Shown here: piece after piece, positions 1 through 33,347 of the stretch
Numbering within the stretch: the first letter of the stretch is position 1
Layout: every line of letters begins with the position of its first letter
Assembly (NCBI GenBank): GCA_002410925.1
Contig: DHPR01000017.1
Location: 1 to 33,347, forward strand
Source: a bacterium UBP13_UBA5359
GTDB taxonomy: Bacteria; UBP13; UBA5359
DNA: 33,347 nt
Reading direction: 5' to 3'
Made by a program: the position numbers and the translations under genes
The notes under the pieces: generated by a model
Database searches by the model: none
What the model was told of the DNA's origin: nothing
The model's input: the letters and a program-made list of their open reading frames with translations, nothing else

Positions 1-576
1 CAGCTCACCGGCCTCCTCTCCCAGCGTGACCGCAGTCCGAATCTCTTCCTCCGTTACCAGCGGAGCCGCAGCATCAGTGATACGCCCGCCGGACAGACGA
101 ATTATCCCGTGGCTTATCCAATTGATTACCGCTATCACCGGCGTAAGAATCAAGCTGAAAAGATATATCGGGCCGGCCATCAAAAGCGTTATTCTCTCTG
201 CGAAGACAGCGGCAATTATCTTGGGAGTAACCTCGCCAAAGAGAAGCAGCAGAGCAGTGGTAATGCCGGTGGCAATTAATGCCACCCATCGGTCACTATA
301 TACGCCACCCCATATTTTAAGAGATATCGAGGCTACCAGAACTGAGGCAATGATATTAACGCTCGTATTGCCTACGAGCAATGCGGCAAGCATTTTCTGA
401 GGATGCTCAATGATCATGCTGAGAGCTTTTTGTCTGCGCCATTTATCACCGAGCAGATTTTGCATCTTAACCTTATTTACAGCGAAAAAAGCCGTCTCCG
501 TTCCGGAAAAAGTAGCGGAGAGTAACAACAGCAGAAACAGTAGCCCCAGCTGGAGCGTACTGCCAGGTTCGTCCAA
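1..576 (-). CDS. Hemolysin-family / CNNM (DUF21-CBS) transporter-like protein, 3' part runs off the window
   Basis: Not in the ORF track; translated by hand from TTG at 576 (SD AGGGGGG): MDEPGSTLQLGLLFLLLLLSATFSGTETAFFAVNK...LLVGNTSVNI...LVTEEEIRTAVTLGEEAGEL. These are typical DUF21 motifs (FSGxETA, GNxxVN, TEEEI). Confidence 0.9.
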   Translation of the reverse strand, partial: MDEPGSTLQLGLLFLLLLLSATFSGTETAFFAVNKVKMQNLLGDKWRRQKALSMIIEHPQKMLAALLVGNTSVNIIASVLVASISLKIWGGVYSDRWVALIATGITTALLLLFGEVTPKIIAAVFAERITLLMAGPIYLFSLILTPVIAVINWISHGIIRLSGGRITDAAAPLVTEEEIRTAVTLGEEAGEL

Positions 577-711
577 GAAAAAATCCCCCCTAATACAGAT
601 ACATTGCCTGTCGCTCGTTGCTGCTTAATTCAGAGCTACATTACCGGTAGAGTAAGACCCCATAACCAGCTGCACTTCTGAATTATGAACTTGAATTCTT
701 ATTAGAAAGTA

Positions 712-740
712 ATTATACCCCAACAACTTACAAAGCTCAA
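712..740 (-). promoter_or_regulatory. Sigma70/SigA-type promoter for the CNNM gene
   Basis: Minus strand TTGAGC (740-735), 17 nt, TATAAT (717-712). Confidence 0.6.
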
Positions 741-744
741 CATG

Positions 745-1455
745 CTATATCAGAAACTCAAAGAGTGCGAACGCCATAATCAATCCCACAAGCGAGCCGC
801 CTATTACCTCCATCGGCGTATGCACTTCAGTTTCCAGACGGCTCTGAATTACCAGCAGCGCCAGGCATATGCCGGCTACGGAGATCAGCATGCTTTCGCC
901 GTGTGAAAGCAGAAAAATGGCCGCAGCCAGAAATACCGATACGGCGCTGTGTCCGCTGATTACTCCGCCCTGCATAGGTGTGCCGCGTTTGGTGGCGACC
1001 TTGGCAAAAAGGACTATCATAATAGTTAGAATTATACCGATTAATATTATATAACCTCCGACATTATCGGCCTGCTCAAAGAGCGAGGGGCCCATTTCCT
1101 TCATCCGGTTAAAGAAAAGAAGGTAGCCGACAACAAGCGCATTGATTGATGTCAACAAAACGCCCCCGGCCGCCACATCCTTAGCTATCTTAGCCAGAGA
1201 GGAATACTCTGGAGAAAGAATATCCACAATCGCTTCCAATGATGTGTTTACCATCTCCGAAACCAATACCAGCGTTATGGTTAAAAGAAGAATGATCATT
1301 TCCTGAATATCAAAGGGAGGATTGCTGTACACGGCAAAAAGCAGAGCCGTTGCCGCCATCATCAAATGATAACGCATGTGACGCTGTGTTCTGACTACAT
1401 ATATCAAACCCTCTATGGCAAAATTGAAGCTGTCAAGAAGTTTCTTGTTGCGCAT
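745..1455 (-). CDS. dgkA: Diacylglycerol/undecaprenol kinase (DgkA family) fused to a C-terminal PAP2-like domain
   Basis: SFNFAIEGL, EMVNTSLEAIVD and AKIAKDVAAGGVL are DgkA motifs. The C-terminus has GGVISGHSA...SRLETEVHT (PAP2). It follows ybeY as in the usual gene order. Confidence 0.88.
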   Translation of the reverse strand: MRNKKLLDSFNFAIEGLIYVVRTQRHMRYHLMMAATALLFAVYSNPPFDIQEMIILLLTITLVLVSEMVNTSLEAIVDILSPEYSSLAKIAKDVAAGGVLLTSINALVVGYLLFFNRMKEMGPSLFEQADNVGGYIILIGIILTIMIVLFAKVATKRGTPMQGGVISGHSAVSVFLAAAIFLLSHGESMLISVAGICLALLVIQSRLETEVHTPMEVIGGSLVGLIMAFALFEFLI

Positions 1456-2014
1456 CACTGCTCTTTTCCTTTTTACGGCGTCCCCTCTCTCTGCCGCAAC
1501 GGAATGCTGTCGCCTTGTTAACGGGCTCTTCCTCTTTCTTCGACCGAATCTCTGCCTGTGGCTTATTCAAGCCGTCCGTATCAACCACCAGGCGCCTGAT
1601 GATTGCTGCCTGTTTCTTCATCATCACCTTGCGATCGCAGGCCGTCTGATCATCATAACCTAATAGATGCAGCGTTCCATGTATCAGCAGCATTTCAATC
1701 TCTCTAACAAGCGAATGCCCGGATTCTGCAGCCTGTCTGGCTGCAGTTTCCACCGATACGACTATATCACCAAGATAATCTTTCAACTCCGGGTGATCAC
1801 TCTCAGCCAGATTAAATGATAATACGTCTGTGGAAGAATCCTTGCCGCGGTAGCTCATGTTCAGCCGGGCAATAGTCTCATCATCGACAAGCGCAATCGT
1901 TACTTCGCTCTGCCTGGAGGCCTTCTCGTACCTTATGGTCATCTGTACCGCTTGACGAAGCGGCCATCGCTCCGCTTTATACAGATTCTGCATATCGGAA
2001 ATTGCTATCTTCAT
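1433..2014 (-). CDS. ybeY: rRNA maturation endoribonuclease YbeY
   Basis: LNMSYRGKDSSTDVLSF, LGDIVVS and HGTLHLLGYDD motifs; lies between the 7TM-HD gene and dgkA. Confidence 0.93.
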   Translation of the reverse strand: MKIAISDMQNLYKAERWPLRQAVQMTIRYEKASRQSEVTIALVDDETIARLNMSYRGKDSSTDVLSFNLAESDHPELKDYLGDIVVSVETAARQAAESGHSLVREIEMLLIHGTLHLLGYDDQTACDRKVMMKKQAAIIRRLVVDTDGLNKPQAEIRSKKEEEPVNKATAFRCGRERGRRKKEKSSDAQQETS

Positions 2015-4170
2015 TACTTTACCACTCCAATAGCTCTTCTACCGGGTTTTGCCCGGCAATCGATTACTTCCGGATACTCTATCCGCGGATGAAATATACC
2101 GTTCAAAACCTTGATAAATGCATCAGCTATACGGCTTAAGTCATGAAAAGTCAACTCTGCTTCATCCAATTGGCCATCGCTAAGCCGATCGCGAATAATC
2201 TTGCGCACCAAAGCTTCCACCTTATTGGGAGTTGGCTTGATCATGGAACGTACTGCCGCTTCCACACTATCCGCCAACATAATCAACGCTGCTTCACGAG
2301 TTCTAGGCTTGGGCCCGCCATATCTGAATTGATTCTCCGGCAGCCGGTTGCCTTCCTCACGAGTCATAGCCTGATGATAGAAATAGAGGATCAGATTAGT
2401 GCCGTGATGCTGGGCAATGATATCGACTATTTTCTCCGGAATACGATATTGTCTGGCCAATTCCACCCCATCGCGGATATGCGCAGTTATCACCAATATG
2501 CTCAGATGCGGTGAAATCTTTTCATGAACATTCTCCTGATTCATCTGATTCTCAACAAAAAAATATGGACGCCGTATCTTGCCGATATCATGGTAATAAG
2601 CCCCTACTCTGGTCAGCAAAGGATCAGCACCGACGATTTCAGCGGCTGTTTCCGCCAGATTACCGACAACTATGCTATGGTGATAAGTGCCGGGAGCATC
2701 AGTCAGAAGACGCTTCAGAAGAGGCTCATTGGGATTGCATAATTCCAGTAGATGTATATGGGTGGTCAGCCCAAACGGCTTTTCAAGAAAAGAGAGGCCG
2801 CCGATAACAGCGATTGCAGAGCCTGCTCCGCCAATCATTCCGAATAACGCATTCATTCCGATAATACTCAAGGCCTCGCCGTTAATCAAGGAGACCGCCA
2901 CTATAGTTACAAAGCTTACCAGCCCAACTATAAGTCCGGCCTGCACCAGATCTGAATTCTTATATATTCGCCTGACACTGAACACCGCCACGCAACCGCT
3001 TATCATGGATAAGATGCTGAATTGAAGCTGACCGTTCATAATGATTCCGATAGAAAGGCTGAAAAAAGCAGTCATAAGCATAGCCAGGCTGGTATCGAAA
3101 AGTATAGACATAAGCATAATGGCAGAAAGCACAGGCAGTATCGCCATATACCCGGATAAAATCGGACTTAAAAGCCAGGAAAAAAGCATTCCCGCCACGC
3201 ATATCATGCTCAACAGAAGCAATGCGCTGGCGCTGGCATACACAGCCGGATGGTATTCGCAGATATAATACGCCACCATCATAATATTAATCAGAATAAA
3301 GAAGAGTAATCCGGCCAGAGTAGCATAGTTCACCTCACCCTGATAGAGACCTACAGCCTTAAGCATGGCTATATGTCTGGCCGATACGGTTTCATACTGC
3401 TCTAAAATTATTTCATTCATGGAAACAGGCACATAAACAGGCTTGATTCTTTGCTGTGCCTGCATACGAGCCTGTTCCGTCTTTTCGCTGTTGTATATTC
3501 TGTTAGGGCGCATAACAGCCCTTACGAGCTCTGCTACAGCACCGGTATAACGCTCTTTCAAAAAGGTTTTTTTTAGCTCTCTGGCAATCAGGCTCTCAGC
3601 AACATCGAGATCGATAGTACTATTTCTGATGCCCTGAGCCATAACAATGCGTACAAGCCGCTCACTCAGCCTCTGCAATTGGCCTAAAACCTTGGGATCG
3701 GCCTGCAACAGAGCCGTAATGGTGGTCCGGCTCAATTTCAGGCTTGTGCCGTTCTCTATCTCTTTGGCAGATCTGGCTGTAGCACCCTGACCGCTCGACC
3801 GGGCGTCGGATACAGCCTGATAAAAAGAATTAAGATCTGTAAGAGCGCTCGGAAGAGCAGTAGGATCGGGATCATAAACATCAGCAACCGTATCGGCAGC
3901 CATCTGACGGCGCTTCATCAGGTCAGCCTCATCCGCATATCTGCCGCTTCGCGGTGCCCTTATCTCTTTAGGGCTTACACTTCCCACCTGCAAGCGCGAG
4001 ATAGTTCTATCCGGCATAAATTGGACGGATAATATGGATGCCATAATCATAATTACAGCAACAGCCAGCGCCAATCTGAAAAGACGGGGATTCCATGAAG
4101 AAAGAGAACAGAAAAAGCGCCTGCCTTCTTCATCGTCATTTTTTATTTTTCCTATCAGAGAAAAAAGCAT
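2014..4170 (-). CDS. 7TM-HD family phosphohydrolase (PgpH-like, putative c-di-AMP phosphodiesterase)
   Basis: N-terminal TM helix, extracellular domain, multiple TM helices, then APGTYHHS, YYHDIGK, QHHGT, LADSVEAA. SD GGGAGG upstream. Confidence 0.9.
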   Translation of the reverse strand: MLFSLIGKIKNDDEEGRRFFCSLSSWNPRLFRLALAVAVIMIMASILSVQFMPDRTISRLQVGSVSPKEIRAPRSGRYADEADLMKRRQMAADTVADVYDPDPTALPSALTDLNSFYQAVSDARSSGQGATARSAKEIENGTSLKLSRTTITALLQADPKVLGQLQRLSERLVRIVMAQGIRNSTIDLDVAESLIARELKKTFLKERYTGAVAELVRAVMRPNRIYNSEKTEQARMQAQQRIKPVYVPVSMNEIILEQYETVSARHIAMLKAVGLYQGEVNYATLAGLLFFILINIMMVAYYICEYHPAVYASASALLLLSMICVAGMLFSWLLSPILSGYMAILPVLSAIMLMSILFDTSLAMLMTAFFSLSIGIIMNGQLQFSILSMISGCVAVFSVRRIYKNSDLVQAGLIVGLVSFVTIVAVSLINGEALSIIGMNALFGMIGGAGSAIAVIGGLSFLEKPFGLTTHIHLLELCNPNEPLLKRLLTDAPGTYHHSIVVGNLAETAAEIVGADPLLTRVGAYYHDIGKIRRPYFFVENQMNQENVHEKISPHLSILVITAHIRDGVELARQYRIPEKIVDIIAQHHGTNLILYFYHQAMTREEGNRLPENQFRYGGPKPRTREAALIMLADSVEAAVRSMIKPTPNKVEALVRKIIRDRLSDGQLDEAELTFHDLSRIADAFIKVLNGIFHPRIEYPEVIDCRAKPGRRAIGVVK

Positions 4171-4244
4171 TAGGCCTCCCCAGCTACACGCATTGTAATC
4201 GGCAATAAGAATTAAGCAACTCTTTTGCTGCGTATTCGCTGAGA

Positions 4245-4273
4245 ATTATACCACTGACCATACTATAAAACAA
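4245..4273 (-). promoter_or_regulatory. SigA-type promoter with extended -10 for the 7TM-HD/ybeY/dgkA operon
   Basis: Minus strand TTGTTT, 17 nt, TATAAT, preceded by TG (TGGTATAAT). Confidence 0.6.
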
Positions 4274-4415
4274 TGCGGTGCTCTATTCACCAGGAATTCC
4301 GCAAAGATACACAAAAAGGCAGTCAGGGAGGCCAATAGTAAGAAGATTGGCGCTGGAAGCGCGCATTCCGGCTAATTTCAGAAATCCGGTTAACGCTCCT
4401 TTCATCTTCTGTTTT

Positions 4416-5897
4416 TTATACAAGCTCCCACACCGGCGGCAGATAATCCTTGCCCAGCACTATTGGCCGAATCCCCGCGATCTCACAGGCGTAAAGCAAG
4501 CTCTCTATTTTATCCCCCGCCACTCCCTGAATATGATTGGCAGGGAAGTACTGCAAAAACTCCCGGAAACCGCCCTCCAGCCGCGCATAGACATGCGGCC
4601 AGGTTGGATCCGTCTCCTTTCCTAATTCTTGACGCTGTTTTGCCGGCAGCTCCAAACTCTCTGCAGCCAAGATCACCATGTACGGTTTATCGTTGTAGAA
4701 GCCGAGCCTGGCCAAAGTCAGCTTGCCAGGTGCAGCATCAAACTCAACAGAGGCTCCGCCTGCTTTGAAGTAATATTCCAAAGCCGGATGGAAGGTAATG
4801 TGCTTGAAATTCTCCTGCGGATCAACTGATAAAGCAGCATAGTAACTGGAATGATTTCCACTGTTACATAAATCCCACAGCTCCAGCTCAGGGTGATACA
4901 ATCTAACATCCATAAAAAGTGTTGGCAAGCCCCCTGAGATATATTTCAAAAGCTGCATGGTAACGGCGGCATTGCTATCCGCCTCCGTAGCGCAGACTGT
5001 AGGCTCTTTCGGACCCTTCCAATCATAAGGATCATTGAGCAGCATCTCGGCCACATCGCCTAAGCACACATATTCAGTGAGCTCGCGCTGGCCTTTGATA
5101 CCGCAGAAATCCAGGCCATATTCCTCATTGAGCTTTTTTACGGCCAGATAGAGGCGAATCTGCCTTTCCAGCGTCTTCTCTGTCAGCATGTGCTCATCAT
5201 AGCACAAACGTTCACCTAATAAATTTTCAAACCACCTGCGTCCCTTTTTCACCTCATCTTCTGGAATTCCTTCCATCACTTTTAAAACCATAAGCTGATC
5301 GATCTGGTAAGCTGTGCAGCCGAGTGCTCTTTGAGCAGGTATTAGATGAAAGTAACCTGTCTCCATGCCCATGGAATGACCGCCATAAAGGCCATAGACT
5401 TCATTGCGAATCGTGGTGATGGCCTGGCTTGCCCGCACCCAATTCAACACCTGCTCCACAGTGCCGGAATCCTCTATCTCTCCCACAACACGATGGGTTC
5501 TGCGCCCTGCCTGTCTCAGGGCTCCATCTGTGGCAAGCAGACCCACATTCCCCGGATATTTCCCATTATTGTTGGAAAGGCTCAAAATAGGAATCTCCCT
5601 GCCCAATGAGTTCACCAGAGGCCATACCAGATAGGGAAAATCCCAAACGTTGTAGCACATGATAAGCTGCTTTACATTTGCCCTTGCCAGCTCCTCGCCC
5701 ACCTGCTGCGCCACCCGCACACCGGTTATAGTCTGGGAAGCCACCACTATAGACGGACAATGACCTTCCGCAGTTAGGCGTTCCCGGATTACCTTTGCCC
5801 AAGCCTCTACAGTCGCCATGTTCTCCTGGCTATTTGCCTCATAAACATGGGGCCGTTCATCATTGACCAACACCAGGCCTATTGCTGTACTTCTCAC
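4416..5897 (-). CDS. L-fucose/L-arabinose isomerase family protein (FucI-related)
   Basis: PGNVGLLA, GGHSMGM, GIKGQRELTE, CATEADSN, FMDVR, LCNSG, DPTWPH and ANHI resemble FucI-family motifs. Likely start is GTG at 5897 behind SD AAGGAGG; the ORF track starts at 5939. Confidence 0.82.
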   Translation of the reverse strand: MRSTAIGLVLVNDERPHVYEANSQENMATVEAWAKVIRERLTAEGHCPSIVVASQTITGVRVAQQVGEELARANVKQLIMCYNVWDFPYLVWPLVNSLGREIPILSLSNNNGKYPGNVGLLATDGALRQAGRRTHRVVGEIEDSGTVEQVLNWVRASQAITTIRNEVYGLYGGHSMGMETGYFHLIPAQRALGCTAYQIDQLMVLKVMEGIPEDEVKKGRRWFENLLGERLCYDEHMLTEKTLERQIRLYLAVKKLNEEYGLDFCGIKGQRELTEYVCLGDVAEMLLNDPYDWKGPKEPTVCATEADSNAAVTMQLLKYISGGLPTLFMDVRLYHPELELWDLCNSGNHSSYYAALSVDPQENFKHITFHPALEYYFKAGGASVEFDAAPGKLTLARLGFYNDKPYMVILAAESLELPAKQRQELGKETDPTWPHVYARLEGGFREFLQYFPANHIQGVAGDKIESLLYACEIAGIRPIVLGKDYLPPVWELV

Positions 5898-5917
5898 GAA
5901 AAATCCCTCCTTAAAGT

Positions 5918-5932
5918 CTGTAACCGGTTTCA
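5918..5932. promoter_or_regulatory. LacI-family operator (cre-like) upstream of the isomerase
   Basis: CTGTAACCGGTTTCA, near-palindromic with central CG, identical to 7101-7115. Confidence 0.75.
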
Positions 5933-5947
5933 GAAACATTTAAAAAA

Positions 5948-6946
5948 TTAAACTCTTCTTGCAGACTTACGCTCCAGCAATGTCATCTGCATTACCACCT
6001 CCCGAGGCTTTTGGACATTGCCATCCAGCCTTTCCAAAGCTAATTGTGCAGCCACAGCACCCATGGTTCTCACAGGCTGCGCTACAACTGTAAGGAACGG
6101 ATATACTTGCGAGGCCAGTTCTAAATCATCAAAACAGACTAAAGAGATATCTTCAGGTATAGATAGTCCCATTTGGCGAATGGCGGCAAGTGCTCCGAGG
6201 GCCTCCAGATTATTTGATGTAATTACACATGTCGGAGGACAGGCAAGTGCCAATAGCTTCAGCATACCTTCCCGCCCGCCTTCCTGTTTGAAGTCGCCTG
6301 AAACTATAAGCTTTTCATCAGGCCCCAGACCGTGCTTCTCTAAAGCCTGAAGATAGCCCTCAAGACGCAGCCTGGCAGTGGAGATTCCATCCTTACCTTT
6401 GATAAAGCCAATCTCCCTGTGCCCCAAAGCTACCAGATAATCGACCAGCATCTGAGCGCCCCTGTGATCATCGCTGCGCACGAGATCGGCCTTCAAGCCT
6501 TTGGGCTGCCGGTCTAAAAGGACAAGGGGAATTTCAGCGCTTAAATGTGAGGTTATATGCTTTGCAAAGCTTGCTGTGCTGGCAATAATCAGAGCATCCG
6601 CTCTCTTTTCCATTAGAAAACGCAAAGCTCCGCGCTCTTTATCCATATCTTCATCTGTGTTGAAGAGTATTACAGCAATTTTCTGCGCTGACGCCTGCTC
6701 CTCGATCCCCCGGATGATCTCTGTAAAAAAGGGATTGGTGATATCAGGCACAACCACAGCGATGGTGTTGGTTCGTTTTTTAGTAAGGCTGCTGGCATTG
6801 GCATTGGGAACAAAGCCGGTCTTCCGGAGCACCTTTTGTACTTTCTCACGAGTTTCAGGAGAGACATATCGTTCGTCGTTGATTACCCTTGAGACTGTAG
6901 CTGCCGACACACCGGCCATTTTTGCAATGTCATAAATGCTCGTCAT
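5948..6946 (-). CDS. LacI-family transcriptional regulator
   Basis: SIYDIAKMAGVSAATVSRVIN HTH, followed by a periplasmic-binding-protein-like domain (IPEDISLVCFDD). Confidence 0.96.
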   Translation of the reverse strand: MTSIYDIAKMAGVSAATVSRVINDERYVSPETREKVQKVLRKTGFVPNANASSLTKKRTNTIAVVVPDITNPFFTEIIRGIEEQASAQKIAVILFNTDEDMDKERGALRFLMEKRADALIIASTASFAKHITSHLSAEIPLVLLDRQPKGLKADLVRSDDHRGAQMLVDYLVALGHREIGFIKGKDGISTARLRLEGYLQALEKHGLGPDEKLIVSGDFKQEGGREGMLKLLALACPPTCVITSNNLEALGALAAIRQMGLSIPEDISLVCFDDLELASQVYPFLTVVAQPVRTMGAVAAQLALERLDGNVQKPREVVMQMTLLERKSARRV

Positions 6947-6964
6947 TCTGAAACCCCTTTCAGA
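6947..6964. promoter_or_regulatory. Operator-like inverted repeat covering the RBS of the LacI gene
   Basis: TCTGAAA-CCCC-TTTCAGA, similar to the TGAAACCGGTTACA sites, directly upstream of the ATG at 6946. Confidence 0.45.
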
Positions 6965-7100
6965 TTATATGATATAATTTCTCTCTTTTTTATTAGATTC
7001 CTGCATAATATTAAAAGAAGAAAACTCGAAACAGCCTACTTTACAGCGTAAAGCTAATTTAAGCAGGAAAAGAAGAAGAAAACACGAATAATTACATAAG

Positions 7101-7115
7101 CTGTAACCGGTTTCA
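7101..7115. promoter_or_regulatory. LacI-family operator (cre-like) upstream of the fucosidase
   Basis: CTGTAACCGGTTTCA, identical to 5918-5932, about 15 nt upstream of the SD GGAGGAG. Confidence 0.75.
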
Positions 7116-7136
7116 ATTATCATTTGATTGGAGGAG

Positions 7137-9071
7137 ATGACGTTGCAAATGCGCACGGTTCATCTTGATTTTCACAACAGCTCCTTGCTTGAAAATATCG
7201 GGGCGCAATTCGATCCTGAAAGCTTTGCTCAAAGGCTTCTAGAGGCAAGGGTAGAATCTGTAACCTGCTTTGCCAAGTGCCACCATGGCATGATCTATTA
7301 CTATACCAGGTTGCCTGCCCGGCATCCGCACCTTGAATGCGATCTCTTGCGAGAGCAAATTGCCGCATGCCACAAGGTAGGTATCAAAGTCCCTATTTAT
7401 ATCTCTCTGGGCTTTGATGAAGAGATGGCAAAGCTCCATTTGGATTGGCGAGAGGTATCTGCAGAGGGAAAGCTTGGCGGCAGCACACCGCTGGAAGCCG
7501 GCTGGAAGAAGCTTTGCCTGAATAATGATGCTTATCTTTCCTATGTTGAAGAGCAGATTGCAGAGCTCCTTTCCCTCTTTGATGTTGATGGCTTCTTCTT
7601 CGATATTGTCCATCAGGAAGAGTGCTGCTGTGCTAATTGCCTTGCCTCTATGGAGGAGGAAGGCTACGACCCTGAGATAAGCCAGGAGCGAAAGGCCTTT
7701 GCAGAAAAAGTACTGCTGCGAGTGAAGAAGCGGCTATCCTCTTTCATCTGGGAGCGGAAAGCTGCCTCTTCTGTTTTCTACAATGCAGGCCACATTGCCC
7801 CCGGCATTCGCTCCAGCTTAAAATTCTATTCCCACCTTGAGATCGAATCTCTTCCTACAGGCGGTTGGGGGTATGACCATTTTCCCATAGTCGCGCGCTA
7901 CGCCCGAACTTTGGATCTTCCCTACCTTGGAATGACAGGGCGCTTTCATAAGTCCTGGGCTGAGTATGGCGGCTACAAGGATCCCAGCGCTCTGGAATAT
8001 GAATGCTTAAGAACCATAGCCTTCGGTGCAAGCTGCTCCGTAGGAGACCAGCTGCTGCCGGATGGTCGCCTGGATCCCATAGCTATAAAGCTCATCGGCG
8101 ATACATATGAAACCGTTGCGAAATATGAGCCTTATTTTCAAGGCGCCAAGCCCACTTCCGAGATAGGAGTTGTAATGCCAAAGCCGACAGAAAAGATAAT
8201 CGACGATGCTCTGGCAGGTGCAAACAGAATCCTTGGTCAGGCTCAGTATCAGTTTGATCTGGTGGATAGCCGCTGTGACTGGTCAAAATACTCAGTGCTG
8301 CTTCTTCCTGACCGGATAGAGCTTTCCCGCGAGCCGGCAGCAAAGGTGGCAGAGTATCAACAGAAAGGCGGCAAGGTCCTGGCCAGCTACCACAGCGGCC
8401 TTTGCCAGGGCGAATTTCCACCCGGCTGGCCTCTTGAATATCTGGGTGAGAGCGAGTTTCATCCCGATTATCTTATGCCTGGAAAGGAATGGCAGAGCCT
8501 GGGGCAGATGCCCTTTGTGATGCACGAGCCTGCAGCAGAGATTGCAAGCGAATCCCGGTGGCCGGCAGAGCGATGGCAGCCATTATTCCAAAGAAGCCGG
8601 CGCCACTTTTCAAATCACTTCCATACTCCTCCTCAAGGCCCCATGGGGCGGCCGGGAGCTGTATGCTGGGGAGCCGGCATCTACTTTGCTCACCCCCTCT
8701 TTACCATCTACCGTAAGCATGGCAGCCCTATAGCTCGCAAGCTTGTGCTTGCAGCCTTGAAGGAACTGCTTCCTGAGCCGCTTGTAGTAAGCAACGCCCC
8801 ATCCACTGCACAGCTACTGCTGAACTATCAAGAAAGAGAAAAGCGCTACTGCCTCCATATTCTCCATTATGTGCCGGAAAGGCGCTCTCAGCTGGACCTG
8901 ATTGAGGATCCTTTGCCCCTGGTGGATTTAGAAATCGGTCTTAGAATATCTAAGCCAAAGAGGGTCTATTCTCTTTCAGGCAAGGTGCCGGCTATGGAAT
9001 ACAAAGCCGGGAGAGCCTGGATTAAAATCGATAAAATGGTAGGCCGCCAGTTGATCGTTTTAGAGCAGTAA
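7137..9071 (+). CDS. GH151-like alpha-L-fucosidase (GHL6 N-terminus plus beta-galactosidase trimerization-like domain)
   Basis: VHLDFH, FAKCHHG, DGFFFDIV, HLEIESLPTGGWGYDHFP, LGMTGRFHKSWAEYGG and CSVGDQL motifs. No signal peptide. Divergent from the fucose-isomerase-family gene. Exact start (7137/7143/7149) uncertain. Confidence 0.75.
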   Translation: MTLQMRTVHLDFHNSSLLENIGAQFDPESFAQRLLEARVESVTCFAKCHHGMIYYYTRLPARHPHLECDLLREQIAACHKVGIKVPIYISLGFDEEMAKLHLDWREVSAEGKLGGSTPLEAGWKKLCLNNDAYLSYVEEQIAELLSLFDVDGFFFDIVHQEECCCANCLASMEEEGYDPEISQERKAFAEKVLLRVKKRLSSFIWERKAASSVFYNAGHIAPGIRSSLKFYSHLEIESLPTGGWGYDHFPIVARYARTLDLPYLGMTGRFHKSWAEYGGYKDPSALEYECLRTIAFGASCSVGDQLLPDGRLDPIAIKLIGDTYETVAKYEPYFQGAKPTSEIGVVMPKPTEKIIDDALAGANRILGQAQYQFDLVDSRCDWSKYSVLLLPDRIELSREPAAKVAEYQQKGGKVLASYHSGLCQGEFPPGWPLEYLGESEFHPDYLMPGKEWQSLGQMPFVMHEPAAEIASESRWPAERWQPLFQRSRRHFSNHFHTPPQGPMGRPGAVCWGAGIYFAHPLFTIYRKHGSPIARKLVLAALKELLPEPLVVSNAPSTAQLLLNYQEREKRYCLHILHYVPERRSQLDLIEDPLPLVDLEIGLRISKPKRVYSLSGKVPAMEYKAGRAWIKIDKMVGRQLIVLEQ

Positions 9072-9076
9072 ACGCC

Positions 9077-9128
9077 GCACGGCTCTGCCCTATCTCCTCC
9101 ATCTGCCGGAGATAGGGCAGAGCCGTGC
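9077..9128. terminator. Perfect 21-bp inverted repeat between convergent genes (probable bidirectional terminator or REP-like element)
   Basis: GCACGGCTCTGCCCTATCTCC, 10-nt loop, GGAGATAGGGCAGAGCCGTGC. No clear U-tract on either strand. Confidence 0.6.
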
Positions 9129-9153
9129 ACATCAATGAAAAATCATCTTTGAC

Positions 9154-9324
9154 TTAACGCTTACGCCTGGCGGCTTCAATGCGCTTGCGCCTCTTCTCGC
9201 TGGGTTTCTCGTAGTGCTCGTGACGCCTGGCTTCGGCCAGAACACCTGTACGTTGCAGCTCTCTCTTAAAACGACGAAGAGCACTATCCAAGGATTCATC
9301 ATCCCTTATACGTACTTCAGACAA
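9154..9324 (-). CDS. rpsU: 30S ribosomal protein S21
   Basis: Below the ORF-track cutoff; translated by hand from [59 protein letters not shown] (56 aa). SD GGAGG upstream. Confidence 0.97.
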
Positions 9325-9342
9325 TCTCACTCCCCCCTCCTG

Positions 9343-9687
9343 CTAACCGGGAGGCCATCTCAACTTTCGACCTCCGAGCAAATGTATATGAAGGTGATCT
9401 ATACTTTGACCTCCATCCTCATTACAATTGATAACCAGGCGGAACCCTGATTCGGCAATGCCCTCCTGGCGGGCAATCCTGGAAGCAACCGTCAACATAT
9501 GCCCTAACAGTGCCTCGTCGGCTTCATTTGCCGCCAGTATGTTCTCAATGTGTCTGCGCGGTATAACAAGCACATGCGCAGGAGCGGCCGGAGCTGCATC
9601 CCTAAAAGCGACAACCAGATCATCGCTGTAAACCATGTCGGTCGCTATCTCGCCCGATGCCAGCTTACAGAACAAACAACCCTCCAC
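9343..9687 (-). CDS. hinT: Histidine triad nucleotide-binding protein (HinT/PKCI-like)
   Basis: CLFCK start, HVLVIPRRHI, GGQSIDHLHIHLLGGR...WPPG. Likely start GTG at 9687 behind GGAGGGAG. Confidence 0.92.
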   Translation of the reverse strand: MEGCLFCKLASGEIATDMVYSDDLVVAFRDAAPAAPAHVLVIPRRHIENILAANEADEALLGHMLTVASRIARQEGIAESGFRLVINCNEDGGQSIDHLHIHLLGGRKLRWPPG

Positions 9688-9759
9688 AGCTCCCTCCGCA
9701 TGGCGGCTTTTAAGAGTACCCGCCTTCAACCTATGTAATGAGCATTTGCTTGAAATTTA

Positions 9760-11052
9760 TTATAACACCTTTTTTAGCGCTTTGCCAAGCAATCGCCCAT
9801 TGTTTTTACTTAATGCTCTTACGGAGATAACATCACCGATGGAGAAATCCGGCTGAAAATCAACCTCCGCTTCCACATATCTATCGGTTCTTCCTATGCA
9901 TAGAGAATTATCGATCTTTTCGACTACAAGCCTGAGCTTCTCATTCAGTATAGAAGCCAGATATGCATCGGTAATATCATCAGCCGTTTGCGCCATCTGC
10001 TTCGCTCTGGCGCTTTTTATCTTTTCACTCACCTGATTCGGCATTACCGCCGCCGGAGTGTCGGGACGGCGAGAGTATCGAAAGATATGCAATCCTGCAA
10101 ATCTCATCCGCCTGATAAAAGAGAGACTCTCCTCAAATGCGGCATCATCCTCACCCGGGAAGCCGACCATTACATCGGTCGTAAGAGCCAGTCCCGGCCG
10201 AACAGCTCGAAGGCTATCGATAACGCGCGCATAATCGTTAGCAGCGTAGGGACGTTGCATCATTCCAAGTATCCGGTCACTCCCATGCTGCAGCGGTATA
10301 TGCATATGATTACATATCCGGTTATCGCTCTTGATTACATTGAGCAAATCAGGTGTAAAATCGGTCGGTTCTATGGAGCTCAGCCGTATATTCACTATCC
10401 CCTCTATATCAGGGAGCCTGCTCAGAAACTCTGCCAGCCCATCTCCCTCACGCTCATTGTAAAGCCCCAGATGTATGCCCGTAAGAACAACCTCTTTGAA
10501 TCCCTTGCCGGCCAAGCGCTTTATTTCATCATAAGCAACCTGTGCAGGCCTGCTTCGCGGCCTGCCTCTGACCTGCGGCACCAGGCAGTAAGCACAATTA
10601 CGATTACAGCCGTCCTGGATCTTGACAAAAGCCCTCGCTCTGCCATTCCAGTTATCTATTCCCCTCCCCCGATAGCTCCGGCAGTTGCTGAGACCAGCCG
10701 TTGCGCAGGATACATCTTCTGTGAGATAAGGAAGAAGGTCCTCTTTCTCCGCATTACCCAGAATGATCAAACGCTCTGATAATCTTTTCAAAGCAGCACC
10801 GGCTTTCTGAGCCATACAACCGGTAACCACTATTGCCGCCTTCGGGCAACGGGCTGCAACTCGCCTTATAACCTGCCGGCATTTCTTTTCAGCAGTCCGA
10901 GTAACGGCACAGGTATTAACAACGAAAAGATCTGCATCCCCGCCGGCATCGACTATTTTATAGCCTGCGCTCTCCAGCTGCTCTCGCATCTCCTGGCTTT
11001 CATATTGATTTACCTTACAGCCCAACGTCAGCAGAGCACAATCTCCACGCAT
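9760..11052 (-). CDS. mtaB: tRNA t6A37 methylthiotransferase MtaB
   Basis: TLGCKVNQYES, VNTCAVT, KIQDGCNRNCAYC radical SAM motif, DVMVGFPGE; follows rsmE. Confidence 0.93.
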   Translation of the reverse strand: MRGDCALLTLGCKVNQYESQEMREQLESAGYKIVDAGGDADLFVVNTCAVTRTAEKKCRQVIRRVAARCPKAAIVVTGCMAQKAGAALKRLSERLIILGNAEKEDLLPYLTEDVSCATAGLSNCRSYRGRGIDNWNGRARAFVKIQDGCNRNCAYCLVPQVRGRPRSRPAQVAYDEIKRLAGKGFKEVVLTGIHLGLYNEREGDGLAEFLSRLPDIEGIVNIRLSSIEPTDFTPDLLNVIKSDNRICNHMHIPLQHGSDRILGMMQRPYAANDYARVIDSLRAVRPGLALTTDVMVGFPGEDDAAFEESLSFIRRMRFAGLHIFRYSRRPDTPAAVMPNQVSEKIKSARAKQMAQTADDITDAYLASILNEKLRLVVEKIDNSLCIGRTDRYVEAEVDFQPDFSIGDVISVRALSKNNGRLLGKALKKVL

Positions 11053-11064
11053 ACGATCCTTCCC

Positions 11065-11802
11065 TTATGAATCCATTTCGTAAACCGTCAGAGCGGCCAG
11101 CACCATACCGGCTGTCTCCGTCCGCAATATCCGCGACCCCAAAGAGATATCCAGCGCACCGCAGGACCTCAGCAATTCTATCTCTTCAGTAGCGAAACCT
11201 CCTTCAGGTCCCACCACCAGCAAAATACTATGCGCCTCGCGGTTAATCCTCCCCCAAATCGCTTTCAACGGCTCGGTGCTATCTTCCCAGGCTACCAAAC
11301 AAAGATCATATGACCCTATACTTCCGGCTATCTGATCCAAAGCGATAATCTCCGCTACATTCGGAATGAACACCCTGTGAGATTGCTCAGCCGCCTCACG
11401 CGCAATCCTGCGCCACCGGCTCAATCGCCCTCTTTGTGCGTCTTCCTTTACTCTGGGTATCCCGCGTGCGGAAGAGAAAGGTCGTATCTCGGAGACTCCT
11501 ATCTCAGTGCATTTCTGAATTATCAGATCCATCTTATCGCCCCGGGGTAGAGCCTGAGCCAGGCTGACAGAAACAGAAAGCTCGGTATTACGCTTAACAG
11601 CCCTCCCCAGGCGCAAAAAGGCATTGCCGCGCTCCGCCGTCTCCAGCACAGCTTCATATTCATTGCCCGCACCGTCAAAGATAAATATTCCATCGCCCTT
11701 TTTTAAACGTAAGACTCTGAGAATATAGTGCGCTTCTTCACCCGCTAAATGTAAGCTCAAGCCGCTTTCCAGCGTTGTCCCGGGGAGAGATAACCTGTTC
11801 AT
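11065..11802 (-). CDS. rsmE: 16S rRNA m3U1498 methyltransferase RsmE
   Basis: HYILRVLRL, QKCTEIGV, EAAEQS, VGPEGGF, LGSRILRTETA. ATG at 11802 overlaps the prmA stop. Confidence 0.95.
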   Translation of the reverse strand: MNRLSLPGTTLESGLSLHLAGEEAHYILRVLRLKKGDGIFIFDGAGNEYEAVLETAERGNAFLRLGRAVKRNTELSVSVSLAQALPRGDKMDLIIQKCTEIGVSEIRPFSSARGIPRVKEDAQRGRLSRWRRIAREAAEQSHRVFIPNVAEIIALDQIAGSIGSYDLCLVAWEDSTEPLKAIWGRINREAHSILLVVGPEGGFATEEIELLRSCGALDISLGSRILRTETAGMVLAALTVYEMDS

Positions 11803-12653
11803 ACCTCCCGTCTCCGCAGTGCCAGCGCAATCCATTCTCCCTGTCTTCTCTCTTCGAACACCCGGAGTCCATTTCTATCCGCCGCCGTAATTACATCTTG
11901 CCTGAGCGTATCGATAATGCCGGAAAGCAGAAGGTACCCATCCGGCTTCAGAGAACTCCCCATGTCCGGCAAAAGCGGCTTTATAACATCGGCCGTTATA
12001 TTAGCCAGAATCATATCCACAGGAGGGCCGTCATATTTATCTACGCTGCCTTGAACTACTCTCACTTGCTCAGATACGGAATTAGCAATAATGTTCTGCT
12101 GCGCCGCCTCGACAGCAACAGAATCGATATCGCAGGCAAACACAGAAGAGGCACCGAGCCTGGCCGATAGAATGGAGAGTATGGCCGATCCGGTGCCGAT
12201 GTCAAGAACCGCCCAACCGGCTTTCAAATAATGGTCTATCATCTGCAGACACATAACGGTGGTAGGATGCGCCCCCGTTCCGAAAGCCATGCCGGGATCG
12301 AGATTCATTATCGCCTCTCCCGGTTCAGATGTATAATCCTCCCAGGAAGGGCAAATAACTATACGCCCGATCTTATTAATTTTGAAGTATTTCTTCCAAT
12401 TATCAGCCCACTCCAGCTCACACCGGCCGTGCACTCTCAATTCGCCCAGCCCTATGCCCGCAGCTCTAAGATCTGCCAGCTCAACAGACAAAGCATCTAT
12501 TATCTGCCAGGAAGCAGCCTCTTCCGGCAGATAGGATATCACCGTGCTTTCATTGAACCAGCATCCCTTGATACCGTAATCTCTCACGAGCAGCGCTGCT
12601 CTTTCCGCCGCAATATCGTTCTTCACATCCAGCATCAATTCCAGCCAATCCAT
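11799..12653 (-). CDS. prmA: Ribosomal protein L11 methyltransferase
   Basis: WADNWKKYF, LDPGMAFGTGAHPTT, VLDIGTGSAIL, ANITAD. Confidence 0.96.
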   Translation of the reverse strand: MDWLELMLDVKNDIAAERAALLVRDYGIKGCWFNESTVISYLPEEAASWQIIDALSVELADLRAAGIGLGELRVHGRCELEWADNWKKYFKINKIGRIVICPSWEDYTSEPGEAIMNLDPGMAFGTGAHPTTVMCLQMIDHYLKAGWAVLDIGTGSAILSILSARLGASSVFACDIDSVAVEAAQQNIIANSVSEQVRVVQGSVDKYDGPPVDMILANITADVIKPLLPDMGSSLKPDGYLLLSGIIDTLRQDVITAADRNGLRVFEERRQGEWIALALRRREV

Positions 12654-12680
12654 AACGACACACCCTACTACAATGCTTCC

Positions 12681-13826
12681 TTATTTACCGAAAGCATCCT
12701 TCATTCTGCCAAAAAGCCCCTTGTCATCATTTTCTCTGGGATTCTCTCCCATGGCTTTGGCATATTCGCTCAGCAGCTGCCGTTGCATTTCCGTCATACG
12801 CTTAGGAACCTCAAGCCGCACTCTGACATGCTGATCGCCACGGCCTCCACCCCTTATTGCCGGTACACCCTTTCCTTTGAGACGAAAGATGGTTCCAGGC
12901 TGTGTTCCCGCAGGTATTTCAACCTCCGCATTTCCATCGAGCGTCTGCACCGTTATCCGGGCGCCAAGCGCCGCCTGAACAAACGTAACAGGCACTTCAC
13001 AAAAGATATCCCGATCATGCCTCTCAAAAAATGCGTGCGCCTTAACCCTGATGAAGATATAGAGGTCTCCGGAGGAACCGCCATGCTCACCGGCCTCTCC
13101 TTCTCCGGTCACACGTACTTTTGTACCATTATCCACACCCGCAGGTATCTTTACCTCTATTTTCTTACGCCTGTTTTTCCTGCCGGCTCCACCGCATGCA
13201 GAACAGGGATTGCTGATGATTCTGCCGCTGCCGCCGCAACGCTGACAAGTGGTCACATTTACAAACTGCCCGAACATCGTTTGTTGTGCCTGGCGCACCT
13301 CTCCGGTTCCTGCACAGGCAAGACATGTCTCCGTTGAGGATCCTGCGGCGCTACCGCTACCATCACAGGTATCGCATTTATCAAGGCGTGCCACCTCTAT
13401 CTCCATATCCTTGCCGAAAACCGCTTCTTCAAATTCCAGCAGGAGATCGTAGCGCAGGTCGGCACCGCGAGCAGGACCATGCTCACGTCGAGCATCGCCA
13501 GAACGCCCGCCGAAAAACATATCAAAAATATCGCCGAAGCCCCCAAAGCCACTGTTGAAGTTGCCGCTGAAACCACCACCGGCACCCGGTCCGCCGTTCT
13601 CAAAGGCAGCATGACCGAACTGATCGTAGGTCGCCTTGCGTTGAGCATCGCTCAGGACTTCATAGGCCTCATTTATCTCCTTGAATTTGGCCTCAGCCTC
13701 TTGATTATCCGGGTTGACGTCCGGGTGATACTTCCGAGCCAGGCGTCGGAAAGCTCTTTTAATCTCAGTCTCTGATGCAGACCGATCGACCCCCAGGACC
13801 TCATAATAATCCCTTTTAGTCGACAT
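12681..13826 (-). CDS. dnaJ: Chaperone DnaJ
   Basis: J domain with HPD, G/F-rich region, four CxxCxGxG repeats. Confidence 0.98.
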
Positions 13827-15658
13827 CAATCAACATCCTTGAAATCGGCATCGACCGTAGGTCCGTCCGTAGTACCGGCTTTATCCGCATCTGTTTCGCC
13901 AGCAGTGCCGGTTTGCTGCTGCTGAGCGGACTGCTCATAAAGCTTGGACGTTAAGCCATACATTGCCTGGGTCAGTGCTTCAGTATCCGTCTTTATGGCT
14001 TCTTTATCGCTTCCCTGCAGAGAGGTCTTCAGCTTTGCCACGGCTGTTTCCACCTTCTGTATATCGTCTTTACCAACCTTATCGCCGGCATCCTTGATTG
14101 CCTTCTCAGCACTGTATACAGCAACATCAGCGTTGTTGCGCAATTCCACCTCTTCACGTTTTTCTTTGTCCTCAGCGGCATGCGTATCAGCCTCATCCAT
14201 CATACGCTTTATCTCTTCTTCACTTAAGCCGCCGGATGAGGTTATCGTTATTTTCTGCTCATTGCCGCTGGCCATATCCTTGGCGGAAACATTGACTATG
14301 CCGTTGGCGTCGATATCGAAGCTGACCTCTATTTGAGGTATGCCGCGAGGTGCCGCGGGAATTCCGGTCAACTGGAAGCGTCCCAGAGTTTTATTATAGG
14401 TCGCCATCTCACGTTCACCCTGTAATACATGTATATCAACTGTCGTCTGCCCATCCGCAGCTGTGGAGAAAATCTGCTTTTTAGATGTCGGTATGGTTGT
14501 ATTACGCTCGATAAGCCTGGTAAAGACTCCTCCCAGAGTTTCTATACCCAGGGAGAGCGGCGTTACATCCAGTAGAACAACATCTTTCACCTCTCCACCC
14601 AGAACACCGGCCTGAATAGCGGCTCCTAAAGCAACGCATTCGTCCGGGTTGACACCCTTATGAGGTTCCTTTTCGAAAAAGTTCTTTACCATCTCTTGAA
14701 CCAGTGGCATTCGCGTCTGCCCTCCGACCAGAATAACCTCCTCTATATCGGAAGACTTCAAGCCGGCATCTTCCAGAGCCTGCTGACAAGGCTTCAAGGA
14801 TCTTTCGATCAGATCTCTAACAAGCTCCTCGAACTTAGCTCTGGTAATCGTCATGTCCAGATGCTTGGGACCACTGGCATCGGCAGTAATAAAGGGCAGA
14901 TTGATATTAGAGCTCATTACTCCCGAGAGCTCTATTTTTGCCTTCTCCGCTGCCTCTTTCAGTCGCTGCATAGCCATCTTATCCTGGCTGAGATCGATAC
15001 CGTTATCCTTCTTAAATTCGCTGTTCATGTAATCTATCAAACGCTGGTCGAAATCATCGCCGCCCAAAAGGGTATCGCCATTGGTCGATTTTACCTCAAA
15101 AACGCCGTCGCCCAGTTCCATCACCGATATATCGAATGTTCCGCCGCCTAAATCGTATATAGCAACGATATGGTCTTTACCCTTATCCAATCCATAGGCG
15201 AGTGAAGCAGCTGTCGGCTCATTGATTATACGCAGCACTTCAAGCCCGGCTATAGTTCCCGCGTCCTTGGTAGCCTGCCGCTGACTGTCATTAAAGTAAG
15301 CCGGAACAGTAATAACCGCCTTATCGACCTTTTCACCCAGATAGCTCTCTGCGTCCGCTTTCAATTTTTGCAAAATCATGGACGAAATCTCTTGTGGTGT
15401 ATATTTTTTGTCATCGATTTCAACCTTATAATCGCTTCCCATATGCCGCTTGATCGAGCTGATAGTCCTTTCAGGATTGGTTATCGCCTGACGCTTGGCA
15501 ATCTGCCCGGTCAATCTCTCGCCATTTTTAGAAAAACCTATTACCGAAGGAGTTGTTCGGCTGCCTTCGCTATTGGGAATCACGGCAGGCTCTCCACCCT
15601 CCATGACTGCCACACATGAGTTTGTCGTTCCCAGATCAATACCGATTATCTTGCTCAT
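13826..15658 (-). CDS. dnaK: Chaperone DnaK
   Basis: [32 protein letters not shown]. Short N-terminal form lacking the insert found in most diderm DnaK. Confidence 0.99.
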
Positions 15659-15700
15659 ATCTTACATTCCCTTTCCTTGTTATTCGTTATTTGCTATTTG

Positions 15701-16282
15701 TCATTTATTGCTCGCTTCAGGCCTGGCCACTTTTACCATCGCCGGTCTGATAACGCGCTCTCCCATCATATAACCCTTCTGCAGCTCTTGAACAACCGTT
15801 CCATCTTCAGCAGAAGAGCTCTCTTCAAACATGATCGCCTCGCAGAATGCCGGATCGAATTGCTGCCCGCAAACCTCCAGCGGAACCACTCCGGCATTGG
15901 AGAGTATAGCACAGAACTGCCGGTGTGTCATAGCAACGCCCTCAGCTAAAGCAGCGGCGTCAGCTGAGGTTTCAGAAGCTTGCAAAGCTCTCTCAAGATT
16001 ATCCACAACAGGCAATATCTGCAAAACAACCTCTTCCCTTATCAGACTGGATAGCTCCTCCTGACGAGATGCAGTACGCTTTCTGAAATTATCAAAATCC
16101 GCTTGCAACCGTTGATAAAGTCTTACACGCTCTTCCAATTCTACATTCAACCGCTCTATCTCCGCCGTTGCTTTTTCCAGCTCCACCTTCAACCGGGGTG
16201 ATTTCGTAGCTCGTGCTTTACGAGCGCCACCGGTCTCAATCTCCGGTACAGATCCCTCTTTTACTTCTGTATGCTCCGTCAT
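15701..16282 (-). CDS. grpE: Nucleotide exchange factor GrpE
   Basis: RLQADFDNFRKR, LPVVDNLERAL, FDP, LQKGYMMGERVIRPAMVKV. Confidence 0.97.
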   Translation of the reverse strand: MTEHTEVKEGSVPEIETGGARKARATKSPRLKVELEKATAEIERLNVELEERVRLYQRLQADFDNFRKRTASRQEELSSLIREEVVLQILPVVDNLERALQASETSADAAALAEGVAMTHRQFCAILSNAGVVPLEVCGQQFDPAFCEAIMFEESSSAEDGTVVQELQKGYMMGERVIRPAMVKVARPEASNK

Positions 16283-16330
16283 ACTTACAGTACCTCTCTT
16301 TTTTGCTCCTTCTCTTCCGGCAGCAGTGCA

Positions 16331-17368
16331 TCAATCCGCTGTGCCGATACGCCTGATCATACGGCTCAAGTTATCGGCCGTAAAACAGACTTTTTCTATG
16401 ATATCCACATAATCCATCCTGGTAGGTCCGACAATGCTTATACTGCCGGCCAGGTCATCATCAATATAATATTTGGCCGTCACAATACTACATGCGCTAA
16501 GAACATCATGCCTGTTCTCATGTCCGATGGTGACATTAATAGATGTGTCGCTATCCTGACATAGCAGATCGGAGAGCGCCAAATCTCCCTCCAAAACGGC
16601 AATAATGCCCCTGAGCGCCTGGATATCCTGGAATTCCGGCTGGGAAATTATATTAGATACGCCTTCCATATAAATACGTTCATGGCTTCTATCATCCAGG
16701 ATATGTTGCACCAGACTGAAAATTTCATCAAAAAAGCGTTTATACGTCCGGACCTGATTAAGACGTTCGCCAAGAAGGCGTTGTCTGACAGTGGCCAGAC
16801 GCAAACCCTGCAAGCGCTCATTAATATACATACAGATATGTCTGAGCTCCAGCGGATCTGCAATAAACGGCACATCGATAACTCTGTTTTCCACCAGGCC
16901 CGCGCTTGTAACAAGAACCATCAATACCTTCGATGTACTTAAAGGAACCATTTCTATGCAGCGCAGTACGCTGTTATCAAGGCTGGGGGCAACCACCAGT
17001 GAGGCTAACCCCGTTACCAGGCTCATAACCCGAGTTGTTTCCTGCAAAAGTCCTTCTATCTCGTGATTGACGGATTCATATTCCAACCTGATGCACTTCT
17101 GCTCAGCCTCCGTTAGCATCCTGATTCTTATCAGTGTATCGACATAAAACCTATAGCCTTGATCAGTAGGCACACGTCCGGCCGAAGTATGAGGCTGCGA
17201 CAGATAACCGTACTCCTCCAGCTCAGCCATATCATTTCTGATTGTGGCTGAACTCACACCCAGATTATACTTCTCAACCACAGCCTTGGAACCTACCGGC
17301 ACGGCGGTGGCAATATATTCATGTATTACAGCCTGCAAGACCGCCTCTTTTCTAGGCGTCAATACCAT
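16331..17368 (-). CDS. hrcA: Heat-inducible transcription repressor HrcA
   Basis: PVGSK, SSATIRNDMAELEEYGYLSQPHTSAGRVPTDQGYRFYVD, GPTRMDY. Likely ATG at 17368 behind GGGAGG. Confidence 0.97.
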   Translation of the reverse strand: MVLTPRKEAVLQAVIHEYIATAVPVGSKAVVEKYNLGVSSATIRNDMAELEEYGYLSQPHTSAGRVPTDQGYRFYVDTLIRIRMLTEAEQKCIRLEYESVNHEIEGLLQETTRVMSLVTGLASLVVAPSLDNSVLRCIEMVPLSTSKVLMVLVTSAGLVENRVIDVPFIADPLELRHICMYINERLQGLRLATVRQRLLGERLNQVRTYKRFFDEIFSLVQHILDDRSHERIYMEGVSNIISQPEFQDIQALRGIIAVLEGDLALSDLLCQDSDTSINVTIGHENRHDVLSACSIVTAKYYIDDDLAGSISIVGPTRMDYVDIIEKVCFTADNLSRMIRRIGTAD

Positions 17369-17387
17369 TGCAATACAACCTCCCGCA

Positions 17388-17414
17388 TTAGCACTCATTA
17401 TGATAGAGTGCTAA
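17388..17414. promoter_or_regulatory. CIRCE element (HrcA operator)
   Basis: Perfect TTAGCACTC-N9-GAGTGCTAA directly upstream of hrcA. Confidence 0.98.
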
Positions 17415-17423
17415 TACAGTTTA

Positions 17424-17452
17424 AAAATATCATCTGCCGCTCTGCATGTCAA
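17424..17452 (-). promoter_or_regulatory. SigA-type promoter of the hrcA-dnaK operon
   Basis: Minus strand TTGACA, 17 nt, TATTTT with TG extension, 10 nt upstream of CIRCE. Confidence 0.75.
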
Positions 17453-17481
17453 GAGGACACGCATATCTTAAAAATAGAGCG

Positions 17482-18621
17482 TCAACACATAAGCCGTATA
17501 ATAATCCGGTTTGCCACAAGAAAGCCCTTGTCGGTCAGCTTAAAACCATCTGTCGTCATAATCAGAAAACCCTCCTTTTCCAGCGCGTTGCAAGCCTCTT
17601 CATATACATCAAAGAGATTCTCACCGAAAAGATGCTGATACTCAACGGCTGATGCACCGGCTGCGGTCCTTAACGCCAGCATTATGTACTCATTCATGAG
17701 CGTCTGGCGATCCAGGTTCTCCGTTTCATATAGAGCTTCGCTGAATAAGGATAATGACGATTCGATATATTCTTCCTGACAATCCGTGTTTTTCCAGCGC
17801 TGCGCTCCTATTCTGGAACAGGCAGATACACCTATGCCCAGATACTCGCCGCTGCGCCAGTAATTGATATTATGCTTACCTTCACGGCCGCAATGAGCGA
17901 AATTGGATATCTCATAACGCTCCAGCCCTTCTGCCCCCAGCATATCGCAGGCCAAAAGATAGAGATCAGCCCTGCGGTCATCATCCTGCAATTTTACCTC
18001 TCCCGCTTCCAGAGCATCCATCAGCGGTGTGCCCGGTTCGGGAGTCAGGTCGTAAAGAGAGAGATGCTGCGGCTCATACTGCAGCGCTGTATGCAATGTT
18101 CTTTCCCAACCGGCGATATCCTGGCCGGGCAATCCAAACATCAGATCAAGGCTGAGATTATCTATGCCGGCCTCTCTTGCAATTCCAATTGCATTGCCGA
18201 TATCACGGCTATTATGAGATCTGCCAAGAAAGATAAGCTCCTCATCTTCAAAGGATTGCGCACCCAGGCTTAAACGATTGATACCGGCTTCTTTTAAGAA
18301 TACGGCCTTCTCCAAAGTCAGGGTGCCCGGATTGGCCTCGATGGTAATCTCGCTTAAGCTCTCAAGCGCCATTCTTTTATCAAGCAGACCGACTAATTCC
18401 TCCAATAGAGATAAAGAAAGGACGGTAGGTGTTCCCCCGCCGATATAGAGCGTATCAGCAGTATCAGCATTGGATACTTCATCTGCTCTCAGGCCGAGCT
18501 CACAATCTACCGCCTTGATATACTCCCGAGCAGCCTGCTTGTCAAAGGGTGAGGAGATAAAGCTGCAGTATCTGCACTTGCCGGGACAGAATGGAATATG
18601 CAGATAGATTCCGATAGGCAG
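17482..18621 (-). CDS. hemW: Radical SAM heme chaperone HemW (HemN-like), apparent CTG start
   Basis: The frame stays open 72 codons above the ORF-track start (18405): LPIGIYLHIPFCPGKCRYCSF...TLYIGGGTPT. Downstream motifs are TIEANP, NRLSLGAQSF, LDLMFGLP, YEISNF, HNINYW. Sits immediately before hrcA. Confidence 0.92.
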   Translation of the reverse strand: MPIGIYLHIPFCPGKCRYCSFISSPFDKQAAREYIKAVDCELGLRADEVSNADTADTLYIGGGTPTVLSLSLLEELVGLLDKRMALESLSEITIEANPGTLTLEKAVFLKEAGINRLSLGAQSFEDEELIFLGRSHNSRDIGNAIGIAREAGIDNLSLDLMFGLPGQDIAGWERTLHTALQYEPQHLSLYDLTPEPGTPLMDALEAGEVKLQDDDRRADLYLLACDMLGAEGLERYEISNFAHCGREGKHNINYWRSGEYLGIGVSACSRIGAQRWKNTDCQEEYIESSLSLFSEALYETENLDRQTLMNEYIMLALRTAAGASAVEYQHLFGENLFDVYEEACNALEKEGFLIMTTDGFKLTDKGFLVANRIIIRLMC

Positions 18622-18624
18622 AGC

Positions 18625-19785
18625 TTATTCCTCCTTAAATTCGCTCAGCAGATCACCGAAGAGATCACCCAATGTCGGATTATCCCCGGCTGTCTGATCC
18701 TTCATATATGTTTTCATCTCGGCCTTTTCCTGGTCGCCCGCTACCTGCTTAAGGCTGAGAGATATACGCCTGTTCTTATAGCTTGCGCTTAGAACCTTCA
18801 GGACAATTTTCTGTCCCGATTTAACAACATCCTCTGCCTTTTCGATCCTCTGGTACGACAACTCGGACATTGGAACAAGGCCCTCCACGCCATCGTCAGT
18901 CAATCGGGCAAAAGCACCAAAGCCGGTAACTCTGGTTATGGTTGCCTCAACCAGGGCTCCAGGCTTGAAATTTCGCTCTACATCTTCCCACGGATCGCGT
19001 AACACCTGCTTCAGGCTCAGAGATATCTTACCGCTCTCCTTATCAACCTTCTGAACGCCGACCTCTATTTCGTCATCAACCTTGACCACATCACGAGGAT
19101 GCTTTATTCTGGTCCATGACATATCTGAAACGTGCAGCAATCCATCTACTCCGCCCACATCAACAAAAGCCCCGAAATCCGTCAGCCGCCGGACGATCCC
19201 TTTGATAACAGTTCCTTCCTGCAGGGAATCGATAGCCTGACGACGTTTCTCTTCTGCTTCCTCCATCAGAATCCGGCGACGAGATACTATAACCTTTCGC
19301 TTGGCCGAATCGACCTCTATTATTCTGACCATGGTGCAATTGCCTACCATGGATGATGTATCCTCTCCGCGACGCAATGTCGCCTGCGAGGCCGGCATAA
19401 AGGATTCAATGCCCTCGATCTCTCCCAGCAGACCACCCTTAACGGATTTGGTTATCCGTATTTCCACATTTTCATTGCGCTCATACATTTCATTAATTTT
19501 GCGCCATAATGAGGCGACAGCAGCTTTCTTCTGTGACAGAACTGGCTGCCCCTCCTCACTATCGCTCTTCAGCACCACAGCCTCCAGCTCCTGCCCTTCG
19601 CTGAACACATCCTCCATACGGCTGCCCGCAGGAATGTGCAGCTGATTCGCAGGCACAATCGCTTCGGCCTTGATTCCAATATCCAACAGCAAACCGTCGT
19701 TATCAATACTTACAATAGTACCGGTTACCAAATCACCCTCTTTCACAGTCTTAAATTCGGTCATCTCCATAGTAACTTCTGACAT
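18625..19785 (-). CDS. rpsA: 30S ribosomal protein S1 (four-domain type)
   Basis: Four S1 domains (VKGGL, LTDFGAFVDVGGVDGLLHVSDMSW, FGAFARL) and a C-terminal TLGDLF motif. Confidence 0.9.
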   Translation of the reverse strand: MSEVTMEMTEFKTVKEGDLVTGTIVSIDNDGLLLDIGIKAEAIVPANQLHIPAGSRMEDVFSEGQELEAVVLKSDSEEGQPVLSQKKAAVASLWRKINEMYERNENVEIRITKSVKGGLLGEIEGIESFMPASQATLRRGEDTSSMVGNCTMVRIIEVDSAKRKVIVSRRRILMEEAEEKRRQAIDSLQEGTVIKGIVRRLTDFGAFVDVGGVDGLLHVSDMSWTRIKHPRDVVKVDDEIEVGVQKVDKESGKISLSLKQVLRDPWEDVERNFKPGALVEATITRVTGFGAFARLTDDGVEGLVPMSELSYQRIEKAEDVVKSGQKIVLKVLSASYKNRRISLSLKQVAGDQEKAEMKTYMKDQTAGDNPTLGDLFGDLLSEFKEE

Positions 19786-19863
19786 CTCTCAAGCTCCCTT
19801 TCATTAATCGGCTTTTTAGCCTTTAAACAATTTATATTCAGGCCTCTCGCCTCCTGATACTCA

Positions 19864-22683
19864 TTACCCATTACTCCATCCCTGCTTGGATTGCGGCTTC
19901 ATATCCTGCCAGTTGGAGCCTGTTTCCAGCTCTACCTCCAAAGGCACGCTCAATGCCACAGCCCCCTCCATCATTTTCCGGACAAGAGCTTCCATTTCAG
20001 CCGCTTCATCCTGCGATACTTCGAACAGCAGCTCATCATGTATTTGCAGAATCATCCTTGATTTTAGCCCGCGTCTCTTCATCTCGCTGAAGATATTATT
20101 CATGGCTATCTTGATAATGTCGGCGGCAGTGCCCTGCAAAGGAGTATTAGTCGCCGCCCTCTCCGCCGCCGCACGCAGCATAGGGTTACGGCTGTGGATA
20201 TCCCCTATCTCTCTCAAGCGCCCCAGCAGAGTTCTCACATAGCCTTCCTGTTTAGCCTCCATTACTATCTTCTGCATATATCCCTTTACGGAAGGGAAGC
20301 GGTCGAAATATCTTTGCATCAGCCCTTCAGCCTCTTTCACGGATATACCCAGATCCCTGGCCAGGCGCTGCTCCCCCATGCCGTAAAGAAGACCAAAATT
20401 CACCGTTTTGGCCACTCGCCTCATATCAAGGGTTACCTTCTCATGAGCTACTCCGTATATATCGGCCGCAGTATGAGTGTGTATATCCTCACCTGACCTG
20501 AATGCCTTTATCAAGCCCTGATCCTGAGACAGATGCGCCAAGACTCTCAGCTCTATCTGCGAATAATCCGCCTTTAGCAGAGAATAACCTTTAGCTGCTA
20601 AAAAAGCCCGCCTTATTTTGCGTCCCCAATCACCCTTTACAGGTATATTCTGAAGATTCGGATCGCTGCTGCTCAATCTACCGGTAGCGGTGGCGGTATT
20701 ATTAAATGAAGTATGAACCCGTCCGGTCTCACCATTCACGATTTTGGGCAAAGCATCAACATAGGTGGATTTCAGCTTCGTTAGTTCACGATATTCCAAA
20801 ATACCGCCTATTATTGGATGCTCCGAAAGGCCCTCCAGCACATGTACATCGGTCGAATATCCGGTTTTCGTCTTTCTACCCGTCGGCAGCCCCAGCTTTT
20901 CAAATAAAATACGTTGCAACTGCTTGGGAGAGCCTATATTGAAACGCTCACCGGCCAGATCGAAGACAAGCTCTTCCAGGCTGGATATGCGCTTTCCCAT
21001 CTCCTCTGAAAGTTCCCGCAGGTACGGTAAATCAATAGCCACACCTTTGTATTCCATATCCGCCAGGAGATATATCAGCGGCATTTCCATATCGCGGTAA
21101 AGTTCCATCAGACCCAGCGCATCGAGATTGCGCAGCATAGGATCGATCATTTCCATAACGGCCTGCACCCTGCCGTTCATACAGCTTCCATAATTGCCAT
21201 ATTCTTCAGCAAGAGCTTCGCGTTTCAATTTATTGCCGGATAGATTTTCGCATTCGGGCAGCGCCTGGCTCAGCCACTCAGCCGCCAGGCCATCAAGTGT
21301 TCCGAGCTGCCGCGTAGGATTTATCAGATATGATGCCAGCATAACATCATGCTTGCAAGCGGCAGGAGAGATGCCGTAACGGCGCAAAACCACCAATTGA
21401 TCTTTAAGATTATAACCATATTTAGGTATAGCTGCATCTTCCAGCAACGGCCTGACAGCTTCCACAGCCTGGCGCGTATCTCCCCCGGGCAAGCCTGCGG
21501 GAATAAAATAAGCCTCTTTGCCTTCAGTGGCCAAAGCCACCCCCAGAAGATCGCAGGTCATGGCCGAACCTGCGCTCAGCAGAAGATCTATAGCCAGCCG
21601 TTTTGCCTTTCTCAGCCTATGCATCACCGGCGCCAGTTCTTCCAAAGTAAGAACAGATCTGCTCTGTGCAGGATGAATAAACAGGGTTTGCTGGTCGACA
21701 AGCCCTCCATCGCTTTTGCTGCCAACCACCTCTTCGGAATACTTATCTTTATCAGCCGGTAGAACCTCATCGGCATCCTGCTTCTTAAGCAAACGCTTTA
21801 CAAGGCTGTTAAAGCCCAGCCGCCTAAAGAGCGCAATCATCTCATCGCCTTGCGGCCGCAGAGCTATACCCTTTTCCAAATCAAAATCGAGAGGAACCTC
21901 TTTACAAATCAGTGAGAGGCGCTTGCTCAATTCCGCCTGTTCCTTATACTCCGTTAATAATCCCCTAATGCGCTCATTATCAACTTCCTGCAGATGGCTG
22001 TAAAGGTTCTCAATATGCCCAAATTTCTGTACCAAAGCCGTAGCCGTCTTTTGGCCTATCCCGGGAACGCCGGGGATATTATCCGACGGATCACCTTTTA
22101 GCGCCCGGTAATCATTCATCATCTCCGGCCCAAAACCGAAACGCTCCTTTACCTCCTGAACATCATAACGCTTGGTCTGGCTTATCCCTTTAGTGGTAAT
22201 AGCAACCTTCACATGCTCGGTTATCAGCTGCAAGGCATCCTGATCACCGGTTACTATGATAACTTCATAACCGGATTTTGCTCCCGCAACAGATAACGTT
22301 CCTATAATATCATCCGCTTCATATCCCGGCTCTTCCAGCGCAGGTATGCCAATAGTTTCAAGAACCTCTTGCACCAGCGGTATCTGGCTGATCAATTCAT
22401 CAGGTGTTCGCGGGCGATGAGCTTTATAGGCTTCGTATTCCTTATGGCGAAAGGTCTCTTTATCCTTATCGAAAGCAACCAGTACCTTCTGCGGCCGCTC
22501 CTCATCCAGCAGACGCAAAAGCATGGTAGTGAAGCCGTAAACGGCATTTATGGGCACACCTGCCGGCGTACTGAGTTCAGGAAGAGCAAAGAAAGCCCTG
22601 TAGACAAGACTGTTACCGTCTATAAGAATCAGCTTGGGTCTGTCGATGTGGTCATTAACTCTCATGTCGTCTGAAAAACACAC
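19864..22683 (-). CDS. polA: DNA polymerase I
   Basis: LIDGNSLVYRAFFA 5' nuclease, GDPSDNIPGVPGIG, TGRLSSSDPNLQNIP, DYSQIELR, LQIHDEL. Start is GTG 22683 or ATG 22665. Confidence 0.98.
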   Translation of the reverse strand: MCFSDDMRVNDHIDRPKLILIDGNSLVYRAFFALPELSTPAGVPINAVYGFTTMLLRLLDEERPQKVLVAFDKDKETFRHKEYEAYKAHRPRTPDELISQIPLVQEVLETIGIPALEEPGYEADDIIGTLSVAGAKSGYEVIIVTGDQDALQLITEHVKVAITTKGISQTKRYDVQEVKERFGFGPEMMNDYRALKGDPSDNIPGVPGIGQKTATALVQKFGHIENLYSHLQEVDNERIRGLLTEYKEQAELSKRLSLICKEVPLDFDLEKGIALRPQGDEMIALFRRLGFNSLVKRLLKKQDADEVLPADKDKYSEEVVGSKSDGGLVDQQTLFIHPAQSRSVLTLEELAPVMHRLRKAKRLAIDLLLSAGSAMTCDLLGVALATEGKEAYFIPAGLPGGDTRQAVEAVRPLLEDAAIPKYGYNLKDQLVVLRRYGISPAACKHDVMLASYLINPTRQLGTLDGLAAEWLSQALPECENLSGNKLKREALAEEYGNYGSCMNGRVQAVMEMIDPMLRNLDALGLMELYRDMEMPLIYLLADMEYKGVAIDLPYLRELSEEMGKRISSLEELVFDLAGERFNIGSPKQLQRILFEKLGLPTGRKTKTGYSTDVHVLEGLSEHPIIGGILEYRELTKLKSTYVDALPKIVNGETGRVHTSFNNTATATGRLSSSDPNLQNIPVKGDWGRKIRRAFLAAKGYSLLKADYSQIELRVLAHLSQDQGLIKAFRSGEDIHTHTAADIYGVAHEKVTLDMRRVAKTVNFGLLYGMGEQRLARDLGISVKEAEGLMQRYFDRFPSVKGYMQKIVMEAKQEGYVRTLLGRLREIGDIHSRNPMLRAAAERAATNTPLQGTAADIIKIAMNNIFSEMKRRGLKSRMILQIHDELLFEVSQDEAAEMEALVRKMMEGAVALSVPLEVELETGSNWQDMKPQSKQGWSNG

Positions 22684-22689
22684 TTGCTT

Positions 22690-22718
22690 ATTTTAGCATA
22701 AACTTTGATATGTGCCTA
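22690..22718 (-). promoter_or_regulatory. Putative extended -10 promoter for polA
   Basis: Minus strand TAGGCA, 17 nt, TAAAAT with TG extension (TGCTAAAAT). Confidence 0.45.
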
Positions 22719-22767
22719 CCCCATTAATTTATGGGCCAGGAGTTTATATGTTTATGGGGGTCAGGCC

Positions 22768-24849
22768 CTAAGCTCCAATCTCCAAGGATTGTCCGTATTG
22801 CTCAAGCTTCCTTACGGCTATGAAGTATTCAATCTGTGAGATGTACTCCTTGAGCTTCTCATCCGGCTCCCCAAAGACACGATCTATGATATCCTCTATA
22901 TCATCTGCAATAACCGTTTCAGAGTAGTGATTTCTTATATCTACCTTGAGCAGCTCGATCTTCTTTCTTACACTCCTGATTCTATCAACCATGGCTGTCA
23001 ATGCTGCCAAAGAGAGGCCGGCCACATCCCTGCTTTCAAAACTGCATGAGAGAATGCCTTTATTACCGGTCGTTTTGTCCTTTCTCCACCGGCTCTTATC
23101 CATGCATCCGATTATACTCTCATCTATCTCACTGCCCAGCCTGATGGCTTCAATAAAGAGCAATCTCATTTTGCCGGCCAAAGAGAGTAGATTATAGTTA
23201 CCCTTATTCCTGCTGATCAGCGGCTCAACCCGGTTTAACAGTGCTAAGGCATTCTCTGTTCTATGCTTCATTTCCGCTGTATTCCAAGGCTGGATATTTC
23301 CTCCCAACAGGTACATGGCTTGGGTCAGCGCTTCCATGTCAACGCCGTAGAAGCGCCGTCTGAATTTACATTCAAAATCTGCCCGGGTCTCTTCAGGCGT
23401 CCAAGCAAATTCTGCTGTGGCTGCCACACCGTGCCAAGTAGTTTCCAACGGTCCTCCTGCTTCCGGCCATGAAGTTGCTATAGTGCCCAAAGCCCGATTG
23501 GCCGCAGCACTGACGGCAAAGCCTCGTATGTTCGGTATGGTAATTCTATCATCAACGTTAATCAATCCGGAAGGGCCAGGCCTTTTTGCTGAACCGCAGA
23601 TGACCTGCAAGCCGTGGTCTTGATAAAAGCGCAAATAAGGAAAGGGGCGGTTGACATACGGGAATCCATCCTTTCCCCAATAATCTTTAAAGGTATCGAT
23701 GATATGGGGTGGAATGTTTTCCAGCGCTTCCCGCCCGAACCACGCCCTGTTCTCCCACTTGACGAAGGGCACGCTCTCCGTATCACCGCTGATATAATCC
23801 CAATACATGACCGTTATGTCTTTGTCGAGGCTGTCAATGGCTTCAGGAAACCAAGCCAACTGATCATCCCAGATTATCGGCTTTTTACCTCTATCCTTGA
23901 TATAGCCGGCGGCTTTATTGGCGGCCTCAATGAAGAACCTTGACTTCCCATAGCGTTCTACCCCCTCATAGCAGGTAGGACAAATGCCCAGATGATAAGT
24001 TTCATCGCCGCCGATATGGAAGTACTTCGAATCTTTATGAGTAGCCATTACCTCAGAAGCCAGATCCGTAAAGAGTTCGAAAGACTGCTCATGACTAGGA
24101 CAGAACTGGTAAGGATCGAGGGGGTTCTCCCTCAAATGAGAGTATCCTTCGTGCTTAAGTATATATTTCACGTGAGCAAACCACTGCACCAGAGGTATTA
24201 TTTCAAGATGGCGCTTTTGTGCCTCGTTGACCAGTTCCCCTATCTCTTCCTCGGTCAGCGCATCCTTATGTCTTATGGCCGGATGAGATTTATAAGGATA
24301 CTTATCTTCATATTCAAGAAGGATGGTGTTTATCTTATATCTGCTTATCTGCTTTATAAAGGATTTTAAGTAAACAAAGGTCGGTGTCTGGCAGGCGAGC
24401 ATAAGATGGACTCCCCTCATCTGCAACACCGGCCAGTCGCGTATCTCCAGGCATGGCAGATCGGGACTATTCTCCATCAGTTGCAGCAACGTTTGCGTAC
24501 CCATAAAGATGCCCTGCCGGCTGGTGCTGGCAACTACAGCCGCTTTTTCGCTGACAAGCAGCATATAGCCCTCCGTACCAAGATCTTCCAAGGAAGCTTT
24601 CTCCGGCAGTTTCAAGGCCTTTACATCGCCGAGAGCCAGTATTTCGTACGGCAGCCCGATAACTTCGATATCCGGCTGGAAGTTATATTCCGGAATGCTG
24701 TTCGCATCTTTCAAAAATACTTTCGCTTCTTTTATTACGTTGGCGGTTGAAACAATAGCCGAACTGGAACTGGCCCTAAAAACTCCCTCCCGACACAGTA
24801 ATTCCTTGGGTTGAGGAATCAGGGCGAAGGTATTTTCAATATCGTACAT
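22768..24849 (-). CDS. GH20 family beta-N-acetylhexosaminidase, probably cytoplasmic
   Basis: LIPQPK...EGYML GH20 domain 2, IRDWPVLQMRGVHL, EYED, catalytic HIGGDE (24001-24018), IIWDD, MYWDY. No signal peptide. Confidence 0.88.
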   Translation of the reverse strand: MYDIENTFALIPQPKELLCREGVFRASSSSAIVSTANVIKEAKVFLKDANSIPEYNFQPDIEVIGLPYEILALGDVKALKLPEKASLEDLGTEGYMLLVSEKAAVVASTSRQGIFMGTQTLLQLMENSPDLPCLEIRDWPVLQMRGVHLMLACQTPTFVYLKSFIKQISRYKINTILLEYEDKYPYKSHPAIRHKDALTEEEIGELVNEAQKRHLEIIPLVQWFAHVKYILKHEGYSHLRENPLDPYQFCPSHEQSFELFTDLASEVMATHKDSKYFHIGGDETYHLGICPTCYEGVERYGKSRFFIEAANKAAGYIKDRGKKPIIWDDQLAWFPEAIDSLDKDITVMYWDYISGDTESVPFVKWENRAWFGREALENIPPHIIDTFKDYWGKDGFPYVNRPFPYLRFYQDHGLQVICGSAKRPGPSGLINVDDRITIPNIRGFAVSAAANRALGTIATSWPEAGGPLETTWHGVAATAEFAWTPEETRADFECKFRRRFYGVDMEALTQAMYLLGGNIQPWNTAEMKHRTENALALLNRVEPLISRNKGNYNLLSLAGKMRLLFIEAIRLGSEIDESIIGCMDKSRWRKDKTTGNKGILSCSFESRDVAGLSLAALTAMVDRIRSVRKKIELLKVDIRNHYSETVIADDIEDIIDRVFGEPDEKLKEYISQIEYFIAVRKLEQYGQSLEIGA

Positions 24850-25808
24850 TATTTATTCTCTCCCATTGCCGCTTCTTGAGCCGAAGGTGCAAATATATAG
24901 AATATCAGATCCATCTTGGGCTGAGCACTTCCTGAAATAAAGGCCATGCCGTCCGGGTAAGGATCAGGAGAGCAGGGAAAGAAGGAGCTTTCAGGGTGCC
25001 AGCAGTTCCAGACGTAGTAATAGTTCTTCTCATTGTCGCCGCTTTTATCTGGAATGTTTAGCTCGAAGTAGTAAAACTTGTCTGCCGATACCGGTAGATC
25101 TGCGTTGAAGGACATGATATTCCTTTTGTAATAAGGGTTGCTGTAAGTTTGGGGATTCTCCAGCACCTTTAACGGATCAGTCGCCAAAGTGGATTTCAAA
25201 TCGCCCTTCCAGGCATACAGCTTCATCACTGGCGTACCTACCGCCTGGGATGTGCCCTCGTTTTTGGCCGACATGATATTTATTCTGGAGATATGAGAAA
25301 TCTTACCGACCTTAAAGCTTTGCCCGATTGTCCTGGAGCCCCATAGCCTGGCTGCCCCCGACCAGAGTGGTTGGGATTGCTCTATAAACTCGGCCGCACG
25401 ATAATATTTTATTTCCCTGACTGTGCTTAGCACCTTACCACCTATCTTCACTGCAATATTAACGCTGTGCTCGGTCTGGGTATTCCCAGGGGAAAAGACG
25501 GCAAATATTTCTCCGTTTGTATTCGTTTTACCGCTTAAAGTCATGGTTATCGTCTTGCCGCCTTCAATGGATATAACTTCAATATCAGCGCCTTTTATAC
25601 CGGCGGCGGGCTTCCCGGCGGCATCTTTGAGCGTGATTTTCCCATTTAATCGTTCTCCAAGCACCGGCCTCTTGTCCTCTCCTGAGCGAGAAATAAAGAT
25701 GAAAGTGGATTTATCAGGATCTATCTCTTCGCTTTCAGCCGGATTTGAAATCATCCCCAGACAGCAGGCAAAACTACACAGCAGCAACCCGATAATGCTC
25801 CTAAACAT
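24849..25808 (-). CDS. Secreted hypothetical protein: Ig-like (Big_1/invasin-like) domain plus a beta-sandwich-like domain
   Basis: Hydrophobic N-terminal signal, ITLKDAAGKP...TNTNG Ig-like segment, C-terminal GQSF...YYFEL...PYPDGMAF...DLIF. Stop overlaps the GH20 start. Domain names are tentative. Confidence 0.6.
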   Translation of the reverse strand: MFRSIIGLLLCSFACCLGMISNPAESEEIDPDKSTFIFISRSGEDKRPVLGERLNGKITLKDAAGKPAAGIKGADIEVISIEGGKTITMTLSGKTNTNGEIFAVFSPGNTQTEHSVNIAVKIGGKVLSTVREIKYYRAAEFIEQSQPLWSGAARLWGSRTIGQSFKVGKISHISRINIMSAKNEGTSQAVGTPVMKLYAWKGDLKSTLATDPLKVLENPQTYSNPYYKRNIMSFNADLPVSADKFYYFELNIPDKSGDNEKNYYYVWNCWHPESSFFPCSPDPYPDGMAFISGSAQPKMDLIFYIFAPSAQEAAMGENK

Positions 25809-25830
25809 ATGGATCACCTTTCCTTTCCTT

Positions 25831-28653
25831 TCAGTTATTCATTGTATTCGGTTGTTTCCCAACCAACCAATATATCGAAGACATCAGCAGATCCCTGTCA
25901 ATGCCGGCTGCTTCCTGCGGCTCACCAGTCTTGAGATATGGGACTGCTCCGTTCAAGACCACCCGTCCCCTGCCCAGTTCCCCAGCTATGAGCACGGCAT
26001 CACCACGATCGTTTACGCAGACGGTGGTACCCCCCTGGCCGCGTTGCATGGCGATATGATCATAATACATAATCTCATAAGACCTGCCTATCTCCAACCC
26101 CTGCGCCAGCGGATGCCTGGCCGATACCTTTATGCTGTTGTTTTCTATGCGGTTGGCTCCCGTGCAAAACTCTGGGAAGATGCTTCTTTTCATGGGGAAG
26201 CGGTTGTAACCCACACTGTCGTGATACAAGATTACGCCCCTTCCGTCCCTGATAACCAGGTCTCTCACGGCGGCTTCAGCATCCCATACCTCTTTCTCTA
26301 CCAGCAAGAAGGTACCGTTATCCTGGTTGGCAAACCGCTTGCAGCTGGGGATTATCAGGCAATCATAGAACGAAGCCTCCTTCAAGGATGCTATGAATAC
26401 CGGCTCCATATCCCTAGACTTGAGAAGGGTGGTATAGATGGCATTCTGCCCAACAACCAGGCCACCGGAATCGTTAGGATTGTATATGGCTACCTTGATT
26501 CTTCCGGTTCCGCCATTCTGCCGGGTTTGCATAAGAGACAGGCGCAAGTCAAGCGATTTATATGCCTTATCCAGCGCTGCCAGCCATGTGGCATACCTCC
26601 ACGTCGGCAATTCCTTTTCTGCCACGGCCATAGCATCCTCAGCTGATTTCATGCTTGCCCTGGCCTGCGCCACCTTTCCCTCCTTAGCTAGTTTCTCTGC
26701 AACCAGAAGATGATAGTTCACTTTCCCACCTAAAGCAGCCGTTTTCATATTAGAGATAAAGGTTTCCAGTTGCATGAAACCGCCGTCCTTTTTGAAGCCC
26801 TTGCCCTGTTCTTTGAAAGCAACCAGCATCTCCCAGGCATTCTTCGCCTTCTGATACTGTTCTTTTATAACATCTGGATTGTGGAATATCTCTGTATACG
26901 GAGGAGCATTATATCTGCCCATCCTCAGCAGCGGCCTGCGAGCAATACCCATTCTCAGAATCTGAGCCATCATCGGTGCCGCATCAGTCCCGTAGAGTTC
27001 TTCACAGATACGAGAGAGAAAGCTTTGGCAGATGGCCTCAGGTGCCGTGGTCGATTTGTTCCACAGCCAATCATGGAATTCCATGCCGTCAATATCCATC
27101 ATGGGCAGACGATACAAGTCCTCGACATACCTTTCAGCCTGAGCCCCTTTCTTGGCATAAAGGGGCTCTGCTCCGGGGGCATCAACGTTCCACATATATT
27201 CCGCCGCCTGCAGCACGTTGGGATCCTCGGAGTTCTCATAAGAGAGGTGCTGGTTCACAAAAACTAAATCCTTGCTACCAGGATAATAGCCGGATTTGAT
27301 GGCGAATCTGATTTCACTGGAAAAATCGCGGCCAAGCACCAGGGGACAATGCACAACGTTACGCCAGTGGCAGACGGGCTGCCTGACAACCTCTTTCCAG
27401 GAAGCCTGGCAGTCCCGGCTCCAGTCGGCATTCACCAACCAGACATCCTCCGGTATCAGCTTTGTCAGTTTGGCAAAGAACTGCCTGTAGGCAGCATTCT
27501 CCGGCAGGTTCAACTGCCCGTAGTACGGTTCGACCACAAAGACCAGGCTGGTCTTTGGCGAGCGAAGTTTGACGGCTTTGTAAATAATATTCAGCTGGTT
27601 GGCTGTGGCGGCAGCCCTGTCGTCGCCGAAACGGTTACGGGTAATCCGATCTCTGTCACTCCAGTATTCTGTGGGCGATCCATCCCGGAAATGAAATATG
27701 AACCATGGAAAACCGACCTCGGCAATAAAATTCGCTGCCTTCTCAGCTTTAGCTGTTATGAGATCATCCCTGCCCCAGCTCCAATAGGCACCGCCGGCTA
27801 TATTGCAATCCTTAAACGCCGGATTATCCTTATCTTGAGAAACATAGCCGACGCTGGTATAGAGCATGAGCCCCATGATCTGTATCCCCCTGGCGACAGC
27901 GCCATCATTAAAAGCACGCAGCCATGCAATGTCCTTTTCAGCAGGTACGGTCTTGTTGCCGTTGGTAAAACCCCAGAGATTGACGGACACCATATCTATC
28001 TTATGGCGCAGGCACCAGTCCAGATATAGCAGCGCGTCTTTGATGGGCCTCCGGCTGTCGGGAGGGGTTACTGTAATAGCCCGGTTATATAAATCCGGCC
28101 AATCTTCTACGGCAGCCCTCAAAGCATACGGCTTACCGTTATCCGCTCTGATCAGTTGACTGAAGCTAATGCAAGCATAAAGTGCTCCCTGAGCATCCTT
28201 ACCGGCAAGAAGATAGACCGTCCTGCCACCCCTGTCTACCGAGGTTATGATATACCCAGATAACGGCATTTTATCTAGCTCCCGCCCTGAGGCCGGAGTC
28301 TGCTGTAAGTATCTGCCCAGAAGCCCGTTCTCTTCAGCGGTGCCGATGAGAATCAGGTTCGCTTTTTTTAACTCTGGCTCATCCACTTTGTCTTCGTCGA
28401 TGATTCTTATGCTCCCGCCTGTCAGAGCAGACACTCGGCTGATAATCTCAGCGGCGCCATACCTTGATAGATCAGAGGCTATTTTATCCAGAACTATTAC
28501 AGCCTCTCCAGAAGCCAGAGACACCTTACCCGTCTCCTGTTTCAGACTTTTTGGAGTAGGCAGAATATTAATTGTATCGCTGCCTTCGCATAAACCCGAC
28601 ATAATATAAGCTACACATAGACAGAAAAGCAATATCACAGACGCTCTATTCAC
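25831..28653 (-). CDS. Secreted multidomain glycoside hydrolase: GH20 domain 2, GH84-like barrel, C-terminal GATase/ThuA-like domain
   Basis: Signal peptide, ILPTPK, LAGKDAQGALYA, EDWPD, FIFHFRDG...ANQLN...LVFVVEPYY, AAEYMWN. C-terminal KVAIY...YDCLII...GRGVILYHD...GRGRVVL. Likely GTG at 28653 behind GGAGGT. Confidence 0.65.
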   Translation of the reverse strand: MNRASVILLFCLCVAYIMSGLCEGSDTINILPTPKSLKQETGKVSLASGEAVIVLDKIASDLSRYGAAEIISRVSALTGGSIRIIDEDKVDEPELKKANLILIGTAEENGLLGRYLQQTPASGRELDKMPLSGYIITSVDRGGRTVYLLAGKDAQGALYACISFSQLIRADNGKPYALRAAVEDWPDLYNRAITVTPPDSRRPIKDALLYLDWCLRHKIDMVSVNLWGFTNGNKTVPAEKDIAWLRAFNDGAVARGIQIMGLMLYTSVGYVSQDKDNPAFKDCNIAGGAYWSWGRDDLITAKAEKAANFIAEVGFPWFIFHFRDGSPTEYWSDRDRITRNRFGDDRAAATANQLNIIYKAVKLRSPKTSLVFVVEPYYGQLNLPENAAYRQFFAKLTKLIPEDVWLVNADWSRDCQASWKEVVRQPVCHWRNVVHCPLVLGRDFSSEIRFAIKSGYYPGSKDLVFVNQHLSYENSEDPNVLQAAEYMWNVDAPGAEPLYAKKGAQAERYVEDLYRLPMMDIDGMEFHDWLWNKSTTAPEAICQSFLSRICEELYGTDAAPMMAQILRMGIARRPLLRMGRYNAPPYTEIFHNPDVIKEQYQKAKNAWEMLVAFKEQGKGFKKDGGFMQLETFISNMKTAALGGKVNYHLLVAEKLAKEGKVAQARASMKSAEDAMAVAEKELPTWRYATWLAALDKAYKSLDLRLSLMQTRQNGGTGRIKVAIYNPNDSGGLVVGQNAIYTTLLKSRDMEPVFIASLKEASFYDCLIIPSCKRFANQDNGTFLLVEKEVWDAEAAVRDLVIRDGRGVILYHDSVGYNRFPMKRSIFPEFCTGANRIENNSIKVSARHPLAQGLEIGRSYEIMYYDHIAMQRGQGGTTVCVNDRGDAVLIAGELGRGRVVLNGAVPYLKTGEPQEAAGIDRDLLMSSIYWLVGKQPNTMNN

Positions 28654-28718
28654 TTTGCATACCTCCAATCATTCAACCCGCATACGGGTAATGCATCACT
28701 CTGTTGCCGATGGTCTTC

Positions 28719-29453
28719 CTACGGGCCGTAATAGGATGTCCCCGTAGATATTTTTCCTGATGAATGATCGCCGTCAGCATCTCGGCAAAAATAGTCTAAT
28801 CTACCTGAGTAAAGAGGATCTGTCAAAAAACGCCCGCTTGCCCCCTCCCCGCTGTTCCACCATTTAACATGGCCATCGGCATATAGAATATTTATCCCGC
28901 TTTTATGCCAAATATTTATGGGCGCACCAACGAAATCATCAGTAGCTATCACCCAATTCCAGGCCGTTTTTTCTACCAACGAATAAAGCTTGCAATATCC
29001 ATACTCATTATTATCCCGATAACTGTATGAAGATGCGAGCGGATCAGTATGCGGCCCTCCTATGGTAAATCCCGCGCCGTATGATAAAGGAGCAGAAGGA
29101 CAATAAAGTATACGCCCGTCTTTAATATATCCGCAGGAGTAAAGCAGCCCCAATCCTACCCAGCCGCCATGCTTGGTGTCAGACTTAACATATGAGGTAT
29201 GGCAATCAACAATTCTGCCATCTCCTCTCCCTATTCTAGGTAAGTAGCCGTCGTAATCATCGGCATACATATGAAGAGCCATCCCGATCTGCTTTAAATT
29301 GCTCTGACAGGTTGCCTGCCGGGCCTTCTCCCTGGCCTTGCCGAAGACAGGGAAGAGTATACTTGCCAAAATTGCGATAATTGCTATAACTATTAGAAGT
29401 TCAATAAGCGTGAAGCCTGCACTATTTTCGGATGATACTTTAAATAGCCTCAT
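28719..29453 (-). CDS. Prepilin-type N-terminal cleavage/methylation protein, DUF1559 family, with H-X9-DG motif
   Basis: [50 protein letters not shown], and exact [12 protein letters not shown] (28872-28907). Confidence 0.93.
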
Positions 29454-30201
29454 TGCCAACACTCCCTTGCTTTATAGTTGTCCTGGTATTGAAAAGTAAC
29501 CCGGTTTTATGTATTTGCTGCTCCCATTTCAAAACAGACCCATCTTCCAGAGAGAGTATCTCCGTTACCAGCAATACCGGCGCACCGGCATATGTTCTTA
29601 AAAGGGTGGCCGTTTTGTCGTCAATCAGAATCGGAAGAATTTGCAGCTCTCTATGAGCAACCTTTAAATCGCTTCTCTTTTTCAAATACTCTGTCAGGGA
29701 TCTTTCGGCCAATTTTCGGCCTATCATTTCTGGTATGAACTTATAGGGTATGTAACGCAATTCGCTGCACAGAGGCATCCCGTTGGCCAGTTTCAATCTG
29801 TTGATACGAAATAATTTCTCCCCTTCATCAACCTTTAAACGCTCAGCCATCTCCACATCGGCAATCACCAATTCTTCTTCAAGAAGCCTTATGCGCCCGA
29901 CAAAACCTCTCTTCTCTCCTTGCGAAAAGAAGCTCTCCACATATTCAAGGTCTTCTCTCTGCATCACTTCATTAACAAAAGTTCCTTTGCTGGGGACAGA
30001 TACAAGCAACCCCTCGTTAACCAGGGAGCCTATAGATTTGCGAATAGTTACCCGGCTGACATTACATAATCTGCTCAGCTCTCTCTCCGACGGAATCTTA
30101 TCGGCGGGCTTTAAACTTCCAGTCTTGATCTGCTTTAATAAGAAATCCCTTACCTGTATATGTGCCGGAACGGCGGTAGCTTTGCCAATATTCCCTATCA
30201 T
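29440..30201 (-). CDS. GntR family regulator, HutC/UTRA subfamily (NagR/DasR-like)
   Basis: [20 protein letters not shown]...KGTFV wHTH followed by a UTRA-like domain. Confidence 0.93.
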
Positions 30202-30223
30202 GTAAAAGCCCCTCTTCTGAGAA

Positions 30224-30249
30224 ACTGGTTAATACCGGTAAATACCACT
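30224..30249. promoter_or_regulatory. Two overlapping dre-like GntR/HutC operators
   Basis: ACTGGTTAATACCGGT (30224-30239) and ACCGGTAAATACCACT (30234-30249). Both resemble the DasR palindrome ACTGGTCTAGACCAGT and cover the predicted transcription start. Confidence 0.7.
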
Positions 30250-30252
30250 TAC

Positions 30253-30281
30253 ATAGTATCGCTCTTTCGGAGTCTTGTCAA
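30253..30281 (-). promoter_or_regulatory. SigA-type promoter of the GntR-prepilin-GH operon
   Basis: Minus strand TTGACA, 17 nt, TACTAT. Confidence 0.8.
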
Positions 30282-30562
30282 GCAAAGGCTTTCAAGTCTT
30301 TTTTAAATGAAACAACGAATACTTCTTTGAATACTTTTTTACCTGGGCCTACGGGGCAAATGCATTACCTCAAGTTCGCATCCATTCGCAAGTATAGAAT
30401 TTGAAGTCAGAAATCAGAATTACCGGCTGGTAATTAGGGTATTGTTTCTAGTGGCCATATGGTCAGGCAAAGAAGGTCTACATTCTTGGCAGTTGTGAAT
30501 AATGTGACAAGAATACAGAAGTGCATCTAGAGTCAGGCTATCCAGCTTGGAATGCTTTGAAC

Positions 30563-31660
30563 TTAGCAGGCTATGCTTTTGCCGTTCCGCATTGGAGAAT
30601 GTCCCGGTCCCTTGCCCACACTGCGATTGATAGAGGATAAGATACCGGATATAGCTTCGATGCCTTGCTCGGTGCCCTCATTGATACAGATCTTGCCGGC
30701 ATAGAGACGATAGCTCTCTCGATAACGCAGCGGCGTAAAATTAGGCATTAGAATATTGGCACCGCATTGAAGCGCCTGTTGCCTTCCCTCTGAATCCAGA
30801 GTAGCCACGGCCGTAGTGGCCGGTATCATCAGCAAAGGCGAGTTGAGACGGAGCAGAGCCACCTCTCGCAGGACAATATCCAGTGTTCCGCATTCAGCAT
30901 CGCTCAGCGGTGTACCCTCAGCCGGTATAAAAGGACCTATTCCAGCCATCTCCAGCCTCATATCACGTACGAGCTCCACATCGCGGGCCAGACTCAGGTA
31001 AGTCTGCCCCTGCAATCCTACCATATTACCGGAGCCCGTCTGATAGCCCAATTCCTTAAGCCGGCGCAGGCAGAGAAGGCGCCGCTCCAGCGTCATTCCG
31101 GGATGCAGCCTGGCATACAATTCCGAGTCCGACGTTTCATGGCGAAGCAGATAGCGATCCGCACCGGCCTCCTTGAAGGCCTTGTAATCTTCATAACTGC
31201 GCTCACCGATGGATAGCGTTACAATCATGCCGTAGCGCTTTTTAATCTCTTCAATCATCCAAACGATCTTGCCTGTGTCATACCATGGATCCTCAGCAGC
31301 TTGCAGAACCGCCGTACCGATATTCAAGCGATGTGCCACGGCAAGAGCCTCCACTATCTCTTCAGGTTCCATCCTGTATCTTTCCACCTGCCGGTTGCCA
31401 AGCCTTATACCGCAGTAGCAACAGTTGTTACGACAATGATTGGAGAATTCCACCAGCGCACGCAGATAGACCTCCTCGCCCACAGCCTTACGGCGCACCC
31501 TGTCCGCGGCCTGGAATAAAGCCCGGACCACATGGCCCTCATCGGTAGCGAAGATATCGGTCATCTCTTCGACCGTCATAGCGCGACCCTGCTCAGCCTC
31601 TTCAATAATTTTCAGCAATCCGTTCTGCATCCGCTTCAACTCCGGGATACATTGTGTCAT
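30563..31660 (-). CDS. hydE: [FeFe]-hydrogenase H-cluster radical SAM maturase HydE
   Basis: RALVEFSNHCRNNCCYCG, TLSIGE, GADRYLLRHET, GSGNMVG, MAGIGPFIP, PATTA, GANILMPN, YRLYAGK. The true start may be ATG 31630. Confidence 0.88.
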   Translation of the reverse strand: MTQCIPELKRMQNGLLKIIEEAEQGRAMTVEEMTDIFATDEGHVVRALFQAADRVRRKAVGEEVYLRALVEFSNHCRNNCCYCGIRLGNRQVERYRMEPEEIVEALAVAHRLNIGTAVLQAAEDPWYDTGKIVWMIEEIKKRYGMIVTLSIGERSYEDYKAFKEAGADRYLLRHETSDSELYARLHPGMTLERRLLCLRRLKELGYQTGSGNMVGLQGQTYLSLARDVELVRDMRLEMAGIGPFIPAEGTPLSDAECGTLDIVLREVALLRLNSPLLMIPATTAVATLDSEGRQQALQCGANILMPNFTPLRYRESYRLYAGKICINEGTEQGIEAISGILSSINRSVGKGPGHSPMRNGKSIAC

Positions 31661-31685
31661 GCTTAATCACGCAAGTCAAGAAGGG

Positions 31686-32555
31686 TTATCGCTCGTCTTC
31701 CCATTTTTTCTTGCTTAAATAGGCCCTGCCGCCGCAGGTAAGATTAGCGTAATTTTGCAGCCCTTTATCATGTCCGGCGTGGTGGGCGCAGCGGACCATG
31801 GGGATATCATTACCATACCCGTAAACCTGCCCGGGGTCCTGGACGGAATTGGTCGGGAAATAAACAGTGCCGTCATTCCTTCTAATCTGCGTCTCGCCAT
31901 GCCGGGTAGTGTGACATTTGGGGCAATAGCGACCGTAAACCTGAATCATCTTAACATCATGCCAGCTCCAATATTCGGCGGGGTAAGGTATCATAGGCTG
32001 CGCTGCCGTTTGTAAATAAACGCTATGCTTTCTACCTCCGGTCCGGCAGATTCCAGAATACGGCAAGGTTTCCCAATTGCTCGGCACAGGATTATTGCCA
32101 TCATAATAATGCGCCCCGTGAGCATCGGTTTCCATTCCTCTGGGGTCATCCGAACATGGGGCAATACCAAATTCATACATATAGCTGCAGGGAATACCAT
32201 TTCCGGAATAAGCGTAATCATCCAGTTCCGCATAATCTGCCTCAGTGTTACCCGGCCAACGCCAAACCGTTCCCTTATCATTATCACTGGGACATATCAA
32301 TACTTCGGCATTACCCAGATAATCCGGAACCAGTTGGGATAACCACGGAACATCCTTCCTGTCATAATCGGTTTTATACATCTTGAGCGCTATCCCGAGC
32401 TGATGAAAATTCGTTAAGCATGATGCCCGCCTGGCATTCTCTCTGGCTCTTCCAAAGACCGGCACCAGAATGGCCATCAACACAGCCATAATAACTATGA
32501 CCAAAAGCAACTCCACCAGTGTAAAACCCTGACGCCTATTCTTTATCCATGCCAC
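31686..32555 (-). CDS. Prepilin-type N-terminal cleavage/methylation protein (DUF1559-like, atypical C-terminus)
   Basis: [59 protein letters not shown]. Likely GTG at 32555 behind GGAGG. Confidence 0.85.
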
Positions 32556-32823
32556 AACAATTCTTCCTCCTGACGCTACGCATATCTTAATACTCCCTGC
32601 CAACTGAAGCATTATACCACTTTCCTGCATTATACCTATAATTGGAGGAGAGAGATATATCTATTTTTCTATTTATACAACCATTAAGCCGGTGTCAATT
32701 ATATCTTTATTATCAGTATATCATTCAGTTGCAGATTCCTCAATTTGCAGTCAGTAATAATAGTTTGCCATATCTTGATGCCGGGTATACATAGAATAAA
32801 CCTTCGAAGGGAGTGTTTTCAGT

Positions 32824-33258
32824 ATGAGCATTATCAGATGGGATCCGATAGGCGATATTGCCAGAATACGCAATGAGATGGATAGAATGATGAGCGATCT
32901 GATGGGGGGAGTTACCGGTTCCGGATGGCTTCCGGCCATGGACATATGCGATATGGATGATGCTTTTATCGTAAAAGTAGACCTGCCGGGCATCAGCAAA
33001 GAGAATGTCGAGATAACAACCACTGAGAATATGATAAGAATAAAGGGAGAAGCAAGGCGTGAGGAGCATACTGAAAGGAGAAGCTGCTTCCGCCATGAAC
33101 GCATGGCCGGTAGCTTTGAAAGAGCCGTCAGTCTGCCTGCCAAGATAAAACCCGATGAAACCAAAGCATCCTTTAAAGATGGCGTTCTGGAGATACGTCT
33201 GCCTAAAGCCGAGAAAACGCGCCGGGAAGAACACCGCGTAGAAGTTGAAAGCCAATAG
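32824..33258 (+). CDS. Hsp20/alpha-crystallin family small heat-shock protein
   Basis: IIRWDP, WLPAMDI, VDLPG, ERMAGSFERAVSLP, ASFKDGVLEIRLPK. SD AAGGGAG. Confidence 0.96.
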   Translation: MSIIRWDPIGDIARIRNEMDRMMSDLMGGVTGSGWLPAMDICDMDDAFIVKVDLPGISKENVEITTTENMIRIKGEARREEHTERRSCFRHERMAGSFERAVSLPAKIKPDETKASFKDGVLEIRLPKAEKTRREEHRVEVESQ

Positions 33259-33267
33259 CAGCAGGCA

Positions 33268-33311
33268 GGGTCGGGCATTGAAGGATAAGAGCAATGCCCG
33301 ACCCCTCTTTT
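33268..33311 (+). terminator. Rho-independent terminator of hsp20
   Basis: 13-bp stem GGGTCGGGCATTG / CAATGCCCGACCC followed by CTCTTTT. Confidence 0.8.
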
Positions 33312-33347
33312 ACGGCCATGCCCGGAAGAAAAAGATATCCCGGCGGC

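Follow-up and report, generated by a model that had tools for sequence, protein, structure and literature searches.

A DUF1559/H-X9-DG pilin-class gene follows the repressor gene of a glycan operon in a UBP13_UBA5359 bacterium, an arrangement repeated across the genome

Organization of the operon and its control region

The window analysed here, which is the whole 33,347-nt stretch of DNA, contains a glycan-utilization operon of five genes with a candidate control region upstream of the repressor gene.

29440..30201, minus strand: GntR/UTRA (HutC-type) repressor gene, 253 aa, NagR/DasR-like
28719..29453, minus strand: DUF1559/H-X9-DG pilin-class gene, 244 aa from its ATG, 247 aa from an upstream GTG
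25831..28653, minus strand: gene for an exported protein of GH84 fold, 940 aa, GTG start
24849..25808, minus strand: gene for an exported Ig/lectin-like protein, 319 aa, no named family
22768..24849, minus strand: signal-less GH20 gene, beta-N-acetylhexosaminidase-like, 693 aa
30253..30281, minus strand: sigma-70-type promoter candidate, TTGACA-17-TACTAT, 10/12 consensus matches
30227..30246, minus strand: candidate operator of adjacent imperfect palindromes, GGTATTTACC and GGTATTAACC, 6 nt past the -10 box

The original prediction of a co-oriented five-gene glycan operon with two overlapping junctions is confirmed, as all genes lie on the minus strand, the GntR stop overlaps the pilin start by 14 nt, and the 319-aa gene overlaps the GH20 gene by 1 nt. 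A GGGAG box is found 9 nt upstream of the pilin ATG. The pilin stop codon is separated by 65 nt from the GTG of the GH84-like gene, which is preceded by a GGAGG box and gives a product of 940 aa, the length of the database homologue P0005; a gap of 22 nt then leads to the 319-aa gene. No terminator-like sites were found in the intergenic gaps of the operon (four weak sites were found, vs 7.1 in shuffled sequences), and the overlaps, together with the absence of terminators, suggest that the five genes are co-transcribed.

The predicted pair of promoter and operator is likewise present upstream of the GntR gene, in the form of TTGACA-17-TACTAT and the tandem 10-mers. In 8.4 kb there are 23 promoter-like sites, and the candidate ties for the best score; shuffles give 12.6 ± 3.6 such sites. 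Its consensus match by itself is within chance, and what counts is where it lies, within the intergenic gap of 361 nt that precedes the GntR gene. Operators of HutC-type GntR proteins typically have a GGT..ACC core. The operator 20-mer has one match in the 2.25-Mb genome (itself) at up to three mismatches, and the half-site GGTATWWACC has 12 matches genome-wide, which is about the estimated chance number. A Pfam scan of 26 ORFs of the window found no ABC, PTS, MFS or SusC/D genes and no pilus or T2SS machine genes, in agreement with the earlier description of the window.

The regulator and the operon enzymes

The regulator contains PF00392 (7.8e-16, 57.9 bits) and the UTRA domain PF07702 (2.9e-27, 95.7 bits) and reaches no NCBIfam equivalog cut-off. 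Its best solved relatives are YvoA/NagR (7.5e-32, a full-length match) and DasR (4e-20), and it is 89.6% identical to its counterpart in the sister species (genome G001) over the 154 residues available. As in the NagR (YvoA)/DasR regulons, a full-length relative is the predicted regulator and HexNAc-type hydrolases appear to be controlled; the arrangement differs in that the operator 20-mer occurs only once in the genome, and because of this uniqueness the GntR looks like a local operon repressor rather than the regulator of a global regulon.

The 940-aa protein has a signal-peptide-like N-terminus, and its only Pfam signals are GH20b and GH67N N-domain matches below cut-offs. Its profile matches the NagJ N-domain at 5.6e-16, with GH84 reached only over residues 23-216. 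At the level of fold, residues 34-715 of the model (pLDDT 78.4) match residues 4-581 of BtGH84 with a VIA Z score of 28.4 (rmsd 6.5, 494 aligned), GH84 entries occupy ranks 1-44 of the VIA list at Z 23.7-28.4 (two more score 20.3), GH20 chains score about 20-21, and Foldseek gives E 6.5e-20 to GH84. The model thus shows the three-domain GH84 architecture of N-domain, TIM barrel and helical bundle, with a C-terminal alpha/beta domain in addition. This protein family is rare (11 matches), and in an alignment of ten sequences H326, D329 and G330 are invariant; the candidate GH84 Asp-Asp pair, placed without residue-level superposition, consists of an invariant D301 and a position 302 that is Asp in 6/10 sequences.

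The 319-aa protein also has a signal-peptide-like N-terminus, gives no match in Pfam, NCBIfam or PDB sequences, and has seven homologues in all; an Ig-like N-terminal part and a lectin-like sandwich are leads only, with Atlas scores below 0.9. The product of the last gene contains PF02838 (6.3e-16, 59.7 bits) and PF00728 (1.1e-15, 58.3 bits), both above cut-offs. With an intact acid/base motif HIGGDE and no signal peptide, it is predicted to be a cytoplasmic beta-N-acetylhexosaminidase-like enzyme; its best solved relative is 8qk1 (7.7e-28), and lacto-N-biosidases come next.

The pilin-class protein

The product of the second gene, originally described as prepilin-like, is a genuine type IV pilin-class protein by both family scores and fold. 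It carries the class III signal motif GFTLIELL and exceeds the cut-offs of PF07963 (34.2 bits, cut-off 21.2), TIGR02532 (30.3, cut-off 16.3), PF07596 (50.6 bits vs 23.3, with only profile positions 2-39 of 268 matched) and the H-X9-DG family TIGR04294 (23.5 bits vs 19, residues 185-202 of the 247-aa form). The model is of moderate quality (pLDDT 68.7, three segments below 50) and shows a long N-terminal helix (16-66) and strands at 168-171, 186-191 and 196-200. The top 15 VIA matches are all pilins or pseudopilins, at middling Z scores of 7.1-4.3, with EpsG first (Z 7.1, rmsd 3.0, 95 aligned), and PilA4 (6.5), PilV (6.2) and PulG (5.7) also among the best folds. A periplasmic binding-protein fold is absent from the 50 VIA matches listed and from the Foldseek matches, although a protein with such a fold could still miss a place in these lists. 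The globular part comprises only about 175 residues, and its similarity to Atlas clusters of DUF1559 is 0.96-0.97. Tryptophan and tyrosine make up 10.2% of the residues, compared with 4.5% of the proteome; the ordinary GspG of this genome is likewise rich in them (10.3%).

The best NCBIfam match of the N-terminus is GspG (3.9e-11). An identity as GspG was nevertheless rejected, with TIGR01710 at 43.1 bits, below its cut-off of 88.85, and no PF08334 match at E <= 0.01. The hhalign alignment to the GspG of this genome is confined to the 58 residues of the N-terminus (Prob 98%) and leaves out the globular part.

Pilin paralogues and their neighbours across the genome

The genome contains 36-42 DUF1559/H-X9-DG copies. 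An enrichment of these genes near CAZymes and sugar regulators had been anticipated, and it was found at the same count, 23/36, for each. Of the pilin genes, 23 of 36 directly follow a sugar regulator (GntR-PBP, LacI, AraC or DeoR, immediately upstream on the same strand), as opposed to 55/2048 genes (Fisher OR 109, p 7e-30), and in 23 of 36 cases at least one of the next three same-strand genes carries a GH, CBM or LamG domain by Pfam (E <= 1e-8), compared with 2/36 random genes (p 2e-7). The first gene downstream of the pilin encodes a signal-peptide-like N-terminus in 22/29 cases vs 308/1599 genome-wide, and pilin genes are accompanied by exported proteins of 700-1400 aa. An exported protein is present in 19/20 regulator-pilin operons and in only 8/26 pilin-free regulator operons (p 1e-5). 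The design of regulator, pilin and secreted enzyme is repeated about two dozen times in this genome, and by position the pilin genes are tied to sugar repressors and exported glycan enzymes, not to cytoplasmic sugar catabolism; they are probably tied to them by transcription as well.

Among 34 paralogues, Phe+1, the T, L and Glu+5 of the signal motif, the Cys49/Cys118 pair and H183 are invariant, D193/G194 are nearly so, and Gly-1 is found in at least 90%. Identity over the first 44 residues is 79%; identical residues there share the same codon in 40% of cases vs 34% expected, so that the cause is old purifying selection and not gene conversion. Synonymous sites are saturated and the paralogues are therefore old. 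The globular domains are very divergent (20-55 bits for most paralogue pairs). Their similarity is weakly correlated with that of the downstream enzymes (Mantel rho 0.13, p 0.058), the nearest paralogues of the operon's pilin are not at the head of the cassette that holds the paralogous GH84-like gene, and a putative substrate specificity of the pilins is weakly supported.

Pilus and secretion machines and uptake genes

The original prediction required a filament machine encoded elsewhere in the genome, and T4aP, T2SS and Tad systems are all present. There are two Peptidase_A24 genes (prepilin peptidases), three assembly ATPases of PilB/GspE type, one of TadA type and four of PilT type, and four secretins, so that prepilin peptidases and assembly ATPases are both encoded. 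The T4aP machine is found on contig C1 (PilB, PilT, PilC, PilD, PilM and PilQ), and the T2SS is complete (GspD, E, F, G, H, I, J, K, L-like and M), with a canonical GspG (PF08334, 3e-38). The pilin encoded directly after pilD in the T4aP locus carries H-X9-DG, and its alignment with the profile of the paralogues spans 100 columns (E 1.4e-28), compared with only 58 N-terminal columns for the T2SS GspG.

The further proposal that the pilin gene stands where an uptake module would normally be was not borne out. For sugar ABC uptake the genome has a single CUT1 permease pair, which lies far from every cassette, along with 12-13 SBP_bac_1 genes at scattered positions. Because six of the latter lie within the retrieved neighbourhoods of pilin genes, the pilin occurs in company with binding proteins and does not take their place, and because transporter-less loci are the norm in this genome it is no stand-in for an uptake module. 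No SusC/SusD pair was found in the scanned ORFs of the window or in 33 pilin neighbourhoods.

Conservation in other genomes

The whole operon is retained in the sister species, where the pilin orthologue is 88.8% identical; its globular domain has 155/178 identical residues (87%) and is thus conserved at least as well as the enzymes (78-87%). In close GH84-like clusters for which upstream DNA was available, the pilin gene lies between regulator and enzyme in 3/3 (L170, L171 and L172), and a transporter gene was found in 0/4 close clusters within the retrieved span; these homologous clusters thus keep the pilin and lack a transporter of their own, as the original prediction would have it. Of the refuting outcomes set out with that prediction, none that could be checked was observed. 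Position and order of the pilin gene are kept in enzyme clusters of 41-47% identity.

Further afield, a regulator is directly upstream of 15/23 sampled pilin arrays in a Victivallales genome, where two to three different pilins are arrayed at the head of single operons. The residue before Phe is rarely Gly in these relatives, so cleavage may not hold there. In an Armatimonadia genome most pilin genes are in tandem arrays and a regulator is upstream of 3/47 sampled, and in a cross-phylum survey of neighbours 1/36 loci was cassette-like; the regulator-pilin-enzyme design is not general for the DUF1559 family. A Planctomycetaceae genome has 92 copies, the Victivallales genome at least 141 and a Limisphaerales genome 26 (92 to >140 across the sampled Planctomycetaceae, Armatimonadia and Victivallales genomes), and a single query gave 265,265 cluster representatives at E <= 0.001. 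Members of the family in this genome are short (210-250 aa, matching profile positions 2 to about 60, and sometimes 200-267, of 268), whereas in planctomycetes the members are 330-400 aa long and cover positions 1-267.

Discussion

Our working hypothesis, which we put forward tentatively, is that sugar induces the 244-aa pilin as a subunit specific to its operon, that this subunit joins a retractile pilus shared by the paralogues, and that it works extracellularly with the exported enzymes. The NagR/DasR-like repressor would occupy the tandem operator over the transcription start until a HexNAc-derived effector freed the operator, and the cell would then produce the pilin alongside the GH84-fold enzyme and the lectin-like protein, both exported, and the GH20 of the cytoplasm. 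A prepilin peptidase would cleave the pilin between Gly and Phe, and the T4aP machine of contig C1, whose locus pilin is of the same DUF1559/H-X9-DG family, would polymerize it as a retractile fibre. With their nearly invariant N-terminal helix all paralogues would fit one fibre, and the divergent, Tyr/Trp-rich globular surface would confer an operon-specific property, most likely that either the target glycan or the exported proteins of the operon would be held at the cell surface. Products would be imported via centrally encoded transporters, and oligomers may be fed to the GH20, which would complete breakdown in the cytoplasm.

The pilin might instead join the T2SS pseudopilus or a secretion pilus and aid outer-membrane passage or surface tethering of the giant enzymes of the operon, a reading that we regard as rather unlikely. 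It would make use of the complete T2SS and account for the large exported proteins that accompany pilin genes, and EpsG and PulG are among the best folds, just as GspG is the best NCBIfam match of the N-terminus. The T2SS, however, owns a canonical GspG, the pilin falls short of the TIGR01710 cut-off, the longer profile alignment is that with the T4aP-locus pilin, and co-variation with the enzymes is weak. We know of no precedent for cargo-specific major pseudopilins, which also counts against this reading.

The weakness and non-significance of that co-variation would suit an explanation by plain dosage, in which the paralogues are interchangeable, operon copies scale the amount of fibre with enzyme output, and the globular domains of these old genes, with their saturated synonymous sites, have merely drifted beside a conserved N-terminus. 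We consider this unlikely, as the globular domain is constrained between species like the enzymes, 36 copies in 2.25 Mb would be a costly form of tuning, and single operons of Victivallales are headed by several different pilins.

A role outside any fibre appears quite unlikely. Its N-terminal helix would then hold the protein in the inner membrane, for periplasmic binding, escort or sensing of oligosaccharides or exported enzymes. The Pfam name of PF07596 is SBP_bac_10, and DUF1559 proteins are termed solute-binding proteins in two reports (PMC2754498, PMC4807772); the Victivallales relatives, moreover, mostly lack Gly-1. Against this, Gly-1, Phe+1 and Glu+5 are retained in nearly all of the 34 paralogues here, the best folds are pilins with no periplasmic binding-protein fold among the 50 VIA matches listed, and true SBP_bac_1 genes are found alongside pilin genes in the six neighbourhoods noted above. 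That the adjacency of pilin and regulator merely results from a very large, scattered family spreading by duplication or insertion near promoters, as its size and its heterogeneous contexts in other phyla might suggest, is very improbable given the gene order kept between species and in enzyme clusters of 41-47% identity, the specific association with exported enzymes rather than regulators generally, and the overlapping, presumably translationally coupled reading frames.

The hypothesis of an operon-specific pilus subunit can be set against known systems. With the DUF1559/H-X9-DG family at large, the pilins here share massive paralogy and an N-terminal methylation motif, PF07596 and H-X9-DG that all score above cut-offs, and they differ in being short and in that, mostly, a sugar-regulated operon has the pilin gene as its first structural gene. 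Like type IVa pilins they have a class III signal, a helix-plus-sheet fold and a presumed need for PilD, PilB and PilC, and the T4aP-locus pilin is of the same family; unlike them, they are encoded by dozens of alternative pilin genes, each in another catabolic operon distant from the machine. The chitin-regulated pilus of Vibrio is substrate-induced, and co-induction with glycan-degrading enzymes here would parallel chitin-induced pili. The GspG/PulG/EpsG pseudopilins share the N-terminal 58 residues and, in EpsG, the best fold match, but the pilin gene lies outside the T2SS locus and its product fails the GspG equivalog cut-off and is without PF08334. The SusC/SusD loci (PULs) of Bacteroidota resemble the operon in having one regulator, exported glycan binders and cleavers with a downstream intracellular glycosidase, and a module repeated many times per genome; they differ in that here SusC/SusD and transporter genes are missing from the locus, a pilin-class gene comes first, and uptake genes are central.

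Few paralogous families that lack a known role are as large as DUF1559/H-X9-DG. In the literature found, its function is given as unknown or as 'solute-binding' and the sugar-regulated operon-head design is not reported; pili-like fibres of Planctomycetes are described as binding dextran (PMC5394234). The present genome gives the clearest genetic statement so far on DUF1559 genes, a handle for testable hypotheses on fibre composition, glycan binding and secretion, and it reveals a design of glycan-utilization locus that has no transporter of its own and relies on uptake genes encoded centrally. It is possible, though doubtful, that DUF1559/H-X9-DG proteins serve as interchangeable outer subunits in a single retractile type IV fibre, to which each glycan regulon adds its own subunit, with a binding surface that reports the polymers eaten. 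If true, this would be a pilus-based counterpart, in the UBP13_UBA5359 lineage and Victivallales, of the SusC/D logic of Bacteroidota, and a family of 265,265 cluster representatives would gain a role.

Organization of the operon and its control region

The source genome (2.25 Mb in 40 contigs, rated 98 % complete, with the entire 33.3-kb contig C31 as the window) belongs to a GTDB phylum with just three member genomes from a single genus, and NCBI labels the nearest named homologues 'Armatimonadetes bacterium'. The five operon genes run head to tail on the minus strand, and their coordinates and overlaps bear out the co-oriented, tightly spaced operon of the original prediction:

30281..30253, minus strand, promoter TTGACA-17-TACTAT, consensus match
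30201..29440, minus strand, GntR regulator gene, first gene of the operon
29453..28719, minus strand, pilin gene, 14-nt overlap with the GntR stop
28653..25831, minus strand, GH84-like gene, 65 nt after the pilin stop
25808..24849, minus strand, gene for the 319-aa protein, after a gap of 22 nt
24849..22768, minus strand, GH20 gene, 1-nt overlap

The promoter and the adjacent operator pair that had been claimed are likewise both present, the latter as a candidate tandem site, GGTATTTACC/GGTATTAACC, which lies 6 nt past the -10 box and has no second copy in the genome even when 3 mismatches are allowed. Promoter matches as good as this one occur often (23 in 8.4 kb versus 12.6 in shuffled sequence). 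No terminator-like sites were found in the gaps of the operon, and polA, with its own promoter-like site, follows 84 nt past the end of GH20. All 20 sequencing runs listed are of DNA. Upstream of the operon come HydE and a further pilin-like gene, which is atypical. This gene (314 aa; 31686-32630, minus strand) matches PF07963 and PF07596, has no H-X9-DG motif, and is flanked by a 184-aa ORF of no named family and by HydE, an order that is repeated in the metagenome locus L170. Further copies of the operator 20-mer might have marked a hidden transporter, but only the operon's own site was recovered at up to 3 mismatches; three extra matches at 4 mismatches, one inside a gene, one before an unannotated gene and one before a Ser/Thr kinase gene, were rejected.

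Proteins encoded by the operon

The regulator is a full-length relative of Bacillus subtilis YvoA/NagR (7.5e-32) and of DasR (4e-20). The GH20 protein has the HIGGDE motif intact and no signal peptide, as originally read. The 940-aa protein belongs to a rare family (11 matches) and gives only a weak N-domain match in Pfam; its profile matches the GH84 N-domain at 5.6e-16, and residues 34-715 of its model (pLDDT 78.4) match GH84 O-GlcNAcases (Foldseek E 6.5e-20). In a wide structure search (VIA) the model matched GH84 at Z 28.4 (rmsd 6.5, 494 residues aligned), with GH20 chains at Z of about 20-21. No clear GH84 Asp-Asp pair stands out: D301 is invariant within the family, but position 302 is Asp in six of ten sequences. 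For this reason the earlier label 'GH84-like' holds for the predicted fold and does not imply GH84 chemistry. The 319-aa protein has a signal peptide and belongs to no named family; an Ig-like and a lectin-like part are no more than leads.

The window pilin passes PF07963, PF07596 and TIGR04294. Its model consists of an N-terminal helix of 50 residues and a small sheet (pLDDT 68.7), and in the VIA search of 48 161 chains the best 15 matches were all pilins or pseudopilins, among them EpsG (Z 7.1), PilA4 (Z 6.5) and PilV (Z 6.2). These ranked matches come from the VIA search only, since Foldseek returned nothing for the model from the PDB at E <= 0.001. In two papers DUF1559 proteins are termed solute-binding, as in the Pfam name (PMC2754498, PMC4807772); no periplasmic binding-protein fold was found among the structure matches of the pilin model. 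The pilin is not itself a GspG, as the equivalog score is not reached, and kinship of the H-X9-DG motif with the C-terminal loop of GspG was rejected when hhalign left the globular parts unaligned. Richness in aromatic residues was dropped as a sign of glycan binding because an ordinary GspG is equally rich. Complex prediction with pilin residues 38-244 and residues 25-319 of the 319-aa protein scored 0.00 against a mark of 0.32 in a run without controls, which speaks neither for nor against binding. In an alignment of 34 paralogues from the source genome, the cysteines at position 49 (helix) and position 118 (CPS motif) of the window pilin are invariant, and a disulfide between them could tie the helix to the globular part.

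Association of pilin genes with regulators and exported enzymes

PF07596 gave 42 matches in the source genome at E <= 0.01. A motif screen of our own gene calls (2047 genes) defined a set of 36 DUF1559-type pilin genes, which includes two fragments and excludes the atypical second pilin of the window. A GntR-PBP, LacI, AraC or DeoR regulator gene lies directly upstream on the same strand for 23 of the 36, whereas the figure for all genes is 55 of 2048 (OR 109, p 7e-30), and a GH, CBM or LamG domain (Pfam, E <= 1e-8) occurs among the next three same-strand genes for 23/36 pilins versus 2/36 random genes (p 2e-7). The gene downstream of a pilin is long (median 723 aa versus 298 aa genome-wide) and, by a crude signal-peptide rule used for all export calls, the first such gene looks exported in 22/29 cases, compared with 308/1599 genome-wide. 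Operons in which a regulator precedes a pilin contain an exported protein in 19 of 20 cases, and those with a regulator and no pilin in 8 of 26 (p 1e-5). The window holds an internal contrast at 4416-9071, where a LacI gene precedes a fucose-isomerase-like gene and a 647-aa GHL6/GH42M gene runs divergently; none of the three has a signal peptide, and no pilin is present.

Nearly every such cassette (a run of sugar regulator, pilin and exported enzyme genes) in the neighbourhoods L001-L030 also has a small exported beta-sandwich protein of 220-440 aa (LamG, CBM9, CBM4_9 or unnamed), like the 319-aa protein of the window. Many of the giant cassette enzymes have a Laminin_G_3 domain first, at residues ~80-230.

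Transport genes

The original prediction placed the pilin where an uptake module would normally be, and this part did not survive. Three BPD_transp_1 permease pairs are encoded in the genome: an Opp-type pair, Pst and just one sugar pair, of CUT1 type (contig C40, 174500-176100), with no binding protein or ATPase adjoining. The 12-13 SBP_bac_1 genes of the genome are scattered, six of them within the retrieved surroundings of pilin genes. The transporter-free cassette is therefore the rule in this genome, and pilins accompany binding proteins, not replace them. The arrangement suggests one translocator common to many binding proteins.

Divergence of the pilins

Among the 34 paralogues, identity over the N-terminal 44 residues is 79 %, while synonymous sites are nearly random (identical codons 40 % versus 34 % expected); the globular parts are barely alignable. 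The orthologue of the window pilin in the sister species is 88.8 % identical (155/178 in the globular part), with enzymes 78-87 % identical and gene order kept. Similarity of the globular parts tracks that of the downstream enzymes weakly (rho 0.13, p 0.058), and regulator similarity tracks enzyme similarity clearly (rho 0.37, p 0.002). A test for co-duplication of pilin and enzyme came out negative: the cassette with a paralogous 944-aa GH84-like gene (contig C40, 263.6-270.4k) does not hold the nearest pilin paralogue.

Occurrence in other genomes

The 940-aa protein has close relatives (41-84 % identity) in four loci. The three with upstream DNA (L170, L171 and L172) all show a regulator, one or more pilins, the enzyme and a gene for a 309-315-aa protein, and none has a transporter in the stretch retrieved; the upstream end of L173 is cut. 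Distant relatives (24-32 % identity) are mostly without a pilin, and three are in exopolysaccharide biosynthesis clusters. Those in the metagenome loci L174, L175 and L178 (30-32 % identity) have GT2, GT4, Wzy and epimerase genes around them, as parts of clusters for exopolysaccharide or O-antigen biosynthesis, and the GH84-fold family may include polymer-processing hydrolases. In L177 a 653-aa DUF6785/DUF6784 protein (6874-8835) follows a pilin-pilin-GH84-like run.

For comparison, pilin genes were sampled in two other genomes and at 78 scattered loci. A regulator lies immediately before 15 of the 23 pilin arrays sampled in a Victivallales genome, and before four more with one intervening gene. 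Few of the 27 DUF1559 pilins sampled there (L151-L169) have Gly ahead of the conserved Phe, in contrast to the source genome, and canonical prepilin cleavage may not apply. An Armatimonadia genome has a regulator upstream of 3/47 sampled pilins and is dominated by tandem arrays, mostly of 2-6 copies and seldom behind a regulator in L131-L150. The 78 loci across phyla yielded 41 pilin genes by ORF calls that are crude in GC-rich genomes, and a scan of 36 same-strand neighbours gave one cassette-like locus, L066 from Victivallales. In this scattered sample the cassette design is rare.

Assembly machinery and a proposed shared fibre

A filament machine was expected elsewhere in the genome, and several are encoded there: a T4aP cluster (PilB, T, C, D, M, Q), a complete T2SS that includes a GspG of its own and a Tad cluster, as well as an orphan secretin, an orphan PilB and four PilT-like ATPases. 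Immediately behind pilD is a gene (contig C1, 23774-24457; 8775-9458 of locus L033) for a 227-aa DUF1559/H-X9-DG-type pilin with the family N-terminal signature, the CP motif and H-X9-DG. The alignment of this pilin with the paralogue profile spans 100 columns (E 1.4e-28), that of GspG 58 (E 2.7e-13), and on these grounds the T4aP machine is favoured for the cassette pilins.

In a literature search outside subscription journals, we found no published role for the DUF1559 family, nothing tying a pseudopilin to polysaccharide utilization in Planctomycetes and nothing relevant on 'H-X9-DG'. Dextran is described as bound by fibres in Planctomycetes (PMC5394234), which is a suggestive precedent. 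The data are consistent with a shared type IV fibre that takes up operon-encoded subunits, predicted to be sugar-induced and with a variable surface that may bind glycan, may bind the enzymes or may be immaterial, and that would work alongside exported enzymes.
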